Origin: Pseudomonadota bacterium
GTDB taxonomy: Bacteria; Pseudomonadota; Gammaproteobacteria; Burkholderiales; Burkholderiaceae_C
Direction of reading: 5' to 3'
Length of the DNA: 64,000 bases
Assembly: GCA_021819435.1 (NCBI GenBank)
Contig: JAKARB010000014.1
Location: 19,085 to 83,084 of the forward strand
The position numbers were made by a program, and so were the translations under genes. Shown piece by piece: positions 1 to 64,000 of the stretch (the stretch's first letter is position 1; the number at the start of each line of letters is the position of its first letter). A model generated the notes under the pieces. The model was not told where the DNA came from. It ran no database searches and saw only the letters and a list, made by a program, of their open reading frames with translations.

Positions 1-139
1 GTCTGGTTGTGGCCAAGGGGCTTGCGGCACGTGCAAGCTGACCGTGCATGACGGCCAGGCATGCGGCAACGTGATGGGCACAACGGTGTACCTGTGCACG
101 GCCTATCCGGGCTCGAGGCACCTCGTTCTGGGCGCTTGA
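1..139 (+). CDS. 3' end of a gene with a C-terminal 2Fe-2S ferredoxin domain (truncated by window start)
   Basis: Manual translation of frame 2: SGCGQGACGTCKLTVHDGQACGNVMGTTVYLCTAYPGSRHLVLGA*; CxxGxCGxC...C pattern; not in the ORF track. Confidence 0.75.
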   Translation, partial: SGCGQGACGTCKLTVHDGQACGNVMGTTVYLCTAYPGSRHLVLGA

Positions 140-438
140 GCCGCCCCTCGCTGCCGCCTGCGCCGCATCGTGCGGCCCTTAAGCTGCAGGCATGTACGCC
201 ACGCCGGTCAGAGTCAGTTGAGGAGCATCGCAGGGGTCGCCATCGGCCATCTGCCGCAGCGGCCTCTGCTCGCGCACACCGCTGAACAGGAGCAACTTCC
301 GTCGGTGTTTGGCGCATCGAGAACGGTTGGCGCAAAACCACAATACCTTTGACCGCCCCCTGAGCCAGGGTTGTCTCGCCGCGACAAGGACAGAGACAAT
401 TTGCGCACCTTTACTCAACCAGACACAGGGGAGCATCC

Positions 439-939
439 ATGAAATCCACACTGACCATCCTCGCCACCAGCCTCGCAGCGCTGTTGAGCGCACCCGCATT
501 CGCCGAGACCCCCCTCAGCGTTGACAACAGCTGGCACTACTTCTCCTTCGGCAACGTCGGCTCGACCTTCAGCAACCAGCCGTTCACGTTCACCTTGACC
601 GAGGCTGCCGTTCTGCGCGTGACCGACGCATACAACTCGGGCGACCAGTTCGAGGTCTTCAGCAATGGCAATTCGCTGGGCCTGACCTCCACCCCGACTT
701 ACGGCCATGACATCGGTGCTGACTACGCGGCCGCCTTCTTGAGCGAAAACTTCAGCCATGGTCAATGGACCCTGGCCGCAGGCACCTACAACATCACAGG
801 CGTCACCATCCTGTCGCCATACTCTGCGGGCGGCGCCGCCATCTCTCTGTCGGCCGTGCCAGAGCCCGAGTCCATCGCCCTGATGCTGGCGGGCGTGGTC
901 GTTCTGGGTGCAGGACTGCGCCGCCGCAACACACGCTGA
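439..939 (+). CDS. PEP-CTERM sorting domain protein
   Basis: Signal peptide; C-terminal VPEPESIALMLAGVVVLGAGLRRR (PEP motif, TM helix, Arg cluster). Confidence 0.9.
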   Translation: MKSTLTILATSLAALLSAPAFAETPLSVDNSWHYFSFGNVGSTFSNQPFTFTLTEAAVLRVTDAYNSGDQFEVFSNGNSLGLTSTPTYGHDIGADYAAAFLSENFSHGQWTLAAGTYNITGVTILSPYSAGGAAISLSAVPEPESIALMLAGVVVLGAGLRRRNTR

Positions 940-962
940 GCGCCATCCATCCGATCAGCTCC

Positions 963-996
963 AAACCGACCCATGCCAAGGCGGGGTCGGTTTTTT
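963..996 (+). terminator. Rho-independent terminator
   Basis: AAACCGACCC / GGGTCGGTTT stem followed by a T-run after the PEP-CTERM gene. Confidence 0.75.
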
Positions 997-1042
997 CACG
1001 TCTGAGGGGGCCGCGCAGTGGCGCTGCTGCAGCGGGAACGAA

Positions 1043-1771
1043 TCAGTCAGCCGCCCCAGGCGCCGCACCACGCCACAAGCGCTTGAGGCGTGCCAACTCC
1101 GCGTCATACAGGCCATTGACCCGCACCAGCTCGGTCTGCTGGTTCTGGATGATGTCGCGCTGAGCCTGTTGCTGCGCGTCGTTGGCCTCGAGCTTGGACT
1201 TGAGCTTGAAGGGCAGCTTGCGGTCCTTGTAGAACTCGGTTTCCGCGACGAGCGGCTTGCGCTCATCCTGCAACTCTTTGAGCCGTCGCTCGGAGTTGGC
1301 GATGCCTCGGCGCAGGTCGTCGAGCGCGGCTTCGCGGGCCTTGTGGTGCGCCGCCTCGTCGGGGAAACGCAGCATCAGGTTGCGGTCACGGCGCACCGCG
1401 TCTTTCTGCGCTGCGGCGGCCTGCTCTTGCAGGCGCTGGCGCTCATCGGCCAGGGCGCGCTCTTCGGCGTTCATGCGCGGCGGCACCGTGCGGCGCTCCG
1501 AGCCGTCGCGGTTGAGCAGGCGCTGCTCGCGGTCCAGGCATTCAGGGATGGGACGGTCGGCCGTGTGGCGCTTGCCCTGTGAATCGACGCAGCTGTAGAT
1601 GCCACCAGCCTGTGCCCAGGCCGAGCCCATGGCGCCGATCGACACCGCCCATGCCACCACCAGCGCGCCAGCGCCCGCCCGCGCCATGGCTGGGCGCACT
1701 GAGCGGGGCTCCCGAGCGATGTCCCGAATTCGGGACCGCAGCGAAATGGCGGGGAAGTGAAGCGTGTTCAT
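1043..1771 (-). CDS. DUF4124 domain-containing exported protein (start uncertain)
   Basis: IYSCVDSQGKRHTADRPIPEC motif after a signal-like segment, followed by a coiled coil. Confidence 0.75.
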   Translation of the reverse strand: MNTLHFPAISLRSRIRDIAREPRSVRPAMARAGAGALVVAWAVSIGAMGSAWAQAGGIYSCVDSQGKRHTADRPIPECLDREQRLLNRDGSERRTVPPRMNAEERALADERQRLQEQAAAAQKDAVRRDRNLMLRFPDEAAHHKAREAALDDLRRGIANSERRLKELQDERKPLVAETEFYKDRKLPFKLKSKLEANDAQQQAQRDIIQNQQTELVRVNGLYDAELARLKRLWRGAAPGAAD

Positions 1772-1874
1772 CAGGGTGGTTCGGCGGCCACGGCAGCCAT
1801 GGTCGTCAGCTTCGGTCATCTGACAGCAGCCCGACTCACATCAGGCCATCATAAAACGGTCTATATCAAACGTC

Positions 1875-2552
1875 TCAAACACCGTAGCGTTGACGGTAGG
1901 CCTGCACGGCGGGGCGGGCAGCCACCAAAGCAGGGTCTGACTGGCCGTCGAGGAAGCCCATCAAATCGGCCAGCGTGGCGATGGCCACCACGGGCAGGCC
2001 GTATTGGTTCTGCACCTGCTGCACCGCGCTCTCGGCGGCGTCCTGGCCGTTGGCGGTGGCCTTTTCCTGGCGGTCTAGGGCGATGGTGACGCCGCAGGGC
2101 GTGGCGCCAGCGGCCTTGATCATCTCGATGGATTCACGCACAGAGGTGCCCGCCGAGATCACGTCGTCGATGATGAGCACGCGGCCTTTCACGGGTGCGC
2201 CCACCAGGGTGCCGCCTTCGCCGTGGTCCTTGGCTTCCTTGCGGTTGTAAGCGAACGGCAGGTTGTGACCCAGGCGGGCCAGCTCGATGGACACGGCCGC
2301 CGCCAGGGTGATGCCCTTGTAGGCAGGGCCGAAGAGCATGTCGAACTGGAGGCCCGAGGCGACCAACCGGCGTGCATAGAATTCGGCCAGGCGGCCCAGC
2401 TTGGCGCCGTCATCGAACAGGCCGGCGTTGAAGAAATAAGGCGACAGCCGGCCTGCCTTGGTCTTGAACTCCCCGAAGCGCAACACCCTCGATTCCACGG
2501 CGAAGGCCACGAAATCCTGGGCCAGGGTGTCTTGTGCGGGGGTGTTGCTCAT
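1875..2552 (-). CDS. pyrE: Orotate phosphoribosyltransferase
   Basis: FKTKAGRLSPYFFNAG, FGPAYKGI, RKEAKDHGEGG, VLIIDDVISAGTS motifs. Confidence 0.97.
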   Translation of the reverse strand: MSNTPAQDTLAQDFVAFAVESRVLRFGEFKTKAGRLSPYFFNAGLFDDGAKLGRLAEFYARRLVASGLQFDMLFGPAYKGITLAAAVSIELARLGHNLPFAYNRKEAKDHGEGGTLVGAPVKGRVLIIDDVISAGTSVRESIEMIKAAGATPCGVTIALDRQEKATANGQDAAESAVQQVQNQYGLPVVAIATLADLMGFLDGQSDPALVAARPAVQAYRQRYGV

Positions 2553-2566
2553 GATGGTGGTGCGCT

Positions 2567-3376
2567 GTGTTTCGACTGGTCTCTTTCAACCTCAATGGCA
2601 TCCGTTCGGCGGCCAACAAGGGCATGCTGCAGTGGGCCGAAGGCCACGGCGCCGATTGTATGGGCGTGCAGGAACTCAAGGCCCAGGCCATTGACCTGAC
2701 CCCCCAACTTCAAAATGTGGCGGGCATGCCCGGGCATTTCCACCATGCTGAAAAGAAGGGCTATTCCGGCGTGGGGCTCTACAGCCGCATCGAGCCCTCT
2801 GACCTCATCGTGGGCCTGGGCGCATCCGACAACGGCGAGTTCGACGCCGAAGGCCGCTACGTGGAAATGCGCTTCGACAAGCCCGGGCGCAAGCTCTCCA
2901 TCATCAGTTGCTACTTCCCCTCTGGCTCCAGCAGCGAAGAGCGGCAGGAGGCCAAGTTCCGCTTCCTCGATGTGATCGAGCCCCACCTGGCGCGGCTGCG
3001 CGGCGAGCGCGAGTTCATCCTCGTGGGCGACGTCAACATCGCCCACCACGAGCGCGACCTGAAAAACTGGAAGGGCAACGTGAAGAACTCCGGCTTCCTG
3101 CCCGAGGAACGCGCCTGGATGACCAAGCTGCTAGCGCCAGATGGCGGCACCCGCCTGGTCGACGTCTACCGCAGCCTGCACCCCGAGACCACCGACGAGT
3201 GCTACACGTGGTGGAGCAACCGGGGCCAGGCCCGCGCCAAGAACGTGGGCTGGCGCATCGACTACCACCTGGCCACCCCGGCACTGGCCCAGACCGCCAA
3301 AGCCAGCGCCATCTACAAAGACCAGTGGTTCAGCGACCACGCGCCATTGACCATCGACTACGACTTCACAATTTGA
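2567..3376 (+). CDS. xth: Exodeoxyribonuclease III
   Basis: SFNLNGIRSA, QELKA, GDVNIAH, SGFLPEER, GWRIDY, SDHAP motifs. Confidence 0.96.
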   Translation: MFRLVSFNLNGIRSAANKGMLQWAEGHGADCMGVQELKAQAIDLTPQLQNVAGMPGHFHHAEKKGYSGVGLYSRIEPSDLIVGLGASDNGEFDAEGRYVEMRFDKPGRKLSIISCYFPSGSSSEERQEAKFRFLDVIEPHLARLRGEREFILVGDVNIAHHERDLKNWKGNVKNSGFLPEERAWMTKLLAPDGGTRLVDVYRSLHPETTDECYTWWSNRGQARAKNVGWRIDYHLATPALAQTAKASAIYKDQWFSDHAPLTIDYDFTI

Positions 3377-3475
3377 GCGCAACGCAACGCCGGCCGCGAA
3401 TCCTTTTGCCGCTTGCGCCCCTCTTTGCCATGGAAGCCCGCCACGGTGGCGGGCGCACGGAGGAGCACCGAAGCC

Positions 3476-4018
3476 ATGCGCATGTCCCCTGACCTGTCGA
3501 TCACCGACCTGCTGAGCCAGGCGCAAGCGGGCGATCAAACCGCACTGACGCGCCTGCTGAGCGAACTTCAACCCGACATCCGCCGCTACGCGCGCCGGCA
3601 ATGCCACCGGGCCTCCGTGCTGGAAGACGTGGTGCAGGAGGCGCTGATCGTCGTCTACCGCAAGGTGGGGCAGGTGCGCAGCGCGCAAGCACTGGGCGGC
3701 TGGCTGCTGACCGTCGTCACCCGCCTGTGCATGCTGCCGGCGCTGATGCTCAGCCGGGGCATCGAGGAGCTGAGCGACACCGACGAGGCGAAGCGGTTCG
3801 CGGCGGTGCCGGTGGACGACCTGCGCATCGACCTGGCGCGGGCCATGGAGTCCCTGCCCGCCACCCACCGCGAAGTCGTGCTGCTGCGTGATTTCGAGGA
3901 GTTGACGATCAACGAGATCGCCACGCGCCTGGGCATCACCCGCGAAGCCACAAAAAGCCGGCTGCACCGCGCGCGCTGCCTGCTGCGTGAGTACCTCGTC
4001 AACCAGGAGGCGGCATGA
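3476..4018 (+). CDS. ECF RNA polymerase sigma factor
   Basis: Region 2 (EDVVQEAL) and region 4 (REVVLLRDFEELTINEIATRLGITREATKSRLHRAR); GGAGGAG RBS before ATG 3476. Confidence 0.9.
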   Translation: MRMSPDLSITDLLSQAQAGDQTALTRLLSELQPDIRRYARRQCHRASVLEDVVQEALIVVYRKVGQVRSAQALGGWLLTVVTRLCMLPALMLSRGIEELSDTDEAKRFAAVPVDDLRIDLARAMESLPATHREVVLLRDFEELTINEIATRLGITREATKSRLHRARCLLREYLVNQEAA

Positions 4019-4371
4019 CGGCCTACCAGTCTCCCCAGGACCTGCGCCATGGCGCCGACCTCGTCAGGCTCGCGCCCACCGAGGCGAACGCCTTCCTGGC
4101 CTTCGACCACGCGGCCAAGCGCGAGGACGGCCACTTGCCGGCAAAGACGCGCGAACTCGTTTCACTGGCCGTTGCCTTGACCACCCAGTGCGCCTACTGC
4201 CTCGACGTGCACACGCGCGCCGCCAAGAAGGCGGGCGTGACGGCGGAGGAGCTCGCCGAGGTGATCGCGGTGGCGGCGGCGGTGCGCGCCGGCGCGACCA
4301 TGGCGCACGGCACCTTCGCGATGCGCTTGTTCAGTGAAGCGAACACCGGCAGCGGCGGCGCGCCGCCGTGA
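4015..4371 (+). CDS. Carboxymuconolactone decarboxylase / AhpD family protein
   Basis: KTRELVSLAVALTTQCAYCLDVH (CxxC-x2-H); ATGA overlap with the sigma gene. Confidence 0.9.
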   Translation: MTAYQSPQDLRHGADLVRLAPTEANAFLAFDHAAKREDGHLPAKTRELVSLAVALTTQCAYCLDVHTRAAKKAGVTAEELAEVIAVAAAVRAGATMAHGTFAMRLFSEANTGSGGAPP

Positions 4372-4414
4372 TCACACGGCAGGCCGCGTCACTTGCCGCG
4401 CCTCTTGTCCTGGT

Positions 4415-4912
4415 TCAGTTCAAACCCGACTGGCTCAGCCCGAACTCCTGGTCTTTCGAGCCCGGCACGTTGCGGAAGGCAACGTTGACGCGATTCCAGC
4501 CGTTGATGGCCATGACGCGAAAGGTCAGCTCGGAGAGTTCGACCTCGGAGAGCTGCTCGCGCGCCTCGGCGTAGAGCGCGTCCGGCACGCCATGGGCGTC
4601 CAGCCGGGTCAGGGCCTCGGTCCAGGCGAGCGCGGCGCGTTCACGCGGCGTGAACAGGGGCGACTCGCGCCAGATGGCGATGTGGTGCAAGCGCAAGGCA
4701 CGTTCGCCATGCACGTGCGCCTGCTTGACGTGCATGTCCAGGCAGAACGCGCAGCCGTTGAGTTGCGAAGCGCGGATGTCGATGAGGTGGGCCAGCGTCG
4801 GCTCCAGCTTGATGGACAGGGAAAAGTCGAGGAACTTCTTGAACAGCTGGGGCGACAGCTTCATGTAGTCGGCGCGGGGCTGGGGGGCGGATACGGGAGC
4901 GTCTTGGCTCAT
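4415..4912 (-). CDS. CMD/AhpD-family alkylhydroperoxidase-like protein
   Basis: IRASQLNGCAFCLDMH, RERAALAWTE, INGWNR motifs. Confidence 0.92.
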   Translation of the reverse strand: MSQDAPVSAPQPRADYMKLSPQLFKKFLDFSLSIKLEPTLAHLIDIRASQLNGCAFCLDMHVKQAHVHGERALRLHHIAIWRESPLFTPRERAALAWTEALTRLDAHGVPDALYAEAREQLSEVELSELTFRVMAINGWNRVNVAFRNVPGSKDQEFGLSQSGLN

Positions 4913-5083
4913 GGCGATTTTTCCTTTTGCGCTTTTGTGCGTTTGCACGTTTGCGCGGCTTAAGTGGTTGGCGGAGCCGGTGCGCTCACCGGCCCTCATC
5001 CACAAGACGACGCAGCACGTGGCTTTGTGACATCGGCGGACGAAAAGCCAAGGTGCCTGGTTCGCAGCCAGGTCCGTGACGCC

Positions 5084-6037
5084 TCACACAGCCAGCGCCG
5101 CCAGCAAGCCCTTGAGCTTCTCTGGATTGCGCTGGATGTAAAGCGCCCCGATGCGGCCCGGCTCGTCCACCGATGGCGCCAGCACCATGGCCTGCACGAG
5201 GCGTCCGCCCTCGAGGTCATCGAAGACCAGGCAGCCAGGCATGCCGTTGAGCCAGACGGCCTCCAGGCGCCAGCCCTGGCTGGCTGGCATGCGCGCGAAA
5301 CCGATGAAGGCGCGGGCGATGCGTTCGCCGCCTTGCAAGGGCCTGGGCACGGCGCTGACCACGCCGCCGCCATCGGCCAGCATCAGCGCATCGGCGCTGA
5401 GCAATTGCGCCAAGGCATCGACATCTTGCGAGCGCACGGCCTGGCTGAAGGCTTGCCACAGCCTGTGCCCATCGGCACGCGTGACCTCGCGGCGCGGCGC
5501 CTCTTCCTTCACTTTTCTGCGAGCGCGGCTGCTGAGTTGCCGGCAGGCGGCCGGACTGCGTCCCAGGTGCTCGCCGATTTCGCCGAAGTCGAGGTCGAAC
5601 ACGTCGTGGAGCAGGAAAGCGGCCCGCTCCAGCGGAGACAGGCGCTCAAGCGCAAGCATGAGGGCCACCGACACGTCCTGAGCGAACTCGGCCTGAGACT
5701 GCGGATCGGGGGCGGTCTTGCCAAAAGCCTCGTCGTCCAGCCAGGGCTCGGGCAGCCAGACGCCGACGTAATGCTCGCGGCGAGCGGCGGCCGAACCCAG
5801 CCGGTCCAGGCACAGGTGCGTGACCATGCGGGACAAGAACGCGCCCGCGTGCCGGACTTCGGCCTCGTCCTGCTCGGCCCAACGCAACCAGGCCTCCTGC
5901 ACGATGTCCTCGGCCTCGGCCACCGAGCCGAGCATGCGGTAGGCCAGTGCGCGCAAGGCGCGGGCGTGCTCGCGCTGGTAGCGCCGGGCGCGTTCGGCCT
6001 GGGCTTCGGCCGGGTTTGGCGGGGTGGACTCGGTCAT
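5084..6037 (-). CDS. sigJ: ECF41/SigJ-type sigma factor with C-terminal SnoaL-like extension
   Basis: YRMLGSVAEAEDIVQEAW, YVGVWLPEP, DGGG and RNPEKL motifs typical of ECF41. Confidence 0.9.
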   Translation of the reverse strand: MTESTPPNPAEAQAERARRYQREHARALRALAYRMLGSVAEAEDIVQEAWLRWAEQDEAEVRHAGAFLSRMVTHLCLDRLGSAAARREHYVGVWLPEPWLDDEAFGKTAPDPQSQAEFAQDVSVALMLALERLSPLERAAFLLHDVFDLDFGEIGEHLGRSPAACRQLSSRARRKVKEEAPRREVTRADGHRLWQAFSQAVRSQDVDALAQLLSADALMLADGGGVVSAVPRPLQGGERIARAFIGFARMPASQGWRLEAVWLNGMPGCLVFDDLEGGRLVQAMVLAPSVDEPGRIGALYIQRNPEKLKGLLAALAV

Positions 6038-6157
6038 GCGGGGATCAGTCTGGTCAGGGCGCTCGTTGCCTGTCGCGGCCAAGTCGGCGCGAGGTCACCG
6101 CCATGAACCTCGGCGTGATGGACAACGGGCGGCGAGCCGGACGGCAACAAGGCGGCC

Positions 6158-7120
6158 TCAGTTGGCGTGCGAACCGGGCAACCCACGCCAAGGCGGCGCC
6201 GGGATGCGCTCGGTTTCCCCCGGGACTGGTGCGAACCGGCCTGCGGCCCAGTCGGCCACCGCCTGCTCGATCAAGGCCGGATCGTGGGAAACGAAGTTCC
6301 ACCACATGCGCACCGGCTGGGCCAGGGGCTGTCCGCCGACCAGCACCAGGCGCGCCCCGTGCTGACCGGCCTGCAAGACCACCGCTTCGCCAGCAGGCAG
6401 CACGGCCATGTCGCGCGGCGCCAGCACTTCGCCATCCACGGTGAGGGCATCTTCGGGGCTGAAGATCGCTTGTTCTTCGGCCAGCGGCGGCAGGGTCCAG
6501 CTCGTGCCGGGCGGCAGGGTGATGTCCAGGTAAAGCGTGGGCGACGCGGTGCGCACGGGGCTGCGCACGCCGAAGGCCTCGCCCACCAGCACGCGCACTG
6601 ACACGCGCACCGGCGACTCGCTGCCCGATGGGCCCGACCCGCCCGCGTCCAACGTGACGTGCGGCAGGTCTGCCGCCGCAACGTGCTGAAACGAGGGCTC
6701 ACAGCGGGCCTGATCCGGCGGCAGCGCCACCCACAATTGCAGGCCATGCAGGCGGCGCGGGTGGCCGCGCTCGGCCTCGGGCACGCGCTCACTGTGCGCC
6801 ACACCCCGGCCCGCCACCATCCAGTTGATGGCACCGGGCGTGATGGTCTGCTGCGTGCCCAGGCTGTCGCGGTGCAGGAAGCCGCCTTCGAAGAGGTAGC
6901 TCACCGTCGCCAGCCCGATGTGGGGATGGCAGCCGACATCGGTGTCCAGCTCGGGCGGCAAGGTCACCGGCCCGAAGTGATCAAAAAAAATGAATGGTCC
7001 GACCGAGCGTTTCGCCGCTGCGGGCAGCACCCGGCGCACGGTCAGGGCGCCGGCCAGGGTGGTCTCGTGCCCCTTGAGGCGCAAAAAACGATCCCTTGCG
7101 GGCGAATCGGCGGCGCTCAC
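6158..7120 (-). CDS. Pirin family protein
   Basis: GPFIFFDHFGP, HPHIGLATVSYLFEG, HRDSLG, WMVAGRGVAHSE. Confidence 0.95.
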   Translation of the reverse strand: MSAADSPARDRFLRLKGHETTLAGALTVRRVLPAAAKRSVGPFIFFDHFGPVTLPPELDTDVGCHPHIGLATVSYLFEGGFLHRDSLGTQQTITPGAINWMVAGRGVAHSERVPEAERGHPRRLHGLQLWVALPPDQARCEPSFQHVAAADLPHVTLDAGGSGPSGSESPVRVSVRVLVGEAFGVRSPVRTASPTLYLDITLPPGTSWTLPPLAEEQAIFSPEDALTVDGEVLAPRDMAVLPAGEAVVLQAGQHGARLVLVGGQPLAQPVRMWWNFVSHDPALIEQAVADWAAGRFAPVPGETERIPAPPWRGLPGSHAN

Positions 7121-7536
7121 GCAACGCTCCCGGGCTCGGCCAGCGCCGTCTGCACATCGATCTCACCTTCGAAAATGCGGTGGATCGGGCACTTGTTGGC
7201 GATCTCCAGCAGCTTCGCGCGTTCGGCCTCGCTCACGTCGCCTTCGATGCCCACGGTGCGCACGAGCTGGTAGCGCACCCGGCCCTGTTCATCGCGCGAT
7301 TCGGTGTGCTCAACGCGCACTTTCAGGTCGGTGACGGGCAACTGGCGGCGGCGGATGTAGAGCTCCAGCGTCAGCGCCGTGCAGGCCGCGAGGGAAGAAT
7401 CGAGCAGGTCGTGCGGGTCCGGGGCGAGGTCGCCCGAACCCAGGGCCTTGTCGACATCGGAAAGCCAGGCGTGGCGACCGTTGCTGAGCGTGGTCAGGGC
7501 GCCATTGGCGCGGTGCAGGGTGGCTTCGACGGTCAT
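7117..7536 (-). CDS. OsmC family protein
   Basis: [17 protein letters not shown] and [11 protein letters not shown] (two conserved Cys). Confidence 0.92.
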
Positions 7537-7725
7537 GGGGTCTCCAAAGGTGCCTGCCCGGTTCGGTGGCAGGCAAAGGCTGCGGATGGCGATGGGCCCA
7601 TCATGGCCGACAAGCACCCACGCCGTGGTTCGCGGCTTTCGCACCCGGGCTTCAAAAACATCGAATGGTGGCCGGGCCCTGCCCATTTGCGTCCCTCGCC
7701 CCTCGCCCCTGGGTGGATTGGGTCA

Positions 7726-7754
7726 TCGACTTCCCAGGAGCCGACGGGTACAAT
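7726..7754 (+). promoter_or_regulatory. Candidate sigma70 promoter of infA
   Basis: TCGACT-17 bp-TACAAT about 90 bp upstream of the start codon. Confidence 0.55.
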
Positions 7755-7843
7755 CACCGGTTGCCCAGATCAGCTTGGGCGAACAAATTCTCGGATCAAT
7801 CCTTTTAACTCTCCAACCCATCCAAGCCCTCACAGGAGTCACC

Positions 7844-8110
7844 TTGGCCAAAGAAGAACTGATTGAAATGAGCGGCAAGGTCGATGAAGTGCTGCCTGAC
7901 TCACGCTTTCGTGTCACCCTCGACAACGGCCACACGCTGATCGCTTACTCCGGCGGCAAGATGCGCAAGAACCACATCCGCATCCTCGCTGGTGACAAGG
8001 TGTCGCTTGAGATGTCGCCCTACGACCTGACCAAGGGCCGCATCACCTACCGGCACATCGAGAACCGCGGCCCCACGCCAGGCTTCACGCCCGGCGCGCG
8101 TAAGCGCTGA
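7844..8110 (+). CDS. infA: Translation initiation factor IF-1 (TTG start)
   Basis: (M)[29 protein letters not shown]...[32 protein letters not shown]; AGGAG RBS. Confidence 0.97.
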
Positions 8111-8350
8111 CACGGCTGATACAGCTGAACACAAATCGGTGGTCAAGGCCGAAGCCATCTGGCCGAAGACAAGGCTTGCAGCCTGTTTCCCACCGGTTAG
8201 CGCGCTTGTCGAGTCGCGCAATCACTCCTGAGTCAGTCCCGACAGGGGCGATGCAGGCTGCCTCACCGAGGAGCCTCCATGCATCGTCCCAGCCGCTTGT
8301 GGTCCATCCTGGGCCTTTCTCATCCGGCTTTCCCACCGGTTTCCCACCGG

Positions 8351-9064
8351 ATGCAACGTCCAGGCGTTTCGTGCCTGGCGCGGTTGACACGCTCCATCTG
8401 CCGCCCGGTTTCAGCAGCCGGCCTCTTGGCGGCCACCTTGCTATCGACCGCGCCCGCTGGCGCGCAGGCGGGCGAACCGTACGTCAAGGTGGGCCTGCCC
8501 GGCATCGTCGTGGGTTATGCCCACACGGTGAACGACCAGCTCGGCCTGCGCGTCGACGCGGGCACCACGGGCCGCATCTCGCGTGACCGCACCGAGTCCG
8601 GCGTGCCTTACCGCGAGCAACTGAAATACGACCGCGTTGGCCTGTTTGGCGACTACCGGCCCTTCGGCGGCCGCTTCCGCCTGACTGCCGGCCTGACCGT
8701 CAACGACGCCTCGGCCAAGCTCGACAGCCGCTTTGATGGCGCCACCTCGGTGACGATCAACCAAACCACCATCACCCCCTCGGCGGCCGACTACTTCCGG
8801 GCCCGCGTGAAGATCCCGCGCCTGACGCCTTACTTCGGCATCGGCTGGGGCCACGAACCCCGTGAGAGCGGGTTCGGCTTCGTGGCGGATGTCGGGGTGT
8901 CCGTGGGCAAGGCCAAGCTCACCGTCGATCAGAACCTGACAGAGAACCACCCCGGCCTGATCAGCCAGGAGGACGTGGACGTCGAAACCCGCGAACTCAA
9001 GGACAAGGTCGGCAAGGTGCGTGTGCTGCCTCACCTGGCCGTGGGGATGAGCTACCGCTACTGA
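8351..9064 (+). CDS. Hypothetical outer-membrane beta-barrel protein (start 8279 or 8351)
   Basis: Signal peptide, amphipathic strands (PYFGIGWGH, FGFVADVGV), C-terminal GMSYRY. Confidence 0.65.
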   Translation: MQRPGVSCLARLTRSICRPVSAAGLLAATLLSTAPAGAQAGEPYVKVGLPGIVVGYAHTVNDQLGLRVDAGTTGRISRDRTESGVPYREQLKYDRVGLFGDYRPFGGRFRLTAGLTVNDASAKLDSRFDGATSVTINQTTITPSAADYFRARVKIPRLTPYFGIGWGHEPRESGFGFVADVGVSVGKAKLTVDQNLTENHPGLISQEDVDVETRELKDKVGKVRVLPHLAVGMSYRY

Positions 9065-9110
9065 CGCCCGCGCCGACAGCGAGCGCTCGGGCAGGACGCG
9101 GCGGCTTGCA

Positions 9111-9776
9111 TCACAACAGCGCCGCTCCGACGTTCACCATCAGCGCCAACAAGGTGGCGTTGAAGAAGAAGGCCAGCACGCAGTGCACCAGGCCGACGCG
9201 ACGCATCTCGCCGCTGCCGAAGGACACGTCCGCCGTCTGCGCCGACGTGCCGATGACCGCCGCCACGTAGAGAAAGTCGAAGTAGTCAGGCTGCCGGGTG
9301 TCAGGGAACACCAGGCCGGGCGACGGGTCGGACGGCGAGGCCTGGTAGTACTCGTGGGCATAGTGCAGCGCGAACATCACCTGCGTGAAAGCCCAAGAGG
9401 TCAGCACCGTGGCGGCGGCCAGGCCGATGTGCAGCGTGCGAGCAAGGCCCGTCTCGTTGCGGGCCACCGCGAGCTCGGCCACGATGGCACCGAGGCTGGC
9501 CAATGCCGCCAGCACCACGAGGGCGAGGATCATCGCCGCGCCGTCGTCTTGCGAGGGCGCGCGCCTGCGCATGTCGTCGTGTGACGAACGCGCCATCATC
9601 AGCGTGGCCAGAACCAGGTAGCACGCGGCCCCGGCGTTCCAGCCGACCAGCCAGCGCGTGACCTCGCGCGCCTCCACGCCGAACCAGGGCCAAGCCAGCG
9701 CCACCCCGCTGCCGAACAAGGCAGAAGCCGCCAGCCGGGGGCGCGCACGCAAACTGCGCAGGAATGAAAACACCAT
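9111..9776 (-). CDS. DUF1345 domain membrane protein
   Basis: SWAFTQVMFALHYAHEYY, PDYFDFLY, IGTSAQTADV motifs. Confidence 0.9.
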   Translation of the reverse strand: MVFSFLRSLRARPRLAASALFGSGVALAWPWFGVEAREVTRWLVGWNAGAACYLVLATLMMARSSHDDMRRRAPSQDDGAAMILALVVLAALASLGAIVAELAVARNETGLARTLHIGLAAATVLTSWAFTQVMFALHYAHEYYQASPSDPSPGLVFPDTRQPDYFDFLYVAAVIGTSAQTADVSFGSGEMRRVGLVHCVLAFFFNATLLALMVNVGAALL

Positions 9777-9868
9777 GCGGCGATGATGCCCGAAGAAGCC
9801 GCCATGGCTGGATGCCCGGCTGACTCGCCAACGCCCCGGGGCGCAATCGGCGCTAACATCGTGCGGTC

Positions 9869-10621
9869 ATGCCCGCGAACTACGCACGCTACCTCGTCGG
9901 CCGCCACCGCAGCGTCCAGGCCAACCGCCAGCTCGGCTGGACCCTGGCCTTCGTCGCGGGCGCCATCAACGCGGGTGGCTTCCTGGCGGTGCACCAATAC
10001 ACCTCGCACATGACCGGCACGGTTTCGTCCTTGGCCGACAACCTGGCGCTGGGCCACCTCGATCTGGTCATCGACGGCATCGTCGGCGTGCTGTCTTTCC
10101 TGGCTGGAGCCATGTGCAGCGCGCTGATGGTGAACTTCGCGAGGCGACGCCAACTCAGCAGCGAGTTCGCGCTGCCGCTAATGCTGGAGGCCTTCCTCAT
10201 CCTGTGCTTCGGCCTGCTCGGCTCACGCCTGAGCGAGTTCGAAGGCCTGCTGGTGCCTTTCACCGTGGTGCTGCTGTGCTTCATCATGGGCTTGCAGAAC
10301 GCCGTGGTGACCAAGCTGTCTCACGCCGTCATCCGCACCACCCACATGACCGGCATCGTGACCGACCTGGGCATCGAGCTGGGCAAGGCCTTGTACTGGA
10401 ACCGTCGCGAGGACGAGCCCCCCGTGCGCGCCAACTTCGAACGCATGACCGTGCTCGGCGGCCTGCTGCTGGCTTTCACGGGCGGCGGCGTGATTGGCGC
10501 GTATGGGTTCAAGTTCGTGGGCTATGCGTCCACGGTGCCGCTGGCGGTGTTGCTGGCGGCGCTGGCGCTGGTGCCGGCGTGGGATGACTTTCGCAACCGG
10601 GGCGCCAGACTGTCAAGGTGA
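9869..10621 (+). CDS. YoaK / DUF1275 family membrane protein
   Basis: AFVAGAINAGGF, TSHMTG, MGLQNA, IRTTHMTGIVTDLG. Confidence 0.92.
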   Translation: MPANYARYLVGRHRSVQANRQLGWTLAFVAGAINAGGFLAVHQYTSHMTGTVSSLADNLALGHLDLVIDGIVGVLSFLAGAMCSALMVNFARRRQLSSEFALPLMLEAFLILCFGLLGSRLSEFEGLLVPFTVVLLCFIMGLQNAVVTKLSHAVIRTTHMTGIVTDLGIELGKALYWNRREDEPPVRANFERMTVLGGLLLAFTGGGVIGAYGFKFVGYASTVPLAVLLAALALVPAWDDFRNRGARLSR

Positions 10622-11647
10622 TTCGGTCTGCACAAGGCATTCGGCCATCGCCGGAGACGCCTGGCAACGTGCCTTCTTCATCAGGTTCAGCGTGCGCCAA
10701 CTGTAGAGGCCGGCCTTCGCCCCGTCGATGCGCCCCTCGCGCAGCACGTCCACATAAGGCTGTACCTGATCGGGCGGCAGCTCGTACCAGAAGCGGTCCG
10801 GCACCTCGGCCTCGGCTCGCTGGATGACCTTCAACGCCCACTCGTGCAGGCCAGCCCAGTACACGCGAGATGGCGCCCCGAGAGACGCCGGGACCTGCGC
10901 ACGGTTGAAGATGAGCTGCAGCGTCGGGATCATGACTGGCATGCGCAGCACGCCGCCCTTGCTGCCCATGCCCCGGGCCAACTCGAAGGGCCTGAAAGTG
11001 ACCGCTGGCATGTGGATGAGATCGACCAGGCCGTTGTTGAACTTGGCGCCCACATTGGTCACGTCCGACGAGATCGCCTGCGCGCCCATTTTCTGGACCA
11101 GCATGGCCTGGACACGGTCATGGTCGAAGACAGCCACCCGCTTGCCCGCAAGGCTGTGGGGTGTGATTTCGAAACGCTCGCGCATCATCGGGTAAGCCGC
11201 GCCAACCGGCATGATGCCCCCCACCTCGTAACGCCCTTCGATCATCAGTGAGGCGGCCTGTGGCGCCGCAAACACTTGGATGATCTTGCGCAGCACCTCG
11301 TAGCTGGCCGCAAGGTCGACCTTGCCATCACGCACCACCACGGCGGAGCCCAAGCTGTCGAGCGAGCCCGTGACCTGATTGAAGGACCGCGCCCGAAAGC
11401 CAGTGAGGATGGCTGCAGCGCACTGGCCGACGCGGAAGTCCTCGGCCACCACCCGCTCATCGGTGAAGGTGCGCACCTCAAAATGCACACCTTCGCGGGC
11501 CATCGCTGCGGCGTAGTCTTGGGCCAGTGCGTGCACATCGCCTCCCTTGCCGAGCAGGTCCCAGGCGCACAGCAGCGGGCCAGCCCACGCAGACCCGCTG
11601 AGCCCCATCAAGAAGGCCACGGCCCAACGATGGCTTGTCGAATTCAT
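10613..11647 (-). CDS. Putative solute-binding protein, AdeT/DUF6091-like (TRAP DctP-like fold)
   Basis: Signal peptide; CAWDLLGKGG, TDERVVAEDFRVGQC, KFNNGLVD, KKARC motifs. Confidence 0.75.
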   Translation of the reverse strand: MNSTSHRWAVAFLMGLSGSAWAGPLLCAWDLLGKGGDVHALAQDYAAAMAREGVHFEVRTFTDERVVAEDFRVGQCAAAILTGFRARSFNQVTGSLDSLGSAVVVRDGKVDLAASYEVLRKIIQVFAAPQAASLMIEGRYEVGGIMPVGAAYPMMRERFEITPHSLAGKRVAVFDHDRVQAMLVQKMGAQAISSDVTNVGAKFNNGLVDLIHMPAVTFRPFELARGMGSKGGVLRMPVMIPTLQLIFNRAQVPASLGAPSRVYWAGLHEWALKVIQRAEAEVPDRFWYELPPDQVQPYVDVLREGRIDGAKAGLYSWRTLNLMKKARCQASPAMAECLVQTESP

Positions 11648-11716
11648 GATCCCTCCTCGGTTGATGCGGATCAACGCTGTCGAGCGATGCGCCCCGAGAT
11701 GCGGGCGTCAAACAAC

Positions 11717-11744
11717 TTGACAGACAAGCGAACGAATTTACACT
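11717..11744 (+). promoter_or_regulatory. sigma70 promoter of the copper operon (nearly leaderless transcript)
   Basis: TTGACA (11717)-16 bp-TACACT (11739), 8 nt before ATG 11753, no Shine-Dalgarno sequence. Confidence 0.7.
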
Positions 11745-11752
11745 CCGCGACC

Positions 11753-12142
11753 ATGCCATTGTCCGTTCGTCGTCGCATCACCTGGATCGCCGCCCTGGCC
11801 GTCCTGATGATTGCGCTCGCGCCGGCCATCTCGCAATGGCTGCTGGCGCAACGCAACCCAGGCCTGAGCTGGGTGGCGGTGTGCTCGAGTACCGGCATGC
11901 GCTGGGTCGCTGTCGGCCAGGCCACACCCGATCACCCAGCTGATCAACAAGGCCTGCATGCCCAGTCGCATTGCCCGGCCTGTGTGCTGCATGCCCATGA
12001 CATGGGCCTGCCCCCCCAGCCCCTGCGCGTGCAGGCGCTGAACACCGAACGGGAGGCCCTGCCCTTCCTGTTCCTGCATGCGCCCCGCCCGCTTGCGGTG
12101 TGGTCGCCTGTGCTCGCCCGCGCCCCGCCGGCCGTGGTCTGA
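11753..12142 (+). CDS. DUF2946 protein, CruR-like copper-responsive leader ORF
   Basis: Signal/TM helix, VCSSTG, HCPACVLH (CxxC), C-terminal LARAPP (RAPP arrest motif). Confidence 0.85.
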   Translation: MPLSVRRRITWIAALAVLMIALAPAISQWLLAQRNPGLSWVAVCSSTGMRWVAVGQATPDHPADQQGLHAQSHCPACVLHAHDMGLPPQPLRVQALNTEREALPFLFLHAPRPLAVWSPVLARAPPAVV

Positions 12143-12254
12143 GAACACACCCTTCCCCTTTTTATTTTTATCTTGATCGATCACCGCTTGCGCGCGTGAG
12201 GCCTGGGTGCGTCCTGGCCCGCGTCAGCGTCTGCGCGTGACGGGAGCTTTCACC

Positions 12255-12893
12255 ATGAACAAGCAAACCACCTTCCGCACCGCCGCCCTCGCCTTGGTGC
12301 TAGGCACCTTTGCCAGCGTTGCATCGGCCCATGGCAGCCTCGATGGCGAATCGCTGTTGATTGAATACGGCGTTGACTTCGGCTCAGGCTTCACGGCCTT
12401 GAGCAGCCGCACGGTCACCGTGGGCAGCGGGCTCGAAGTCAGCGGCTGGCCGCTCAGCAGCGCCAAGGACATCCGCTGGAACATCGATTTCAGCGGCGCC
12501 AACATCGCCTTCACCTACGTGGGCAACGACGACTTCATGAACGTCGGCACCTTCGCGATGCAGGGCTTTCGCATCAGCGGCATGCCCTTCGAAGTCGAAG
12601 GCGCGCTCGTCACGAACACGGAGTACGTGCCCAACGTGAAGGGCAACCTGATCGAGGGATTCGACCCGACCACGGACCTGAGCTTCACGCCCAGGACGGT
12701 GTCGGTCAACCTCAACGAGTCGATGTACCACCACCACGCCATGACCGGCATGGGCGACCCGGTGCGCGATGCGATCAAGCTGCACCTGCACCTGGCGCCC
12801 GCCGTGCCTGAGCCATCGGGCTGGTTGCTGGGCGGCATCGGCTTGCTGGGCGTGGGCGTTCTGCGTCGGCGCAGCGTTGGATGCCGCGCTTGA
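12255..12893 (+). CDS. His/Met-rich PEP-CTERM protein
   Basis: Signal peptide ending ASA followed by His; internal SMYHHHAMTGM; C-terminal VPEPSGWLLGGIGLLGVGVLRRR. Confidence 0.85.
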   Translation: MNKQTTFRTAALALVLGTFASVASAHGSLDGESLLIEYGVDFGSGFTALSSRTVTVGSGLEVSGWPLSSAKDIRWNIDFSGANIAFTYVGNDDFMNVGTFAMQGFRISGMPFEVEGALVTNTEYVPNVKGNLIEGFDPTTDLSFTPRTVSVNLNESMYHHHAMTGMGDPVRDAIKLHLHLAPAVPEPSGWLLGGIGLLGVGVLRRRSVGCRA

Positions 12894-12938
12894 TGCCGAC
12901 GGCCCGATGAGGGCCTGACAGAAGCTTGCCAAGCTCCA

Positions 12939-12968
12939 CCGTCCCCGCCGCCGCTGTGGCGGGGACGG
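12939..12968 (+). other. Perfect 11-bp GC hairpin between the PEP-CTERM and receptor genes
   Basis: CCGTCCCCGCC-N8-GGCGGGGACGG, no U-tract. Confidence 0.6.
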
Positions 12969-13011
12969 CCTGCGGCATGCATGCGCCAACGCATTCATCA
13001 CCCACGCAACG

Positions 13012-15057
13012 ATGTTCAACTTCAGGAAGTTCAACCACCTCTGCCATGGGGCAACGGCGATGGTCCTGTCAGCCCTGCCCACCCTGTCGAGCGGCGAGAC
13101 ACTCACCGACGAAGCGACCTTGCCGGAGATCAGGGTGCAGGCCAGCAGCCCATCGGATCCCTTGCGCCCCAGCCTGCGCATCCACGGGCAGGACACGCAA
13201 GACGACCCCGCCGAGCAACTGCGCCAGGTCAACGGCGTGCGCGTGATGCGGCAGGCCGGCACCGCCGGGCTCGTGTCGGTGCAAGGCTTGAGCGGCTCGC
13301 GCGTGCCGGTGCTGCTCGATGGCTTGTCGATCGATGGTGCCTGCAACCATGGCATGGACCCGGCCACGTCTTACCTCACGCTCGACAGCATCGACCGCCT
13401 CACGGTGCTCAAAGGCCCGACCACCGTGCGCCACGCGGGGGTCTTCGCGGGTGCGGTGCTGGCCGAGCGCGTCCAACCCACCACCGATGCACCAGCCAGC
13501 ATGGCATTGCAAGCGCAAGTGGGCCGATTCGGCGAACGCATGCTGGCCGCTGAAGCCCTGCTCAACACCGAGCCGCTGTGGGCACGCGTCAACAGCCGCC
13601 GCAGCGAACGCGACGACTACCGCGACGGCCAGGGTCGCAGCGTGCCCTCGCGCTTCAACAAGCGACAGAGCATGGCCGACTTCGGCTGGCGCATCGGCCA
13701 GCACGACACCCTGACCGCCGAGGTGGCGCAAAGCGATGGCGAGGCCGTCTACCCCGCCTTCCACATGGATGGCACGGCCTTCCGCCAGAACCGCCTGGGC
13801 GCCGGCTGGCAGGCCCGCGAACGCCTGCCGTGGCTGGAGCTGATCGAGGTGCGCGCCATGGAGCAGCGCATCCGCCACGCCATGGACAACCACAGCCTGC
13901 GCGAGATGGAGCCGCTGAGCTACGACGGCGAAGCTCGCATCCGCGAGGACATGTTCCAGGACGTCAACCGGCGCCAAGTCAAGGCCGAGGCCGTGATGCG
14001 CCCGGCAGATGACCAGCGCCTGACGGTGGGCACCCAATGGGCGCGCGACGACCACGATGCCGTCAACCACCTCAGCAGCGAAGCCTGCGTGGATTTTGGC
14101 TTGCCCATGTGCTTCACGCAGGACCCGGGGCCGCAACCCTTCTACCAGGTTCGCCAGCGCAAGCGCGGCGTGTACGCCGAATGGAGCCTGGAACTCGACG
14201 CCTGGCAGCTGACCCTTGGCAGCCGGCGCGACCACGTTGGCACGCGCACGGGCGCCATCCGGTCTTTCGCCGTCAACCCGGTGGTGAAGTCAGGCGAGAA
14301 CGGGCGCACCGAGCATGAACTGAACCAGCAGGTGGCCCGCCTGGACTGGCGTTGGGATGCGGCCTGGCAGGCCCACCTGGCATGGGGCCAGGCCCAGCGC
14401 GCACCCGACCCCATCGAGGTGGGCAGCGTGGACGCCTTGCGCTTGAACCCGGAAACCAACCGCGAGTTGCATGCCGGGGTGAGCGGTGCTTCGGGAGCAT
14501 GGCAATGGGGGGTCGATGCCTTTCACAGCCGCATCGACGACTTCATTTTGCTGACCAGCGGCACGACCGCGCGCAACGTGCAGGCACGCCGCGTCGGCTG
14601 GGAGCTCGAAGGCCGATGGCGATGGGCCAGCGGTTGGTCGAGCGGCGCCGCATTCAGCCGCGTGCGCGCGGACAACCTGAGCGAACGCCGCCCGCTGGCC
14701 CAGACACCGCCCGACGAGTTGCGCCTGAACACCGACTGGCGCGAAGGCCCCTGGCAGGCGCGCATCGAATGGCGCGGCGCCGCCCGGCAAGACCGCTACG
14801 CGTTCAACCAGGGCAACACCAACGGCCTCGACCTCAACGAGGCCACGCCGGGCTTCAGCGTCGTCAACGCCTCGGTGCGACGGCAACTGCCCTGGCAAGC
14901 CAGCATCGCCATCGGCGTGGACAACGTCTTCGACCGCGCCTACGCCGAACACATCAACCACAGCGTCGACCGCAGTTGGGCCGCGCAGGGCTCCAGCAGC
15001 ACCAGGGTGCCCGAGCCCGGGCGGCGCTGGTGGTTGAAGTGGATTCAACGACTTTGA
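13012..15057 (+). CDS. oprC: TonB-dependent copper receptor, OprC-like
   Basis: Plug motif DGACNHGMDP (CxxxM) and RHAMDNHSLR resemble OprC Cu ligand motifs; GVDNVFDRAYAEH, EPGRRWW C-terminus. Confidence 0.82.
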   Translation: MFNFRKFNHLCHGATAMVLSALPTLSSGETLTDEATLPEIRVQASSPSDPLRPSLRIHGQDTQDDPAEQLRQVNGVRVMRQAGTAGLVSVQGLSGSRVPVLLDGLSIDGACNHGMDPATSYLTLDSIDRLTVLKGPTTVRHAGVFAGAVLAERVQPTTDAPASMALQAQVGRFGERMLAAEALLNTEPLWARVNSRRSERDDYRDGQGRSVPSRFNKRQSMADFGWRIGQHDTLTAEVAQSDGEAVYPAFHMDGTAFRQNRLGAGWQARERLPWLELIEVRAMEQRIRHAMDNHSLREMEPLSYDGEARIREDMFQDVNRRQVKAEAVMRPADDQRLTVGTQWARDDHDAVNHLSSEACVDFGLPMCFTQDPGPQPFYQVRQRKRGVYAEWSLELDAWQLTLGSRRDHVGTRTGAIRSFAVNPVVKSGENGRTEHELNQQVARLDWRWDAAWQAHLAWGQAQRAPDPIEVGSVDALRLNPETNRELHAGVSGASGAWQWGVDAFHSRIDDFILLTSGTTARNVQARRVGWELEGRWRWASGWSSGAAFSRVRADNLSERRPLAQTPPDELRLNTDWREGPWQARIEWRGAARQDRYAFNQGNTNGLDLNEATPGFSVVNASVRRQLPWQASIAIGVDNVFDRAYAEHINHSVDRSWAAQGSSSTRVPEPGRRWWLKWIQRL

Positions 15058-15111
15058 CTTTGATGGCAGGATGAGACCCTGCGTCCACCCGTGTTCAACC
15101 AGGAGACCAAC

Positions 15112-15618
15112 ATGAGTTCACACCGCTTTGCCCCCCTCGCATCCGCCATCGCCGCGCCGCTGCTCGCCGCCACGCTGGCCACCGCGGCGTTCAGCGCCCA
15201 CGCCCAAGTCGATGTCAGCAACGCATGGGTGCGCGCCACGGTGCCAGGTCAACAGGCCACCGGCATGTTCGCCACGCTCACCGCCAAGCAGGACAGCACG
15301 CTCGTGAGCGCCAGTTCGCCGGTGGCCAGCGCCGTCGAAGTGCACGAGATGAAGATGGAAGGCGACGTGATGAAGATGCGCGCCGTGCCCGCGCTGCCCC
15401 TGCCCGGTGGCCAGGCCGTGGCGCTCAAGCCCGGCTCCTACCACGTGATGCTGATGGGCCTGAAGAAGCCGCTGCCTGATGGCGGCACGGTGCCCGTCAA
15501 GCTGGTGGTGGAGGATGCACAGAAGAAGCAGACCACCATCGACCTCAAGGTGCCGGTGAAGAAGGCCGGGCCGGCCCAGGCGGCGGAAGAACATGGGCAT
15601 GAGCACCACCAGCATTGA
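15112..15618 (+). CDS. Copper chaperone PCu(A)C
   Basis: AWVRAT, VEVHEM...MKM...YHVML motif, His-rich tail EHGHEHHQH. Confidence 0.93.
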   Translation: MSSHRFAPLASAIAAPLLAATLATAAFSAHAQVDVSNAWVRATVPGQQATGMFATLTAKQDSTLVSASSPVASAVEVHEMKMEGDVMKMRAVPALPLPGGQAVALKPGSYHVMLMGLKKPLPDGGTVPVKLVVEDAQKKQTTIDLKVPVKKAGPAQAAEEHGHEHHQH

Positions 15619-15678
15619 AGCTGACGGGGTGCGCCCCGCCCGCTCACGCGCGTGCAAGCGTGCCCTCAGACGTGAGCC

Positions 15679-17886
15679 TCAGAAACGCACACTGGCCGTG
15701 AGATGGGCCTGCCGCCCCGGCATGGGGTAGTAGGTCTGGCTGTAGGCCAGCGTGCTGTAGCGCTCGTTGAGCAGGTTGCTCACACCGAGCGCCAGTTCCA
15801 GGTCATCCAGCCGATGCCTCACCACCGCGTCGACCACCTGGTAGGCGCGCAATCGCGCCAGCGGCGGGTTGTCTGCATCGGTGGCGTTGCCATCGCGGCG
15901 CGGCCCCACATGGCGCACAGAAAGAGCCGCCTGCCACGCGGTGCTCGGCTGCCAGTCCAGCGTGAGGCTGGCCGTTGTTCTCGCCACCAGCGGGATGTCG
16001 CCCGAGCGGCCGGCCAGGCTGGGCACCAGGTAGCTGAGCATGCCGTTCAGGCGCCAGCCACGCGCCGGCTGCCACCGACCCGCGAGCTCGATGCCCTGGC
16101 GGCGTGAGGCCTCGTCGCGGTTGCGATTGACCTCGTCGCCATTGGGTTCACGGCCGTAGTAGATCTCGTCCTGCAGGTGCAGGTCGAACCAGGTCATCGA
16201 CCATGAAAGCCGCTCGCCCGCTCGCTGTCGCCAGCCCAGTTCCTGCGTCACGCCGCGCTGCGGCCGCAGGTTCTGCGCGGCCTTGTTGAGTTCATCGAGG
16301 TTGGGCGCGCGGAAGGTGCCGTTGCGACGCGCGAAGAAGCTGGTGTCGGCGCCCGGCTGCCAGACGACGCCAAGCTCGCCCAACCGGTTGAACCAGTCGC
16401 CAGCCATGGGCGCCTGCGTGTCTTCGTAGGCATAGGGCGAACACACCAGCACCGGGAAGGGCGCAAAAGCGCAATCGCGCGACCACTGCTGGGTTCGACG
16501 TGTCGACTCGAAGTGATCCCAGCGGGCGCCGGCCTGAACAGTGATCGCCGAATGTGGGCTCAAGGTCGTCGCCAACGTCCAGGCGTTGGAAGCGGCCTCA
16601 CCTTGCAGACGCGTGTGGTCTGGAGCGCTGGAGGGACGGTCCCAGCGCGCGTACTCGCCGTCCATTCGGCTCCAGCCCAGCGACACCTCCTGCCTGCGGC
16701 CCGCCAGGTCGAAGCCCACACGGTGCTTCAGTTGGTGATCCCAGCGCTCGGAGGTGGTGAGTTGTTCCTGCTCGGACAGCGGTCGGCTGGCATCAACGCC
16801 GATGTAAAAGGGGTTGCGCCGCTCGCGGTGGCTGCTGGTCCAGGTGAGCTGGCCGAGCGTGCCGAAGTCGAGGCTTGCACCCAGGTCTTGTCGATCCAGC
16901 TCCGTGCGTCCGCCGTCCAACGGGGCCTGGGTCGAGCGCAATTCACGCTCGCTGCCCGACTCGAATACGTCGCGCGAGACCGGGCCAGGCAAGCCGTAGC
17001 GGTCACGCTGTCGGGTGGCGCGCGCATGGGCATCGGCTTTCACGTCGCCGAGGGAGGCCTGCCAGCGCAAGGTGAGTGCCGAACGCGTGCTGTCGAATTC
17101 GCTGTTGTTGCGCCAGCCGGGTTCTTGCCCACGGTGCAGTTGCAGCACGGGCGTCCAGGCGCCGATCCGGGTCGCGAGTTGGAGATCACCAATGCGTTCA
17201 CCCAGGGTGCCCACGCGCACCTGTGCTCGCCCGCGACGTTCGCCATCGTCGAGCTCGGGCAGGGTGTTGATGCGTACCACGCCGGCCACCGCGCCACTGC
17301 CGTGCTCAATGGCGCCGCCGCCACGCACGACTTCGATCTGGCGCACATCGCTCAGCGACAGCGATGACAAGTTGGCACCTGAAAGATCGTTCTCGTTGAG
17401 GACCACGCCGTCGACCACGATCAACACGTTGCTGCCGGCGGACTCGCCCATGCCACGCATGTCCAGTGTGGCGCTGCGGTCGTTGCCGAAGTAGCTTTGC
17501 AGCGGCAGGTTGGCTTCGGTGGCCAGCAGGTCGGCCACCGAGCTCGCGCTGGAGCGAGCGATGTCGCGCGCGGTCAGCACCGTGACGTTGCGCGCGGCGT
17601 CGGCCGATGGCGCAGCGGCTTCGGAGCCAGCTTGTGCACGCACGCGGACCTCGGGCAAGGTCGCCTCGGCGTCCACCACCTGCTGCCCAGGCCGTTGCTC
17701 AATCGGTGGCGCGGGCGACGTGCCCGCGCCCTGCGCCAAGGCAGCCCCCCAGATCCATGGCCACAGCACACCTGTCGCCATGGCAATGGCCGGCCTCGGC
17801 CAGATCGCCGGCAGCGCCCGCCGCCCCGCAGCACCCGCAGCACCCGCAGCACCCGCAGCACCCGGAGCGCGCGGGCCGCGCCTCAT
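15679..17886 (-). CDS. TonB-dependent receptor, probable cobalamin receptor (BtuB-like by context)
   Basis: Plug (DMRGMG..NVLIVVDGV), barrel, C-terminal Phe; last gene of the riboswitch-led operon, ATGA-coupled to the DUF4465 gene. Confidence 0.85.
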   Translation of the reverse strand: MRRGPRAPGAAGAAGAAGAAGRRALPAIWPRPAIAMATGVLWPWIWGAALAQGAGTSPAPPIEQRPGQQVVDAEATLPEVRVRAQAGSEAAAPSADAARNVTVLTARDIARSSASSVADLLATEANLPLQSYFGNDRSATLDMRGMGESAGSNVLIVVDGVVLNENDLSGANLSSLSLSDVRQIEVVRGGGAIEHGSGAVAGVVRINTLPELDDGERRGRAQVRVGTLGERIGDLQLATRIGAWTPVLQLHRGQEPGWRNNSEFDSTRSALTLRWQASLGDVKADAHARATRQRDRYGLPGPVSRDVFESGSERELRSTQAPLDGGRTELDRQDLGASLDFGTLGQLTWTSSHRERRNPFYIGVDASRPLSEQEQLTTSERWDHQLKHRVGFDLAGRRQEVSLGWSRMDGEYARWDRPSSAPDHTRLQGEAASNAWTLATTLSPHSAITVQAGARWDHFESTRRTQQWSRDCAFAPFPVLVCSPYAYEDTQAPMAGDWFNRLGELGVVWQPGADTSFFARRNGTFRAPNLDELNKAAQNLRPQRGVTQELGWRQRAGERLSWSMTWFDLHLQDEIYYGREPNGDEVNRNRDEASRRQGIELAGRWQPARGWRLNGMLSYLVPSLAGRSGDIPLVARTTASLTLDWQPSTAWQAALSVRHVGPRRDGNATDADNPPLARLRAYQVVDAVVRHRLDDLELALGVSNLLNERYSTLAYSQTYYPMPGRQAHLTASVRF
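17825..17864. repeat. 9-bp tandem repeat (CCCGCAGCA)x4 in the receptor signal region
   Basis: Seen directly; encodes GAAGAAGAAGAAG in frame. Confidence 0.9.
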
Positions 17887-18680
17887 CGCTGCGCCCGGCG
17901 ACGCAGGCCGATGACGCCCACCACCCCCACCAACATCATCGCCAGCGACGAGGCTTCGGGCACAGCACTCACGGCTGACACCGCCAGGTTGTCGATGGCG
18001 AAGTAGGCCGGCGTGTTCATGCCGAACGAGCCCACGTCAGAAGAGGTCAACTCGAACTTGAGCGAGGTGACCGTGCCGAGCGAGCTCAGGTTCACGCTGG
18101 TCCAGTTGCTGACCACGTGGTCCAGGCTGTTGTCGGCGAAACGGTAATCGGCCAGGTAGAAGTCGACGCGGCCGGTTTCCTGGCCGGTGGTGTTCAGGCC
18201 GATGAAGGTGAGCTTGAGGAAGTCGGCGTCGTTGCCGCTGTCGCCGCCGAACTTCTTGGCGAATGAGTCGCCTTGCAGCATCGACAAGGCCGCGTACGTG
18301 GTGTTGGTGACGTCCACGCTTTCGACCACGGAGGGCGCGTCCAGGCTGATCACGGGCGAGCCGATGTAGGCCAGCGCGTAGTTGGCCGAACCGCCCGCGC
18401 CCGAGCCGGCGTAGGCGCTGAACTGGTTCTCGAAGCCCGGCGTGGTGGTGTCGGTTTCGTTGGAGTAGGTCCAGCCGCTCCAGCAGCAGCCGCCGCCGTA
18501 ATCGGTGAAGTCGTGGTTGAAGCTGGCGGCGCCGCTGGTGAACTGGGCCGAGGTGCCGGGGAAGAAGTGGCTGTTCGCGCTCAGCGGCAGGTCGTCGAAG
18601 GTGCTGACGGTCACGGCGGCTTGCGCGCCCGAGGCCAGGCCGGCTGCCAGCAGGGCAGCGGCGATGCGGGAGGTGTTCAT
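17883..18680 (-). CDS. DUF4465 domain PEP-CTERM protein
   Basis: WSGWTYSN, NQFSAY, VTNTTY, FYLADYR, GMNTPAYFAIDNL (DUF4465) plus VPEASSLAMMLVGVVGVIGLRRR. Confidence 0.88.
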   Translation of the reverse strand: MNTSRIAAALLAAGLASGAQAAVTVSTFDDLPLSANSHFFPGTSAQFTSGAASFNHDFTDYGGGCCWSGWTYSNETDTTTPGFENQFSAYAGSGAGGSANYALAYIGSPVISLDAPSVVESVDVTNTTYAALSMLQGDSFAKKFGGDSGNDADFLKLTFIGLNTTGQETGRVDFYLADYRFADNSLDHVVSNWTSVNLSSLGTVTSLKFELTSSDVGSFGMNTPAYFAIDNLAVSAVSAVPEASSLAMMLVGVVGVIGLRRRAQR

Positions 18681-18716
18681 GATGATGGGTCTTTCGGATT
18701 CGGTTTGGAGGACGGC

Positions 18717-19532
18717 TCAGGCTGCGCGGCGACGACGGCGCTGCAGCGCGCCCATGGCCAGCAGGCCCGCACCCATCAGCGCCCAGGTCTCGGGTTCGGG
18801 CACCGGCGCAAAGTGGATGACGCCGACGGCATCGAGATCGAAGCCGCCGCTGCCGGTGGTGGGGTACGGGTCATAGATCGGGTGCGGGCCGCCGTACTGC
18901 GCGGGGTAGTTGTCGAACTCCTGGCCACGGCCGACCACGTCGACGATGCGCACGTAGCGCACGTTGTCCACGTCCAGGCCCGCCTTGCCGGCCAGCGAAT
19001 CCAGGTCGAAGGGCGTGCCGAAACCCTGGCGGTACTTGCCGGCCAGGCCATCGATGTTGGTCGGGTCGATGCTGCCGAAGCCGCCCACCGGCGCGGGGGT
19101 GAACGAGTAGCTGGGGAAGCGGAAGAAGTCGACGCCGTTGGATGAGACCTCGACGAAGCCCAGCTCCAGGAAAGTGTCGTTGAAGCTGTTTTCAAAGACC
19201 GCGAAGTCAGCACCCGCGCCGTTGTAGATGGCGCCATCGAAGGTCAGGGTGATGCGGCCAGCGTCGCCCAACACGACGATGTCGGTGGAGGTGCCTTGGG
19301 CCTTGCCCAGGGCCTTCTCGGGCGTTTTCCATTGCGCGTCGACGTTGGGACCCGGCTGGTAGTCCTGCCAGCCGGTGGCCCATTGCACGATGGCCGGGCT
19401 GTCCTTGCTGATGGCCGTGGAGCCGGGCTTGCCGGCGGCCGGGGCGAAAGGACCGGCCGCGTGGGCGGTGCCCAGGCAGGCCAGGGCCAGGGTGGCCGCG
19501 CAGGCCGGGACTGAGAGAAGCTTGAATCGCAT
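18717..19532 (-). CDS. PEP-CTERM cell-surface protein with BtuH-like domain
   Basis: [47 protein letters not shown] plus [26 protein letters not shown]. Confidence 0.8.
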
Positions 19533-19634
19533 GTTGTTCCTCCGGGCACCCACCATCCGTGGGCGCATTCGAGCCAACCGGCTGAACACAGCAGAGGAAC
19601 AAGACAGCACGCGCACACCCGGTCGGGCCGCATG

Positions 19635-19667
19635 AAAAGGCCGAAGGCGTGTCGTCACCGCCTCGCC
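19635..19667 (-). terminator. Candidate intrinsic terminator in the riboswitch expression platform
   Basis: On the minus strand, AGGCG/CGCCT stem followed by CGGCCUUUU between the aptamer and the start codon. Confidence 0.45.
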
Positions 19668-19694
19668 GCCCACCGCAGCAACCGGGTCCATGCT

Positions 19695-19910
19695 CCAGGC
19701 CGGTCTCCGGGCTCGCGAACGCCTTGTGGGCCAGCGATCCGCCTTCCCATGCTTCGCAGCACAGTGGCACCGTGGATCGCCTTGCTTCGCTTCACCGTTG
19801 CGGGGGCAGCGTCGGGATCAGCGAGCCTTGTTTGTCAAGCAAAAAGGCCCGCACACCGAACTTCCCGTTTCACCCTTGCAGACCGCTCGCGCGGCCCCAA
19901 GGACACCTGA
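19695..19910 (-). ncRNA. Cobalamin (B12) riboswitch
   Basis: Minus strand reads AGGTG...GGGTGAAACGGGAAGTTCGGTG...GCTGCCCCCGCAACGGTGAA...GCCACTG...TGGGAAGG...GAGCCCGGAGACCGGCC (B12 box); TACAAT -10 at 19921-19926. Confidence 0.95.
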
Positions 19911-20044
19911 GGCGGGGCGGATTGTAAAGCTGGCCCTGGGGTTTGCCCAGCCCCGCGTTCCGGGCCCCTGAACGGGCTCGGAACGTAGACTGGTGCTGGC
20001 GCGCTTGCGCCGCCCCCCCAATCAACACCCGCGCAGCGGCCCTC

Positions 20045-21601
<1,557 letters not shown>

Positions 21602-21614
21602 GGCCCGGGCGAGT

Positions 21615-21830
21615 TCAGCGACCGCGCGAACGCGAAGAACCCCGGCCCACCATGAACCACACTGCGCCGTGCGCGGCCAAGCCGATGCCCCAGGCCCAGG
21701 CCACCACGCCAGCCCAGTTGAACTGCGACGACGTGGCCTGGTTGATGTAGAAAAGCCCGCCAACGACCGCCGCGTAAACAACGGCGTGGATGACGAGGCT
21801 GGTCTGGAGGAGCTTGTTCGGAGCGGCCAT
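21615..21830 (-). CDS. Small 2TM domain protein
   Basis: IHAVVY...INQ....NW...WAWGIGLAAHG pattern. Confidence 0.75.
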   Translation of the reverse strand: MAAPNKLLQTSLVIHAVVYAAVVGGLFYINQATSSQFNWAGVVAWAWGIGLAAHGAVWFMVGRGSSRSRGR

Positions 21831-21947
21831 GGGTGACTTCGCAAATCTTCGAAAATGGTCGAGCCGCTATCATCCCCGGCGACGCCCGCGCAGACTTGCC
21901 CCTAAGCGCCAGCCGACTTGACCCGCCGTGCCGCATCGGCATCCCCC

Positions 21948-23096
21948 ATGTCTCGAACCGCACCGCCAGGCGCCAAGCCACGCCCCCAGCCGCCCACGCC
22001 GCAAGCCCCCGAACCACCCGACTCCGACGCCTCCGCGTTGATGGCCTGGGTGTTGGCGGGCAAGCGCGCGGCCGAGCGCCGGGGCATCGACGCCGAGGCC
22101 CTGCTGCGCGAGGCGGGACTCGATTTGCATGCCCGGCCCGACCCGATGTCGCGCGAGTCCGCCGCCCGGGGCCTGGCCTTCTGGCAGCTCGCCATGCGCG
22201 CCGCCGACGACGAACTGCTGGGCGTGGATGTGGCCCTCGAATCGGTGCCCATGACCCTCAACGCCCTCGGCTACGCCTTCATGGCCTCCGAAAACCTGGG
22301 GCAGATGTACACCCGCGTGGCGCGCTATGCCCACGTCGTCACCGACGCCTGCGAGATCACCTTCGCACTCGAATCGCATGGCGGCGGCAGGCTGTCCATC
22401 AGCGGCGACCAGCGCCTGCTCGCCGGAGTCGACGCGCGCACCGCCTGGAGCCTGTTCGACTACGCCATGGTCAGCGTCGTGCGCGGCTCACGCCTGCTCT
22501 ACGGCCGCGACTTCGCGCCGCTGGAGTTGCGCCTGCAACGCCCGCGCCCCCAATCACCCGAGCGCTATGAAAAACTGCTCGGCTGCCAGCCGCTCTACAA
22601 CTGCGCGGACAACGCCGTGCTGCTCGACGCGGCCACATTGACCCGCCCGCTGGCCTTCGCGAACCAGGAAGTCGCCCGAGCCAGCGAAGAAGCCGTCGAG
22701 CGCCACCGTGCCCGCCACCAGCAGGATCGCGACGCCGCTGGCGCCCTGTCGGAGCGCCTGGCCGAGGTGCTGCGCGACCTGCTGCCCAGCGGCGAGCCCA
22801 AGCAAAAGGACGTGTGCGCCCGCCTCGGCCTGAGCGCACGCAGCGTCCAGCGCCGCCTCGCACAAGAGCAGACCACCTTCCGCGATGTGCTCAACACGGC
22901 GCGACGCGACCTGGCCTTGGCGCACCTGCGCGACGGCCAGCACTCGGTCAGCGAGGTGGCCTTCCTGCTCGGCTTTGCCGAAGTCAGCGCCTTCACCCGC
23001 GCCTTCAAACGCTGGACGGGCCTCTCACCACGGGCCTGGCGCAACCAGGAGGCGGAACAGGAAGCCGAAGAGGCCCTGCGGCAAACCCTGTCGTGA
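21948..23096 (+). CDS. AraC family regulator (Arabinose_bd_2/OruR type)
   Basis: LGYAFMAS..LG..; C-terminal SARSVQRRL, EVAFLLGFAEVSAFTRAFKRWTG. Confidence 0.92.
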   Translation: MSRTAPPGAKPRPQPPTPQAPEPPDSDASALMAWVLAGKRAAERRGIDAEALLREAGLDLHARPDPMSRESAARGLAFWQLAMRAADDELLGVDVALESVPMTLNALGYAFMASENLGQMYTRVARYAHVVTDACEITFALESHGGGRLSISGDQRLLAGVDARTAWSLFDYAMVSVVRGSRLLYGRDFAPLELRLQRPRPQSPERYEKLLGCQPLYNCADNAVLLDAATLTRPLAFANQEVARASEEAVERHRARHQQDRDAAGALSERLAEVLRDLLPSGEPKQKDVCARLGLSARSVQRRLAQEQTTFRDVLNTARRDLALAHLRDGQHSVSEVAFLLGFAEVSAFTRAFKRWTGLSPRAWRNQEAEQEAEEALRQTLS

Positions 23097-23158
23097 TTCA
23101 CCGCATCGTGTCGCGATGTGCCATTCTCATGTCGCGATCGATCGCTTTCAATCCGACC

Positions 23159-24241
23159 ATGCGACAACCCCTGCCCGCCTCAGCCAACGAGCTCATCCCC
23201 TTTCCGTGCGCCAGCGCCTGGGTGCGTGCCGCTGCGCTGTGCCACATCAACCTGCCGCCGCTGCTCGAACAAGCCGGCCTGGGCATCGACCACCAGGGGG
23301 TCCACCACATCCGCCGCGCCGGCATGCTGGAGATGATGATGCGCTGCGTGGGCCAGGCCGCGCCAACGCACCATTTCCCTCTGGTGCTGGGCGAATGCCA
23401 CGGCTTCGACACCTTGCCCGCCATCGAGACCTTCCTGGCCACCAGCCCCACGGTGCGCGGGGCCATGCCCGTGCTGGACTGGACGAGCCAGATGCTTCCC
23501 GGCCTGCACCTCAGCCTGCAGGAAGGCAAGCAGGAATCGGCCGTCGTCATCGAGGTGGAACAGCTCGAAGGTGACCCGCCCAAAGCGGCAGGCTACTTCG
23601 TCGAGGTGTCCCTCGCCAGCCTCAACAAGTTCAGCCGCATGCTGCTGGGCGGCCGCACCCTGGCCACGCGAGTCGACCTCGAACACGACCCCGGCCCCCT
23701 GCGCTCGGTGTGCGAGATGCAGTTCGGCGTGCCCGTTCGCCCTCGCCAGGCCCGCAACGCCGCCATCTTCCCCTCTGCCATGCTTGATGCCCGCCTGCCC
23801 GGCGGCCTGCCCGATTTGCACCGGCAACTGCAAGGCGTGATCGAACAGAGCTTGCCTGCGCCCCGCTTCACCACGCTGGCAGAACGCATTGAGACGCTGT
23901 TCAGGCAACAGCCGCGCTGGATGGGCCAAGGCATCCAGAACGTGGCCGAGCACCTGGGCCTGCACCCTCGCACCCTGCAGCGCCGCCTCAAGGACGAAGG
24001 CCAGGTCTACGGCGACATCCAGACGCGCAGCCGCTACGAGCACGCGGTCACGCAGCTCAAGGTCGGCCAGGTCGACATCGACACGCTGAGCGAAACCCTG
24101 GGCTTCACCGACCGCAACAGTTTCACGCGCGCTTTCAAGCAATGGACAGGCATGGCCCCGCGCGATTTCCGGCGGCTGCACCGCTGCATGGCATCGCCTC
24201 AAGGCACCGCGCAAGAAACCGCCGAAGCGCAGGCTGTTTGA
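23159..24241 (+). CDS. AraC family regulator (Arabinose_bd_2 type)
   Basis: HPRTLQRRL, LGFTDRNSFTRAFKQWTG. Confidence 0.9.
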   Translation: MRQPLPASANELIPFPCASAWVRAAALCHINLPPLLEQAGLGIDHQGVHHIRRAGMLEMMMRCVGQAAPTHHFPLVLGECHGFDTLPAIETFLATSPTVRGAMPVLDWTSQMLPGLHLSLQEGKQESAVVIEVEQLEGDPPKAAGYFVEVSLASLNKFSRMLLGGRTLATRVDLEHDPGPLRSVCEMQFGVPVRPRQARNAAIFPSAMLDARLPGGLPDLHRQLQGVIEQSLPAPRFTTLAERIETLFRQQPRWMGQGIQNVAEHLGLHPRTLQRRLKDEGQVYGDIQTRSRYEHAVTQLKVGQVDIDTLSETLGFTDRNSFTRAFKQWTGMAPRDFRRLHRCMASPQGTAQETAEAQAV

Positions 24242-24265
24242 GCTTGCGCCCAGGCGGCCTGTTCT

Positions 24266-25876
24266 TCAAACAGACCCCAGCAGCGCCAGGCTCTGCAGAG
24301 CCAGCCGCGCGGCGCTGCCCAGTGGGCCGTCGGCCATGACGACCCTGTCGGGCCGCACGATCGCCACCCACCCCGAGGGCACCTTGGCTGAACAAAACGA
24401 GTTGTCCAGGTCTTCCCAGGTGGGCACGCTCGCCTCGATGGCGGGCCGTCCTCTCGGCGAGATGCGCATGAACTGCCCGCCGACCTGGTGCCACTTGCTG
24501 CGCACCTCCGGTGGCAGGCTGGCGGCCGGGTCCACGCCAAAGCCCACCAGCACCAGTCCCTGACCCAATGCCTGATCGCTGAGCATGTGCGCACGGTCTT
24601 GGATCGAGCGCACCCAGCCTTGTGGCAACTGCCCCCCACGGACCAGGCGCGAGCCCCGCCCGCCGGGCGCGAAGCAGCCTGTCTTGAACCGGTTGGCGGG
24701 CTTGATCTCCAGGTTTTCGAACAGGTTCTTCACGCGGGGGATGGAAGACAGCGTCTTCATCAAGCCATGCGTGAGCCAGGCCTGCACCGTGTTGCCCGGC
24801 ATGACCAGGCGCCCCATCCATTGCGCCAGCCGGATCATCTCGCGCACATGCGGCTGACGCTCCCGGCTGTATGTCTCCAGCAGCGCTTCCGACGCCCGCC
24901 CTTGCACCACCCAGGCCAGCTTCCACCCCAGATTGGCCACATCGCGCAGCCCCGCTACCAGGCCCTGCCCAACGAAGGGGGGTGTGATGTGAGCCGCATC
25001 GCCGACCAGGAACGCGCGCTTGACCTGGAAGGTGTCGGCCACGCGAGCATGGAACCGGTAAACAGCAACGCGTTCGATTTCGATGTCCTGTCCTTGCGCC
25101 CATGGCGCCAGCAAACGCCGCACGGTTTCTGGGCTTTCCATCTGCTCACGCGTCTCGCCGGGCTGCAACTTGAACTCCCACCGCTGCCGATCGCCCGGCG
25201 CCACCATGTGCGGCGTAGGACGCCGTGGATCGCAGATGAACTCGACGTGGTCGATGGCCTGAGGCAGTCGCTTGGCATCGACCACCAGCCAGTCTTCAGC
25301 ATAGGTCTTGCCTTTGAAATCCAGGCCCAGCAGGCTGCGCACCAATGAGCTGGCCCCATCGGCTCCGACGATGTACTGGGCGCGCACTTCGCGCTCGTCG
25401 CCGTTCGCATCGCGAACGCGGGCGCGAACACCCGACTCGTCCTGCTCGAAGCCCAGCAGGCTCGTTCCCAAGGACACCTTGACGGTCTCGTGCGAGGCCA
25501 ACCTCGCGCGCAGCACTTCTTCGAGTTGAGGCTGGTAGAAGGTCACCAGCTTGGGATGCCCGTCGATGGCGCCCGAGGTGTTGGCCCGGCTGTAAAAGCC
25601 GAAATGAGGGGAGTGCATGCGCACCTCCGGGATGGCGACGGTGTCGATGTCGCCCTCGTGGATGCCGCACATCTGCAACACACGCAAGGCGTCGTTGTCG
25701 AGGGCGATGGCGCGAGGTGCCCGATAGATTTCGGTCGCCTTGTCGATCGCCAGGACCCACACGCCATGCTGGCCCAGCAAGTTGGCAAGTGCGGCACCCA
25801 CAGGCCCCAAGCCCACCAGCAGCACATCGGCCTGTGGATTCGCTCGCGAATGGGTCTGGTCAGCCTTGTCGTTCAT
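24266..25876 (-). CDS. FAD-dependent phenol monooxygenase, MhpA-like
   Basis: VGLGPVG, GADGASS, GDAAHITPPFVGQGL..GLRD, RPDR. Confidence 0.9.
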   Translation of the reverse strand: MNDKADQTHSRANPQADVLLVGLGPVGAALANLLGQHGVWVLAIDKATEIYRAPRAIALDNDALRVLQMCGIHEGDIDTVAIPEVRMHSPHFGFYSRANTSGAIDGHPKLVTFYQPQLEEVLRARLASHETVKVSLGTSLLGFEQDESGVRARVRDANGDEREVRAQYIVGADGASSLVRSLLGLDFKGKTYAEDWLVVDAKRLPQAIDHVEFICDPRRPTPHMVAPGDRQRWEFKLQPGETREQMESPETVRRLLAPWAQGQDIEIERVAVYRFHARVADTFQVKRAFLVGDAAHITPPFVGQGLVAGLRDVANLGWKLAWVVQGRASEALLETYSRERQPHVREMIRLAQWMGRLVMPGNTVQAWLTHGLMKTLSSIPRVKNLFENLEIKPANRFKTGCFAPGGRGSRLVRGGQLPQGWVRSIQDRAHMLSDQALGQGLVLVGFGVDPAASLPPEVRSKWHQVGGQFMRISPRGRPAIEASVPTWEDLDNSFCSAKVPSGWVAIVRPDRVVMADGPLGSAARLALQSLALLGSV

Positions 25877-25894
25877 GTTCTTCCTCGAGTCGAG

Positions 25895-26935
25895 TCAAAT
25901 CTCGGCAGTCAGCACGGCCCGAGTGGGCTGACCACTGGCAACGTGCGCAAAAGCACTTTCCGCATGCGCGAACGAAGCGCGATGCGCCACTTCGAGCACC
26001 AGGGGTTGCGACAGCAAGCAGGCCTGAAGGGCGTCCATCGCTGCTTCATCCGGCTTGAAGACCGTCCAGGCATACCGAGCACGCGGGGCCACCTCGCTCA
26101 GGCGGGCGCGCATCGCACGCCAGGCGCGCCAGCAGGCCAGGCCGCCCACCAACCAGCCCCGAGCATCGGTCTCGCCCAGCAAAGGGTGAACGGTGGTGGC
26201 GTGTCCCAGGGCCGTGGGCCGAAGCCGACCGATCACATCGGCTTCATCGGCCCACGCGCCAAAGTTCAGGGTGGCATCGCAGTTCGACGGCAGGCTAGAC
26301 AGGCGGGTGGCGTGCCGGTCGATCACCTGCTTCGCGCCCAGCGACACGCAGCGCGCGCTCGATGCAGCACCGCACACGGCGGTCACCGAGGCGCCCCACC
26401 GGGTCAGCAGCTGGATGGCCAACTGCCCCAAGGCACCGCCCCCGCCGTTGACCAGCACGTGGCATCCTGCGGCCTGCCCTTCGTGCAGGCCCACCGCCTT
26501 CATCGATCGCCAAAGTGTGGTGAAGGTGTAGGGCAGGACAGCGACCGACGCCATGGGAAACCCGGCGGGCAGGGGCCTCACCCACCTCGAAGCGACGCAC
26601 ACCTCGCTGCGATGCGCACCTTGCGGGCCCGTCGGCACAAGCCCCCAGACGCGATCGCCCACCGCCACATGCGGCACATCCCCGCCCACCTCGGTGACCA
26701 CGCCCGCGAAGTCGTTGCCCAGGACCAACTCCTCGCCGCCGGCCCCCAACAGCGACAACACCCGGCGCCCATACCCGGCGGCGCGCTTCACATCGATCGG
26801 GTTGACCGAAGTGAACATCACCAGGACACGCACCTCATCGCGCCCCAGCGCACGCCGCTCAACGGGCTGACAACGCAAAGAACGAGAAGCCGGATCAGCG
26901 GAGACCCGGCACACCAGCGCCATGGTCGAACTCAT
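25895..26935 (-). CDS. Zinc-independent MDR / NADPH:quinone oxidoreductase-like protein
   Basis: TSVNPIDVK, LGNDFAGVV, VLVNGGGGALG. Confidence 0.85.
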   Translation of the reverse strand: MSSTMALVCRVSADPASRSLRCQPVERRALGRDEVRVLVMFTSVNPIDVKRAAGYGRRVLSLLGAGGEELVLGNDFAGVVTEVGGDVPHVAVGDRVWGLVPTGPQGAHRSEVCVASRWVRPLPAGFPMASVAVLPYTFTTLWRSMKAVGLHEGQAAGCHVLVNGGGGALGQLAIQLLTRWGASVTAVCGAASSARCVSLGAKQVIDRHATRLSSLPSNCDATLNFGAWADEADVIGRLRPTALGHATTVHPLLGETDARGWLVGGLACWRAWRAMRARLSEVAPRARYAWTVFKPDEAAMDALQACLLSQPLVLEVAHRASFAHAESAFAHVASGQPTRAVLTAEI

Positions 26936-27900
26936 GCCGAGACCACCTTGTTGCGCTGCACGCCCAGATCGAGGCGGCCATCATCGGTGCGAATGCTCAA
27001 CTCCATCACGTCGTTGGGCTGCAAGTACAGCGGGTCGTTCAGGCCCTTGCGAACAAAGAACTTCCATTTCGTGACGTCCGAAATGAAGTGTCGCGCGATG
27101 AACATGGGCAGCTTGCCAGGCGCCCGGGCGGCGCAGCCCGCTGGCGTGCCCGTTGCGATCAGGTCGCCAGCCATCAAGTCCTGCAAAGCCGACAACTCCG
27201 TCAGGGTCTGATGCGGTTTGAACAGCATCGAACCACACAGGTCGTTCTGCCGCTGCGCGCCATTGACGGTCAGCCGCATGCGCAGGCTGGGCCACAGCGC
27301 CCACTCCTCGGGTTCGAGCAACAGCAAGATCGGCCCGACCGGGCCGAAGGTGCGATGGCTCTTGCCCTTGTAGAACTGCCCCTGGGGCAGCTGCACGTCT
27401 CGCGCGGAAACATCGTTGACGATGGTCAGTCCAGCCACCACCTCGTGCAGGCGGTCGGCGCGCACCTCGCGCGGCCGGGTCAGGTCTTCAGACAGCACCA
27501 GGCCCAGCTCGATTTCGAAGTCGAGCAGTTGCACATGGCGTGGCCGGATCACGTCGTCCGTCGGGCCGGTGATGCAAGAGGACGCCTTGGTGAAGATGGT
27601 GTTGAAGGGGAAGTTCTTCGGGTCCAGCCCCGACTCCCGCACATGGCTCTCGTAGTTCACACCCTGGCAGATGAACTGCTGGTTGGTGGTCACGGGCGAC
27701 AACACCTTCACATCGTCCAGGCCCAAGGTGGCCTGATCGGGGGTGGCCGCACGCGCCAGGCCAAGCGCATGACGCACGAAATCGCCTGTGGTCATTGCCT
27801 CGGTGGGCAACACGGCGATGCGACGGTCAAACAAGACGCCCCACTGCGGGCTCGAGGCAGGGCCGGCCTTGGGCCGAAAGCGAACGACGGAGGTGGCCAT
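26932..27900 (-). CDS. Fumarylacetoacetate hydrolase family protein
   Basis: GVNY..H, FTKASS, LDFEIEL, NDVSARD, KGK...FGPVGP, TGTPAG. Confidence 0.93.
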   Translation of the reverse strand: MATSVVRFRPKAGPASSPQWGVLFDRRIAVLPTEAMTTGDFVRHALGLARAATPDQATLGLDDVKVLSPVTTNQQFICQGVNYESHVRESGLDPKNFPFNTIFTKASSCITGPTDDVIRPRHVQLLDFEIELGLVLSEDLTRPREVRADRLHEVVAGLTIVNDVSARDVQLPQGQFYKGKSHRTFGPVGPILLLLEPEEWALWPSLRMRLTVNGAQRQNDLCGSMLFKPHQTLTELSALQDLMAGDLIATGTPAGCAARAPGKLPMFIARHFISDVTKWKFFVRKGLNDPLYLQPNDVMELSIRTDDGRLDLGVQRNKVVSA

Positions 27901-27954
27901 GTGGATGTGGTTGAGATGGGTTGGTTGATGGAGAGGTTGTGGCGCGATGCGTCG

Positions 27955-29094
27955 TCAAAGCCAGGGACGAGCGGGGGTGTCGATGACCTTGCCGGTCATG
28001 AGCAGGCGCCGCAGGTCGAGCCGCCCGGAGCGCCAGAGCTTGAATACTTTCCACAGGAGCGCTGGCCTCTTCTTGGGAAACATGGTGGATGGCACGTCAT
28101 CGCCCCAGGCCCAGATGCTGGCGGGGCCAAAAGGCACGTAGCGCGTTTCGTGGTCTGAGGTGAAGACATCACCATCGGTGTAGTGCTCGAACTCGAGACC
28201 GTCCGGGTCGAACCAGTAATCGAACAACTGGCTGCCCAGCAGGTGCCGGCCGATGCCCCACATGTGCCGGTGGCCAGCGGCCTTGAGCACCTGCTGGCCT
28301 TGCCCCAGCGCATCGAGGTCTTCCACCTCCCAGGCGCTGTGCTCGTACTTGGCTTCCAGCCCCCCGGCGATGACAACGGTGTGGTGGTCCGCCGGCGTGG
28401 GCCCCAGGTCCAGACGGAAGAAGGCCAGCATGGGCGATCCGTCAGGCAGGTACTGCACATCTGTCGGGATGAGGCCCAGCACACGCATGTACCAATCGGC
28501 CATGGGCTGGAAGTCGACGGTCTGCAGCACCACGTGCCCCAAGCGCCCCACCCGCGCCGGCTCGATGGGCGAGCGCACCGTGGCGTTGACACGCGAGTTG
28601 TGGGCGAGGCTGTTCGCCAAGTGCGTGAGCGGCGCGCGCACCGGCAAGGCATCCACCGACCCGCCCCCCTGGACGAGCCACAAGGCGTTGCCGTCCGGGT
28701 CTCGCAGGCTGAACGCGCGACCTCCTCCCGGCACCTCATCGGCCGGCACGGCCTCCCCATTCATTCGACGAGCCAGAGCGCTCAGATCGACTTCTTCGGG
28801 CACCCTGAAGGCGGCCCCCGCATAGCACGAGCGCTTCGCGAGCGTGGCGACCAAGACGGCGGGTGAAGAACCCGCCGCGCGCATGACCAGCCGGTCGGCC
28901 GTGCGCGACACGGTGATCAAGCCGAAGTCCAGCCAAAAGCGCTCGGCGCGCACCAGATCGCGCTTCTCGAACATCAGGAACGCCAGCTCTCGCGCCTTCA
29001 GCAGGGGCTCGGGCCGGTGAACCCGTTGGACATGGTCGGGGCGCTGGCTCTCCGGATATTCGGGTGCCGTGCGAAGAACGTTGGGCGTGGTCAT
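27955..29094 (-). CDS. VOC family extradiol dioxygenase-like protein
   Basis: RLGHVVL, DHHTV, YEHSAWEV, WGIGRHLLGSQLFDYWFDP.G..FEHYTDGD. Confidence 0.85.
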   Translation of the reverse strand: MTTPNVLRTAPEYPESQRPDHVQRVHRPEPLLKARELAFLMFEKRDLVRAERFWLDFGLITVSRTADRLVMRAAGSSPAVLVATLAKRSCYAGAAFRVPEEVDLSALARRMNGEAVPADEVPGGGRAFSLRDPDGNALWLVQGGGSVDALPVRAPLTHLANSLAHNSRVNATVRSPIEPARVGRLGHVVLQTVDFQPMADWYMRVLGLIPTDVQYLPDGSPMLAFFRLDLGPTPADHHTVVIAGGLEAKYEHSAWEVEDLDALGQGQQVLKAAGHRHMWGIGRHLLGSQLFDYWFDPDGLEFEHYTDGDVFTSDHETRYVPFGPASIWAWGDDVPSTMFPKKRPALLWKVFKLWRSGRLDLRRLLMTGKVIDTPARPWL

Positions 29095-29151
29095 GGCATT
29101 TGCGGATTGAACGCATCGCGGGGCTTGCGCACCCCGCGCCTCTCACCAATA

Positions 29152-29183
29152 ATGACACAAATGTCATCGTGACATCAATGTCA
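29152..29183. promoter_or_regulatory. Twin palindromic operators TGACA-N4-TGTCA
   Basis: Copies at 29153-29166 and 29170-29183 between the divergent VOC and TetR genes. Confidence 0.75.
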
Positions 29184-29255
29184 ACATGTGAGCAAGGCAG
29201 ACCAGACCACCTCCTCGTGCGACATTTCCGCCTTTCCCACACGCCTTGCCCCCCG

Positions 29256-29951
29256 ATGAATACCCTCGATCACCGCACCCGAGTCGCCGCAGAGAAGCGT
29301 GAGCGCATGCGCATGCGCCTGATCGAAAGCGCGCTACACGTGTTCGCACACAAAGGAGCGGACGCCGCCGTGATCGAAGACGTCATCGCCATGGCCGAGG
29401 TTTCGCGAGGCACCTTCTACAACTACTTCCGCACCAACGAGGAGTTGCTGGCCGCCGTGGTCAAGGAGTTGGGCGACGAACTGCTCGCGCTGGTCGAGGC
29501 CGTCGTCATCCAATGCAAGGATCCCGCTGAGCGGCTGGCCACAGGCGTTCGCATGACATTGCACACGATGCAGGCACATCCGCTGCTGGCGCAATTTGTC
29601 GCGCGTTCGGGCATGGCCATGGCAGCTCACAACAGCCTGGCGATGGCCTACCTGCCGCGCGACATCCTGGCGGCGATGGAGAGCGGCCGATTCAGCCTCG
29701 CTTCCGTGCAGGTGGGGCTTGTGCTGGTGCTGGGCACCGCGCACGCTGCGGTGGTCGCCATGACGCTGCCAGCGCCGATCGCCAACACCCTGCCAGCCAA
29801 TTACCCAGAAGATGTCGCCTACCACCTGCTGCTCGGCCTGGGCATGACCAAGGCACAGGCTCGCAAATTGGTGAGCTCCCCTATTCAACAGGTGGAGTTC
29901 CCGCCGCAGGCGCTGCTGGCCCGCACACGCCCGACGACCGACCGCATCTGA
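29256..29951 (+). CDS. TetR family regulator
   Basis: LIESALHVFAHKG...IEDVIAMAEVSRGTFYNYF HTH. Confidence 0.93.
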   Translation: MNTLDHRTRVAAEKRERMRMRLIESALHVFAHKGADAAVIEDVIAMAEVSRGTFYNYFRTNEELLAAVVKELGDELLALVEAVVIQCKDPAERLATGVRMTLHTMQAHPLLAQFVARSGMAMAAHNSLAMAYLPRDILAAMESGRFSLASVQVGLVLVLGTAHAAVVAMTLPAPIANTLPANYPEDVAYHLLLGLGMTKAQARKLVSSPIQQVEFPPQALLARTRPTTDRI

Positions 29952-30058
29952 TCGCACCCCGAGGTGTCCCGGTGCGTGCGTGAACGCCCTTCAGCCAATC
30001 ACGCTGGTCCAGGCGAAGGCGCGGCCGTTGCAGCCACCATGCGCGCCCGCTCAAGGGT

Positions 30059-31414
30059 TCATGCGCCTGCACCGCTCACCAGCTGGCACACCAGGCCCGC
30101 CCCGCCTGACGCCAGCACCACCGGTATCACGCCCACCTTGAAGCGCAACAAGGCCAATGCCGCCACCGCGCCGATCAGGGCTGCGGCCCATTCGAACCCA
30201 CCACCCAAGCCATGCGGCCACAGCACGTGGTACGCGAAGAACACCGCCAGGTTGACGATCACCCCCACCACGGCTGCGGTGATGCCCGTCAGCGGCGCGG
30301 TGAAGCCCAGCTTGCCATGCGTCGACTCGATGAACGGCGCACCCAGCAAGATGAAACAGAACGACGGCAGGAAGGTGAAGAAGGTGACCACAGTCGCCGC
30401 CACAACGCCCGCCAGCGGCAAGGCATCCGGCCCGAACAACGCCTTCGTCCAGCCACCCACGAAGCCCACGTAGGACACCACCATGATCAGCGGCCCCGGC
30501 GTGGTCTCGCCCAGCGCCAGGCCGTCGATCATCTGCGCAGGTGTCAACCACTGGAAGTGCTCGACGGCGCCCTGGTAGACGTAAGGCAGCACAGCGTAAG
30601 CCCCCCCGAAAGTCAACAGCGCCGCCTTGGTGAAAAACCAGGCCATCTGCGTGAGCACCGCGTTCCAACCGAGCCACAGCGCGAGCCCGCCCACGACCGC
30701 CGCCCACAAAGCCAAACACACGCCCAGCACGCGCCAGAAGCGCCCCCAGGTGAAGCGCGCATGGGCAGGCGGCGGGGTGTGGTCGTCGATGACAGCCGGC
30801 CCGTGCGAAGCGCTCGCCGCACCATGCCCGCCGCCAACCGAGAACTTCTCAGGCGCAACGCGCCCACCGATGAAACCCGTCACCCCCGCCATCAACACGA
30901 TCAGCGGAAAAGGCCAGCCCAACGCGAAGATGGCGAAGAAGGCCGCCGCCGCGATGCCCCACAGCCAGCCGTTCTTCAACGCCCGCGAACCGATGCGCAC
31001 CGCCGCCGACACCACGATGGCCGTGACCGCCGGCTTGATGCCGTAAAGCGCCCCGGCCACCGCCGGTACATGCCCCCAGGCCATGTAGACCCACGACAGC
31101 GCAATCAAGATGAACAGCGAAGGAAGCACGAACAAGCCCCCTGCCACGATGCCGCCCCAGGTGCGGTGCATGAGCCAGCCGATGTAGGTGGCCAACTGCT
31201 GCGCCTCTGGCCCGGGCAGCACCATGCAGTAGTTCAGCGCATGCAGGAAGCGCCGCTCCGAGATCCAGCGCTTGCGCTCCACCAAGTCTTCGTGCATGAG
31301 TGCGATCTGGCCCGCCGGCCCGCCGAAGCTGAGAAAGCCGAGGCGCAGCCAGTAGAGGAAGGCTTGCCAGAAGGTGGGGGGGGTGGGCGCAGCGCCCGGT
31401 GGATGATCGGTCAC
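30059..31414 (-). CDS. chrA: Chromate efflux transporter (long-chain)
   Basis: LSFGGPAGQIA, PGPEAQQLATYIGW, TFGGAYAV, ETTPGP. Confidence 0.95.
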   Translation of the reverse strand: MTDHPPGAAPTPPTFWQAFLYWLRLGFLSFGGPAGQIALMHEDLVERKRWISERRFLHALNYCMVLPGPEAQQLATYIGWLMHRTWGGIVAGGLFVLPSLFILIALSWVYMAWGHVPAVAGALYGIKPAVTAIVVSAAVRIGSRALKNGWLWGIAAAAFFAIFALGWPFPLIVLMAGVTGFIGGRVAPEKFSVGGGHGAASASHGPAVIDDHTPPPAHARFTWGRFWRVLGVCLALWAAVVGGLALWLGWNAVLTQMAWFFTKAALLTFGGAYAVLPYVYQGAVEHFQWLTPAQMIDGLALGETTPGPLIMVVSYVGFVGGWTKALFGPDALPLAGVVAATVVTFFTFLPSFCFILLGAPFIESTHGKLGFTAPLTGITAAVVGVIVNLAVFFAYHVLWPHGLGGGFEWAAALIGAVAALALLRFKVGVIPVVLASGGAGLVCQLVSGAGA

Positions 31415-31665
31415 GCCGGAAATGCATTTGGAGCGGGGACCAAATGCTACCTGAGCCGTCCTCCGCCATCCACCTGGGCATTCGCCCTCAAGAGGTCGGC
31501 AGGGCGGCGTGCACGCGAATGATCTGCGCACAAGCACGCGCCGCCTCGGCGCCCTTGGTCACGGCCAGCCTGCCTGGATGAATGCGATGCGCCAGGTGGA
31601 CGGGCCACCTTTGGCGCCTTGCTGCAAAGTGGTGATGCCTTGTGGAAAGGTCATGCCGCCCTGAA

Positions 31666-32457
31666 TCATGTTTGAAAGCCTTCGTCATCGCGCGAACGGA
31701 AATCCGCCTGCCCGTGCCGCCAATACGCCTTGCCGTACAAGCGCTCTCTCGGTAGAAGCCAGGTGCCCAACACATGCTGGCGCAAGGCCGTGACCAGCCC
31801 CGCCTCGCCAGCCAGCCACACCTGGCAGGACCCCACGTCATCGGGCACGCCCCAAGAGAGCACCGTCTCGACGAGCCCAGGCCGCTCACCGGCCAGCACC
31901 CAATGAAGGCGCACCATCGAAGCCGAGGTCATGACACGTCCATCCTGCGCGGAGGGCAGCTCAACCAAGGCAGTCACCCGCAACGGCTCTGGCAGGCTCG
32001 ACAAGATTGCTTCGATGGCCGGCAGCGCGGACGCATCGCCAATCAAGACGAGCCACTGCGTCCCCTCTTGCAAAACAAAACCGCCCGGCCTGGGGCCAGC
32101 CAGGCTCAAGGTGTCACCCACCCGCGCTTGGTCGGCCCATTGAGACACTGGCCCATGCTCATGCCGCACGAAGTCAACGTCGATGCGACCCAAGGCGCGA
32201 TCGACACGGCGAATCGTGTAGGCGCGACCGATGGTGAGGCCGCCTTGCGCCACGACGAACAGTTTGACCCAGGCGGCAGGCAGGCCCACACCGCCATCCA
32301 TGATGAAGCGCTGCACGCCTGGGCCGCCCAGGCTGAGCCGCCGGATGCCAGGAGACACCCGTCGCGTGTCCATCACCACCGCAACATGGCGCTCGCTGTC
32401 ACCGCTCGGCACGATCAGGCCTGACAAGCGCGAAGCCAACCCGTTCAACCAACTCAT
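31666..32457 (-). CDS. Siderophore-interacting protein (FAD-binding SIP family)
   Basis: RAYTIR, IDVDFVRH..GPVSQW, GDASALPAI, WLAGE, AYWR. Confidence 0.9.
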   Translation of the reverse strand: MSWLNGLASRLSGLIVPSGDSERHVAVVMDTRRVSPGIRRLSLGGPGVQRFIMDGGVGLPAAWVKLFVVAQGGLTIGRAYTIRRVDRALGRIDVDFVRHEHGPVSQWADQARVGDTLSLAGPRPGGFVLQEGTQWLVLIGDASALPAIEAILSSLPEPLRVTALVELPSAQDGRVMTSASMVRLHWVLAGERPGLVETVLSWGVPDDVGSCQVWLAGEAGLVTALRQHVLGTWLLPRERLYGKAYWRHGQADFRSRDDEGFQT

Positions 32458-33704
32458 GAGCGCCCCGCCTCGGCCACAGGCACCGCCCACAGCAACCACA
32501 GCGCCACCAAGGAGCCCCCCGCCACCACCAAGGTGCCGAAGAAGAACACCGCCTCAATCCCCCAGACACCGGCCAGCGCCCCTGCACCCGGGTTGATGAG
32601 GCCGAGCGCGATGTCAAGGAAAGCCACATAGGCGCCCATGGCCGCGCCCCGGTTCTGCGGCGGCGCCCGCTTGACCGACTCGACACCAAAGCCGGGAAAG
32701 GCCAGCGAATAACCAAAACCCGTCAAGGCCGCACCAACGAAGGCCACTACCGGCGTGGGTGCCAGCCAGATCATGGCTTGCCCACCCGCTTCGATCAGCA
32801 CACAGATCAGCGCCACCTTGGCGCCCCCCACCTTGTCAGGCAGATGCCCGAAGAGCAGGCGCGCACCGATGAAAGCCACGCCAAACGCCGTGAACGCCAA
32901 CGAAGGGTTGCCCCATGATCGACTGGTGAACAGCAGTGGGATGAAAGCCGTGAGCAACCCAAAGCCCGCGCTCGACAAAGCCAGCCCCAGGCCCGGCACC
33001 CACACCTGACCCAACACCTTGTAGAAAGGCATGCGCTGCACGCCCGACGGTGCAAGGGGCTTGACCCAGGCGATGAAGCCCCAGGCCAATGTCGGCAGCA
33101 TCACGCACGCCCCAGCCACCGCCGCGAAGCCCTGGGCGCCACACAAACCCGGCTCGCCATGCAGATGCACGCCCAAAGGCGCGCCCCCCGCGTAGGCCCC
33201 GTAGATCGCGATGCCCACCCAGGCCATCACCTTGCCGACGTTGTGCGGGCCAACCAGCCCCACGCCCCACGACAAGGCACCCGTGACGATCAGGCTTTCC
33301 GCGCAGCCCTGCAGGACGCGCCCGAGCAGGATGAGGCCCACGGCCTGTCCGGGCTCGTGGTTGAACTGGGTGGACAGCAAATAGGCCAGGCCCGCCGCCG
33401 CCGCCATCACCAAGCCCGACACCACCGCCGTCTTCGCGCCCCGCGTGTCGGCCATGGCACCCGCCCAAGCACGGCTGAGCAAAGCGGCCGCGAACTGAGC
33501 CCCCGCCGCGATGCCGACGACCCAGGTGCCCATTCCCAGCGTGCCGTGGATGTGCAAAGGCAACACCGGCAGCACCATGCCGATGGCCAGGAAACCGAGG
33601 AAGACCGCGAAGGTGATGGGCAGGAGCACGGCGAAGACACTGCGCCCCGATGTGGCCGCCTGCGCCAGACGGGACGCGACAGAGGTGTTGGAAGAGGAAG
33701 GCAT
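32454..33704 (-). CDS. MFS transporter, YfcJ/YhhS family
   Basis: 12 TM segments; GRVLQGCAES, MAWVGIAIYGA, NRGAAMGAYVAFLD. Confidence 0.88.
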   Translation of the reverse strand: MPSSSNTSVASRLAQAATSGRSVFAVLLPITFAVFLGFLAIGMVLPVLPLHIHGTLGMGTWVVGIAAGAQFAAALLSRAWAGAMADTRGAKTAVVSGLVMAAAAGLAYLLSTQFNHEPGQAVGLILLGRVLQGCAESLIVTGALSWGVGLVGPHNVGKVMAWVGIAIYGAYAGGAPLGVHLHGEPGLCGAQGFAAVAGACVMLPTLAWGFIAWVKPLAPSGVQRMPFYKVLGQVWVPGLGLALSSAGFGLLTAFIPLLFTSRSWGNPSLAFTAFGVAFIGARLLFGHLPDKVGGAKVALICVLIEAGGQAMIWLAPTPVVAFVGAALTGFGYSLAFPGFGVESVKRAPPQNRGAAMGAYVAFLDIALGLINPGAGALAGVWGIEAVFFFGTLVVAGGSLVALWLLWAVPVAEAGRS

Positions 33705-33842
33705 GGCTGCTCCTGATGGGCGGACGATGAAAAACGAGTCATTGCTCAACATTTGGCGATGCTAGGCAACACCACCCTCGCTGAAAACTCGCGTTCCAGA
33801 TCGCAAATCACCCCTCGGACAAACCGATCCTGCGCATCCAAA

Positions 33843-34487
33843 TCATGGATTTGGGCTCGCGTTTTCAGGCCCGCGAATGCCGCCGAGGTAACCCATCACG
33901 GCCTCGACGATGGCCTTTTCCACCTCGCTCACCGAGAACCCGCGCGGCGGATCGATGACGGCCGCGTGCACCATCGACTCGGTGATCTTGAGGATGACCC
34001 AGGCGGCCAGGTCCAGGTTGCGCGGCCTGATCTGCGCCTTGAACTGCCCCAACAAGGCACGCACGCGCTTGGCGATGCCTTGGTCTGTCTCGCTGTCGGC
34101 CTGGGGCGCATCGAAAAAGGGAAACTCCCGCTCCAGCACCTGATGCAGCTTGGGCTCGACCAGGTGCGCGGCCAGCAACGCCCTCACCATCGACTCGATC
34201 TGGCTGCGCAGGCTGGCCTTGTTCGAGGCACCCAGCACCGCATCGATGACCTGGTGCATGTGGCTGGCGTGGCGTTCATGCAGGGCCGCGATCAGCGAAT
34301 CCTTGTGCGGGAAGTATTGGTACACCGAACCGACGCTGACACCCGCCCGCTCCGCCACCAGGTTGGTGTTCATGCCCGCGTAACCCTTCTCCGACAAAAC
34401 CAGCGCCGCCGCTTCGAGGATGTTGTCCACCATGCGCCGCGAGCGGGCTTGTGTGGGAAGCTTTCTTGGGGTTGGGATGGGAGGCAT
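33843..34487 (-). CDS. TetR family regulator
   Basis: QARSRRMVDNILEAA, TNLVAERAGVSVGSVYQYFPHK. Confidence 0.93.
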   Translation of the reverse strand: MPPIPTPRKLPTQARSRRMVDNILEAAALVLSEKGYAGMNTNLVAERAGVSVGSVYQYFPHKDSLIAALHERHASHMHQVIDAVLGASNKASLRSQIESMVRALLAAHLVEPKLHQVLEREFPFFDAPQADSETDQGIAKRVRALLGQFKAQIRPRNLDLAAWVILKITESMVHAAVIDPPRGFSVSEVEKAIVEAVMGYLGGIRGPENASPNP

Positions 34488-34568
34488 GAAAGAAGGGCGG
34501 GCGTGAAATTGAATTCTTGCTCACGTTTCAGGGCAACGGCAAGCTCTCACCCCACCCATCCCTCACCC

Positions 34569-36059
34569 TCACGGCCGCGCCAACAAGTCCGCCACCAACT
34601 GATAAACCTGCCGCAACGCCGCATTGGCATCGAACGCCACACCTTGGCGCAGCACCACCAAGCCACGGCTGGGCACGATCACCAGGTGCTGCTCCTGAAA
34701 ACCAGCGAAGAAGACCAAGTCCGCCGGCAGTTGGGCGCGCAGGTCAGCCGGCAGTTGGTCGGTGGGCTGGCGCCACAGCATGCCGCCGTAACCGCTGTTG
34801 GCGGGCGAAGGCGCCTTCATGAAGTCCACGTAAGACGGGTTGAGGATCTCCTGCCCCTTCCAGCGTCCGCCGTTGGCCACCAGTTGCCCCAGCCGCAACC
34901 AATCAACGGGGCGCAGCATGCCGCGCGCGCCGCCCACGGGTGAGCCAGATGCGTCGACCTCGATGTAGCCGCCCCGGATGCCCAGGGGCGCGAACAGGCG
35001 CTGCTGGTAGAGGTCGTAGACCTGCTGGTGGCTGCCTCCGGCCAGTTGCTTCAGGCGGCACATGGCCAGGTTGGCAAAGCCCGTGGAGTAATTGAAGACC
35101 GTGCCCGGCCGCGCCACCAAAGGCTTGTTCGCGGCCCAGGTGCATTGGTCTTCTTGCGTGAACAGCATCTTGGTGGTGTCGTCATCGCCAATGCCATAAC
35201 CGCCCTCCACCCAGGCCAGCCCAGGCGCCATGTTCAGCAACTGGCGCCAGGTGATGGCGGCCTTGTCGGTGCCCTGCCAGGCGGGGAAACCCACCGGCGC
35301 ATCCAGGGCGATCCGGCCGTCGCGCTCCATCACACCAGCGACCAGCGCCGTCAAGGTCTTGGTCATCGACCAGCCCAGTTGCAGGCGGTTGCGGTCGAAG
35401 TGGGTTGCGTAGCGTTCGTACACCAGCTTGCCGTCCTGCGCCACCAGCAACGCATTGGTGTTGACCTTCTTGGCCGGGTCCGTGCTGGTCTCGGCGAACA
35501 TGGCGGTGGCCGCCTTGTTGAGCACGGCGAGGCGACCCGAGCTCAGCAACTCGCTTTGCGCTTTGCCCTCGCCGAAGGGCCAGGGGGTGGTCGTGTCCGC
35601 CACGGCGGGCACGGCGGCCTTAAACGGTTGCGCGCGCAACGCGGCCTCTTTTGCGGAAGACGCGGTGATGAGCGTGCAACCCAGGCCCGGCCTGTACACG
35701 GCCCGCCGAGGCGAGAGGAAGAAAGCCGACACATCGGCCTCGTCCGCGCCATGCGTCACCAGCCAGAAGCTGGGCAGGGGCTGCACCTTGGGGGCGGTGT
35801 ACTGCGACTTCACACGCGAGAAATCATCGCCTGTGGCGATGGCGCGTGAGCACAAGTCCCAGGCCGCGTAGCCCGTGCCCACGGGGATGGACTTGAGGAT
35901 GTCGAGCAGCGATGGGGATGGGGCCGCGCTCGGTGAAGCCGAAGCCTGCTGCGCTGCGGCGGGCCACGCCAGGCACACACTCGCCGTGAGGGCGCACGCC
36001 CAAGCAAGCAAGCAACGTTCTGCGGCGCGGAAGATTCGGGGGGCAGATTCGATGGTCAT
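34569..36059 (-). CDS. Exported serine hydrolase, beta-lactamase/AmpC-like family
   Basis: Signal peptide; WSMTKT (SxxK), FNYSTG (YxT), FFAGFQ. Confidence 0.85.
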   Translation of the reverse strand: MTIESAPRIFRAAERCLLAWACALTASVCLAWPAAAQQASASPSAAPSPSLLDILKSIPVGTGYAAWDLCSRAIATGDDFSRVKSQYTAPKVQPLPSFWLVTHGADEADVSAFFLSPRRAVYRPGLGCTLITASSAKEAALRAQPFKAAVPAVADTTTPWPFGEGKAQSELLSSGRLAVLNKAATAMFAETSTDPAKKVNTNALLVAQDGKLVYERYATHFDRNRLQLGWSMTKTLTALVAGVMERDGRIALDAPVGFPAWQGTDKAAITWRQLLNMAPGLAWVEGGYGIGDDDTTKMLFTQEDQCTWAANKPLVARPGTVFNYSTGFANLAMCRLKQLAGGSHQQVYDLYQQRLFAPLGIRGGYIEVDASGSPVGGARGMLRPVDWLRLGQLVANGGRWKGQEILNPSYVDFMKAPSPANSGYGGMLWRQPTDQLPADLRAQLPADLVFFAGFQEQHLVIVPSRGLVVLRQGVAFDANAALRQVYQLVADLLARP

Positions 36060-36243
36060 GGGCGTTGTTCGGGGCGCTGACATGCTGGTGCGGCAAAGCA
36101 TACGGTGCAAACACGCGCCGGGCGCCAGGACATGGGCCAGGCATTCCCCGACATGCCGTGCTGCCCGCGTGAACCGAAGCACCACCTCCGGAGAGCGTGG
36201 CACCAACCTTGCTGGCTCGACGCCATCAAACTGGAGTTCTCCG

Positions 36244-36591
36244 ATGACTCAACGGGTCTTTGTGGTGGCGGACCACCTGCAACCGAGCGAAGTCGAACCC
36301 ATCCGCTCGGTTGTGCGCGAAACCAGCGATGCGGTCATCGTTGCATGGACGGTCAAGCCCGGTCAGCGCATCAAACCGCATGTGCACCCTGCCGGCCAGG
36401 ACACATGGACCGTGATCTCGGGCGTGGGCGAGTACCAGGTCGACGCGTCCGGCACAACGCTGAAGCTCAAAGCGGGGGACATCGCGGTGGCGCCCACGGG
36501 CGCGGTGCACGGCCTGCTCAACACCGGACAGGAAGACTTCGTCTTCGTGTCGGTGGTGTGCCCGGCGCTTGCCGGATTTGAGGAGCTGTGA
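36244..36591 (+). CDS. Cupin domain protein
   Basis: IKPHVHPAGQDTW.V..G.G and GAVHGLLN cupin motifs. Confidence 0.88.
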   Translation: MTQRVFVVADHLQPSEVEPIRSVVRETSDAVIVAWTVKPGQRIKPHVHPAGQDTWTVISGVGEYQVDASGTTLKLKAGDIAVAPTGAVHGLLNTGQEDFVFVSVVCPALAGFEEL

Positions 36592-36727
36592 GGCGGCCGG
36601 ATGGCGCAGCAATGCGGTCTCGTCCAGGTACTCGCAGATCTCGCGGCACACGCCGATGGAGCTGGTGATGGCGTGGGCATAAGTGACTGCGACTGAGGAG
36701 CCCCGCGACATCCTCGAACTGGGCGCG

Positions 36728-36771
36728 GACCGCAATGGCGCTCGCAGCGGCTGCGAATGCCGAAAGCGGTC
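36728..36771. repeat. Imperfect nested palindrome upstream of abiEi
   Basis: GACCGC...GGC..TCGCAGC-G-GCTGCGA..GCC...GCGGTC. Confidence 0.55.
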
Positions 36772-36914
36772 GCTTAGGTATTCGAACCTGAACGACTCAG
36801 TTCAGCCTATTGCGATCATCAAACCTCCGGGCGGCGGTTTGCAGCGCCTGCGTCCATTCACCACCCCGCCATCTCGTTGCCCAACAGCGACGAGGCCCGC
36901 AGAACATGGTCGAA

Positions 36915-36962
36915 TGTTTCGTTTTTTCTTCATAAATTTGCATTCGACGAAAAAACGGAACA
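36915..36962. promoter_or_regulatory. 14-bp inverted repeat, candidate AbiEi autoregulatory operator
   Basis: TGTTTCGTTTTTTC (36915) vs GAAAAAACGGAACA (36949): 13/14 match, 20-bp spacer, directly before ATG 36973. Confidence 0.65.
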
Positions 36963-36972
36963 CACTCTGCCC

Positions 36973-37578
36973 ATGCTCTCCAGCACCCACACTCAGCGTG
37001 TCCTCGATCTGGCCAGCCAGAAGGGACTGCTGCGCGCCAGCGATCTGGACGCCATCGGTACGCCTCGGGTCGTTCTGACGCGCCTGACCGCTGCGGGCCT
37101 GCTGGAAAAAGTGGGGCGAGGCCTTTACCGGCTGCCGGATGCACAAGTTTCGGAATTCGAGAGCCTGGGCACCATCGCCACCAAGGTGCCTCAAGCAGTG
37201 TTTTGCCTGCTCACAGCCCTGCAGTTTCATGAGCTGACGACGCAGCTACCGCGACAGGTCTGGATCGCCATGCCACGGGGCAGCCACCCGCCTCGCGTGG
37301 ACTACCCGCCCGTCAAACTGGTGCAGTTCACGGGTGATGCCTACACGGCCGGGATCGAGGAAGTCGAGCACGACGGTGTCAGGCTGCGGGTGTACAGCGT
37401 GGCGAAGACCGTGGCGGACTGCTTCAAGCACCGCAACAAGATCGGCCTGGATGTGGCGCTGGAGGCGCTGAAAGACGCCCGGGCGCACAGCAAGGCATCC
37501 GTCGACGACATCTGGCGTTTTGCCAAGGTATGTCGCGTGGCCAATGTGATGCGCCCCTATCTGGAGAGCGTCGGATGA
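36973..37578 (+). CDS. abiEi: Type IV TA antitoxin, AbiEi family
   Basis: N-terminal wHTH (GLLEKVGRGLY), SVAKTVADCFKHRNKIGLDVALEAL. Confidence 0.9.
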   Translation: MLSSTHTQRVLDLASQKGLLRASDLDAIGTPRVVLTRLTAAGLLEKVGRGLYRLPDAQVSEFESLGTIATKVPQAVFCLLTALQFHELTTQLPRQVWIAMPRGSHPPRVDYPPVKLVQFTGDAYTAGIEEVEHDGVRLRVYSVAKTVADCFKHRNKIGLDVALEALKDARAHSKASVDDIWRFAKVCRVANVMRPYLESVG

Positions 37579-38486
37579 ATGCGGCCACCCGAAATGGCTC
37601 GGCATCTGTCCGTGCACGCCTGCTGAATGTCGCCAAGGCGCAAGGCGTCGATTTCAACCAGGTGCTGGTGCGCTTTGCCTTGGAGCGCATCCTCTATCGG
37701 CTGACCCAGTCGCCACACGCAGATCGCTTTGTGCTCAAAGGTGCGCTTCTGTTCACGCTCTGGTACGACATGCCACACCGGGCCACACGCGATGCCGATC
37801 TGTTGGGCTTCGGTGCCAGCGATCTGGCGTCAGTGACCCAAGTGTTTCGGGACATCGCCGCTGTGGCGGTCGACGACGGCATCGTGTTCGACCCAGCCTC
37901 CGTCACGGTCGAGGAGATCCGCAAGGAAGCCAGCTACGGCGGCGTTCGTGTGATCATTGCGGGTGATCTCGCCAAAGCATGTTGCAAGACCCAGATCGAC
38001 GTCGGCTTCGGCGACGCCGTCACACCGGCGCCTGTTGATTCGGTCTATCCGGTGCTGCTGGAGGACATGCCCGCGCCAAGACTTCGCACCTACCCAACGT
38101 ACACCGTCATCGCGGAAAAGCTACACGCCATCGCGTTGCTGGGCATGACCAACAGCCGCCTGAAGGACTACTTCGATCTGTCGGTGCTATTGGAACGAGA
38201 AACCCTGGACATTGATCTGCTGGCCCAAGCGATCAAGGCCACGTTCGGAAGACGAGGCATGGCGGTTCGTGACGCGCTGCATGACGGGATGCTTGTGGGC
38301 CTGACGGATGAGTTTGCGCACGACACTTCGCGCCAGGCGATGTGGCAAGCATTTCTCAAGAAGAACGAACTTCCGCCAGAACCCTTGCCCGCCATCGTTG
38401 GCCGCTTGAGCGTGGCATTGGCACCTGCTTTGAACGCCGTCCTTCATGGCGCAACGTTCACCGCTGACCCCTCGTTGAATTCCTAA
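37575..38486 (+). CDS. abiEii: Type IV TA toxin, AbiEii nucleotidyltransferase
   Basis: FVLKGALL, HRATRDADL, IDVGFGD, IAEKLHA, NSRLKDYFD; ATGA overlap with the antitoxin. Confidence 0.93.
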   Translation: MNAATRNGSASVRARLLNVAKAQGVDFNQVLVRFALERILYRLTQSPHADRFVLKGALLFTLWYDMPHRATRDADLLGFGASDLASVTQVFRDIAAVAVDDGIVFDPASVTVEEIRKEASYGGVRVIIAGDLAKACCKTQIDVGFGDAVTPAPVDSVYPVLLEDMPAPRLRTYPTYTVIAEKLHAIALLGMTNSRLKDYFDLSVLLERETLDIDLLAQAIKATFGRRGMAVRDALHDGMLVGLTDEFAHDTSRQAMWQAFLKKNELPPEPLPAIVGRLSVALAPALNAVLHGATFTADPSLNS

Positions 38487-38607
38487 CGTCGCGTCAGTCA
38501 ATGATCTCCCCACCAAATGACAATCCGATCTGACCGGGGGGCATATCACCAACCCACGTGCCACATTGGAATGGAGCACCAAGCCCACAGAGTGCTACGC
38601 TCCCCCC

Positions 38608-39243
38608 ATGCTCCACCGCCTAACCCTCCCCGTCACCGCCTTCGAACAGAACTGCTCCCTCGTCTGGTGTGACGAGACGAACGAAGCCGCCCTGATCGAC
38701 CCGGGCGGCGACATCGGCGAGCTGCTGCAGGCGGTTGAAGAGCGCGGCCTCACGCTCAAGGCGCTGTGGCTCACCCACGCCCACATCGATCACGCGGGCG
38801 GCACGGGCACGCTGGCGCGCACGCTGGGCTTGCCCATCGTCGGCCCGCACGAGGGCGATCAGTTCTGGATCGATTCGCTGCCGCAGCAAAGCCAGATGTT
38901 CGGATTCCCGCAGGCCGAGCCTTTCACGCCCACGCGCTGGCTGCACGATGGCGACGAGGTCACCATCGGCAAGCAGACCTTGAAGGTGTTGCACTGCCCC
39001 GGCCACACGCCCGGCCACGTCGTGTTCTTCCACGATGGCACGCGCCACGCGTTCGTGGGCGATGTGCTGTTCAACGGCAGCATCGGCCGCACCGATTTCC
39101 CTGGTGGCCGGCACGCCGACCTGATCCGCGCCATCACCGAGCACCTGCTGCCGCTGGGTGACGACATCACCTTCACGCCCGGCCATGGGCCCGAGAGCAC
39201 CTTCGGCGAGGAGCGGCGCTTCAACCCCTACATCAAGCGCTGA
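38608..39243 (+). CDS. MBL-fold metallo-hydrolase (YcbL/GloC-like)
   Basis: THAHIDH, PGHTPGH, GDVLFNGSIGRTD, PGHG. Confidence 0.93.
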   Translation: MLHRLTLPVTAFEQNCSLVWCDETNEAALIDPGGDIGELLQAVEERGLTLKALWLTHAHIDHAGGTGTLARTLGLPIVGPHEGDQFWIDSLPQQSQMFGFPQAEPFTPTRWLHDGDEVTIGKQTLKVLHCPGHTPGHVVFFHDGTRHAFVGDVLFNGSIGRTDFPGGRHADLIRAITEHLLPLGDDITFTPGHGPESTFGEERRFNPYIKR

Positions 39244-39309
39244 CGCTGAGCCCGCGCGCGGGCGAAGGCGTGCGTGGCCTCAAATGAAACGCTGATCGAT
39301 GTCGATTGA

Positions 39310-40875
39310 TCAGCCCTGCGCCAGCCGGAACACGCTGACCATCTCGGCCATGCGCTGCGCCTGGGTGCGCAGGCTCTCGGCGGCGGCGGCGCTTTCTTCA
39401 ACCAGCGCGGCGTTCTGCTGCGTCACCTGATCGAGCTGGGTGATGGCGTCACCCACCTGGCCCACCCCAGAGGCCTGCTGCGCCGAGGCATTAGAGATCT
39501 CGTCGATCATCTGGCTGACCTGGCGCACCTTGGCCACGATGTCGCCAATGGAGCCACCGGCCTCGTCGGCCTGCTGTTCGCCCAGGCGCACTTTTTCCAC
39601 GCTGGCGTGAATCAGTGTGCGGATCTCGCGGGCGGCTTCAGCCGAGCGTTGTGCGAGCGTGCGCACCTCGCCGGCCACCACAGCGAAGCCTCGCCCTTGC
39701 TCGCCGGCCCGCGCGGCTTCCACAGCCGCGTTGAGCGCCAGGATATTGGTCTGGAAGGCGATGCCGTCGATCACGCCAATGATCTCGGAGATCTTGCTCG
39801 AAGCCTGTGAGATGTCCTTCATCGTCGAGACGAGGTTGCCCATCGTCTGACCACCACGCTCGGCGGCTGAGGCGGCGGTGCCGGCCAGCTGGCTGGCCTG
39901 GACGGCGGTGTCGGCGTTGTTTTGCACGGTGCCCGAGATCTGTTCCATCGACGCGGCCGTCTGTTGCAGGTTGCTGGCCTGCTCTTCGGTGCGCTGGCTC
40001 AGGTCGGCGTTGCCGGTGGCGATCTGCGACGAGCCGGTGGCGATGCTTTCGCTGCTGTGGCGCACCTGGCCGACGATGTCAGCCAGTTTGGTCTGCATGT
40101 CAGACAAGGAAGCCAAAACGCTGCCGGCAGGCGCCTGGCGTGCGTTCTCGATGGGGTGCAGGTCGCCGTCGGCCACGCGTTGCGCGATGGCGCCCAGCTC
40201 GCCTGGCTCGCCCCCGAGGGCGCGGCGCAGGTTGCGCGATATGAACCATGTCACGCCCGCGCCCAGCACAGCCATCAGAACGCCGAGCGTGGCCATGGCC
40301 GCAACGCCAGCACTGGACATGGCGTGCGAATCCTTGACCAAGGCCTGGCTGGCTTCCTGCTGCATCGCAATGGAGTCATCCACCGCCTGGAAGAGGATCT
40401 GCCGCTTTTGCTTGGCCATCACCATCAAGACGGGCACGGCCTGTTCGGTTTGTTCCTGGCTGTCGAGCTCAAGGGCCTGATCGATGAGCTGGTTGTAAGC
40501 AGGCCGGGTGTCGTTGATCACCTTGAACAGCTCGCGCCCACGCGGGCTGACCACGAGTTTGTCGAGGTCGGCCAGCAGCTCGGTGTTGCGAGCACGCAGT
40601 TTCTTGATGTGAGCGCGCGCCTCTTCCTCGAAACCCAGGTCGTCCGACAGCAGGATGTCGCGGGCCGCCGTGGCGATCACGTTGAGGTTGTCTTTGAGTT
40701 CACCGAACTTGGCCACCTTGACCATGCGGTCGTTCGAAATGGTGTCGAGGCGACGCCCCATGTCCTCCATGATCCAGACCGCGACGGCGGCGATCAGCAG
40801 GCCAATGAGGGTGATGCCGCCAAAGCCCAGGGCCAGGCGCTTTGAGACGGTCAGGTTCGATGAGACGGTCTTCAC
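39310..40875 (-). CDS. Methyl-accepting chemotaxis protein (4HB sensor)
   Basis: Two TM helices; [30 protein letters not shown]; GTG start with AGGAG RBS. Confidence 0.95.
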
Positions 40876-40995
40876 GAGAAGATCTCCTAGGACGGGCCCG
40901 CCCCGATACACAGAGACGCGCATGAATTGTCTTGGGAGTATCGACCCGTGTCTCAATTCCTTGAGATATTGCGCGCCCCTGCTGCGTGAGAAGGG

Positions 40996-41238
40996 TCACG
41001 CGCCGCCTAACCGATGCCTTTCGTAACAGCAGGCCTGGAGGCCCATCGCCTGGATGACAACTTCCTGCGGCACCGAGGCCACGTGACCGCAACCGGGGCT
41101 CAGCACGTGGTCGACCATGTCGCCTTCGCGGGTCAGCCACAGGCTGCCCTCGCGCACGACCAGGGCCTCTCCCCGGCGCAAGGCCAGGCGGACAACCTGA
41201 CCAGCAGGCAGTTGGGTCGGTGTGGCGATGGACGACAT
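40996..41238 (-). CDS. DUF2917 domain protein
   Basis: VVREGSLWLTREGDMVDHVLSPG motif; divergent from the MocR regulator. Confidence 0.85.
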   Translation of the reverse strand: MSSIATPTQLPAGQVVRLALRRGEALVVREGSLWLTREGDMVDHVLSPGCGHVASVPQEVVIQAMGLQACCYERHRLGGA

Positions 41239-41351
41239 GGGGGCCTCCGTTGTTCGGGTTCGGTCGGGTCCCCAAGTTAGGCCGCGACTGCACACCCCGA
41301 CAGCCACAGTCAGGCGCAGGCCATTCCCGCACAGACGGCCCGGCGCGCGGA

Positions 41352-41390
41352 CTGTGCCGGTCATGTGCGCGGCCATCTGTGCTGGTCATG
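41352..41390. promoter_or_regulatory. Direct repeat CTGTGCYGGTCATG x2, candidate MocR binding site
   Basis: Copies at 41352 and 41377 in the DUF2917/MocR intergenic region. Confidence 0.5.
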
Positions 41391-41428
41391 AAGCCGCCAT
41401 TCCATACAGAATGAGCTGGATGATGCCC

Positions 41429-42883
41429 ATGCAGACCCACGCCGACGCCCCCGACACCCTCTACCTGCGCATCGCCGACGCCATGGCGCGGCAGATCCGC
41501 ACCGGCACGCTCTCGCGCGGCGAGCGCATCCCCTCGGTGCGCAACCTGGCGCATCAGCATGGGGTCTCGCAGTCGACCGTCGTGCAGGCCTACCGCACGC
41601 TCGAAGACGCCCGCCTGATCGAAGCCCGCCCCCGCTCGGGCTACTTCGTCGCGGCGCGCCCGCCCCAGTTGCCCGAGCCCGACACCTCGCGCCCGCCCAA
41701 GCGCTCGGTCAGCGTCGGCATCAGCGCCATGGCCGGCAAGATGATGAGCCTGGCCCACCACCCCGACTACGTCTCGTTCGGCGCGGCCTGCCCGGATGCC
41801 GCGCTGTTCGCCCAGGAGCGCGTGCGCCGGGCCGTCAGCCGCGCCACCCAGCGCCACCGCGCCACGCTGTGCCAGTACCCCTTCGGCCCGGGCGACGAGT
41901 CGCTGCGCAAGGCCATCGCGCGCCACGCGCTGCGCATGGGCTGCCATGTCGACGCGGCCGACATCATCGTCACCAGCAGTTGCCTGGAGTCGATCACGCT
42001 GTGCCTGCGCACGGTGACCAAACCGGGCGACGTGGTGGCGCTGGAATCGCCCACCTACTACGGCTTCCTGGAGATCCTCGAAAGCCTGGGCCTGCGCGCG
42101 CTGGAGATCCCCACGCACCCGCGCACCGGCCTGTCGCTGGACGCGCTGCAACTGGCGCTCGACACCCAGCCCGTCAAGGCCATCCTGGTGGTGCCCACGC
42201 TGTCGAACCCGCTGGGGTCGAGCATGCCGCTGGCCGAGCGCAAGCGCCTGGCGCAGATGGTCGCGCGCCACCAGGTGCCGCTGATCGAAGACGTGCTCTA
42301 CAACGACCTGTGCGAAGACGACGACCGCCGCCGCGCGGTGCAGTCCTTCGACACGGGTGGGCAGGTGATGCTGTGCGGCTCGTTCAGCAAGACCATCGCA
42401 CCGGGCCTGCGCCTGGGCTGGATCGCCGCGCCCGGCCAGGGCGAGCGCCAGCAGCGCCTGCAACGCATGAAGGCCGCCACGTCAGGCAGTGAAACGGTGA
42501 TGCTGCAACGCGCCCTGGCCGACCTGCTGACCCAGCCGGGCATCGAGGCCGGCTACCGGCAGTTGCGCGCCGTGGTGGCCGCGCGCATGGACGAGGCCCG
42601 CGCCCTGATCTCGCGCCACTTCCCCAAGGGCACGCGCATGACCTCGCCTTCGGGCGGCTTCATCCTGTGGCTGGAGTTGCCCGGCGAGGTCGACACCGTC
42701 GAGCTTTTTCACACCTGCCTGGAAGAGCACATCTGCATCGCCCCGGGCAGCCTGTTCAGCACCAACGACCGCTTCAAGCGCTGCATGCGCCTGGGCCTGG
42801 GCGGCAAGTGGGGCGAGGCCGAGCGCCGCGCCCTGGCCCGCGTGGGCAAGCTGGCGGGCGAGCTGATGGAGACCGGGCGCTGA
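41429..42883 (+). CDS. MocR/GabR family regulator (GntR HTH + PLP aminotransferase domain)
   Basis: IPSVRNLA..HGVSQSTVVQAY..LE, CGSFSKTIAPGLRLGW. Confidence 0.93.
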   Translation: MQTHADAPDTLYLRIADAMARQIRTGTLSRGERIPSVRNLAHQHGVSQSTVVQAYRTLEDARLIEARPRSGYFVAARPPQLPEPDTSRPPKRSVSVGISAMAGKMMSLAHHPDYVSFGAACPDAALFAQERVRRAVSRATQRHRATLCQYPFGPGDESLRKAIARHALRMGCHVDAADIIVTSSCLESITLCLRTVTKPGDVVALESPTYYGFLEILESLGLRALEIPTHPRTGLSLDALQLALDTQPVKAILVVPTLSNPLGSSMPLAERKRLAQMVARHQVPLIEDVLYNDLCEDDDRRRAVQSFDTGGQVMLCGSFSKTIAPGLRLGWIAAPGQGERQQRLQRMKAATSGSETVMLQRALADLLTQPGIEAGYRQLRAVVAARMDEARALISRHFPKGTRMTSPSGGFILWLELPGEVDTVELFHTCLEEHICIAPGSLFSTNDRFKRCMRLGLGGKWGEAERRALARVGKLAGELMETGR

Positions 42884-42930
42884 AGCTTGCCCCGGCGCGG
42901 AACGCGGTTGAGTCGGGGTTCGGTCGGGGC

Positions 42931-43968
42931 TCAGTGCCCGTGGTCGTGCCCGCGGTCGTGATCGTGAGTGCCTTCGCCTGCGCTGACAGCGTCACCACCA
43001 CCGTCGCCGTCTGGCGCGCGGCGTGCCAAGGCCTCGTCGCCCCGGCCCCAGAAGCCCAGCTCAAGCGGATCGGCCTCGTTCAGGCCCGAGCGCGACGGCG
43101 CGTCCCAGCGCTGCTCGGGCTTGGGCGCGCGCTCGTACAGCGGCATCACCTTGGGCAGGTTGGCCTGGATGTCGTGGATGCGGGTGCCGCTCGACGGGTG
43201 GGTGGACAAGAACTGCGGCGGTGCGCCCTTCGAGGCGGCGGCCATCTTCTGCCACAGCGAGATGCCGGCCTGCGGGTTGTAGCCCGCGCGCGCGGCCAGC
43301 TCCATGCCGACCAGGTCGGCCTCGGATTCGTCCTGACGGCTGAAGGTCAGGGTCAGCAACTGCCCACCCATGTTCAGCAGCGAATCGCCCAGGCCGCCCA
43401 GGCCCAGCAGGCCCGAGATCACGTTGGCGCCCAGGCGCGTTGCCGACTGCTTGCCGATGCGCTCGCGGGCGTGCTCGCGCAGCGCGTGCGCCATCTCGTG
43501 ACCCATGACCATCGCGACCTCGTCGTCCGTCAGCTTGAGCTGGTCGAGGATGCCGGTGTAGAAGGCGATCTTGCCGCCGGGCATGCAGAAGGCGTTGAGC
43601 TCTTTCGAGTTGATCACCATGACCTGCCACTGCCACTGGCTGGCGCGTTTGTTCCAGCTCAGGCTCTGCGGGATGATGCGCTTGGCGATGCTTCGCAGGC
43701 GGATCACCTGCGGGTGCTGGTCGGGTAACAGGGCGTTCTGCTGGCGGGCCTGCACGGCCATCTGCTGGTACTGCTGGGCGGCGGCCTGCTCAAGTTGCTC
43801 CGCAGGCACCAGACGCGCCAGGAAGGACTGCTTGTCGACCTCCACGCCCTCGCGGGCCCAGGCCTGGCTGGCGGGCACCGCCAGGTTCGCGGCCAGCGCC
43901 ACGCACAGGCCAGCGGCCAGGGTGCGCAGGGTGATTCGGGACGGGTTGGCAACAGCGTTCAGGGGCAT
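42931..43968 (-). CDS. M48 family metallopeptidase
   Basis: NAFCMPGGKI, GHEMAHALREH, ESEADLVG, FLSTHP; His-rich tail. Confidence 0.93.
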   Translation of the reverse strand: MPLNAVANPSRITLRTLAAGLCVALAANLAVPASQAWAREGVEVDKQSFLARLVPAEQLEQAAAQQYQQMAVQARQQNALLPDQHPQVIRLRSIAKRIIPQSLSWNKRASQWQWQVMVINSKELNAFCMPGGKIAFYTGILDQLKLTDDEVAMVMGHEMAHALREHARERIGKQSATRLGANVISGLLGLGGLGDSLLNMGGQLLTLTFSRQDESEADLVGMELAARAGYNPQAGISLWQKMAAASKGAPPQFLSTHPSSGTRIHDIQANLPKVMPLYERAPKPEQRWDAPSRSGLNEADPLELGFWGRGDEALARRAPDGDGGGDAVSAGEGTHDHDRGHDHGH

Positions 43969-44035
43969 GGCGGTGTGGATCGGGTCATGGGGCGTCGGAT
44001 GACGGCAGATGCCAGATGGCAGGCAGACAGCTTGT

Positions 44036-45562
44036 TCAACGCACGTCGTCGCGCGTCAGCATACGCCGCACCGCCGGCAACAGCGTGTAGGCCGGAAATG
44101 ACAGGAAAAAGGTCAGCAGGAAGAAGGCCGCGTAGCCCATCTGCTCCACCCCCAGGCCACCGGCCCAGCCCGCCACCGAACGCGAAAACGCGAAGATGGA
44201 CGACAGGATGGCGTATTCGGTGGTGGCGCGGCGCTTGTCGGTGATCCCCATGAGGAAGGCCAGGAAGGCGCCGGTGCCCAGCCCGCCGGTGAAGCTCTCC
44301 AGCGCACTGGCGGAGTAGACCAGCGCCTGGTTGCCCAAGCTCACCTCAGCCCCCGGCACGGCATGCGGCACCACCCAGGCGGCCACGGCGTAGCCCAGGT
44401 TCGAGAGCGCCTGGGCCAGGCCCAGCACCCACAGGCCCTTGAAGATGCCGGCGCGGTCCACGTACCAGCCGCCCGCCAGCCCGCCGGCGATCGACAGGCC
44501 CAGGCCCACGTTGACACTGACCAGGCCGATCTGCGCCGGGGTGAAGCCGGCATCAACCCAGAAAGGCTTGACCATGAAGCCCATGGCCGCGTCGCCCAGT
44601 TTGAACAGCAGGATAAAAAGCAGCACGGCGAGCATGCCCGGGCGCGCCAGCAGCGCCACCCAGGCACCGAACACCGGCCCATCGGCCAGGCGCGAGGCCT
44701 GCGGGCCCCGGGCGGCCACCACCATCAGGCTGGCGCCCAGCAGCATCAGGCCCACCGGCACGGCGCCCTTGAACCACCAGGTGCCGCTCACCGCCTGCAC
44801 CGCAGCCCACGACATCGCCTTGCCGAGCGGCCCCAGCACCGGCCACAGCAGGCCCGCCAGCACCAGGCCCAGAGCCAGCAGCCACAGGGGCTGGCTGCGC
44901 AGGATCTGCCATTCGACGACGGCCGCCGTCGCGGTCACCGGGGCGCGTGGCGGCTGAGCCGGTGCCATCAGGATCAACACGGCGTTGACCACCATCAGCG
45001 CGCCACCCACCGCGTACGCGGCCGACCAGGCCGGCTGGCCGGGCGTGCCCCACCAGCCGGCCACCACCAGCAAGCCCCCTGCTGTGAGCATGCCGCCCCG
45101 GTAAAAGCCGATGCGCAGGCCGTTGGCCACGCCGTACTGGCCCTTGCTCAGCAGCTCGATGGTGTAGCCGTCGGTGGCGATGTCGTTGGTGGCCGACAGC
45201 ATGGTGAATGCAGCCAGCAGCGCCCACGGCCAGGTCGCGCCCTGCCCCAAGGCTTCGGGGCGGGTGGCCAGCATCCACAGCACGGCGGCCATGCCCAGGT
45301 TCGCCACGGCAATCCAGCGGCGGTGATGCCGCCAGGCGTCCACCAGCGGCGCCCACAGGAACTTCACCGTCCAGGCCAGGCCCAGCAGGCTCAGCAGGCC
45401 AATCTCGGCCGGCCCCACCCCCGCCTGGCGCATGTGCACCGGGAAGAGGTCATAAAACACCCCGAGCGGCAGCCCTTCGGAGAAGTAGAGCAAGGCCACC
45501 CAGAACATCGGATGACGGGTGACGGAGGGCGGCGCCGAAGAGGCGGGCAAAGGGGCAGACAT
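44036..45562 (-). CDS. ampG: AmpG-like MFS (muropeptide) transporter
   Basis: LYFSEGLP, KFLWAPLVD, SATNDIATDG, KLGD, ATEYAILSS. Confidence 0.8.
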   Translation of the reverse strand: MSAPLPASSAPPSVTRHPMFWVALLYFSEGLPLGVFYDLFPVHMRQAGVGPAEIGLLSLLGLAWTVKFLWAPLVDAWRHHRRWIAVANLGMAAVLWMLATRPEALGQGATWPWALLAAFTMLSATNDIATDGYTIELLSKGQYGVANGLRIGFYRGGMLTAGGLLVVAGWWGTPGQPAWSAAYAVGGALMVVNAVLILMAPAQPPRAPVTATAAVVEWQILRSQPLWLLALGLVLAGLLWPVLGPLGKAMSWAAVQAVSGTWWFKGAVPVGLMLLGASLMVVAARGPQASRLADGPVFGAWVALLARPGMLAVLLFILLFKLGDAAMGFMVKPFWVDAGFTPAQIGLVSVNVGLGLSIAGGLAGGWYVDRAGIFKGLWVLGLAQALSNLGYAVAAWVVPHAVPGAEVSLGNQALVYSASALESFTGGLGTGAFLAFLMGITDKRRATTEYAILSSIFAFSRSVAGWAGGLGVEQMGYAAFFLLTFFLSFPAYTLLPAVRRMLTRDDVR

Positions 45563-45726
45563 GGCGCGGATTGTAGGAACCCCCCGCGCAAACCATCGCA
45601 AACAGCCCCAGAAGCACGACTTATTCGCGCGTTTTCACTTCAGGGCGCCGGCCATCATGCCGATAGCCTCACGGTGAAGGGCACGCCACACGCTTGGCGT
45701 GTTCATGCCCCTCCGCAGGAGCCAAG

Positions 45727-47622
45727 ATGAAATTTCGCACCAAAATCTGGATGTTGCCGATCAGCGCCGCCGCCGTCTTCCTGGTCGGCGCGGCCATCAG
45801 CCTCGTGGTCGGAGAACGCACCTCGAGCGTCCTGGAGCGCCTGCACAGGATCGACAACATCCAGCTGACCAGCCTCCAGACCGTGGACCGCAGCGTCGAG
45901 CAATTGCGCCTGACCTTGCAAACCGCTGCCGCCGAAGGCGATGTCGCCAAGCTCAAGGACACCGACGCCATGGTGTCAGCGGCCAAGAAGGCCCTCACCG
46001 ACATGGGCCAGTTGCCCGAGAAGGCCCCGATCGCCAAGGCCATCGGCGAGGCTTTCGAGGCCTACCAGACTTCCGCCATCGGTGCCACGCGCGCCCTGCT
46101 GACCCAGCAGCCCTCGGGCGACCAGGCCGCCAAGGCTCGCGCCTCGCTGCAAGACCTCGACAAGCTGCTCAACCAACACCAAGCCAGCGCCAGGGTCGCC
46201 ATCGACGAGGCGCAAGCCGCCGCCAGCGCCGGCGTGAACACGAACCTGTGGGTGACCGTGCTGACCGGCGTCATCGTGCTGGGCATCCTGGGTGCCGGCT
46301 CGGCGGCCATCGTCGCCTCGGTCTGGAAGGACCTGGGCGACGAGCCAGCCACCTTGCGCGACCTCGTCGGCCGCATCTCGGACGGTCACCTCGACATGAC
46401 CCTGCATCACCAGGCGGGCGACACCGATTCGCTGCGCGCCTCGGTGGTGAGCATGACGCACAAGCTGCGCGACACCATCTCGGTGATCCGCCATGCGACC
46501 GACTCGATCTCGACGGCCTCCAGCGAAATCGCCTCGGGCAACCAGGACCTGAGCCAGCGCACCGAACACACCGCCTCCAACCTGCAGCAGACCGCCAGCT
46601 CGATGGAGCAGCTCACCGGCACCGTGCTGCAAAGCGCCGACGCCGCCCGCCAGGCCAACCAGCTCGCATCGGGCGCCGCCACGGCAGCCCAGCGCGGCGA
46701 GCAGATCGTCTCGCAGGTGGTGGCCAACATGGCCGAGATCAACAACGCCAGCCGCAAGATCACCGACATCATCACCGTGATCGACGGCATCGCCTTCCAG
46801 ACCAACATCCTGGCTTTGAACGCGGCCGTGGAAGCCGCCCGCGCGGGTGAGCAAGGCCGTGGCTTCGCCGTGGTGGCCGGCGAAGTGCGCACGCTGGCCC
46901 AGCGTTCGGCCAACGCCGCCAAGGAAATCAAGACGCTGATCAACGCTTCGAGCGAGAAGGTCGAGTCCGGCTCGAAGCTGGTGCAGGACGCCGGCTCGTC
47001 GATGGTCGAGATCCTGACCAGCGTGCAGCGAGTGTCGGACATCATCGGCGAGATCAGCGCCGCTTCTTCCGAGCAAAGCGAAGGCATCGGCACCGTCAAC
47101 CAGTCGGTCAACCAGCTCGATCAGATGACGCAGCAGAACGCCGCGCTGGTGGAAGAGTCAGCCGCCGCCGCCGAAAGCCTCAAGGAACAGGCCACACGCC
47201 TGGCCTCTGCCGTGTCGGCCTTCAAGCTGGGGGCGCAGAAGGTGCAGGCCGAGCCGGTGCTGACGCCGGTCAAGGCGATCCCCTCGCCGTCGCTGGCACA
47301 TGGCGGCGCGTCTGGCGCTTCCGGTGCGTCGGGTTCATCCAGTTCTGCTTCGAACTTCGCGCCGAGCACGCCAGCGCCCAAGGCCCTGACCACCTCCACC
47401 CCCGTGGCACTGGTGGCGGCCGTGGCAGCGGCTTCGGCCAAGCCCGCAGCCGAGAGCAAGCCGATGGCCCGCCCCAGCCTGCCCAAGCCGGCCACCACGG
47501 CCAAGGCCCCGAGCAAGCCGGTGCCGACCAAGGCTGCCGCGCCCATGAGCACGCCGCAAGCCGCCGCCAGCTTCACGCCCGCGACGACAGCCGCTGACGA
47601 TGGCGATTGGGAGACCTTCTGA
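45727..47622 (+). CDS. Methyl-accepting chemotaxis protein with long flexible tail and C-terminal pentapeptide
   Basis: MCP signalling motif; Ala/Pro/Ser/Lys-rich linker ending DWETF. Confidence 0.95.
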
Positions 47623-47656
47623 GGCTTTCTTAGCCGCTGATCCCGCCCTCCCTGCG

Positions 47657-47697
47657 AGTCCGCGAACGCCCGCCCGGGCTTCGCGGACTTTTGTTTT
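47657..47697 (+). terminator. Rho-independent terminator
   Basis: AGTCCGCGAA / TTCGCGGACT stem followed by TTTGTTTT. Confidence 0.8.
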
Positions 47698-47861
47698 GCC
47701 GGGTCGCTCCAGGCCGGGTGCGACCGAATTTCTCATGAGCCAAAAGACCGAATCGAGGGGGCCAATGGCCTGCGAATGGGTGCTACGCTGCCCGTTTGAT
47801 CTGCTGCCGTTAAACACCGCTGCGTACCCCCTGCCGCGCACCGCCGCGACACGATTGCGCC

Positions 47862-48716
47862 ATGCCACACGCTGCCCCTTCATCCGGTCACGCCTCACCC
47901 TCCCTCCGGTTCGCCGCCAACCTGTCATGGCTGTACACCGACCTGCCCTTCCTGGACCGCTTCGAGGCCGCTGCCCGAGACGGCTTCAAAGGCGTGGAGT
48001 GCCTGTTCCCGCATGAGCACCCACGCGCCGAGGTGGCGGCCCGCCTGCGCGACCTGGGGCTCGAACTGGTGCTCTTCAACGCCAACCCGGGCGACTGGGC
48101 GAGCGGTGAGCGCGGCCTGGCTGGTGTGCCGGGGCGGGAAGCCGACTTCCGCGCCCACCTCGGCGCCGCGCTCGACCTCGCCGAGGCGCTGAATGCCCCC
48201 CGAGTGCACGTCATGGCCGGCCTGTGTGACGACGCCCCCGCCGCGCGCGCGCAGGCCTGGTCCACCTACGAAGCCAACCTGCGCTGGGCCGCAGCGCAGG
48301 CGCGCGCTGCCGGCCGCGTCCTCACCATCGAGGCCATCAACCCGCGCGACATGCCCGGCTACCTGCTGACCCGCTCAAGCGAAGCCCTCGCGCTGTTGGA
48401 AAACATCGACTCGCCCCACCTGCAGGTGCAGCTCGACCTCTACCATGCACAGATCGTCGAGGGTGACCTCACCATGCGACTGCGCCAGATGCTGCCCACC
48501 GGCCGCGTCGGCCACCTGCAGATCGCGGCCGTGCCCGACCGGGGCGAGCCGGATGCCGGTGAACTGCACTTCCCCTGGGTGTTCGAAGAACTGCGCCGGC
48601 TGAACTGGACCGGCTGGATCGGCTGTGAATACCGCCCGCGCGCCTCACCAAGCCGCCATGAACCAGGCCGCGCCACCTCGGCAGGCCTGGGTTGGTTGCG
48701 CCGCGCGAACCCTTGA
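47862..48716 (+). CDS. Hydroxypyruvate isomerase family (Hyi/OtnI) protein
   Basis: RFAANLSWLY, GFKGVECLFP, IEAINPRDMPGY, DLYHAQI, EPDAGEL. Confidence 0.92.
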   Translation: MPHAAPSSGHASPSLRFAANLSWLYTDLPFLDRFEAAARDGFKGVECLFPHEHPRAEVAARLRDLGLELVLFNANPGDWASGERGLAGVPGREADFRAHLGAALDLAEALNAPRVHVMAGLCDDAPAARAQAWSTYEANLRWAAAQARAAGRVLTIEAINPRDMPGYLLTRSSEALALLENIDSPHLQVQLDLYHAQIVEGDLTMRLRQMLPTGRVGHLQIAAVPDRGEPDAGELHFPWVFEELRRLNWTGWIGCEYRPRASPSRHEPGRATSAGLGWLRRANP

Positions 48717-48747
48717 ACCCGCCCCCACCATGACAGGAGTACACATC

Positions 48748-49617
48748 ATGATGGTCGATTTCCCCGCCACCGTCGCCACGCGCGACGGCCTGGCCCTGGT
48801 CACCCGACATTGGCCGCTGGCCGGTGCGCGCCCCGCGCCCGGCGTGGTGCTGCTCGTCCATGGCCTGGGCGAGCACATCGGTCGCTACGAGCACGTGGCG
48901 CACCACCTCAACCAGCATGGCTGGGCGGTCGTGGGGCACGACCACCGCGGCCACGGCCGCTCGCCAGGCAAGCGCGGTGCGCTGCGCGACCACCATGACC
49001 TGCTCCATGACCTGGCCGCCGTGGTCGACGCCACGCGCCAGGCCTACCCCACGCAGCCGCTGGTGCTGGTCGGCCACAGCCTGGGCGGGGCCATCGCCGC
49101 GCGCTTCGCGGCCGCCCTGGCCACGCCGGCGGAATCCACCCAGTGGACCCGCCACATCGATGGCCTGGTGCTGTCATCGCCCGCGCTGGCGATCCCCATC
49201 AGCCCCCTCCAGCGCCTGCTGCTGGCCACCATCGGTCAGCTCACGCCCGATGTGGCGGTCTCCAACGGGCTCCAGCCCGCGTGGATCTGCCACAACCCGG
49301 CCACCGTGGCCGCCTACCGGGCCGATCCCTTGGTGCATGATCGCGTCACCGGCCGCCTGACCTCCTGGCTGCTCGAAGCCGGACAGGTCGCGCGCCAACG
49401 CGCGGCGAGCTGGAGCGTGCCCACCCTCATCATGTGGGGTGGCGAAGACCGCTGTGTCGACCCCGCCGGCTCGGCTGCCTTCTCCGCCAGCGCCCCTCGC
49501 GATCGCGTCACCAGCCGCCCGTGGCCGCGCCTGTCCCACGAGATCTTCAACGAGGTCGAACAAGCCGACGTGCTGGCCGCCATGAGCGGCTGGCTGCAAT
49601 CGACCTTCCCCGCCTAG
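48748..49617 (+). CDS. Alpha/beta hydrolase (lysophospholipase / monoacylglycerol lipase-like)
   Basis: VHGLGEHIGRY, DHRGHGRS, GHSLGG, HEIFNE. Confidence 0.92.
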   Translation: MMVDFPATVATRDGLALVTRHWPLAGARPAPGVVLLVHGLGEHIGRYEHVAHHLNQHGWAVVGHDHRGHGRSPGKRGALRDHHDLLHDLAAVVDATRQAYPTQPLVLVGHSLGGAIAARFAAALATPAESTQWTRHIDGLVLSSPALAIPISPLQRLLLATIGQLTPDVAVSNGLQPAWICHNPATVAAYRADPLVHDRVTGRLTSWLLEAGQVARQRAASWSVPTLIMWGGEDRCVDPAGSAAFSASAPRDRVTSRPWPRLSHEIFNEVEQADVLAAMSGWLQSTFPA

Positions 49618-49631
49618 AAAACGAACACACC

Positions 49632-50186
49632 ATGGCCCTCAAAGCCACCATCCACAAGGCCAACATCCAGCTGGCCGACATGGACCGCAACGTCTACACC
49701 GACATCTCGGTGACCATCGCCCGCCACCCGTCCGAGAACGACGAGCGCATGATGATCCGCGTGCTCGCGCTGGTGCTGGGCTGGCCGCAAGACACCTCCG
49801 AAGGCACGCTGGAGCTGGCCAAGGACATGTGGGAGCCCGACGAGCCCGCCCTGTGGCAGAAGAACTTCTCCGACGAGATCCTGCACTGGGTGGAAGTGGG
49901 CCAGCCCGACGACAAACGCCTGATGAAGGCCAGCGGCCGCGCGCACCGGGTCAGCCTGTGGGCCTTCCAGTCGAGCACACCGATCTGGTGGGAGGGCATC
50001 GCCAACAAGCTCACCCGCGCCCACAACCTCACCGTCTGGCAGGTGCCCACCGAGCAGAGTCAGGCGCTGGCCACGCTGGCGCGCCGCAGCATCGCGCTGC
50101 AAGTCACGGTGCAGGACGGCACGGCCTGGGTCAACGATGGCGAGCAGACCGTGGAGGTCACGCCGGTGAGGCTGATGCCGGCCTGA
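49632..50186 (+). CDS. yaeQ: YaeQ family protein
   Basis: MALKATIHKA, DMDRNVY, ARHPSENDERMMIR, WVEVGQPD. Confidence 0.93.
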   Translation: MALKATIHKANIQLADMDRNVYTDISVTIARHPSENDERMMIRVLALVLGWPQDTSEGTLELAKDMWEPDEPALWQKNFSDEILHWVEVGQPDDKRLMKASGRAHRVSLWAFQSSTPIWWEGIANKLTRAHNLTVWQVPTEQSQALATLARRSIALQVTVQDGTAWVNDGEQTVEVTPVRLMPA

Positions 50187-50205
50187 AGGGCCGCACCAAC
50201 TTCAC

Positions 50206-51399
50206 TCAGCCCAGCACCGCCGCGAACGCCTTCGCCACGGCCTCAACGTTGTTGGCGTTGAGGCCCGCCGCACACATGCGGCCCGAGCGCAGCACGTACA
50301 CGCCATGCTCGGTGCGCAGGGTGTCGGCCTGTTCGGGGCTCACGCCGGTGTAGCTGAACATGCCTCGCTGGTCGATGAAGTAGCGCACGTCACGACCGGG
50401 CAGCCTGGCCACCACGCCGTCGTACAGGCGTTGGCGCATCACCTTGATGCGCTGGCGCATGCCGGTGAGTTCATCGGCCCAGAGCTGGCGCAGCTCGCTC
50501 GACTGCAGCACCTTGGCCACGATCTGCGCGCCGTGCGTGGGCGGGCTGGAGTAGTTGCGGCGCACCGCCGACATCAACTGGCCGAGCACAAGCTGCGCCT
50601 GCGCCTTGTCGGGGCAGACGACGCTGAGGCCACCCACGCGCTCGCCGTACAGCGAGAAGCTCTTCGAGAACGAGTTCGCCACGAAGAAGCTGACGCCGGC
50701 ATCGGCCAGGGCACGCAGCGCGAAGGCGTCTTCCTCGATGCCATCGCCGAAGCCTTGGTAGGCGATGTCGAGGTAGGGTAGCAACTGGCGCTTTTTCAGC
50801 ACCTCGATGAGCTGCATCCACTGGGCGTTGTTCAGGTCGACGCCGGTGGGGTTGTGGCAGCAGGCGTGCAGCAGCACGATGCTCTTGGCTGGCAGCGCGT
50901 CGATGGCAGCCAGCATGGCGTCGAACTTCAGGCCCTTGGTGCCCGCGTCGTAGTAGGGGTAGGTGTTGACCTGGAAGCCCGCGCCTTCGAACATGGCGCG
51001 GTGGTTGTCCCAGGTCGGGTCGCTCACCCAAACCTGCGAGTCGGGGAAGTAGCGATTGAGGAAGTCACCACCCACTTTCAGGCCGCCCGAGCCGCCCAGG
51101 GTCTGGATGGTGGCGATGCGGCCGCTCTTCACCGCCTCGTGGTCGGCGCCGAAGAGCAGCTCCTGCACGGCCTGGCGGTAGGCCGGGTGGCCGGTCATGG
51201 GCAGGTAGGGCTTGGGGCCGACGGCGGCCAGCAGCGAGGACTCGGCCTCGCGCACGGCGCGCATCACCGGCAGGCGGCCTTCGTTGTCGAAGTAGATGCC
51301 GATGGAGAGGTTGATCTTGTCTGCGCGCGGGTCTTTCTGGAAGTCTTCGTTGAGGGTGAGGATGGGGTCGCCAGGGTAGGCATCGACGTGCAGAAACAT
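50206..51399 (-). CDS. Aromatic/aspartate aminotransferase (class I, TyrB/AspC type)
   Basis: GDPILTL, KINLSIGIY, LHACCHNPTG, DIAYQGF, NSFSKSFSLYGERVG. Confidence 0.95.
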   Translation of the reverse strand: MFLHVDAYPGDPILTLNEDFQKDPRADKINLSIGIYFDNEGRLPVMRAVREAESSLLAAVGPKPYLPMTGHPAYRQAVQELLFGADHEAVKSGRIATIQTLGGSGGLKVGGDFLNRYFPDSQVWVSDPTWDNHRAMFEGAGFQVNTYPYYDAGTKGLKFDAMLAAIDALPAKSIVLLHACCHNPTGVDLNNAQWMQLIEVLKKRQLLPYLDIAYQGFGDGIEEDAFALRALADAGVSFFVANSFSKSFSLYGERVGGLSVVCPDKAQAQLVLGQLMSAVRRNYSSPPTHGAQIVAKVLQSSELRQLWADELTGMRQRIKVMRQRLYDGVVARLPGRDVRYFIDQRGMFSYTGVSPEQADTLRTEHGVYVLRSGRMCAAGLNANNVEAVAKAFAAVLG

Positions 51400-51560
51400 G
51401 GTGGCTCCAGGGACACAGCAGGACAAAAATGAGGCGAGACGCATTATCGTGTGAGCAGCCCTCCAGTTCCTGGCCGGAGGTGCCGAAGACGAGCTCTGGG
51501 GGCGGCCTCTTCGTGGAGTCGATTCGCTGAGTCCATGCCTCCCAAAATTGGAGCAGCGAC

Positions 51561-53972
51561 ATGAATCCCCCTCGGAGCGCCCCGCCACCCGCGCCCGTGC
51601 AGGCAGATCCGCCCCCCGACCGCCCCCCGGACGGCCGAGCCCGCGAAGCAGCCCGCCTGCGTGCCCTCGGCCGGCTGGAGCTGATCGACAGCCCCCCTGA
51701 TGCCGAGATCGACCGGCTGACCGCCGTGGCGGCGCGCAGCCTGGACGTGCCCGTCTGCCTGATCTCGCTTGTCGACCGCGACCGCTTGTGGTTCAAATCG
51801 CGCACCGGCCTGTGGCTGGCCGAAACGCCCCGCCAAGGCAGCCTGTGCCAGCACGTGGTCGACACCGAGCAGCCTTTCGCGTGCCCCGATGTGAGCGCCG
51901 ACCAGCGCTTCGCCCACCACGCCCTGGTGCGCCCGCCCAGCCCCTGGCGCTTCTACGCAGGCGCGCCCCTGAGCTTCGACGATCAGGTGGTGGGCACCCT
52001 GTGCGTGCTCGACGCCCGCCCGCGCCCCGACTTCGACGATGCAAGCCTGGCCTTGCTGAGCGAGTTCGCCCAGATCACCCGCGACAGCCTCGCGGCTCGC
52101 CAGATCAAGCTCAACGCCCAGCGTGAGCGCGAGCTCTTCGCGGACGGCCCCTTCGCCGCCCTCATCTGGGACAACCACCCATCCCAGCCACGCATCAAGC
52201 ACCGCTCGGACAACCTCGCCCACATCGTCGGCCCAGAGGTCGCCATGGCCCTGAATGCGGGCGCCCCGCTGGAAACCTGCGTCGACCCGCGCGACGCCGA
52301 AGAGGTGCGCCTGGCCCTGATGAGCCACAGCCGCTCGCCCCTGCCGCAGAACCAGACGCGCTTTCGGCTCAACGTCGATGGCCGCTGGATCCAGCTCATC
52401 ACCGTGGGTGACCGAGATGCCCAGGGCGGGCTGCTGCGCATCCGTGGCTACCTGAGTGACGCCAGCCACCAAAAGCAGCTCGAATCGACCATCGAGTCCA
52501 CCCGCGAACGCCTGCACCTGGCGATGGAATCGGCACGCATCGGCGCCTGGGACATGGACCTCATCGCCCAACGGCGCCTGTGCAGCCCGCGCGTGGCCAG
52601 CATGATCGGCCACCCACATGAGGAGCTGGAACTCACCACCGACGAATGGATGGCGCTGGTGCACCCCTTCGACCGCCCCATCCTGGTCGAGAAAAGCGCG
52701 CGCCGCCTGAGCCTGAGCGATGAAGAACTCACCAGCAGCCGCGACCTGTTCTCTGTCGAATACCGCGTGCGTCACCGCATGGGCCATCACATCTGGGTGC
52801 AAAGCTGTGCGCGGCTGGTCTCGCGCGACAAGTTCGGCAAGCCGGCGCGCATCGTGGGCACGCTCATCGACATCACCGAGGCCAAGGCCGCCGAGCAATT
52901 GCGCCAGCGCCAGCAAAAGCTGCTGTCGCTGGTCAACGCCACGCAGCGCACCTTCTTGCAGGACAAGAGCCTCACGGCCGCCTGCGAAAGCTTGTTCGAG
53001 CCCCTGCTGGCGCTCACCGAAAGCCGCTTCGGCTTCATCGGCATCACCGAAGCCGGCGAAGGCGGGCAGCTCGCGCTGCGCGTGCCTTCCGTCTCGAACC
53101 TGAGTTGGGACACCTCCAGCCACCACTGGACGCAGCGCCACCGGCACGCCGTCGGTGGCGTGCTGTTCACCGAGCTCGACAACCTCTTCGGCTACGTGGT
53201 GACGCACAACACCGTGGTGTGCACCAACGACGCCCCCAACCACCCGGGCCAGAACACCAACCCGCCCGGCATCCCCGAGTTGCAGAGCTTCCTGGGCATC
53301 CCCTTGCGGCACGATGGCAAGGTGCTGGGCCTGCTGGCCCTGGGCAACCGGCAAGAAGGCTACGAGCCCGCCCTGGTGCAGATGCTGGAGCCGCTGACGC
53401 TGACCCTCGGCACCCTCATTCACGCCCGCGAGGTGGAAGAAGAACGCGCCCGCGCCGAGCGGCAATTGCTGCGGCAGGCCACGGCCGATTCGCTCACCGG
53501 GCTGGCCAACCGCCGCCGCTTCTTCGATGTCGGCGAAGGCCTGCTGGCCCAGTGCCGCCGCTACGGCACGCCAGCCACCGTCGCGCTGATGGACCTCGAT
53601 CACTTCAAACAGGTCAACGACCGGCATGGCCACGCGATGGGCGACGCCGTGCTCAAGGCCTTCGCGGCGGTGCTGCTCGACGTGCTGCGCGCCAGCGACC
53701 TGGCCGCGCGCGTGGGCGGCGAGGAGTTCGCCGTGCTGATGCCCTCGACCACGGCCGAAGAGGCGCTGATCCCGCTGGAGCGCATCCGCCAGATGTTGGC
53801 GGAGCACGAAGTGGCCCACGAAGGCCAGACCGTCCGCGTGAGCGTGAGCATCGGGCTGTGCGAATGGCGCGAAGGGCTGGATTCGCCGGATGCGTGGCTG
53901 GCGCAGGCAGACCAGGCCCTGTACGCCGCGAAGGCCGCCGGGCGCAACCGGTTGTGCGTGGCGGGGGGGTGA
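51561..53972 (+). CDS. Diguanylate cyclase (GAF-PAS-PAS/PAC-GAF-GGDEF)
   Basis: RFYAGAPL GAF, WMALVHPFD PAS, DSLTGLANRR, DLDHFKQVND, RVGGEEF. Confidence 0.93.
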   Translation: MNPPRSAPPPAPVQADPPPDRPPDGRAREAARLRALGRLELIDSPPDAEIDRLTAVAARSLDVPVCLISLVDRDRLWFKSRTGLWLAETPRQGSLCQHVVDTEQPFACPDVSADQRFAHHALVRPPSPWRFYAGAPLSFDDQVVGTLCVLDARPRPDFDDASLALLSEFAQITRDSLAARQIKLNAQRERELFADGPFAALIWDNHPSQPRIKHRSDNLAHIVGPEVAMALNAGAPLETCVDPRDAEEVRLALMSHSRSPLPQNQTRFRLNVDGRWIQLITVGDRDAQGGLLRIRGYLSDASHQKQLESTIESTRERLHLAMESARIGAWDMDLIAQRRLCSPRVASMIGHPHEELELTTDEWMALVHPFDRPILVEKSARRLSLSDEELTSSRDLFSVEYRVRHRMGHHIWVQSCARLVSRDKFGKPARIVGTLIDITEAKAAEQLRQRQQKLLSLVNATQRTFLQDKSLTAACESLFEPLLALTESRFGFIGITEAGEGGQLALRVPSVSNLSWDTSSHHWTQRHRHAVGGVLFTELDNLFGYVVTHNTVVCTNDAPNHPGQNTNPPGIPELQSFLGIPLRHDGKVLGLLALGNRQEGYEPALVQMLEPLTLTLGTLIHAREVEEERARAERQLLRQATADSLTGLANRRRFFDVGEGLLAQCRRYGTPATVALMDLDHFKQVNDRHGHAMGDAVLKAFAAVLLDVLRASDLAARVGGEEFAVLMPSTTAEEALIPLERIRQMLAEHEVAHEGQTVRVSVSIGLCEWREGLDSPDAWLAQADQALYAAKAAGRNRLCVAGG

Positions 53973-54057
53973 CGGCAACGCATTTACGCCGTTTTGACAC
54001 CGCCCGTGTCAGCATGGGCACCTCGTTCAACGCGGCGCCCCAGGGCGCCCAGATCCG

Positions 54058-55647
54058 ATGAGCCCCCTGCCCGCTGTACGGCCCGCCATCCCCTGGTTGC
54101 TGACCACCCTGGCCTGCATCCTGACCACCGTGCTGACCTTGCCCCTCAGGCACCTCGGGCTGGACGCGGTCAACACGGTGATGCTCTACCTGCTGACCGT
54201 GGTGCTGGTGGCCTCGAAGCTCGGGCGCGGGCCCAGCGTCTTCGCCGCCTTCCTCACGGTGGCGCTGTTTGACTTCTTCCATGTGCCGCCAAGCCTGTCC
54301 TTCCAGGTGCGGGACGCCCAATACCTGCTGACCTTCGCCGTGATGCTGGGCGTGGCGCTGTGGATCGCCCACCTCACCGCCAGTCTGCGCGCCCGCATGG
54401 TCGAATCCACCGAGGCGGCCCGCCGCGCCGAGGGCCTGGCCGCCCTGGCGCGCACGCTGGCGGGCGCCCCCGCGCCGGAGCAGGTGCAGACGGCCCTGGC
54501 CGCCTTCGTGCAGGAAACCTGCGGCGCTCAGGCCAGCATCTGGTGCCCTGACGAACACGAGGTGCTGAACCCCGTCGACGAGCAGGCTGCGCCCTCGCTC
54601 GCACGCCGGCTGGCGGCCACCGCACTCTTTCACGAAGCCCCCCGACTGGCCCACCCCGCCCGGCTGGATGACGATGCCCGAGGCGAGGTGTGGCTGTGGC
54701 CGCTGTGCGGCGCCACCCGGCTGCGCGGCGTGCTCGCACTGGAAGGACTGCCCCCGGGCAGTTGGGCTGCGCGCCGCACCCTGGCCGACGCCATCGCCAG
54801 CCTGGCCGCCACCGCCCTGGAGCGCCAGCACTTCGTCGACGTGGCGCACGCCAGCCAGATGGACGCCCTATCCGAACGGCTGCGCAGCTCCATCCTCTCG
54901 GCCCTGTCGCACGACATCCGCACCCCGCTGACCGCGCTCTACGGCCAGGCCGACACCCTGGCCTCGTGGCAACCGCCCCTGAGCAGCGCGGCCAGCGAGA
55001 TGGCGGCCTCCATCCGCGACCAGGCTTGGCGGCTGCATGACATGGTCAGCAAGCTGCTGGACATGGCCCGCCTGCGCAGCGGCACCAGCGGCACCAGCGG
55101 CACCAGCGGCATGGGTGGCATGAGTGGTGCACAAGGCGCCCCCCTGCCTCTGCAGCGCGAATGGCAGCCGCTGGAAGAGGTGGTGGGCGCGAGCATCCAA
55201 CTGCTTGGGCCAGCCCTGGCACGCCACCCCGTGCGCGTCGACCTGCCGCCCGACCTGCCCCTGCTGTGCTTCGACGCCGTGCTGATGGAGCGCGTCTTCG
55301 GCAACCTCATCGACAACGCCGCGCAATACGGCACGCCTGATGGCGCGATCCTCGTCCACGCCCACGCGCAAGACGGCCGCTGCGTGATCGGCGTGCGCAA
55401 CGATGGCCCCGGCTTTCCCCCTGGCCGGCTCGACAAGGTGTTCGATCTGTTCGAGCGCGGGCAGACCGAATCCGCCGTGCCGGGCATGGGCCTGGGCCTG
55501 GCCATATGCCGCGCCATCGTCGAGGCGCATGGCGGCGACATCCAGGCGCTCAACCCCGCCGAGGGCGGCGCCGAAGTCCGCTTCACGCTGCCACTGGGCA
55601 CGCCACCCGCCATCGAGCCAGAAACCAGCCAGGAGGCCGACGCATGA
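54058..55647 (+). CDS. kdpD: KdpD-like sensor kinase lacking the N-terminal KdpD/Usp domains
   Basis: Begins at DUF4118 TMs (FDFFHVPP.LSF); SHDIRTPL HisKA; NLIDNAAQY and GMGLGLAIC HATPase. Confidence 0.85.
   Translation: MSPLPAVRPAIPWLLTTLACILTTVLTLPLRHLGLDAVNTVMLYLLTVVLVASKLGRGPSVFAAFLTVALFDFFHVPPSLSFQVRDAQYLLTFAVMLGVALWIAHLTASLRARMVESTEAARRAEGLAALARTLAGAPAPEQVQTALAAFVQETCGAQASIWCPDEHEVLNPVDEQAAPSLARRLAATALFHEAPRLAHPARLDDDARGEVWLWPLCGATRLRGVLALEGLPPGSWAARRTLADAIASLAATALERQHFVDVAHASQMDALSERLRSSILSALSHDIRTPLTALYGQADTLASWQPPLSSAASEMAASIRDQAWRLHDMVSKLLDMARLRSGTSGTSGTSGMGGMSGAQGAPLPLQREWQPLEEVVGASIQLLGPALARHPVRVDLPPDLPLLCFDAVLMERVFGNLIDNAAQYGTPDGAILVHAHAQDGRCVIGVRNDGPGFPPGRLDKVFDLFERGQTESAVPGMGLGLAICRAIVEAHGGDIQALNPAEGGAEVRFTLPLGTPPAIEPETSQEADA
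55078..55110. repeat. 9-bp tandem repeat (AGCGGCACC)x3.7 in the kinase
   Basis: Encodes SGTSGTSGTSG in frame between HisKA and HATPase. Confidence 0.9.
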
Positions 55648-56336
55648 GCGACGCCCGCGTGCTGCTCGTCGAAGACGACCCCCACATCGCCCGCTTCGTG
55701 GACAACGCCTTGAGCGCAGCGGGCCACGCCGTGACGCTGGCGGGCACGCTGGCCCAGGCCACCGAGCGCCTGACCGACCCCGTGCCCGACCTCGTCGTGC
55801 TGGACCTGGGCCTGCCCGATGGCGATGGCCTGACCCTGCTGCGCAACCTGCGGACGTGGTCGAGCCTGCCGGTGCTGGTGCTCTCGGCCCGCGCGCACGA
55901 GCACGACAAGATCGAAGCGCTGGACGCCGGCGCGGACGACTACCTGACCAAGCCCTTCTCGGTGGGTGAGCTGCAAGCGCGCGTTCGCGCCATGCTGCGC
56001 CGCGCCCAACGCGCCAGCGACGACGGCCGCCCCCTGCGCCGCTTCGGCTCGATCGAAGTCGACCTGGCGCACCGGCAAGTCCGCAAGGGCGGCGAGCCCG
56101 TGCGGCTCACGCCGATCGAATACCAGCTGCTGTGCGTGCTGATCTCGCACGCCGGCCGGGTGCTCACGCATCGTCAACTGCTCAAGGAAGTCTGGGGCCC
56201 GGGCCACGCCGATCACAGCCACTACCTGCGGGTCTACGTGGGCCACCTGCGCCACAAGCTGGAAGACGACCCCACCCAACCGCGCCACCTGCTCACCGAG
56301 CTGGGCGTGGGCTACCGCTTCGCATCAGAAGGATGA
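55644..56336 (+). CDS. kdpE: Response regulator KdpE
   Basis: LDLGLPDGDG, DDYLTKPF, HYLRVYVGHLRHKLEDDPTQPRHLLTELGVGYRF. Confidence 0.93.
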   Translation: MSDARVLLVEDDPHIARFVDNALSAAGHAVTLAGTLAQATERLTDPVPDLVVLDLGLPDGDGLTLLRNLRTWSSLPVLVLSARAHEHDKIEALDAGADDYLTKPFSVGELQARVRAMLRRAQRASDDGRPLRRFGSIEVDLAHRQVRKGGEPVRLTPIEYQLLCVLISHAGRVLTHRQLLKEVWGPGHADHSHYLRVYVGHLRHKLEDDPTQPRHLLTELGVGYRFASEG

Positions 56337-56340
56337 CACC

Positions 56341-58320
56341 ATGTCTTCAGTGGTGAACAAGGGCTTGCCGGCATCTTCGGCCCCTCACACAGCGCCCGAC
56401 ACAGCGCCCGACACGACACCCGCCGCGCCGCACCGTGGCGCCTCCAGCCTCGGGGCCTTGACCCTGGCCGCGCTGGGCGTCGTCTTCGGCGACATCGGCA
56501 CCAGCCCGCTCTACGCCTTCAAGGAAGCCTTCACCGGCCCCCACGGCATGCCCGCCTCGCCCGAGAACGTGCTGGCCACCTTGTCCGCACTGCTGTGGGC
56601 CTTGCTGATCATCGTCTCCATCAAGTACGTGCTGATCGTGCTCAAGCACGACAACGATGGCGAGGGCGGCGTGCTGGCGCTCACCGCGCTGGCCCACCGC
56701 CTGGCGGACGACCCCTCGCGCCACGCGCGGCGCTCCGCCCTGGTGGTGGGCGCGGGCGTCTTTGCTGCCGCGCTGTTCTATGGCGACGCCATCATCACCC
56801 CGGCCATCTCGGTGCTGTCGGCCGTTGAAGGCATCAGCGTGGCCACGCCTCATCTCGAACACATGATCGTGCCGGTCACCATCGGCATCATCATCGCCCT
56901 GTTCGCCATCCAGAAGAAGGGCACGGGCAGCGTCGGGCGCCTGTTCGGGCCGGTGACGGTGCTGTGGTTCGTCTGCCTGGCGGTGATGGGCGTGCGCAGC
57001 ATCGTGCAGACGCCCGCCGTGCTGCAAGCCCTGAGCCCGCTGCATGCGCTGCGCTTCGCCGTGGACCACCCGGGCACCGCCTTCGTGCTGCTCTCGGCCG
57101 TGTTCCTGGCCATGACCGGCGGCGAGGCCCTCTACGCCGACATGGGCCACTTCGGGCGCCGCGCGGTGCGCCTGGGCTGGTACGGGCTGGTCTTCCCCAG
57201 CCTGGTGATCAACTACTTCGGCCAGGGCGCGCTGGTGCTGCGCGACGCATCGGCCGCCGCCAACCCCTTCTACCTGCTGGTGCCCGAACCCATGCTGCTG
57301 CCGCTGGTGGTGCTGGCCACGGCGGCCACCGTCATCGCCTCGCAGGCCACCATCTCGGGCGCCTACTCCATGACGCTGCAAGCCAGCCAGATGGGCTACC
57401 TGCCCCGCGTGCGCGTGCTGCACACCTCCGACCATGAGCAGGGGCAGATCTACGTGCCCAGCGTCAACTGGCTGATGCTGCTCGCGGTGATCGCGCTGGT
57501 GCTGAGCTTCAAGTCGTCCGGCGCGCTGGCTGCGGCCTACGGCATCGCCGTGTCGGGCACCATGATCATCACGACGCTGCTGATGGGCATCGTGGTGTGG
57601 CTGGGCGTGCGCACCTGGCGGCGCACCACGCTGGCCGCGCTCGCCGGCTTCCTGCTGCTGGAATTCGGGTTCTTCGCCTCCAACCTGACCAAGCTGGGCG
57701 AAGGCGGCTGGTTCCCGCTCACGCTGGGCTGCCTCATCTTCGTCGCACTGACCACCTGGAAGAAGGGCAGCGCCCTGGTGGCCCAACAGCGCCGCCGCAT
57801 CGACATCCCCATGGCCGACTTCGTGAGCGGCCCCGCACCCGATGTGCACCACGTGCCCGGCTCTGCGGTCTACCTGACCTCTGACCCCGCCATCGTGCCC
57901 AGCGCGCTGTTCCACAACTTGAAGCACTACAAGGTGATGCACGATGTCACCGTGTTCCTGCACGTGCTCAACGAAGACGTGCCCCGCGTGCCCGACGCAA
58001 GACGGCTGGACGTGGCGCAACTCATGGATGGCGTCTGGCAGATCTCGGTGCGCTTCGGCTTTCGCGAAGAACCCGACATCCCGCGCGCCCTCGCCTTGCT
58101 CGACGTGGCCGATCTGCACGGCACCGCACGGCCCGAGCTGCAACCCATGGCCACCACCTTCTTCGTTGCACGCTCGACCGTGGTGGACGGCCCCGGCGCG
58201 CTGTCGCCCTGGCGCAGCGGCTTGTACGCCTGGATGACGCGCCAGGCCGAAAGCGCCGCCACCTACTACCGGCTGCCAGCCAACCAGGTGGTGGAGCTGG
58301 GCACGCAGGTGATGTTGTGA
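56341..58320 (+). CDS. kup: Potassium transporter Kup
   Basis: GVVFGDIGTSPLY, NDGEGG, YGDAIITPAISVLSAVEG, EALYADMGHFG. Confidence 0.97.
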   Translation: MSSVVNKGLPASSAPHTAPDTAPDTTPAAPHRGASSLGALTLAALGVVFGDIGTSPLYAFKEAFTGPHGMPASPENVLATLSALLWALLIIVSIKYVLIVLKHDNDGEGGVLALTALAHRLADDPSRHARRSALVVGAGVFAAALFYGDAIITPAISVLSAVEGISVATPHLEHMIVPVTIGIIIALFAIQKKGTGSVGRLFGPVTVLWFVCLAVMGVRSIVQTPAVLQALSPLHALRFAVDHPGTAFVLLSAVFLAMTGGEALYADMGHFGRRAVRLGWYGLVFPSLVINYFGQGALVLRDASAAANPFYLLVPEPMLLPLVVLATAATVIASQATISGAYSMTLQASQMGYLPRVRVLHTSDHEQGQIYVPSVNWLMLLAVIALVLSFKSSGALAAAYGIAVSGTMIITTLLMGIVVWLGVRTWRRTTLAALAGFLLLEFGFFASNLTKLGEGGWFPLTLGCLIFVALTTWKKGSALVAQQRRRIDIPMADFVSGPAPDVHHVPGSAVYLTSDPAIVPSALFHNLKHYKVMHDVTVFLHVLNEDVPRVPDARRLDVAQLMDGVWQISVRFGFREEPDIPRALALLDVADLHGTARPELQPMATTFFVARSTVVDGPGALSPWRSGLYAWMTRQAESAATYYRLPANQVVELGTQVML

Positions 58321-58531
58321 GCCGAGGCGGTGCCGATGCCACCGTCACAGGCCGCCATGCAGCACCCCGCAACGCACCTGATCATGGTTGATCGCGCCTG
58401 ATTGCCGCCCGCCCTCGGCGGGTATGCCGCTTGCCCCATCTCCATTCGTGCGGTGCCCAGCCAGCCGCGTTCAAGGAGATGACCATGCACCCTGTGCCCA
58501 GGACAGCCGCCCTCCTTCCGGAGAAGACGGC

Positions 58532-59710
58532 ATGAAAGCCCTGACCTACCACTCGGCCAAGGACGTGCGCGTCGAGACCGTGCCCGACCCGATCATTCAG
58601 GAGCCGGAGGACATCATCCTGCGCGTCACGGCCACCGCCATCTGCGGCTCCGACTTGCACATCTACCGCGGCAAGATTCCCGGCATGAAAGCAGGCGACG
58701 TGCTGGGCCACGAGTTCATGGGCGTCGTCGAAGAAGTGGGCCCGGCCGTCACCTGCATCAGCCCTGGCGAGCGCGTGGTCGTGCCATTCACCATTTCCTG
58801 CGGTGACTGTTTTTTCTGCAACGCACGCCTCTTTGCCGCCTGCGAAACCACCAACCCGGGCCGAGGCGCCATCCTCAACAAGAAGAACGTGCGCTCAGGC
58901 GCGGGCATGTTCGGCTACTCGCACCTGTACGGCGGCTACCCCGGCGGGCAAGCCGAGTTCGTGCGCGTGCCCAAGGCCAACACCGGCCCGCTGACGATCC
59001 CCGCCGGCCTGGCTGACGAACAGGTGCTCTTTCTCTCAGACATCCTGCCCACGGGCTACCAGGCCGTGCTCAACGCCCGTGTGGAAGAGGGCTCCCACAT
59101 CGCCATCTTCGGCGCGGGGCCAGTGGGCCTGATGGCGGCGGCATGCGCCCGCATGCTGGGCGCCGAACGCATCTTCATGGTCGATCACCACGCCTATCGC
59201 CTCGAATTCGCTCGGCAAACCTACGACGTCATCCCCATCAACTTCGACGAGATCGAAGACCCCGCCGAATTCATCGTCGAGCAGACGGACTTCCGGGGCG
59301 TGGACGCCTCGATCGACGCGGTGGGCTTCGAGGCCAAGGGCAGCGCGCTCGAAACCGTGCTCACCGACCTGAAGCTGGAAGGCTCCAGCGGCAAGGTGCT
59401 GCGCCAGGCCATCGCGGCCACGCGCCGTGGCGGCGTGATCAGCGTGCCCGGCGTGTACGCGGGCTTCATCCACGGCTTCCTGTTTGGCGATGCTTTCGAG
59501 AAAGGGCTGAGCTTTGCCTCCGGCCAGACGCACACGCAGCAGCACATGCCGCAATTGCTGGAGCACATCCTCAGGGGCGAACTGCGCCCCGAGGTCATCG
59601 TCACGCACCGCCTGCCGCTGCACGAAGCCGCCCGAGGCTACGAGCTGTTTGAGCAAAAGCTAGAAGATTGCCGCAAGGTGATCTTGACGCCCGAACTCTT
59701 GCCCGCGTGA
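58532..59710 (+). CDS. Zinc-dependent alcohol/formaldehyde dehydrogenase family (YbdR-like)
   Basis: [37 protein letters not shown]. Confidence 0.93.
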
Positions 59711-59722
59711 CGGGCCTGTGCC

Positions 59723-61066
59723 ATGCCCAACGCGCCTCGCATCCTCATCGTTGGCGGCGGTGTCGCTGGGTTGACGCTGGCCACGCACCTCGGGGACCAC
59801 TTCGGGGAGCACCTCGGAGACCACCCCGGCCGCCACCGCCCGCATCGCAACCAAGGCCACGCCGAGATCACGCTGGTGGACCGCAGCCCCACCCACCTGT
59901 GGAAGCCGATGTTGCACACCATCGCAGCCGGCACATGGGATGTGAGCCAGCAGCAACTCAGCTACGTGGCCCATGCCTCGGCACATCGCTTTGGTTATCA
60001 CATCGGCGGCCTCGCGGGCGTGGACACCGCCTTGCGGCAGGTCACGCTCGCGCCGCTGATCGGGCCCGACGGCGTTGAATTGGTGGGACAGCGCAAGCTG
60101 GTCTACGACGTGTTGGTGCTGGCCGTGGGCAGCCGCGCCAACGACTTCGGCACACCCGGCGTGATGCAGCACTGCCACTTCATCGACAGCCAGGCGCAGG
60201 CCGAACGCTTCAACGCCGTGCTGCGCGGGCGCCTGCTGCGCAGCGTCGTGCAGGACGAAACACTGCGCGTGGCGATTGTGGGCGGCGGGGCCACGGGCGT
60301 GGAACTGGCGGCCGAACTCTGCAGCATGCTCGACACCGCCAACAGCTACGGCAACGGTGCATCGCACATCCGCGAGCGACTGCGCCTGACGCTGCTCGAA
60401 AGCGGGCCACGCATACTCACGGCCTTTCCGGAGCACGTGTCGCGCTCCAGCGCGCAGCAACTGCAACGCCTGGGCGTGGAGTTGCGGATGGGCGCGAAAG
60501 TGACCGCCGCCGAGCTGGAAGGCTTCCGGCTGGCCGATGGCAGCCTGGTGGCGGCCGACCTGATGGTGTGGGCCGCCGGCGTGGTGGCCGAAGGCACGTT
60601 GGGCGACGACACCGGCTTGCCGCTCACGCGCTCACGCCAGGTGGTGGTGGGCCCCAACCTGCAAAGCCCGGCTGATGCCCACGTGTTCGCACTCGGAGAC
60701 TGCGCCAGCCTGACCCCGGCCGGCCGCGACAAGCCCCTGCCCCCCACCGCCCAAGTGGCCAACCAGCAGGCGCTGCACCTGGCGCGCCACCTGCCGGCCT
60801 GGGTGCTGCACGGCACCCCCGTGCCGCCCTTTGTGTTCCGCGACCTGGGCGCGTTGGTTTCACTCAGCGAATACAACGCCTTCGGCACCCTGGGCAAGTT
60901 CGGCTTCCTCAAAGGGCTGTTCGTGCAAGGCACCTTCGCGCAACTCAGCCATGCCTGGCTGTACCGCAAGCACCAGATCGGGCTGCACGGGGTTTGGCAC
61001 ACCTTCGTGATGTGGCTGGCGGAGCGGCTCAATCGGCGGGTTAAGCCGAAGATTCGGTTGGGGTGA
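59723..61066 (+). CDS. ndh: Type II NADH dehydrogenase
   Basis: IVGGGVAG, WKPMLH, IVGGGATGVELAAEL, ALGDCA, PPTAQVANQQ. Confidence 0.9.
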   Translation: MPNAPRILIVGGGVAGLTLATHLGDHFGEHLGDHPGRHRPHRNQGHAEITLVDRSPTHLWKPMLHTIAAGTWDVSQQQLSYVAHASAHRFGYHIGGLAGVDTALRQVTLAPLIGPDGVELVGQRKLVYDVLVLAVGSRANDFGTPGVMQHCHFIDSQAQAERFNAVLRGRLLRSVVQDETLRVAIVGGGATGVELAAELCSMLDTANSYGNGASHIRERLRLTLLESGPRILTAFPEHVSRSSAQQLQRLGVELRMGAKVTAAELEGFRLADGSLVAADLMVWAAGVVAEGTLGDDTGLPLTRSRQVVVGPNLQSPADAHVFALGDCASLTPAGRDKPLPPTAQVANQQALHLARHLPAWVLHGTPVPPFVFRDLGALVSLSEYNAFGTLGKFGFLKGLFVQGTFAQLSHAWLYRKHQIGLHGVWHTFVMWLAERLNRRVKPKIRLG

Positions 61067-61083
61067 GGGGGCGACGCCGCCCA

Positions 61084-61362
61084 TCACCGCAGCTCGCGGG
61101 TGTGCCACAAGCGCAAGATCCAAATCTCGTTGCCGCTGGTGAGTTCGTACCGCATCTCGTGGTCACCGACCAAGATGTAGCGAACCTCGCGAGGCTCGAA
61201 CTCCGTGAGCTTCGTCCCGATGCGAGGCTGCATCAGCAGCAAGTCGGGGCCAGCGGTCAGCCGCTGCACCACTCGTGCAGCAGCTTGGGGGTTCATCGGA
61301 CGCAAGAACTCATGCAGCCGCCCCAAGTCGCCAAGGGCGGCGCGGGTCCATTTGATCGTCAT
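61084..61362 (-). CDS. RelE/ParE family type II toxin
   Basis: IKWTRAALGDL.RL, P.IG, YEMRYE, IWILRLWHTRE. Confidence 0.88.
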   Translation of the reverse strand: MTIKWTRAALGDLGRLHEFLRPMNPQAAARVVQRLTAGPDLLLMQPRIGTKLTEFEPREVRYILVGDHEMRYELTSGNEIWILRLWHTRELR

Positions 61363-61628
61363 TCAGGCAACCGCCCGGGCTGGTCCGTGCTCAACGACGC
61401 CGCCCAGGCCTTCACGTCATCGTGGCTCACGCCGTTTTGGGCATCCACATCTCCCAGCGCCTCGATCGTCATTCGGTGACGCTCGGCCTCTCTTTCCACA
61501 TAGGCCGCCAAAGCCTGCTTGAGCACCCAACCTCGGGAGCGCTCAAGCTTCGCCGCCAGTTGGTCAACCTGATCGGCCAATGGAAGGGGCACATGGGCGG
61601 TCATCACACGGGTCTCGGGGGAAGGCAT
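61359..61628 (-). CDS. CopG/RHH antitoxin
   Basis: VMTAHVPLPLADQVDQLAAKLERSRGWVLKQALAAYV; ATGA overlap with the toxin. Confidence 0.88.
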   Translation of the reverse strand: MPSPETRVMTAHVPLPLADQVDQLAAKLERSRGWVLKQALAAYVEREAERHRMTIEALGDVDAQNGVSHDDVKAWAASLSTDQPGRLPE

Positions 61629-61658
61629 GAATCACTCCTAATCACTTTGAATCAGTCT
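61629..61658 (-). promoter_or_regulatory. Three TGATT repeats at 10-bp spacing upstream of the antitoxin (candidate RHH operator)
   Basis: Minus strand GACTGATTCAAAGTGATTAGGAGTGATTC then ATG. Confidence 0.5.
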
Positions 61659-61679
61659 AACGGAGCACACACGGTAAAC

Positions 61680-61859
61680 ACAACACCTTCGGCACCTTGG
61701 GGCAAGTTCGGCTTCTTCATGGGGCTGTTCTTCGTGCAAGGCGCCTTCGCGCAGCTCAGCCGTGCGTGGCTGTACCACGAGCACCAGATCGGGCTGCATA
61801 GGGTTTAGCGCACCGTTGAGATGTGGCTGGCGGAGCGGCTCAATCGGTAGGTGAAGCCG
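61680..61859 (+). pseudogene. Decayed copy of the ndh C-terminal coding region
   Basis: Translates to NTFGTLGQVRLLHG.../FVQGAFAQLSRAWLYHEHQIGLHRV*, matching the ndh end. Confidence 0.85.
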
Positions 61860-62259
61860 GTTCATTGCCGTCATCCTGACGCAGCACATGCCCTGGGCTG
61901 CTGAGCGCTCTGTGCGAGGCCTTGCGTTGACCGCTTTTAGGCGGTTTAATTGATGGCAACAAGATGTAATCAGGGGGCGAATGCCATGCGAATTAAAAAC
62001 TTGCCGATATCGCGCCGCAAAGGGCGGCGCTATAGGTCGACGTCTTCGTTGAATATGGATTGGCCTATTAGTTAAGGCCACGCGCAACATACGCCGCGCC
62101 CACACAATAAATCAAGGAAATGAATTGCGCCAATCCATCCCTTCGGTCACACGCCCGGCAGACTGCAATACCGAAATGTGGCCATATGTGACCTCCATAT
62201 CTAGCCAGAAATTGCCGCACGTATACAATTATGGCTACAGGCGAACACAAACCACTGAC

Positions 62260-62278
62260 GTATAAATTGCAGTTAGAT
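62260..62278 (+). mobile_element. attI-like integron recombination site / start of the first cassette
   Basis: GTATAAA-TTGCA-GTTAGAT (L box, 5-bp spacer, GTTRRRY core); the core is the exact reverse complement of the downstream attC R'' ATCTAAC. Confidence 0.65.
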
Positions 62279-62315
62279 TTATGCAGCAACACATTCTCAT
62301 TCAACCAGGAAAAAA

Positions 62316-63053
62316 ATGAGCGAAATGGTCTTCTGTCGCGCATGCGGCAAACAATTACACAACACGGCCCCCATCTGCCCACATTGCGGAGCGCCACAGA
62401 GATTGGGAAAGAGCCTAAAGAGCAAAACAGCAGCAGCAGTTTTAGCAATATTCTTGGGCGGCTTTGGCGCGCATAGATTTTATTTGGGGAAATGGTGGGG
62501 CGTCTTCTATCTTCTGTTTTGCTGGACAGGCATTCCTGGCGCAATAGCGTTAATAGAAGGCATTGTATTTGCATTCACAAACATTGAAAAATGGGATGCA
62601 AAGCATAACAATGGAATTCCGTCTGGCGAATCAGGCGCAGGAACAGCCGTTGTCATTGTTGCCGCAGTGGCTGGAAGCATATTCATTATCGGAATACTTG
62701 CTGCAGTTGCCATTCCAGCATATCAAGACTACGTAACACGAGCAAAAGTATACGAAGCAGTGTCAGTCATCAATCAAGCCACGCCAGTCGTTGGAGAATA
62801 CATTGAGGCCAACCATCAAGTCCCTCCCTCGCTAGAGGTTGCTGGCTTCACAAAAACACTTCCTCCTTCCATTGACAGAGTTTCCATTAACCAACGCTCT
62901 GGAGAAATTCTAGTCACCCTTAAAGGAAGCGCATCGATCGCCGGCAAGTCGTTTTCAGTGCTACCCACGGCCGACACTTCGAATCATATTTCATGGCGCT
63001 GCTCAAGCGAAACACTGCCAAACAATAGCCTTCCACAGAATTGTCGGCAATAA
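62316..63053 (+). CDS. Cassette gene: Zn-ribbon + TM2/NINE + type IV pilin globular domain fusion
   Basis: CRACG...CPHCG; KSKTAAAVLAIFLGGFGAHRFYLG; IGILAAVAIPAYQDYVTRAKVYEA...WRC...C; AT-rich. Confidence 0.85.
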   Translation: MSEMVFCRACGKQLHNTAPICPHCGAPQRLGKSLKSKTAAAVLAIFLGGFGAHRFYLGKWWGVFYLLFCWTGIPGAIALIEGIVFAFTNIEKWDAKHNNGIPSGESGAGTAVVIVAAVAGSIFIIGILAAVAIPAYQDYVTRAKVYEAVSVINQATPVVGEYIEANHQVPPSLEVAGFTKTLPPSIDRVSINQRSGEILVTLKGSASIAGKSFSVLPTADTSNHISWRCSSETLPNNSLPQNCRQ

Positions 63054-63153
63054 ATCTAACTGGCGGTTCAACGCGGACGCCAACACTGGCCAAGGCCAGC
63101 GTTGGTGCCCTGCGCGCCTCGCGCTCCGGCGCCGGTTAACCTGGGCGTTATAC
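63054..63153 (+). mobile_element. attC integron cassette recombination site
   Basis: R'' ATCTAAC, 5-bp spacer, L'' GTTCAAC ... L' GTTAAC, 6-bp spacer, R' GTTATAC; two extrahelical bases and GC-rich internal stems. Confidence 0.9.
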
Positions 63154-63183
63154 CTCTTCAACGAAAACTGAGCGTCAGGGAAT

Positions 63184-64000
63184 ATGTCAAACCCAAAAAT
63201 CACCAAACTAATCATTAAAAATTTTGGCTGCATTGGCCCGCAAGGGGTGTCTATCGATATCGACAAAATTGTTGTATTGGTAGGCGCAAACAACGCAGGA
63301 AAAAGCACGATCTTAAGAGCGTTCGAGGTTGTGGCGGATTGCCTGAAGCTCGAGCAAGATGACTTTCACAATCGACAGGTAGTTGCAGACAATTTTCCTG
63401 ATATCGAAATCCACTCGATCGTCACTCAAGACAACAAGCCAGGAGATGAATGGTGCCAGCTGCTGCCTGACGGAACATGGCTTATCAAGGAAAAGTGGAC
63501 ATGGAATGGAATTGGGACCGAGCCCAAGAGGGTAGGTTTCAATGTCAAGATCGATAGGTGGGCTCAAACCGGCGACAAAGAGCTTATGCCGTGGGGGACA
63601 AACAATGTTGCAAAATCCAGAAGACCTAAACCCCATCGAGTAAACACGTTTGACAACCCTGAGGTTCAAGCAAAAGCCATCACAAGCTTGCTTAAAAGCC
63701 TTTTAGAAAACGATATTAAAAATATAAAGACGAATGAGACAGATGAACTGTCTAGGTATGACGCAATCGTCAGCAGCCTAAAAGAGCTGAGAGCAGACTC
63801 CAAGAAAATTCAGCAAGCAGGCATTGCAGACATCCAAACTCAGGCCAATCTAATACTTGAGCAAATATTCCCAAACTATACAATGAAGGTCATTGCGCCA
63901 GAAAGCACCGCCCCAATTGCAATTGATCTGCTCGGAGAGGAGTTCGGATTGGAGGTCGGCGCCACTGGGGGCCTTCCTTTCCTCTGGAGAAGCAAGGCAG
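63184..64000 (+). CDS. OLD/AAA_15-family ABC ATPase (ATP-dependent nuclease-like), second cassette, truncated by window end
   Basis: Manual translation open to the end: MSNPKITKLIIKNFGCIG...LVGANNAGKSTILRA (Walker A); not in the ORF track because there is no stop codon. Confidence 0.8.
   Translation, partial: MSNPKITKLIIKNFGCIGPQGVSIDIDKIVVLVGANNAGKSTILRAFEVVADCLKLEQDDFHNRQVVADNFPDIEIHSIVTQDNKPGDEWCQLLPDGTWLIKEKWTWNGIGTEPKRVGFNVKIDRWAQTGDKELMPWGTNNVAKSRRPKPHRVNTFDNPEVQAKAITSLLKSLLENDIKNIKTNETDELSRYDAIVSSLKELRADSKKIQQAGIADIQTQANLILEQIFPNYTMKVIAPESTAPIAIDLLGEEFGLEVGATGGLPFLWRSKA

Follow-up and report, generated by a model that had tools for sequence, protein, structure and literature searches.

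A stretch of DNA from a Burkholderiaceae_C bacterium, in which a DUF2946 leader ORF is followed by a PEP-CTERM gene and an OprC-like receptor gene, raises the question of whether a CruR-type copper switch controls an exported protein here, and what this protein would contribute to copper acquisition. Our analysis of the window (the whole stretch of 64,000 nucleotides; features in Table 1) led to an answer that we hold with slightly better than even confidence, and which draws on sequence and on analogy with known systems. The genes cruR, Y (encoding the PEP-CTERM protein), an oprC-like receptor gene and pcuAC would form a copper-acquisition operon that is transcribed from one promoter and in which copper most probably shuts off expression by the CruR mechanism, with Y acting as a copper donor at the cell surface or in the matrix.

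Table 1. Features of the putative copper-acquisition operon (positions within the window)
Feature	Position	Strand	Remarks
Sigma-70-type promoter, TTGACA-16-TACACT	11717..11744	+	Sole promoter-like match in 4.4 kb; conserved in 6 relatives
cruR-type upstream ORF, DUF2946, 129 aa	11753..12142	+	PF11162; CPAC and RAPP; geometry as in Bp2923
C>G bubble, candidate Rho-utilisation region	about 11925..12200	+	C 36-47%, G 19-33% in 78-nt windows
G-poor, pyrimidine-rich tract	12143..12185	+	Directly after cruR stop; 3 G in 43 nt
Imperfect G+C-rich hairpin in spacer	12181..12240	+	Centroid fold; ends 1 nt (12241) before Shine-Dalgarno
Shine-Dalgarno GGGAG of Y	12242..12246	+	8 nt upstream of Y start codon; aligned with relatives' cruR-X spacers
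Gene Y, exported PEP-CTERM protein, 212 aa	12255..12893	+	PF07589; signal peptide, motif, tail
Perfect 13-bp G+C hairpin, no T-run	12939..12968	+	In 118-nt Y-receptor spacer
OprC-type TonB-dependent copper receptor, 681 aa	13012..15057	+	Plug and barrel domains; CxxxM (C111, M115), HxM (H289, M291)
PCu(A)C periplasmic copper chaperone, 168 aa	15112..15618	+	PF04314; alternative GTG start at 15091

The original prediction had named a strong promoter, a DUF2946 ORF with CPAC and a terminal RAPP, a G-poor, pyrimidine-rich spacer, a PEP-CTERM gene, an OprC-like receptor with a CxxxM plug and a PCu(A)C gene, all of which were recovered, except that RAPP is not strictly terminal, being followed by AVV before the stop codon. 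The promoter was the single promoter-like match between positions 11400 and 15800, where 0.2 matches would be expected, and the scan of this region revealed no further site of this kind and no intrinsic terminator. Its -35 box (CTTGACAG) and its -10 box (TA[CA]ACT) were invariant across an ungapped alignment of six relatives, in which the spacer between the hexamers varied and the distance from the -10 box to the cruR ATG was constant. Since this ATG lies only 8 nt downstream of the end of the -10 box, the predicted mRNA has little or no 5' leader. The cruR product matched the Pfam model with 74.9 bits (PF11162, cutoff 23.7, E=1e-20) and begins with RRR and a hydrophobic stretch, a predicted export signal. 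Exactly 45 residues separate its CPAC (residues 74-77, nt 11972-11983) from its RAPP (residues 123-126, nt 12119-12130). These motifs and their spacing, the export signal, the first position in an operon of copper genes and the long spacer with its C>G bubble support the proposed assignment of the ORF as a CruR-type attenuator, for which every testable sequence-level hallmark is present. A search for an Rfam riboswitch in the cruR-headed operon found none. Metatranscriptomes from the same study as the assembly contained nothing from the cruR-Y-receptor locus, which counts against the main reading. The cruR-Y junction was seen in independent assemblies from three studies.

The 112-nt spacer between cruR and Y is richer in C than in G and opens with an exceptionally G-poor tract (72% pyrimidine), whose G-poverty is equalled in just 0.07% of the 43-nt windows of the 64 kb. 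When the criterion applied to bp2923 of Bordetella was used, a C>G bubble was found that takes in the 3' half of cruR and runs into the beginning of the spacer, and in most relatives the spacer is C-rich relative to G. The imperfect hairpin that follows is a weakly supported candidate pause element (z=-0.98 for the centroid fold; compensatory changes at 3 of 15 pairs among six sequences). The Shine-Dalgarno sequence of Y is free in its centroid fold, while the minimum-energy fold pairs the first two G.

Y matched the PEP-CTERM model PF07589 with 21.0 bits, barely over the cutoff of 20.7, and ends in a tail of VPEP, a hydrophobic segment and RRR that starts at residue 183 (nt 12801-12890) and is modelled to include a transmembrane-like helix. 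A signal peptide is predicted at residues 1-25 (AxA, then H26), and the core is predicted to be a beta-sandwich. Ahead of the tail lies a Met/His motif (S156-D172, nt 12720-12770), which is invariant in the Y family as SMYHH[HV]xMxGMGDPxRD and of which distant members keep S-M-aromatic-H-x3-M-x2-M; the sorting signal is likewise kept across the whole family, distant members included. A Foldseek search with the Y model matched no known copper-protein fold (best E 0.15-0.16), and model confidence is low in the motif loop. The family is very small, rare and uncharacterised; it accounts for 27 of 1.84 billion representatives and forms 37 clusters at 90% identity. A search of the 64-kb window for an exosortase gene found none; this, the marginal PEP-CTERM score and the outcome of the fold search and modelling weigh against the main reading.

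The proposed survey for DUF2946-PEP-CTERM-OprC synteny bore out the arrangement, as the order of a CruR-like ORF, one or more PEP-CTERM genes and an OprC-type receptor gene is kept across Aquabacterium, Comamonadaceae and Methyloversatilis. Y stood directly upstream of the receptor gene in 20 of 20 surveyed loci, in the additional loci L021-L025 and in distant members, and nearly all partner receptors that were checked carry the OprC CxxxM and HxM ligands. Given that Y directly precedes an OprC-type importer in every relative examined, its product probably works as a partner of this importer and captures copper for it. Of the 18 species genomes with Y, 17 have a CruR-like ORF with CxxC, 43-45 residues and RAPP upstream of X, Y and the receptor gene; in the eighteenth (locus L019) the sequence upstream of X extends for just 253 nt. 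Here X denotes a second PEP-CTERM gene between cruR and Y that is present in all other genera. The lineage of the window has lost X by a clean deletion, retaining its spacer and ribosome-binding site. The prediction that a PEP-CTERM gene comes first after cruR thus holds for the window, but elsewhere X and then Y follow, and comparison of the loci marks the window layout as derived. The Shine-Dalgarno sequence of Y, as aligned, stems from the deleted X. That the spacer between cruR and the next gene stayed intact despite this deletion speaks for selection on the spacer itself. In more distant lineages the Y-OprC pair also occurs without CruR; CruR is therefore one of several regulators of the Y-OprC module, and its link to the module is not obligatory, which counts against our main reading.

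The receptor scored 284 bits against TIGR01778 (TonB-copper), under the NCBIfam equivalog cutoff of 472, which also weighs against the main reading. Its best PDB match was OprC (6FOK, E=2e-59, residues 63-676), whose ligands C143, M147, H323 and M325 align with C111, M115, H289 and M291 (4 of 4 kept). The PCu(A)C protein matched its Pfam model with 128 bits; its translation reads as an intact HX10MX21HXM motif and a His-rich C-terminal tail. Its gene closes the operon, the next gene being a convergent receptor gene. Divergent relatives also have a hairpin at the position of the one between Y and the receptor gene, each built from a different sequence. The hairpin of the window may act as a partial terminator or stabilise the mRNA upstream of it, and it could partly uncouple transcription of Y and the receptor gene, which likewise counts against the main reading.

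Directly observed are the anatomy of the sequence, the conserved motifs and spacing, the strict linkage of Y to OprC and the clean loss of X; the model built upon them would run as follows. At low copper, the ribosome translating cruR would stall at RAPP and cover the C-rich 3' end of the ORF, so that Rho could not load and RNA polymerase would read on into Y, the receptor gene and pcuAC. With copper present, the nascent CPAC would bind the metal, the stall would be relieved, the ribosome would drop off on reaching the stop codon, and Rho would load on the uncovered RNA, which is C>G and poor in G, and terminate transcription within the spacer. The original prediction had rightly given Rho a role in the Bordetella mechanism, but had stalling depend on copper, whereas the stall there occurs without copper and copper relieves it. 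Y would be exported by Sec and reach the cell surface or matrix after processing of its PEP-CTERM signal, where its Met/His loop (M157, Y158, H159, H160, M163, M166) could capture copper and hand it over to the receptor at its outward-facing binding site. PCu(A)C would then relay periplasmic copper towards cuproenzymes.

Alternative readings differ in where they place Y or in how they couple it to cruR. Under the same regulation, Y might link the receptor to PCu(A)C or to an inner-membrane importer by relaying copper in the periplasm, its PEP-CTERM helix kept as an inner-membrane anchor and extracellular scavenging absent. The transmembrane-like helix, the missing exosortase gene in the window and the presence of PCu(A)C in the operon would fit, and Met/His-rich loops are typical of periplasmic Cu(I) proteins. 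However, we consider this unlikely, as the sorting signal is conserved family-wide, the adjacent vitamin B12 operon puts this tag on a DUF4465 protein, a type whose characterised members are surface-exposed binders, ZepA with the same tag occurs in the exoproteome, and the operon already has a periplasmic chaperone. It appears very improbable that Y is a mere passenger, a PEP-CTERM protein of the general matrix or floc kind that is unrelated to copper. Most PEP-CTERM proteins have no known function, and no known copper fold was detected for Y, but Y was next to an OprC-type receptor wherever a locus was examined, in different genera and at identities as low as about 35%, its Met/His motif is invariant, and its extremely small family is found nowhere else.

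With respect to regulation, the related DUF2946 protein CutF prompts the alternative of a copper-on operon, in which copper-induced stalling would open the spacer hairpin and expose the ribosome-binding site of a Y that serves as a protective extracellular copper sponge. CutF works in this mode (bioRxiv 10.1101/2025.02.05.636593), the hairpin stops just short of the Shine-Dalgarno sequence, whose first two G are paired in the minimum-energy fold, and the sample came from mine drainage. Copper scarcity is not obvious in such a source, a point against the copper-off reading. Nevertheless, the CutF mode is distinctly improbable for this operon: its downstream genes encode PCu(A)C and an importer that has the OprC ligands, classes known behind CruR, rather than a multicopper oxidase; the stability of the hairpin is not significant and the Shine-Dalgarno sequence is unpaired in the centroid fold; RAPP sits exactly where it does in Bp2923, with the identical 45-residue spacing; and the C>G, G-poor tract suits Rho loading. 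Slightly more improbable still is that cruR encodes a mere neighbouring small exported copper-binding protein, with Y and the receptor gene each read from a promoter of its own, or with the hairpin at 12939-12968 uncoupling them, and no leader-peptide control of Y. The long spacers (112 and 118 nt), the strong hairpin after Y and the Y-receptor modules without CruR would agree with this, but no second promoter-like site was present, the spacer was kept as a unit when X was deleted, CruR comes first in 17 of 18 species loci, and the Bordetella ORF acts in cis, with hardly any of its protein being produced.

The copper-off reading has its closest counterpart in CruR (Bp2923) of Bordetella pertussis, which heads the cruR-bfrG/crtA-bp2921 operon (Roy et al. 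2022, PMC9426467) and for which the model is stalling without copper and, once copper relieves the stall, termination by Rho. As judged from the window by sequence alone, the two ORFs share DUF2946, first position, CxxC, RAPP three residues before the stop codon with 45 residues between the motifs, an N-terminal export signal, a C>G bubble over the 3' end and spacer, a long intergenic region and a downstream TonB-dependent copper receptor. They differ in that the first regulated gene encodes a PEP-CTERM protein in the window and the receptor in Bordetella, the receptor is OprC-type rather than CrtA-type, PCu(A)C takes the place of a PepSY_TM protein, the spacer measures 112 nt versus 162 nt, and the mRNA is predicted leaderless versus a 5' UTR of 45 nt. 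OprC of Pseudomonas aeruginosa (PDB 6FOK; Bhamidimarri et al. 2021, PMC8610252), whose gene also has a cruR homolog upstream (Roy et al., PMC9426467), shares all four copper-site ligands with the window receptor, but overall similarity is modest and oprC has no adjacent PEP-CTERM gene. Its proposed donor is T6SS-secreted azurin, an interaction that is disputed; with the zinc protein ZepA, this is a precedent for protein-based metal capture, although the dispute counts against relying on azurin. CutF of Rhodobacter capsulatus (cutFOG operon), whose action depends on EF-P and on its signal peptide, is a member of the Pfam family of cruR and has in common with it stalling at a C-terminal proline motif and nascent-peptide copper sensing, both presumed for the cruR of the window. 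However, CutF stalling melts a hairpin masking a ribosome-binding site and thus turns on a detoxifying multicopper oxidase, whereas the window cargo consists of uptake genes.

A CruR-type copper-sensing leader peptide is thus already known, and the novelty lies in Y, since an OprC-coupled PEP-CTERM protein was unreported in the literature searched. Y resembles ZepA (All3515), a zinc-scavenging PEP-CTERM exoprotein of Anabaena (PMC10957091). By description both are small, with a Sec signal, a PEP-CTERM tail, metal-limitation control (putative for Y), nearby TonB receptors and other PEP-CTERM genes, and a proposed metal hand-over to an outer-membrane receptor. ZepA differs in its metal, its Zur regulator and its histidine ligands, compared with the Met/His cluster of Y, and its receptor linkage is loose while that of Y is strictly adjacent. 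A similar arrangement, in which a ligand-sensing cis element precedes surface capture protein(s) and a TonB receptor, is found in the riboswitch-controlled btuB loci of Bacteroides, where BtuJ1/J2 are surface B12-binding DUF4465 proteins (PMC13398666), although ligand, lipoprotein anchor and riboswitch set them apart from the Y operon with its PEP-CTERM tag and leader peptide. The B12 operon of the window, in which a cobalamin riboswitch is followed by genes for a PEP-CTERM protein, a DUF4465 protein with a PEP-CTERM tail and a receptor, follows the plan of these loci, DUF4465 being a known surface B12 binder (PMC13398666), and is parallel in plan to the cruR-Y-receptor operon.

Our analysis suggests that a co-directional string of four genes on the + strand, encoding a CruR-like leader protein, the PEP-CTERM protein Y, a TonB-dependent receptor and a PCu(A)C protein, is most likely controlled by CruR-type attenuation. 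The leader ORF (cruR) is the first gene of this putative copper-gene operon, with a promoter directly upstream and a 112-nt spacer after it, and matches the Pfam profile PF11162 with 74.9 bits against a gathering score of 23.7, covering 116 of the 117 profile positions. Its product starts with RRR and a hydrophobic export signal, carries CPAC at residues 74-77 and RAPP at residues 123-126, with exactly 45 residues between the two motifs, and ends with the tail AVV before the stop codon. CruR proteins are defined by a CxxC motif and a C-proximal RAPP motif about 45 residues apart, a distance conserved within 1-2 residues (Roy et al., PMC9426467). The sole sigma-70-like promoter in 11400-15800, TTGACA-16-TACACT at 11717-11744, compares with 0.2 such matches expected by chance. 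When six relatives were aligned without gaps, the -35 box (CTTGACAG) and the -10 box (TA[CA]ACT) proved invariant, as did the 8-nt distance between the -10 box and the ATG, while the spacer between the hexamers varied, a pattern that represents the phylogenetic footprint of a real promoter. Because 8 nt separate the end of the -10 box from the cruR ATG (11744-11755) and no Shine-Dalgarno sequence is visible, the cruR mRNA is probably leaderless or nearly so, in contrast to Bordetella cruR, for which a 45-nt 5' UTR has been mapped.

Coordinates of the genes and regulatory elements of the copper and B12 operons, with example positions of gene X in loci of relatives
Feature	Position	Strand	Description
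cruR-like ORF	11753-12142	+	129 aa, DUF2946 (Pfam/NCBIfam scans, translation)
Gene Y	12255-12893	+	212 aa, PEP-CTERM tail
TonB-dependent receptor	13012-15057	+	681 aa
PCu(A)C	15112-15618	+	PF04314, 128 bits
TonB receptor (B12 operon)	15679-17886	-	third gene
DUF4465 protein with PEP-CTERM tail	17883-18680	-	second gene
PEP-CTERM protein (B12 operon)	18717-19535	-	first gene after riboswitch
Cobalamin riboswitch	19681-19925	-	96.9 bits
Gene X, locus L003	5206-5973		example
Gene X, locus L010	4995-5855		example
Gene X, locus L001	1544-2404		example

C exceeds G in all 78-nt windows between about 11925 and 12195, a stretch running from the 3' part of cruR into the spacer, and it was by such a C>G bubble that the Rho-utilisation site of bp2923 was located (PMC9426467). 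The first 43 nt after the cruR stop codon contain 3 G, and only 0.07% of the 43-nt windows in the 64 kb are as G-poor. This tract is the first of three parts of the spacer, followed by an imperfect G+C hairpin at 12181-12240 and by GGGAG located 8 nt before the Y start. As a conserved structured element the hairpin is weakly supported, since its stability did not exceed that of shuffled sequence (z=-0.98) and only three pairs showed compensatory changes across six closely related sequences. A permissive Rfam scan of 11650-13100 gave no match, so no known RNA element is present in the leader, and at gathering thresholds the whole window yielded only the cobalamin riboswitch of the neighboring operon. 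The original prediction of a strong promoter, a DUF2946 leader ORF and a pyrimidine-rich, G-poor spacer is thus confirmed by these results; of its CPAC and terminal RAPP, both motifs are present, but RAPP is C-proximal, with a 3-residue tail, rather than strictly terminal.

The product of the receptor gene has the PF07715 and PF00593 matches expected of a transporter with a plug and a 22-strand barrel, and its best solved relatives were all OprC of P. aeruginosa (E=2e-59). OprC residues C143, M147, H323 and M325, which form the principal CxxxM-HxM copper site (PMC8610252), align with C111, M115, H289 and M291 of the receptor. The best NCBIfam match was the TonB-copper model TIGR01778 with 284 bits, below the equivalog cutoff of 472, and by this curated threshold the sequence is that of an OprC-type receptor but not of an OprC equivalog. 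The PCu(A)C protein exceeded the PF04314 cutoff of 29.4 bits and contains a canonical HX10MX21HXM motif in translation (HEMKMEGDVMKM, 21 residues, HVM), corresponding to the reference H(M)X10MX21HXM Cu(I) motif. At 12939-12968, in the interval separating Y from the receptor gene, there is a perfect 13-bp G+C hairpin (z=-3.29) that lacks a T-run; a strong hairpin occupies the same position in nearly all relatives, its sequence differing each time. Such a structure could attenuate read-through or stabilize the upstream mRNA, raising Y over the receptor.

Y itself passed the PF07589 cutoff marginally (21.0 versus 20.7) and combines a signal peptide with a C-terminal VPEP motif, helix and basic cluster (tail AVPEPSGWLLGGIGLLGVGVLRRR, translation), of which P185 and E186 are invariant and V184 is nearly so in the family alignment. 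The PEP-CTERM gene, the OprC-like receptor with a CxxxM plug and the PCu(A)C gene named in the original prediction were all recovered. The family is very small, since only 37 relatives with 46 to 100% identity were found among 5.8 billion protein clusters, and a profile of the mature core gave only 27 matches among 1.84 billion representatives. Its alignment displays an AxA signal-peptidase site, a beta-rich core, the VPEP tail and an invariant block, S-M-Y-H-H-[HV]-x-M-x-G-M-G-D-P-x-R-D, from which the most distant members retain S-M-aromatic-H-x3-M-x2-M together with a related sorting tail. AlphaFold models reached a pLDDT of 75.6 for the full length and of 85.4 (pTM 0.83) for the core, in which the Met/His motif is located on a low-confidence loop. 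Assignment of Y to a known copper-protein fold was not possible, as a Foldseek search of both models against the PDB returned nothing better than E=0.15 (TM 0.3) and the sequence profile had no match among PDB sequences. Likewise, none of the curated NCBIfam PEP-CTERM families matched Y outside the tail.

The synteny survey proposed with the original prediction was carried out, and a homologous receptor gene was found directly after Y in 18 species genomes, from Aquabacterium, a Comamonadaceae isolate, Methyloversatilis, an unclassified betaproteobacterium and Nitrosospira. The same adjacency was observed in two metagenomic loci, in L021-L025 and in three more distant lineages, and almost all partner receptors checked carried CxxxM and HxM. 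Of the 18 species loci, 17 have a CruR-like ORF (CxxC, 43-45 residues, RAPP and a tail of 1-4 residues) upstream, and in the remaining one, L019, only 253 nt are present upstream of X, a second PEP-CTERM gene. The distant lineages lack CruR, and one of them has a divergent two-component system of histidine kinase and response regulator instead. The absence of CruR in these lineages indicates that the Y-OprC pair is the core module, with CruR as its predicted regulator in the groups of Aquabacterium and Methyloversatilis. The distant Y homologs of L027/L028 and L029/L030 are paired with OprC-type receptors and have no CruR, and another distant lineage consists of only Y and the receptor and lacks X. 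Two CruR-like ORFs are present in L010, L012-L018 and L020, from Methyloversatilis and relatives, and also in L011. They are about 3 kb apart in L012-L018, where the upstream one heads a gene for a protein of approximately 700 aa and the second heads X-Y-receptor, and lie within about 0.5 kb in L010, L011 and L020; the paired ORFs differ in their CxxC-RAPP spacing (44 versus 43). In close relatives (L003, 2452-4626; L024, 1465-3609), an extra TonB receptor gene lies immediately upstream of cruR, preceded in L024 by a gene for a NikR-like regulator, while at this place the window carries a gene for an AdeT-like solute-binding protein (10613-11674, - strand) and no extra receptor. The nearest genomes, from Aquabacterium and Comamonadaceae, share about 80% nucleotide identity with the stretch, a full-identity copy of which was found in a mine-drainage metagenome run, and about 85% of the sampled words occurred in an aquatic metagenome run.

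Gene X, which encodes a PEP-CTERM protein of 255-290 aa, was found between cruR and Y in all 20 of the first-surveyed loci as well as in L024 and L025. Its predicted mature N-terminus, HVSY[TS]xRDF, which starts with an invariant HVSY, was conserved across the loci inspected and could form a histidine-brace-like copper site. X is missing here and in an aquifer relative with 93% identity, and no copy of it exists elsewhere in the window, where a weak match to the tail at 772-936 was all that the search gave. The window spacer aligns with the cruR-X spacer of the relatives, X's Shine-Dalgarno sequence included, and is fused to Y at the start codon, the junction carrying a short shared sequence, CAC(C)ATG. 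This alignment indicates that the lineage of the window deleted X precisely, from start codon to start codon, and that the present layout is derived and reduced. An assembly artefact at the cruR-Y junction was ruled out by contigs from three independent studies that span it. X and Y have only the PEP-CTERM tail in common and are not paralogs, nor is X related to the PEP-CTERM protein encoded first in the B12 operon. That the whole spacer was kept when the ORF was precisely deleted argues for its functioning as a unit with cruR, and this natural experiment suggests a self-contained regulatory role of the cruR spacer.

The neighboring B12 operon and the copper operon follow the same plan, with a cis-acting ligand sensor, one or more PEP-CTERM proteins and a receptor. 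DUF4465 domains bind B12 and the characterized ones are surface-exposed (PMC13398666); that paper makes no mention of a DUF4465 protein carrying a PEP-CTERM tag. The shared plan, which in the B12 operon places two PEP-CTERM proteins between the sensor and the receptor, supports a role of Y as a surface ligand-capture protein. Elsewhere in the window, a fourth PEP-CTERM ORF (439-939, + strand, 166 aa) has no other recognizable domain and no adjacent receptor. Two genes for ECF-type sigma factors, at 3413-4018 (+) and 5084-6082 (-), each lie beside a CMD/AhpD-like gene of the carboxymuconolactone-decarboxylase family, followed by pirin and OsmC genes (6158-7686), in what looks like an oxidative-stress cluster.

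In the proposed mechanism, the ribosome would stall on RAPP when copper is absent and thereby block Rho, while in the presence of copper the nascent CPAC motif would bind the metal and relieve the stall, allowing Rho to terminate transcription in the spacer. Once produced, Y would capture copper outside the cell, the OprC-type receptor would import it, and PCu(A)C would pass it on in the periplasm. Alternatively, Y and the receptor might be transcribed independently; a scan of 11400-15800 found no intrinsic terminators, and the one promoter detected in this interval precedes cruR. Another possibility is a CutF-type activation by copper, with Y acting as a protective copper sponge, to be weighed against the CPAC-RAPP spacing and the C>G bubble, which are those of CruR systems. 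A search of RNA runs and the contigs of four of them provided nothing specific to the locus.

Two further alternatives concern Y rather than its control. As a periplasmic, membrane-anchored relay Y would act inside the outer membrane, and no exosortase match was obtained among the ORFs scanned, 46 of the 49 in the window that had been selected by coding-like base composition and all but three short ones; four PEP-CTERM proteins within 64 kb, in turn, imply that an exosortase system exists. Y might also be unrelated to copper, a reading that fits the lack of a recognizable fold; on the other side stands its motif, as Met/His clusters of this type are typical of Cu(I) sites such as those of CusF, CopC and Ctr1. 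Returning to Y as an external capture protein, we tentatively propose that it may found a family of protein 'cuprophores', sorted by exosortase and tethered at the cell surface or in the matrix, which would use their Met/His loop to capture copper and to load the outward-facing site of OprC-type receptors. By extension, PEP-CTERM capture proteins might serve some Betaproteobacteria as the functional counterpart of SusD, BtuG and BtuJ, the surface lipoproteins that feed TonB receptors in Bacteroidetes. We rate this proposal somewhat below an even chance; if true, the window would hold a copper version under a nascent-peptide sensor and, next door, a B12 version under a riboswitch.

Among the outer-membrane copper importers of Gram-negative bacteria, OprC has been described as a transporter of ionic copper, and azurin, the sole proposed protein donor, is disputed. 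Our finding is of value mainly because it points to a specific, testable candidate for the copper donor of OprC-type transporters, namely a tiny family that in the loci examined is always encoded immediately before an OprC-type receptor and that possesses an invariant Met/His motif and an export/sorting tag. Carriers such as Aquabacterium parvum B6 and Methyloversatilis universalis FAM5, each with both X and Y, are in culture, making the candidate testable. By its sequence features, the putative switch of the window joins the known CruR family. Table S1 of Roy et al. (PMC9426467) contains DUF2946 proteins of Aquabacterium and Methyloversatilis, and the same study names OprC-type receptors and PCu(A)C, the gene classes downstream of Y, as common CruR cargo, while its text and the supplements searched make no mention of PEP-CTERM. 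The literature searched contained no paper with both PEP-CTERM and DUF2946, and the locus widens the cargo known under CruR-type leader peptides. The only paper in that literature with both PEP-CTERM and OprC was the zinc study of Anabaena ZepA (PMC10957091), a PEP-CTERM exoprotein that scavenges zinc and constitutes the nearest functional precedent for Y, the likeness being one of function only. Together, the copper locus, the adjacent B12 operon and ZepA suggest that TonB receptors are paired with PEP-CTERM capture proteins as a general arrangement.

Follow-up and report, generated by a model that had tools for sequence, protein, structure and literature searches.

We consider it probable that two independent micronutrient-uptake operons, one for copper and one for vitamin B12, have converged on a three-tier logic of cis-acting sensor, exported binding protein(s) and TonB-dependent receptor (TBDT). 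Both operons lie in the window, by which we mean the whole 64,000-nucleotide stretch of DNA that was analysed (Table 1). Family memberships, motif conservation, synteny and riboswitch association were computed here, the binding proteins would be extracellular and would hand ligand to the receptor, and the regulatory mechanisms are taken over from characterised homologues. The sensor would gauge the cell's own supply and switch the operon off post-initiation; one or two Sec-exported PEP-CTERM proteins, set on or released from the cell surface, would capture the scarce ligand and pass it to the co-encoded TBDT.

All window elements named in an earlier sequence-only reading were found, at coordinates that were exact or a few bases off. 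On the plus strand, the copper operon comprises a promoter-like site, a cruR-type upstream open reading frame (uORF) of the DUF2946 family, the PEP-CTERM gene CuPEP, an OprC-like TBDT and the chaperone PCuAC, in that order; on the minus strand, the B12 operon comprises a promoter-like site, a cobalamin riboswitch, a BtuH-like gene and a DUF4465 gene (both PEP-CTERM), and then a TBDT. As had been stated, the two converge tail to tail, with stop codons facing each other at 15618 and 15679, and no canonical intrinsic terminator was found in the gap between them. Two sigma-70-like promoter matches occur across 11400-20100 (8.7 kb; 0.3 expected by chance), each directly 5' of a leader and each a consensus match only. 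The window contains exactly two TBDTs, both immediately preceded by PEP-CTERM coding sequence; the claim that PEP-CTERM genes stand before each receptor holds for both operons, with one such gene on the copper side.

This layout is more than chance, because both PEP-CTERM/TBDT pairings are kept in relatives with different surrounding genes. The tail-to-tail placement is confined to Aquabacterium-like relatives (loci L001, L003, L012, and L013), the cassettes elsewhere having other neighbours, and looks incidental; the locus is present in DNA metagenomes only. The two operons had been described as sharing one design, and they do have the same layout, but their passenger domains show no detectable homology, and the shared design is therefore convergent. 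The restricted juxtaposition and the non-homologous passengers would also fit a coincidence, in which two unrelated uptake systems came to lie tail to tail and their resemblance holds no general lesson. We regard this as the least probable of the explanations weighed here: the layout of sensor, exported binder and TBDT is seen independently for B12 (many phyla), copper (three PEP-CTERM families) and zinc (ZepA), and the design is therefore recurrent.

Table 1. Features of the copper and B12 operons (positions counted from the first nucleotide of the window).
Feature	Position	Strand	Basis or remarks
Promoter-like site of copper operon	11717..11744	+	TTGACA, 16 nt, TACACT; 8 nt 5' of cruR ATG
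cruR-type uORF, DUF2946, 129 aa	ATG 11753 to stop 12142	+	Pfam and motif geometry
cruR-CuPEP intergenic region, 112 nt	12143..12254	+	Composition; putative pausing / Rho-termination zone
CuPEP, secreted PEP-CTERM protein, 212 aa	12255..12893	+	Pfam PF07589, motif, model, synteny
OprC-like TonB-dependent copper receptor, 681 aa	13012..15057	+	NCBIfam, PDB match, motif
PCuAC periplasmic copper chaperone	15091..15618, likely ATG 15112	+	Pfam PF04314, 2e-37
Convergent gap, 60 nt	15619..15678		GC-rich hairpins GGGGTGCGCCCC and CTCACG...CGTGAG, without U-tracts
TonB-dependent receptor of B12 operon	15679..17886	-	Pfam Plug and barrel
BtuJ-like protein, 265 aa	17883..18680	-	Pfam DUF4465, PEP-CTERM, PDB 9HMU
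BtuH-like protein, 271 aa	18717..19532	-	AF2 model, Foldseek, locus association
Putative riboswitch expression platform	19533..19680	-	Sequence and MFE prediction
Cobalamin riboswitch aptamer RF00174	19925-19681	-	Rfam, 96.9 bits
Promoter-like site of B12 operon	19921..19949	-	TGGGCA, 17 nt, TACAAT; -10 abuts aptamer 5' end

Sequence evidence supports both leaders as genuine members of known cis-acting post-initiation switches, in agreement with the sequence-only reading: the copper leader has DUF2946 with the CruR motif geometry, and the B12 leader has a high-scoring Rfam match. The cruR ORF matches Pfam DUF2946 with 71.5 bits (cut-off 23.7; E = 1.3e-19) and encodes an N-terminal hydrophobic segment, a CPAC copper-sensing motif at residue 74 and a RAPP arrest motif at residue 123, with exactly 45 residues from CPAC to RAPP and three from RAPP to the stop; the same CXXC/45-residue/RAPP geometry has been shown to be functional in CruR/Bp2923 of Bordetella pertussis (PMC9426467). 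At low copper, the ribosome would be arrested at RAPP by the CruR peptide it is making, and Rho would be blocked; copper at CPAC would relieve the stall, leading to termination ahead of the downstream genes. The intergenic region that follows opens with a C-rich, G-poor and U-rich stretch (C/G = 2.75) and is GC-rich further on. The cruR-type ORF is the first gene at loci L001, L003, L004, L005, L093, and L096, and the gene order, in the window cruR, 112-nt intergenic region, CuPEP, TBDT and PCuAC, is the same in six relatives. The intergenic region is the site of an extra PEP-CTERM gene in relatives, Cu255 (FxDxF), such that the copper operon has one PEP-CTERM gene in the window versus two in all relatives; the difference is a clean indel relative to L001, and the Cu255-less junction was confirmed by independent contigs (runs X1, X2, and X4). 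At least one partner is therefore dispensable.

The Bordetella CruR-BfrG-Bp2921 operon (PMC9426467) also begins with a DUF2946 uORF, in which 45 residues separate CXXC from a C-terminal RAPP; an intergenic region comes next, then a TBDT and other genes related to copper, and PCuAC is among the families listed for DUF2946-led operons in the same study. The window operon differs in the PEP-CTERM gene (two in relatives) between uORF and receptor, and the term PEP-CTERM does not occur in the text of PMC9426467. The intergenic region 3' of the uORF is 112 nt in the window versus 162 nt in B. pertussis. The promoter-like site lies so close to the cruR ATG that the mRNA may be leaderless or nearly so, whereas the transcription start site in B. 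pertussis is 45 bp upstream.

The cobalamin riboswitch matches the full model (1-189) with 96.9 bits (gathering score 31.5; E = 6.6e-23). The sequence-only reading had ended the region at 19910, which is 15 nt short of the aptamer 5' end. Between the end of the aptamer and the first ATG of the operon are 148 nt, in which UUGUUCCUC (about 19598-19606) is complementary to the Shine-Dalgarno region GAGGAACAA just 5' of ATG 19532; the predicted MFE fold pairs the two elements (-88.9 kcal/mol, z = -2.5). The B12-bound riboswitch would sequester the Shine-Dalgarno region of the first gene in the operon.

The BtuJ-like protein encoded by the B12 operon has a signal peptide (AQA/AV), a DUF4465 jelly-roll and a PEP-CTERM tail. 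It matches Pfam DUF4465 (PF14717) with 190.6 bits (E = 3.8e-56) and PDB entry 9HMU, a B12 complex, with E = 2.9e-27; 4JQR, 9QPM, 9FCT, and 9I2L are also matched. The DUF4465 HI-loop, (G/N)TPAY(F), is conserved and carries the B12-binding tyrosine, and eight divergent members of the family have been found to bind B12 (PMC13398666). The HI-loop of the BtuJ-like protein is MNTPAYF (the window protein has MNTPAYFAIDNL), and from its homology we infer that the protein binds cobalamin. Sec-type signal and PEP-CTERM tail take the place of the lipoprotein anchor of Bacteroides BtuJ1/J2; the type of anchor is not part of the Pfam DUF4465 definition.

The BtuH-like protein consists of a signal peptide, a beta-sandwich of ~215 aa and a PEP-CTERM tail. 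Foldseek comparison of its AF2 model (pLDDT 90.4) with 350,542 PDB chains gave as the top two matches 8BLW_B, a BtuG-BtuH fusion (E = 3.9e-4), and 7BIZ, BtuH2 (E = 1e-3), both containing the BtuH B12-binding domain (PMC13616437); the probability was 1.00 but TM was ~0.4 and rmsd 10-12 A, with discoidin/CBM32 folds close behind. The discoidin/jelly-roll fold class is a common one. Neither phmmer nor a Beta-only profile gave a match to BtuH, and a Bacteroidales fusion protein did not bridge the BtuH-like family and BtuH. A cross-phylum profile of the family had a sole PDB match, to residues 435-472 of 8BLW_B (a 663-residue chain; E = 0.25), which is weak and agrees with the Foldseek result. The model thus suggests a relationship to BtuH by fold only, numerically weak, and the protein may bind B12. 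The family is very large and uncharacterised, and occurs in at least 563 species. Among 80 sampled species-level loci from at least nine phyla, 63 have a B12 riboswitch 5' of the gene on its coding strand (of the 16 negatives, 6 end at a contig edge) and 64 have a DUF4465 domain in the cluster; a TBDT is adjacent in 47, which amounts to 47 of the 63 loci outside Planctomycetota. The Planctomycetota homologues have riboswitches, and none of 17 has an adjacent TBDT. Single proteins that join a BtuH-like to a BtuJ-like domain occur in Aquabacterium relatives, Planctomycetota and Bacteroidales.

At E<=1e-8, the B12-operon receptor matches no PDB sequences other than BtuB chains, and these over the plug (6.7e-11); its score is below the TIGR01779 (BtuB) cut-off, and both CxxxM and HxM are absent. 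The riboswitch and the partner proteins suggest that this receptor is specific for B12. The receptor ORF begins 4 nt inside the end of the preceding gene, overlapping its stop, and translation may really start at ATG 17781, immediately ahead of the signal peptide. Cobamide capture for this BtuB-like receptor would fall to the DUF4465/BtuJ-like and BtuH-like proteins, as in the cobamide relay of Bacteroides thetaiotaomicron (PMC13616437, PMC13398666, PMC8941943), which also combines a riboswitch-run DUF4465 protein, a BtuH-fold protein (putatively so in the window) and a TBDT, and in which experiments have established that BtuJ and BtuH bind B12 on the cell surface and supply BtuB with it (PMC13616437, PMC13398666). 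Domain fusions are found on both sides, BtuG-BtuH in Bacteroides and BtuH-like with BtuJ-like here. The window proteins differ in having a Sec signal and PEP-CTERM exosortase tails rather than lipoprotein surface-export signals, and the set lacks the BtuG beta-propeller and PKD domains, has a receptor below the BtuB equivalog cut-off, and belongs to a betaproteobacterium from mine drainage (Aquabacterium-like) rather than a gut Bacteroides. The B12 set would be the BtuJ/BtuH capture proteins known from Bacteroides, fitted with a new type of anchor.

The SusD/BtuG lids of Bacteroidota, to which the PEP-CTERM proteins had been likened, are also accessory ligand-binding proteins encoded beside a TBDT, with other anchoring chemistry. 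That likeness was not borne out in structure: neither the TPR fold of SusD nor the seven-bladed propeller of BtuG is present, the CuPEP and BtuH-like models being beta-sandwiches of about 160-215 residues. The 7BIZ match is without a propeller, and the 8BLW_B match falls at residues 435-472 of a BtuH-domain/beta-propeller fusion. The right analogues are capture or relay proteins of the BtuJ/BtuH/ZepA type, not SusD/BtuG.

On the copper side, the receptor is by far best matched in NCBIfam by TIGR01778 (284.3 bits, below the cut-off of 472.45) and in the PDB by OprC 6FOK, a distant relative (2.3e-59, 204.7 bits). Its motifs C111-N-H-G-M115 and H289-A-M291 align with C-P-N-R-M and H-I-M of OprC, and CxxxM-HxM is the copper site of Pseudomonas aeruginosa OprC (PMC8610252). 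The downstream PCuAC, to which imported copper would then pass, has a His-rich C-terminus (EEHGHEHHQH). CuPEP has a signal peptide (ASA/HG), a beta-sandwich core and a VPEP tail, with a mature size of about 160 aa; it passes the PF07589 cut-off narrowly (21.0 bits versus 20.7). Its loop N-x-S-M-Y-H-H-x-x-M-x-G-M-G-D-P-x-R-D is invariant in 33 sequences; distant family members keep Met/His/Cys-rich variants of the loop, and motif-less outliers of ~185 aa form a separate group. The family is rare, and in all 10 evaluable loci (the window, L001, L003, L004, L005, L093, L096, L097/98, L099, and L100) the CuPEP gene is directly 5' of a TBDT that has both CxxxM and HxM. A third PEP-CTERM family, Cys/Met-rich, lies 5' of CxxxM receptors in Methylobacillus and Azonexus. 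Neither sequence nor structure search found a CuPEP relative of known function, and the motif loop is modelled at low confidence; it is therefore from residue chemistry and genomic context that copper binding is proposed. CuPEP is a Met/His-rich protein not described before and invariably found with an OprC-type copper receptor; it is a putative copper-capture partner of that receptor and would bind copper through the Met/His loop. Extracellular supply of copper by proteins or peptides has been proposed before for OprC, with azurin and CopM as donors (PMC8610252); unlike these, the donor proposed here is a PEP-CTERM beta-sandwich protein encoded together with the receptor, with a Met/His loop and no detectable characterised relative.

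CuPEP might instead act on the periplasmic side, either held in the inner membrane by its PEP-CTERM helix or set free into the periplasm by exosortase; it would then be a chaperone acting after the receptor, with the Met/His loop relaying imported Cu(I) to PCuAC. Loops rich in Met and His are characteristic of periplasmic Cu(I) proteins (CopC, PcoC and CusF, for example); PCuAC, the other accessory protein of the operon, is periplasmic, the CuPEP family is grouped with YcnI, PCuAC and SCO1 at L099, and CuPEP relatives show exosortase-type tails only (PEP-CTERM or VPLPA-CTERM), never T9SS or lipoprotein signals. We nevertheless find this explanation unlikely: the CuPEP gene precedes the receptor, as the BtuJ/BtuH-type genes do in the B12 operon; exosortase systems are linked with export past the inner membrane (Haft 2006/2012, as conveyed in a citing paper); and ZepA, the sole characterised metal-handling PEP-CTERM protein, was detected in the exoproteome but was absent from cell extracts (PMC10957091).

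ZepA is a Zur-regulated zinc-acquisition exoprotein of Anabaena (PMC10957091). As proposed for CuPEP, it is small, secreted and of the PEP-CTERM type, has residues that bind metal, and is induced by scarcity of its metal; its neighbourhoods include TBDTs and other PEP-CTERM proteins, and its authors hypothesised hand-off to an outer-membrane receptor. It differs in its ligand (zinc versus copper or B12), in its control (the transcription factor Zur versus a uORF or riboswitch), and in that the receptor is not co-operonic in Anabaena. Whole-protein import was left possible by the ZepA authors, who also cite an azurin-OprC interaction (PMC10957091). The PEP-CTERM proteins could by extension be protein metallophores, taken up loaded as substrates of the receptor; TBDTs are able to import proteins, and mature CuPEP is small. 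This strikes us as very improbable, in that CxxxM-HxM, the site for ionic copper, is retained in the partner receptors, BtuJ and BtuH of Bacteroides pass B12 on and are not themselves imported (PMC13616437), and spending one protein per ligand is costly.

The sorting signals qualify the capture-partner role that the sequence-only reading had assigned to some PEP-CTERM proteins. The three operon proteins score 21.0, 20.8, and 25.8 bits with PF07589, and the two B12-side proteins 17.4 (DUF4465 protein) and 24.9 with TIGR02595 (cut-off 16); no exosortase (EpsH/Xrt) is present among the annotated window genes. Orthologous passengers elsewhere carry VPLPA-CTERM (Gammaproteobacteria), a T9SS domain (Bacteroidales), an unnamed Cys tail (Desulfobacterota) or lipoprotein signals (Bacteroides), and PEP-CTERM is therefore an interchangeable export or anchoring tag, not the functional core. 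PEP-CTERM would be the surface-delivery route of the window's lineage, and these other signals that of other lineages. The capture role itself is consistent with DUF4465/BtuJ homology and the BtuH fold on the B12 side, and with the soft-metal motif and OprC-type association of CuPEP; it is the PEP-CTERM signal that is not its determinant. The earliest link made for PEP-CTERM proteins was with EPS and floc formation, the tails show weak matches to floc_PepA, and the fourth PEP-CTERM gene of the window (439-939) is not next to a TBDT, as would be expected if these were matrix, adhesin or structural proteins without ligand binding, merely co-expressed under nutrient limitation (e.g. in biofilm remodelling). 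Such a role is highly improbable for the operon proteins, considering that DUF4465 is a demonstrated B12 binder whose binding loop is kept in the window protein, that the BtuH-like family is associated with riboswitches across at least nine phyla, that the soft-metal motif of CuPEP is strictly conserved, and that passengers are retained while the sorting signal changes.

The receptor-free fourth gene and the Planctomycetota homologues without adjacent TBDTs limit how general the pairing can be. We tentatively suggest, as a possibility that may well not hold, that exosortase sorting (PEP-CTERM, VPLPA-CTERM) is the general delivery route for ligand-capture partners of TBDTs in Proteobacteria, the PVC group and other non-Bacteroidota, as surface lipoproteins are in Bacteroidota; that CuPEP, Cu255/FxDxF and the third, Cys/Met-rich family form a 'cuprophore' set of proteins, the first to supply OprC-type receptors; and that the BtuH-like family is a pan-bacterial cobamide-binding domain. 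If true, this would explain what a sizeable share of the thousands of functionally unassigned PEP-CTERM proteins do.

Two convergent operons of one design, each with a ligand-sensing leader, PEP-CTERM gene(s) and then a TonB-dependent receptor (TBDT), had been proposed by the sequence-only reading, and as an account of structural layout this was correct in every detail: leaders, PEP-CTERM genes, TBDTs and tail-to-tail ends were all mapped, with 60 nt separating the operon ends (see table; L-prefixed handles denote relatives' loci that were compared with the window cassettes). No intrinsic terminator was found between the two operons. The two promoter-like sites are the only matches within 8.7 kb, for which 0.3 would be expected by chance. 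The G+C content of the window is 66.6%, and among public sequences it comes closest to uncultured Aquabacterium MAGs (91% identity, one protein). The exact window sequence is present in mine-drainage and aquatic metagenomes; the locus was found in no RNA runs.

Features of the copper and B12 operons in the window, and of related genes in relatives' loci
Feature	Coordinates or loci	Strand	Remarks
Sigma-70-like promoter match	11717-11744	+	consensus match
cruR (DUF2946 ORF), 129 codons	11753-12142	+	Pfam 1.3e-19
Spacer cruR-CuPEP, 112 nt	12143-12254	+	
CuPEP, 212 codons	12255-12893	+	ends in VPEPSGWLLGGIGLLGVGVLRRRSV; PF07589 just above cut-off
Copper-side TBDT, 681 codons	13012-15057	+	
PCuAC copper chaperone	end at 15618	+	Pfam
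Promoter-like match, B12 operon	19949-19921	-	
Cobalamin riboswitch, full-length	19925-19681	-	96.9 bits
Riboswitch expression platform, 148 nt		-	
BtuH-like PEP-CTERM gene, 271 codons	19532-18717	-	
BtuJ-like DUF4465 + PEP-CTERM gene, 265 codons	18680-17883	-	
B12-side TBDT, 735 codons	17886-15679	-	
Cu255 (extra PEP-CTERM gene)	L001:5218-5985; L003:2817-3587; L004:1667-2455; L005:1544-2404; L093:3956-4951; L096:4233-5090		
Third PEP-CTERM family, Cys/Met-rich	L101:5811-6542	+	YADCAxGGMMGxxCMTG
Third PEP-CTERM family, Cys/Met-rich	L102:8223-8936	-	YADCAxGGMMGxxCMTG
BtuH-like/BtuJ-like fusion, Aquabacterium relatives	L012:5001-6593; L013:4764-6566; L001:11518-end; L003:9165-end		~530-600 aa, single PEP-CTERM
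BtuH-like/BtuJ-like fusion, Planctomycetota	L037, L060, L069, L087, L088		~1,900 aa, riboswitch-controlled, no adjacent TBDT
BtuH-like/BtuJ-like fusion, Bacteroidales	L078, L089		T9SS tail

The leader of the copper operon, cruR, encodes a CXXC motif (CPAC) and an RAPP motif three residues from the C-terminus, at a spacing of exactly 45 residues; these three features matter by mutagenesis in Bordetella CruR (PMC9426467). The RNA 3' of the cruR stop codon is C-rich/G-poor (C/G = 2.75) and U-rich, and GC-rich further on, a composition that would suit Rho loading or pausing. Between the -10 element of the promoter-like site and the cruR ATG at 11753 there are 8 nt, and no Shine-Dalgarno sequence was seen; on account of both, translation of cruR may start on an mRNA with little or no leader, whereas the transcription start site in B. 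pertussis lies 45 bp upstream. In the expression platform of the riboswitch, UUGUUCCUC is complementary to the Shine-Dalgarno region GAGGAACAA, and the pairing of the two in the predicted minimum-free-energy fold suggests translational control. At the far end of the B12 operon, the longest ORF of the TBDT opens with a Gly/Ala-rich repeat (PGAAGAAGAAGAAG; 17781-17886, - strand) and overlaps the upstream stop codon by 4 nt; the ATG at 17781, ahead of a normal signal peptide, is the more likely start. Divergent from cruR is an AdeT1/2-type solute-binding protein gene (10613-11674, - strand; Pfam 4.5e-65), the position of which is occupied in L003 by an unannotated 355-aa gene (L003:1058-2125). 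In L001, a 78%-identical relative, an AdeT-like gene lies ~4.5 kb upstream (L001:1-196), and a NikR-like regulator (RHH_1 + NikR_C) and a further TBDT are found just upstream of cruR (L001:1922-4635); L001 thus has a larger metal-uptake island, which is absent from that position in the window.

CuPEP, the PEP-CTERM protein of the copper operon, is rare, with 37 close homologues; at E<1e-30, a set of 1.84 billion proteins yielded only 12 representative clusters. Its model is a beta-sandwich (pLDDT 78.7), for which Foldseek against the PDB gave nothing better than E = 0.08, and sequence searches of the PDB gave no match. Just before the tail, the family has an invariant loop (N-x-S-M-Y-H-H-x-x-M-x-G-M-G-D-P-x-R-D), which takes the form of Met/His/Cys-rich variants in distant members (e.g., NSMYHHQPMGSMGDP, DTMHHPHGMPGMPNTMGHD and GSMCHAMAMGSMPSCMN) and is absent from weakly related proteins of ~185 aa. 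Wherever the gene downstream of CuPEP is visible it encodes a TBDT (window, L001, L003, L004, L005, L093, L096, L097/98, L099 and L100), and the operon opens with cruR both in the window and in six relatives. The CxxxM and HxM motifs that form the copper site of OprC (PMC8610252) are present in 10/10 CuPEP-partner TBDTs and neither occurs in the B12-side TBDT; in L099, genes for YcnI (DUF1775), PCuAC and SCO1 are located 3' of the TBDT. From ligand chemistry and context, we infer that CuPEP binds copper.

In all relatives, a further PEP-CTERM gene, Cu255, is situated between cruR and CuPEP. This family (337 homologues; NCBI name "FxDxF family PEP-CTERM protein") has an invariant mature N-terminal His (A|HVSY) and an invariant DADWGDSH motif; speculatively, a histidine-brace copper site would fit these residues. 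The window is without Cu255 at 12143-12254, as a clean indel. A search by tblastn for a Cu255 remnant recovered the gene at 439-939 alone, similar in the tail only, and an assembly artefact was rejected on the grounds that in two studies separate, independent contigs span the junction. A third PEP-CTERM family (237-243 aa) accompanies Cu255-like genes in Methylobacillus pratensis and an Azonexus MAG; the gene immediately 3' of it encodes a TBDT that has CPNHM in the plug; in L101 PCuAC is next, and in L102 a 280-aa PEP-CTERM gene lies ahead of the third-family gene.

On the B12 side, the crystal structure of D5EK51 in complex with B12 is matched by the BtuJ-like protein at 2.9e-27, and the protein retains the tyrosine of the HI-loop (NTPAY) by which the binding pocket is defined; B12 binding has been shown in eight divergent members of the BtuJ family, to which DUF4465 corresponds (PMC13398666). 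No Pfam domain matches the 271-aa BtuH-like protein, and neither phmmer nor a profile of betaproteobacterial sequences only gave a match to a PDB sequence; a Bacteroidales fusion protein, tried as an intermediate on the way to structures, matched DUF4465 and T9SS domains only. The AlphaFold model of the BtuH-like protein is confident (pLDDT 90.4), and Foldseek, run against 350,542 chains, ranked 8BLW_B and 7BIZ first and second (E = 3.9e-4 and 1e-3, respectively), with marginal scores (TM ~0.4) and generic discoidin folds close behind. These chains are the BtuG-BtuH fusion BT1490 and BtuH2, both of which contain the BtuH B12-binding domain (PMC13616437). A cross-phylum BtuH-like profile had one sole PDB match at E<=10, again to 8BLW_B (residues 435-472; E = 0.25, sub-threshold), and the alignment falls on the most conserved block of the family. 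Given the marginal Foldseek scores and the profile match to the same chain, we regard the protein as probably BtuH-like by fold, through a numerically weak link, and not as a proven member of the BtuH family. A sub-threshold match to the Leptospira model NF033170 ('LIC_13355 family lipoprotein'; E ~3e-3 to 7e-3) recurs for the BtuH-like protein of the window and for those of L034, L071 and L076, which hints that the family is also present as spirochaete lipoproteins.

The BtuH-like family is large, with at least 7,985 matching database proteins and relatives encoded in at least 563 species of a one-genome-per-species collection. The best 80 of these loci were analysed, a sample therefore biased to closer relatives, drawn from Beta- and Gammaproteobacteria, Desulfobacterota, Verrucomicrobiota, Planctomycetota, Kiritimatiellia, Spirochaetota, Bacteroidales, Armatimonadota, Myxococcota and Gemmatimonadales. 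A cobalamin-clan riboswitch is located upstream on the coding strand at 63/80 loci (24 detected by nhmmer only and 39 by Rfam; 6 of 16 riboswitch-negative loci are cut at a contig edge), and 64 of the 80 have a DUF4465 domain within the same cluster. A TBDT directly adjoins at 47/80 loci, ranging from 13/14 in Betaproteobacteria to 0/17 in Planctomycetota. The order of the BtuH-like (H), BtuJ-like (J) and TBDT (T) genes varies by lineage (H-J-T in Beta-, T-H-J in Gammaproteobacteria, J-T-H in Desulfobacterota and Verrucomicrobiota), which argues for selection on co-expression rather than for an inherited frozen block. A single protein combines the BtuH-like and BtuJ-like domains in Planctomycetota, in Bacteroidales and in the Aquabacterium relatives closest to the window; the window itself has a separate gene for each domain, and both products have a signal peptide and a tail.

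The sorting signals of these B12 passengers differ between lineages. PEP-CTERM tails are found in Betaproteobacteria, Planctomycetota, Armatimonadota and Verrucomicrobiota (there on the BtuJ-like protein). Gammaproteobacteria have VPLPA-CTERM instead (TIGR03370, scoring above cut-off); Bacteroidales have a T9SS type-A domain (44.6 bits to TIGR04183), Desulfobacterota a Gly-rich "...GCF[IV]..." tail and, according to the literature, Bacteroides lipoprotein signals. As the same passengers carry different signals, PEP-CTERM is the delivery route of the window's lineage and not the functional core; passengers kept while the signal is exchanged suggests that function needs a surface or extracellular location, with no particular anchor. 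In seven Desulfobacterota loci (L035, L038, L048, L050, L051, L054 and L061), both passenger families carry Cys-Phe-Ile/Val after a Gly-rich stretch, no more than ~10 residues from the C-terminus (e.g., GGGGCFIATVF and GGDGGCFIDNLF); NCBIfam sorting-domain models gave no match to two L051 representatives, and the tail may represent a C-terminal signal, so far undescribed, for sorting or lipidation. Verrucomicrobiota BtuH-like ORFs (L041, L065, L066, L070, L072, L073, L076, L084 and others) are without a PEP-CTERM tail and have an extra C-terminal segment, ending '...[FY]WR[VL]...' in 12/15, beside BtuJ-like neighbours with PEP-CTERM.

As a mechanism, the leaders would restrict expression to times of ligand scarcity, and the exported PEP-CTERM binders would capture the ligand and relay it to the co-encoded receptor. 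Because of expression only at ligand scarcity and the placement of the genes ahead of the receptor, the copper and B12 PEP-CTERM proteins most likely serve capture and relay, not detoxification. The strongest rival to this, that CuPEP is a periplasmic chaperone, gains from the fact that final location has been established for few PEP-CTERM proteins only, such as ZepA in the exoproteome. The single design holds for both operons as a layout of sensor, exported protein and TBDT, but not as common descent: hhalign aligned only the PEP-CTERM tail or signal peptide of the two operons' passengers, which rejects an origin by duplication. With passenger domains unrelated and the tail-to-tail juxtaposition lineage-specific, the resemblance is convergent. 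The general role as micronutrient-capturing partners that had been proposed for PEP-CTERM proteins is partly supported, on family-centred synteny, by the receptor-linked copper and B12 families, and by the ZepA precedent, but is narrowed by PEP-CTERM not being the core and by a fourth window PEP-CTERM gene (439-939, + strand; 166 aa, PF07589 27.5 bits) with no TBDT beside it. No receptor ORF was found in the 438 nt upstream of this gene and the next gene (1043-1819, - strand) encodes a DUF4124 protein, making it a local counter-example to the rule that PEP-CTERM genes sit next to receptors.

Compared with known systems, the B12 half is the same relay as the BtuJ/BtuH relay of Bacteroides, in a new anchoring variant and with a far wider distribution than reported, a 2026 review having placed BtuH homologues predominantly in Bacteroidota (PMC13616437). 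The copper half adds one to two PEP-CTERM genes to the CruR-TBDT-PCuAC operon type, genes that go unmentioned in the CruR paper (PMC9426467). The concept of a PEP-CTERM protein in metal uptake is not new, since ZepA is an established case of a PEP-CTERM exoprotein in this function (PMC10957091). A search, mostly of titles and abstracts, for PEP-CTERM proteins linked to copper or cobalamin uptake retrieved nothing relevant but ZepA; the copper families, the association of BtuH-like genes with B12 riboswitches and the exchange of sorting signals appear to be undescribed in the searchable literature.

The Bacteroides BtuJ/BtuH relay would reach many phyla, since at least 563 species have a BtuH-fold family that lies under B12 riboswitches. 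For OprC-type receptors, a candidate copper donor would be a co-operonic, CruR-controlled Met/His protein. To our knowledge, most PEP-CTERM proteins have no known function, and several families would thereby acquire a testable role, as scarcity-induced exported ligand binders serving a co-encoded outer-membrane receptor.

Follow-up and report, generated by a model that had tools for sequence, protein, structure and literature searches.

Organisation of the locus

The locus holds three genes on the reverse strand behind a cobalamin riboswitch, in the order riboswitch, gene 1, DUF4465 gene and TonB-dependent receptor (TBDT) gene (Table 1). An earlier sequence-only reading had placed the DUF4465 gene inside a B12 regulon, and this was borne out by a full-length RF00174 aptamer lying upstream on the same strand, which is the sole Rfam match in the 64-kb window (the whole stretch of DNA that was analysed). 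The riboswitch is located 148 nt ahead of the gene 1 start codon with no gene between, and a gap of 36 nt separates gene 1 from the DUF4465 gene; the start codon and length of gene 1 are those of the public gene call and agree with its Shine-Dalgarno (SD) sequence. An upstream riboswitch on the same strand was also found at 35 of 37 related loci from five phyla (17/18 loci of betaproteobacterial type and 18/19 loci of other phyla).

Table 1. Coordinates of the features of the DUF4465 locus within the 64-kb window
Feature	Position	Strand	Details
TonB-dependent receptor gene	15679..17781	-	700 aa as called; alternative ORF start 17886
9-nt tandem repeat GCAGCACCC x 6.6	17811..17868		Spacer from DUF4465 stop codon to called receptor start
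DUF4465 protein gene	17883..18680	-	265 aa; stop codon 17883-17885
PEP-CTERM tail of DUF4465 protein	17886-17966	-	Residues 239-265
DUF4465 domain	17985-18485	-	Residues 66-232
Cys65-Cys66 pair of DUF4465 protein	18483-18488	-	
Signal peptide of DUF4465 protein	18618-18680	-	Residues 1-21
Gene 1	18717..19532	-	271 aa; Sec signal, g1 domain and PEP-CTERM tail
Probable expression platform	19536..19600	-	Anti-SD GUUCCUC (19594-19600), complementary to GAGGAAC
Cobalamin riboswitch aptamer RF00174	19681..19925	-	96.9 bits (gathering score 31.5), E 6.6e-23, full model 1-189
Sigma-70-like promoter candidate	19921..19949	-	TGGGCA-17-TACAAT; 5-base overlap with 5' end of riboswitch match

The promoter candidate agrees with the consensus at 9 of 12 hexamer positions (one site compared with 0.2 expected in shuffled sequences) and is a consensus match only. 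Downstream of the aptamer, the stretch GAGGAAC overlaps the SD sequence of gene 1 (GGAGGA, 19538-19543), and the minimum-free-energy fold of 19520-19700 on the reverse strand pairs the anti-SD with the SD stretch (-88.9 kcal/mol, z -2.5). As read from the sequence, this pairing may serve as a translational off-switch. Leaf-litter metatranscriptome contigs that are 90-99% alike span the riboswitch, gene 1 and the DUF4465 gene, although these contigs come from relatives and DNA carry-over is possible.

The receptor contains the Plug and TonB_dep_Rec_b-barrel domains (Pfam), and it scored below every NCBIfam equivalog cut-off, including that of BtuB (TonB-B12, 101.5 against 599.7). It is presumed to be the outer-membrane corrinoid importer of the operon, the label 'BtuB-like' being taken from context. 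A receptor gene follows the DUF4465 gene in 15 of 18 loci of betaproteobacterial type; two further loci have it ahead of gene 1. According to the gene calls, the operon contains neither a BtuG-like lid protein nor btuFCD genes. With regard to the tandem repeat in the spacer, Logan contigs of two metagenomes begin or end there.

Domain, fold and putative B12 pocket of the DUF4465 protein

The sequence-only reading had described a DUF4465-type body on the basis of short motifs, all of which are in the translation: GGGCCW (G62-W67, with C65 and C66), NQFSAY (N85-Y90), TNTTY (T125-Y129), FYLADYR (F174-R180) and TPAYFAIDNL (T223-L232). The Pfam search that it proposed gave PF14717 with an E-value of 3.8e-56 and 190.6 bits (cut-off 25), residues 66-232 covering profile positions 5-176 of 176. 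The AlphaFold (AF2) model of the protein (pLDDT 88.7, pTM 0.81) has a helix at residues 3-15 in the signal region and another at residues 128-136 after the strand 110-127, and together with the Foldseek comparison it reveals an augmented beta-jellyroll with a DE-loop helix. The structural superposition likewise came out in favour of the family: the nine best Foldseek matches in the PDB were all DUF4465 structures (9HMU, 9QPM, 9FCT, 4JQR, 4E9K and 9I2L), with E-values from 1.8e-19 to 1.5e-11 and target-normalised TM-scores of 0.54-0.81, whereas the tenth-ranked match fell to E 2e-4 and weak matches to carbohydrate-binding modules (CBMs) appeared from that rank. When solved structures were searched by sequence, 9HMU was closest (E 2.9e-27), followed by 4JQR, which is a DUF4465 structure without ligand, BtuJ1 (9QPM/9FCT) and BtuJ2 (9I2L).

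Next we examined the residues that contact B12 in the BtuJ proteins. In the alignment, BtuJ1 Y146, N241, T242 and Y245 correspond to Y129, N222, T223 and Y226; these four are the hydrogen-bonding residues common to BtuJ1 and BtuJ2, and they are invariant among 41 homologues. Y129, the tyrosine at the N-terminus of the DE helix, lies in a TNTTY motif aligned to the identical motif ending at BtuJ1 Y146, and the HI-loop motif (M/G)NTP(A/S)Y is present as M221-N222-T223-P224-A225-Y226, aligned to BtuJ1 240-245. In BtuJ1, the HI-loop Asn, Thr and Tyr (N241, T242 and Y245) form hydrogen bonds to the corrin side chains. BtuJ1 Y97, the tyrosine that the AB loop contributes to the 'tyrosine halo', is replaced in the alignment by F83, an aromatic residue without the hydroxyl; this position is outside the set that hydrogen-bonds in both BtuJ1 and BtuJ2. 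A second difference in the pocket is Y61 for BtuJ1 W78. The N-terminal side of the pocket varies among solved DUF4465 structures. The adjacent cysteine pair pointed out earlier, C65-C66, is indeed there and sits in a pocket-side loop. On fold and on pocket residues, the sequence-only reading was not refuted.

The statement that DUF4465 lipoproteins of Bacteroides B12 loci are B12-binding BtuJ proteins proved accurate: in B. thetaiotaomicron, tight B12 binding is documented for two such DUF4465 lipoproteins, BtuJ1 (BT_1491) and BtuJ2 (BT_1957) (PMC12751083; bioRxiv 10.1101/2025.07.01.662609). Binding has been demonstrated for eight DUF4465 proteins with identities as low as 16%, among them proteins of Verrucomicrobiota, Planctomycetota and Cyanobacteria, and all those tested to date bind B12 (PMC13398666). 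By analogy with these published relatives, the present protein would be expected to bind corrinoids.

Sorting signals

The predicted Sec signal was recognised by inspection as a type I signal (MNTSRIAAALLAAGLASGAQA, cut ahead of A), with a basic n-region, a hydrophobic core and A-Q-A ahead of the cut. There is no lipobox cysteine, residues 1-64 of the translation being free of any cysteine. Given this and the type I site A-Q-A/A, the protein is a member of the DUF4465 family and not a BtuJ-type lipoprotein.

At the extreme C-terminus, the layout VPEA-SSLAMMLVGVVGVIGL-RRRAQR starts with a PEP-like motif, which is followed by a hydrophobic helix and then a basic cluster. The PEP-CTERM assignment of the sequence-only reading holds, both profiles being passed narrowly (PF07589, 20.8 bits against a cut-off of 20.7, residues 239-262; TIGR02595, 17.4 against 16). 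The motif is VPEA and not VPEP; among the 120 homologue clusters closest to it, 21 have VPEA and 117 an exosortase-type tail with VPE[PA]. Such tails were found at 56 of 76 complete genome loci and are usual for the subfamily in Betaproteobacteria, Planctomycetota, Verrucomicrobiota and Desulfobacterota and at one of two cyanobacterial loci. Homologues in other phyla end in T9SS-like C-terminal domains, dockerin, lipoprotein signals or VPxP tails. The domain, riboswitch and tail matches at this locus are not due to chance.

No exosortase (EpsH/Xrt) gene was found among the genes of the window. The window does contain four PEP-CTERM ORFs, which suggests that the sorting system is in use by the organism and that an exosortase is likely. 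The earlier proposal that the binding fold was moved from a lipoprotein or T9SS anchor to exosortase sorting stands as far as the combination of a DUF4465 fold with a PEP-CTERM tail is concerned; the direction and single event that it implies go further than these observations. The architecture is not new either. We take IPR013424 to be the PEP-CTERM entry of InterPro. It is carried by 88 of 824 IPR027828 proteins (PMC12751083, 2025), and the protein described here adds one more ordinary example to a large subgroup that had been catalogued before.

Gene 1 encodes a probable remote relative of BtuH

The body of gene 1, here called the g1 domain, is a beta-sandwich of about residues 26-240 that matches no Pfam family, and its PEP-CTERM tail scores 25.4 bits. 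The best Foldseek match of the AF2 model (pLDDT 87.4) was 8blw_B, BtuG1 with a fused BtuH domain (E 2e-4), and 7BIZ (BtuH2) was outside the best 50 matches. A diverse profile of gene 1 (A3) found 8blw_B residues 373-475 as its sole PDB match (E 6.8e-4), and hhalign against 31 BtuH domains gave a probability of 96.4% with E 1.3e-9 over 81 columns, all in the N-terminal half; the C-terminal halves failed to align. The B12-contacting PAPGQF motif of BtuH (BtuH2 Q333 and F334) is absent from gene 1, the aligned stretch being QPGPNVD, which is variable across the g1 family. This family comprises 1247 clusters at E<=1e-30. The g1 domain adjoins DUF4465 in 53 of 80 loci, and there are also loci in which the two are fused.

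Gene 1 is thus probably a remote, so far unrecognised homologue of the BtuH B12-binding domain, the similarity being seen in the N-terminal half of the sequence. BtuH homologues have been reported solely from gut Bacteroidota (PMC13616437). We tentatively propose that the two proteins may form a conserved, so far unrecognised corrinoid-capture module, present in Betaproteobacteria, Planctomycetota, Verrucomicrobiota, Desulfobacterota and some Cyanobacteria, in which a distant BtuH-type domain is paired with or fused to a BtuJ-type DUF4465 domain under riboswitch control and carries, like its partner, an exosortase-type tail (PEP-CTERM, VPxP).

Proposed function and alternatives

The DUF4465 gene is likely to encode a secreted, corrinoid-binding protein of the BtuJ family which, as the middle product of a three-gene riboswitch operon, captures corrinoid for import by the receptor. 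At low intracellular cobalamin, the riboswitch would uncover the ribosome-binding site, allowing all three proteins to be made. The DUF4465 protein would be exported by Sec, its signal peptide cleaved after A21, and the C-terminal helix would hold it in the inner membrane. An exosortase whose gene lies in another part of the genome would then read VPEA and clip off the helix together with the basic tail, leaving a mature jellyroll of about 220 aa. This jellyroll would reach the cell surface or the exopolysaccharide matrix, where a pocket formed by loops and centred on Y129 and N222-T223-P224-A225-Y226 may capture B12 or other corrinoids and hand them to the receptor for import, either directly or via the gene 1 protein.

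The final location is where the most plausible alternative departs from this scheme. The cleaved protein might be an unanchored 'corrinophore', a diffusible B12 trap in the medium or matrix that is recaptured at the TonB-dependent receptor. [quoted passage not shown] Nevertheless, we regard this as unlikely: once released, the protein (about 23 kDa) would need to dock on the receptor and pass on its ligand, yet it has no known docking partner, and the sequence fails to distinguish 'released' from 'anchored'.

Less probable still is a periplasmic shuttle, in which the C-terminal helix stays uncleaved as an inner-membrane anchor and the jellyroll ferries B12 from receptor to transporter in the role of BtuF. 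PEP-CTERM proteins have no known route across the outer membrane in any organism, those of Akkermansia were found at higher abundance in intracellular fractions than in fractions of the outer membrane (PMC4960237), 170 of 824 DUF4465 proteins have a periplasmic-type signal only (PMC12751083), and btuF is missing from the operon. The tail is, however, a conserved PEP-CTERM and not a generic helix, as judged by VPE[PA] in almost all of the closest homologue clusters, and, like the Bacteroides surface binders, the protein is encoded ahead of the receptor. Other phyla replace the tail with other surface-sorting signals, which points to an extracellular destination and argues against a shuttle. Finally, a non-corrinoid ligand such as a matrix polysaccharide or another tetrapyrrole, with the riboswitch linkage incidental, is very improbable: beta-jellyrolls are often carbohydrate-binding modules, as the weak CBM matches recall, and PEP-CTERM proteins are linked with exopolysaccharide loci, but the riboswitch recurs across five phyla, the four B12-contacting residues are invariant and every family member tested binds B12 (PMC13398666).

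Significance

Competition for B12 shapes microbial communities, and the proteins that capture it outside the cell, BtuG, BtuH, BtuJ and BtuK, have been studied almost solely in gut Bacteroides, as lipoproteins. The result on the DUF4465 protein itself is incremental, since the function of the family and its PEP-CTERM members are already published; gene 1 is the more interesting result. If secreted corrinoid binding is correct, this locus and the hundreds like it indicate that the BtuJ fold is the standard first-line B12 trap in many Gram-negatives of mine drainage, aquifer, soil and marine environments, probably accompanied by a BtuH-like partner and with exosortase sorting signals in place of lipid anchors. 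Most cargo functions of the exosortase/PEP-CTERM system are obscure; the system would gain a cargo whose ligand is simple to assay and colours the protein pink, and the DUF4465-PEP-CTERM proteins would offer a clean way to trace where PEP-CTERM proteins finally reside. Should the two-protein module also exist, the extracellular B12 relay of gut Bacteroides, minus BtuG, would be widespread in environmental Gram-negatives, and the poorly understood exosortase system would have a defined nutrient-scavenging cargo.

Comparison with known systems

The DUF4465 protein shares PF14717 and the augmented beta-jellyroll with BtuJ1 (PDB 9FCT, 9QPM) and BtuJ2 (9I2L), as well as the MNTP(A/S)Y loop, the helix tyrosine, an upstream cobalamin riboswitch and an adjacent TonB-dependent receptor. 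Its identity is 28-29% to BtuJ1 (target TM-score 0.75-0.77 in Foldseek) and 16-19% to BtuJ2. It differs in having a type I signal and a PEP-CTERM tail, whereas the BtuJ lipoproteins bear the surface-export signal of Bacteroidota, and in having an extra Cys-Cys pair and an operon without BtuG. The closest solved relative is D5EK51 of Coraliomargarita akajimensis (9HMU, a B12 complex; 33% identity, target TM-score 0.73), which binds B12 (PMC13398666) and shares the W-SGW-YS, TNT-Y, FYLADYR and P-Y motifs. In D5EK51 the Cys-Cys pair is missing, and the crystallised construct stops 3 residues past the domain.

[quoted passage not shown] PCC 7120, a zinc-handling exoprotein that is induced by scarcity of its ligand and has TBDT genes and other PEP-CTERM genes nearby (PMC10957091). 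ZepA is thus a precedent for nutrient capture by a PEP-CTERM exoprotein. In contrast to the present protein, ZepA has an unrelated fold, binds zinc and is controlled by Zur instead of a riboswitch.

Gene 1 aligns with the first 80-100 domain residues of BtuH2 (BT_1956; 7BIZ) and of the BtuH domain of BtuG1/BtuGH (BT_1490; 8BLW chain B). Both have the motifs Y-x-P, (S/T)LG-x-GG-x-I-x-x-F and G-x-DF-x-(V/I)-x-x-N-x-(F/Y), BtuH2 N399 and F401 corresponding to N115 and F117 of gene 1, and both occur in the context of a riboswitch, DUF4465 and a TBDT; the anchor is a PEP-CTERM tail in gene 1 and a lipid in BtuH. As in btuB-type RF00174 riboswitches, a full-length aptamer stands ahead of an outer-membrane corrinoid uptake operon and an anti-SD can mask the ribosome-binding site, but here the first genes under control encode two PEP-CTERM proteins and not the receptor.

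The DUF4465 protein and its sorting signals

The DUF4465 gene lies exactly where the sequence-only reading had placed it (see the table), and all five peptide strings quoted in that reading are present in its translation: GGGCCW (residues 62–67), NQFSAY (85–90), TNTTY (125–129), FYLADYR (174–180) and TPAYFAIDNL (223–232). Pfam confirmed the proposed DUF4465 body as PF14717 at residues 66–232 (E 3.8e-56). The N-terminus, MNTSRIAAALLAAGLASGAQA followed by A, looks like a type I signal peptide without a lipobox cysteine, in keeping with the Sec signal that had been proposed. The PEP-CTERM tail scored narrowly above the thresholds of both models used, with 20.8 bits for PF07589 (Pfam cut-off 20.7) and 17.4 for TIGR02595 (NCBIfam cut-off 16). 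It consists of VPEA, a hydrophobic stretch of 16 residues and RRRAQR, in that order. VPEA recurs as a variant in 21 of the 120 nearest homologue clusters. From this tail, sorting of the protein by an exosortase is predicted. No EpsH/Xrt exosortase gene was detected among the window genes, as judged by Pfam annotation of the likely genes and the public gene calls.

Operon organisation and regulation

The B12 regulon claimed for the locus was borne out by a full-length cobalamin riboswitch, the sole Rfam match in the window, upstream of a three-gene operon consisting of gene 1, the DUF4465 gene and a TonB-dependent receptor gene. Gene 1, which encodes a second PEP-CTERM protein, is separated from the DUF4465 gene by 36 nt. 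The receptor scored below every BtuB equivalog cut-off of NCBIfam, and the genes outside the operon are unrelated or convergent. On the 3' side of the aptamer, the sequence GUUCCUC (19594–19600) can pair with a GAGGAAC that overlaps the Shine-Dalgarno sequence of gene 1, and such pairing would correspond to the usual layout of a translational off-switch. Within the operon, four intrinsic terminators were predicted against 2.6 expected, none of them convincingly placed.

Features of the operon, of other parts of the window and of one related locus
Feature	Position	Strand	Remarks
PEP-CTERM ORF, fourth	439–939	+	166 aa; resembles FxDxF family PEP-CTERM, 41.8 bits, below cut-off 50
PEP-CTERM ORF without other domain	12207–12893	+	directly 5' of second TonB-dependent receptor
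TonB-copper-like receptor	13012–15057	+	284 bits, under cut-off 472
PCuAC/LpqE-like protein	15091–15618	+	
TonB-dependent receptor	15679–17781	−	third operon gene; about 100 nt past DUF4465 gene
9-nt tandem repeat (GCAGCACCC x 6.6)	17811–17868		spacer from DUF4465 stop codon to receptor start
DUF4465 gene	17883–18680	−	265 aa
Gene 1	18717–19532	−	271 aa per public record; PEP-CTERM, no Pfam domain
Cobalamin riboswitch	19681–19925	−	full-length, 96.9 bits
Promoter-like site	5-base overlap with riboswitch 5' end		consensus-type candidate
ParE-family toxin ORF	61084–61362	−	PF05016, E 5e-14
Tandem riboswitches of locus L019	2373–2455 and 2506–2725 (positions in L019)		

In the public record the window is contig DAHVNH010000016.1 of MAG GCA_027319445.1. 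The closest relatives of the window are Aquabacterium MAGs (82% identity), and the stretch was found complete in one mine-drainage metagenome. Aquabacterium soli SJQ9, Methyloversatilis and Methylobacillus arboreus have this operon as well. Metagenome assemblies from two samples break at the 9-nt repeat, which would code for (GAA)n in the leader of the receptor if the long ORF start at 17886 were used. Contigs from a leaf-litter metatranscriptome, 90–99% alike, span the riboswitch, gene 1 and the DUF4465 gene, and weakly suggest transcription of operons closely related to this one. In several contigs from metagenomes and metatranscriptomes, 19715–19718 is joined directly to 19794, which leaves out 75–78 bases of the riboswitch. 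These contigs most likely represent other cobalamin riboswitches with a shorter variable region, matching at the conserved flanks, rather than a deletion variant.

The window also holds a second arrangement, on the forward strand (12207–15618), in which a PEP-CTERM gene precedes a gene for a TonB-dependent receptor. This hints that PEP-CTERM proteins may serve as general accessory binders for such receptors in the source organism.

Fold and predicted corrin-binding pocket

The closest solved structure by sequence is 9HMU, a B12 complex of the Coraliomargarita protein D5EK51 (E 2.9e-27), followed by 4JQR and then by the Bacteroides thetaiotaomicron proteins BtuJ1 (9QPM/9FCT, about 1e-19) and BtuJ2 (9I2L). 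An AlphaFold2 model built from an alignment of 41 homologues reached a pLDDT of 88.7 and a pTM of 0.81. The predicted fold agrees with the DUF4465/BtuJ assignment, as the top nine Foldseek matches in the PDB were all DUF4465 proteins (E 1.8e-19 to 1.5e-11; tenth match, E 2e-4). Target TM-scores for these nine were 0.54–0.81, the six closest lying at 0.73–0.81.

[quoted passage not shown] Counted along a HMMER alignment to 9FCT, these correspond to Y129, N222, T223 and Y226 of the protein studied here, so that the pocket residues expected of a BtuJ-type binder are present, and none of the four varies across the 41 aligned sequences. Compared with BtuJ1, the pocket shows two conservative changes, Y97 to F83 and W78 to Y61, on a side that varies among the solved structures (PMC13398666). 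B12 binding by the DUF4465 protein would be expected by analogy with its relatives.

The sequence-only reading had also pointed to an adjacent cysteine pair, C65-C66. In the AlphaFold2 model the pair lies in a loop between strands 52–58 and 67–73, the lowest-confidence part of the domain, four residues past the one that aligns with BtuJ1 W78. In the set of genome loci, only Betaproteobacteria have the pair. In the 120 nearest clusters, exactly two cysteines follow residue 22 in 90 clusters, one in 3 and none in 21. Because the cysteines come both or not at all, we suggest that they form a vicinal disulfide that would stiffen a variable pocket loop. BtuM is a precedent for cysteine as a cobalt ligand, but an essential role of this kind is unlikely for C65-C66, as the pair is absent from those 21 homologue clusters and from D5EK51, which binds B12 without it.

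Gene 1 encodes a probable relative of the BtuH domain

The body of the gene 1 product (about residues 26–240, here termed the g1 domain) matched no Pfam family, and the same held for 28 diverse relatives, although its matches at E<=1e-30 number 1247 clusters (50% identity). The two PEP-CTERM proteins do not appear to be paralogues, since hhalign paired only their last strand and the PEP-CTERM tail.

AlphaFold models gene 1 as a beta-sandwich (pLDDT 87.4). In the PDB this model comes closest to BtuG1 of B. thetaiotaomicron (8BLW, chain B; E 2e-4), followed by generic discoidin/CBM32 sandwiches. Searches of the PDB with the single sequence and with a close-homologue profile gave nothing meaningful. 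When 29 g1 domains, drawn from five phyla, were combined in one profile, residues 373–475 of 8blw_B were the sole PDB match (E 6.8e-4). This segment lies within the C-terminal BtuH-type domain of BtuG1 (PMC10404256) and itself aligns with BtuH2 (7BIZ) at E 1.9e-16. In profile–profile comparison, the g1 profile matched five BtuH fragments at 91.8%; a query of the protein database for BtuH sequences with a 103-aa fragment had returned fragments only. Against 31 full BtuH domains, taken from a scan of gut metagenomes, hhalign gave 96.4% (E 1.3e-9, 81 columns).

The similarity to BtuH is confined to the N-terminal 80–100 residues. In a global alignment the C-terminal halves could not be credibly aligned, and the comparison therefore says nothing about the BtuH metal site or about Y475, H476 and Y510. 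The BtuH2 contacts N399 and F401 correspond to N115 and F117 of gene 1, which are invariant or nearly so, whereas gene 1 lacks the PAPGQF motif that holds Q333 and F334 in BtuH2. Because of the N-terminal similarity and the retained N115 and F117, and despite the missing motif, gene 1 is probably a distant relative of the BtuH domain and may bind B12.

Distribution of the architecture

A scan of GTDB species representatives gave at least 578 loci. The best 80 of these were examined, and they belong to Burkholderiales/Rhodocyclales, Planctomycetota, Verrucomicrobiota, Desulfobacterota, Cyanobacteria and two Bacteroidota (L063 and L082 only). A PEP-CTERM-like tail was present in 117 of the 120 closest protein clusters, one of which carries the JGI name 'DUF4465/PEP-CTERM motif'. 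The 3' end is complete in 76 loci. Of these, 47 encode plain DUF4465 with PEP-CTERM, 7 carry a VPxP-type tail (mostly Desulfobacterota), 2 combine extra domains with PEP-CTERM, and 15 encode long multidomain proteins with other endings; the C-termini of the two Bacteroidota proteins look like T9SS C-terminal domains. Of 18 betaproteobacterial-type loci, 17 have a riboswitch upstream in the same orientation, and the remaining one is truncated by a contig end; in other phyla the proportion is 18 of 19 loci.

In 53 of the 80 loci, DUF4465 has a g1 domain no more than 3.5 kb away; the g1 domain lies on the upstream side in Betaproteobacteria, and on the downstream side in most Planctomycetota and Verrucomicrobiota. 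Six smaller planctomycetal proteins (L023, L029, L030, L058, L061 and L074) carry both domains fused in a single ORF; five of them terminate with a conserved W-I-A-R-C-D-L motif, the other (L030) with PEP-CTERM. Pfam also confirmed fusions among the protein representatives: P0251 comprises g1, DUF4465 and PEP-CTERM, while P0260 comprises g1, a DUF4465 part that the model hits three times (562 bits altogether) and a dockerin. Proteins of about 2000 aa in Pirellulaceae likewise combine g1 and DUF4465 with a C-terminal dockerin-like region (L031, L036, L045, L054, L066, L073, L081; P0260). Unlike the proteobacterial loci, where a TonB-dependent receptor lies near the riboswitch-controlled pair, the planctomycetal loci (e.g. 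L020–L030, L041, L060, L070) have no such receptor gene within 3.5 kb of the pair.

In seven loci (L019, L028, L033, L034, L048, L049 and L059) the DUF4465 C-terminus reads VPxP(A)-hydrophobic-basic, not VPEP. The carriers are Desulfobacterota and some unclassified Proteobacteria, and by its residues the tail is a different predicted sorting signal of exosortase type, presumably resembling VPLPA-CTERM. In L019, from a Desulfobacterales MAG, the cobalamin riboswitch ahead of DUF4465 has a c-di-GMP-I riboswitch (50.3 bits) in tandem directly on its 5' side.

Relation to published work and proposed mechanism

We take IPR013424 to denote PEP-CTERM and IPR026444 to denote the C-terminal sorting domain of T9SS. 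Among 824 non-redundant IPR027828 proteins, the published targeting signals are IPR026444 in 229, IPR013424 in 88, lipoproteins in 275 and a periplasmic signal in 170 (PMC12751083). In line with the sequence-only reading, BtuJ1 and BtuJ2 are B12-binding DUF4465 lipoproteins; their affinity is nM–pM (PMC12751083; bioRxiv 10.1101/2025.07.01.662609). Binding of B12 has been shown for eight DUF4465 proteins, among them members from Verrucomicrobiota, Planctomycetota and Cyanobacteria (PMC13398666). The protein studied here is an ordinary member of a large catalogued subgroup whose family function is published. The words PEP-CTERM and exosortase are absent from the published DUF4465/BtuJ papers (PMC12751083, bioRxiv 10.1101/2025.07.01.662609, PMC13398666), and no paper linking PEP-CTERM with cobalamin uptake was found in the literature searched; the architecture has therefore been counted in print, but without discussion of its biology. 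According to published surveys, Bacteroidota make up about 83% of the family, a figure that, given the numbers of non-Bacteroidota loci seen here, seems to underestimate the environmental branch. Within the reach of sequence analysis and structure prediction, the reading of a BtuJ-type fold that carries an exosortase-type sorting signal is supported. What appears worth pursuing is the operon-level picture, with its BtuH-like partner, fusions, spread over five phyla and exosortase-type anchors.

We propose that low B12 would open the ribosome-binding site, and that both PEP-CTERM proteins would then leave the cytoplasm via Sec and stay tethered by their C-terminal helices. An exosortase whose gene lies elsewhere would cut both at the VPE(A/P) motif, and the products would arrive at the cell surface or in the exopolysaccharide matrix, where the DUF4465 protein would trap corrinoids and pass them to the receptor, perhaps via gene 1. 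The final location of PEP-CTERM proteins in general is poorly known, and two other destinations are therefore conceivable. Release of the DUF4465 protein as a soluble 'corrinophore' is less likely, although the exoprotein ZepA loses both its ends (PMC10957091). Tethering to the inner membrane with a periplasmic role seems more doubtful still, even though some Akkermansia PEP-CTERM proteins occur in outer-membrane fractions and more in intracellular ones (PMC4960237). [quoted passage not shown]
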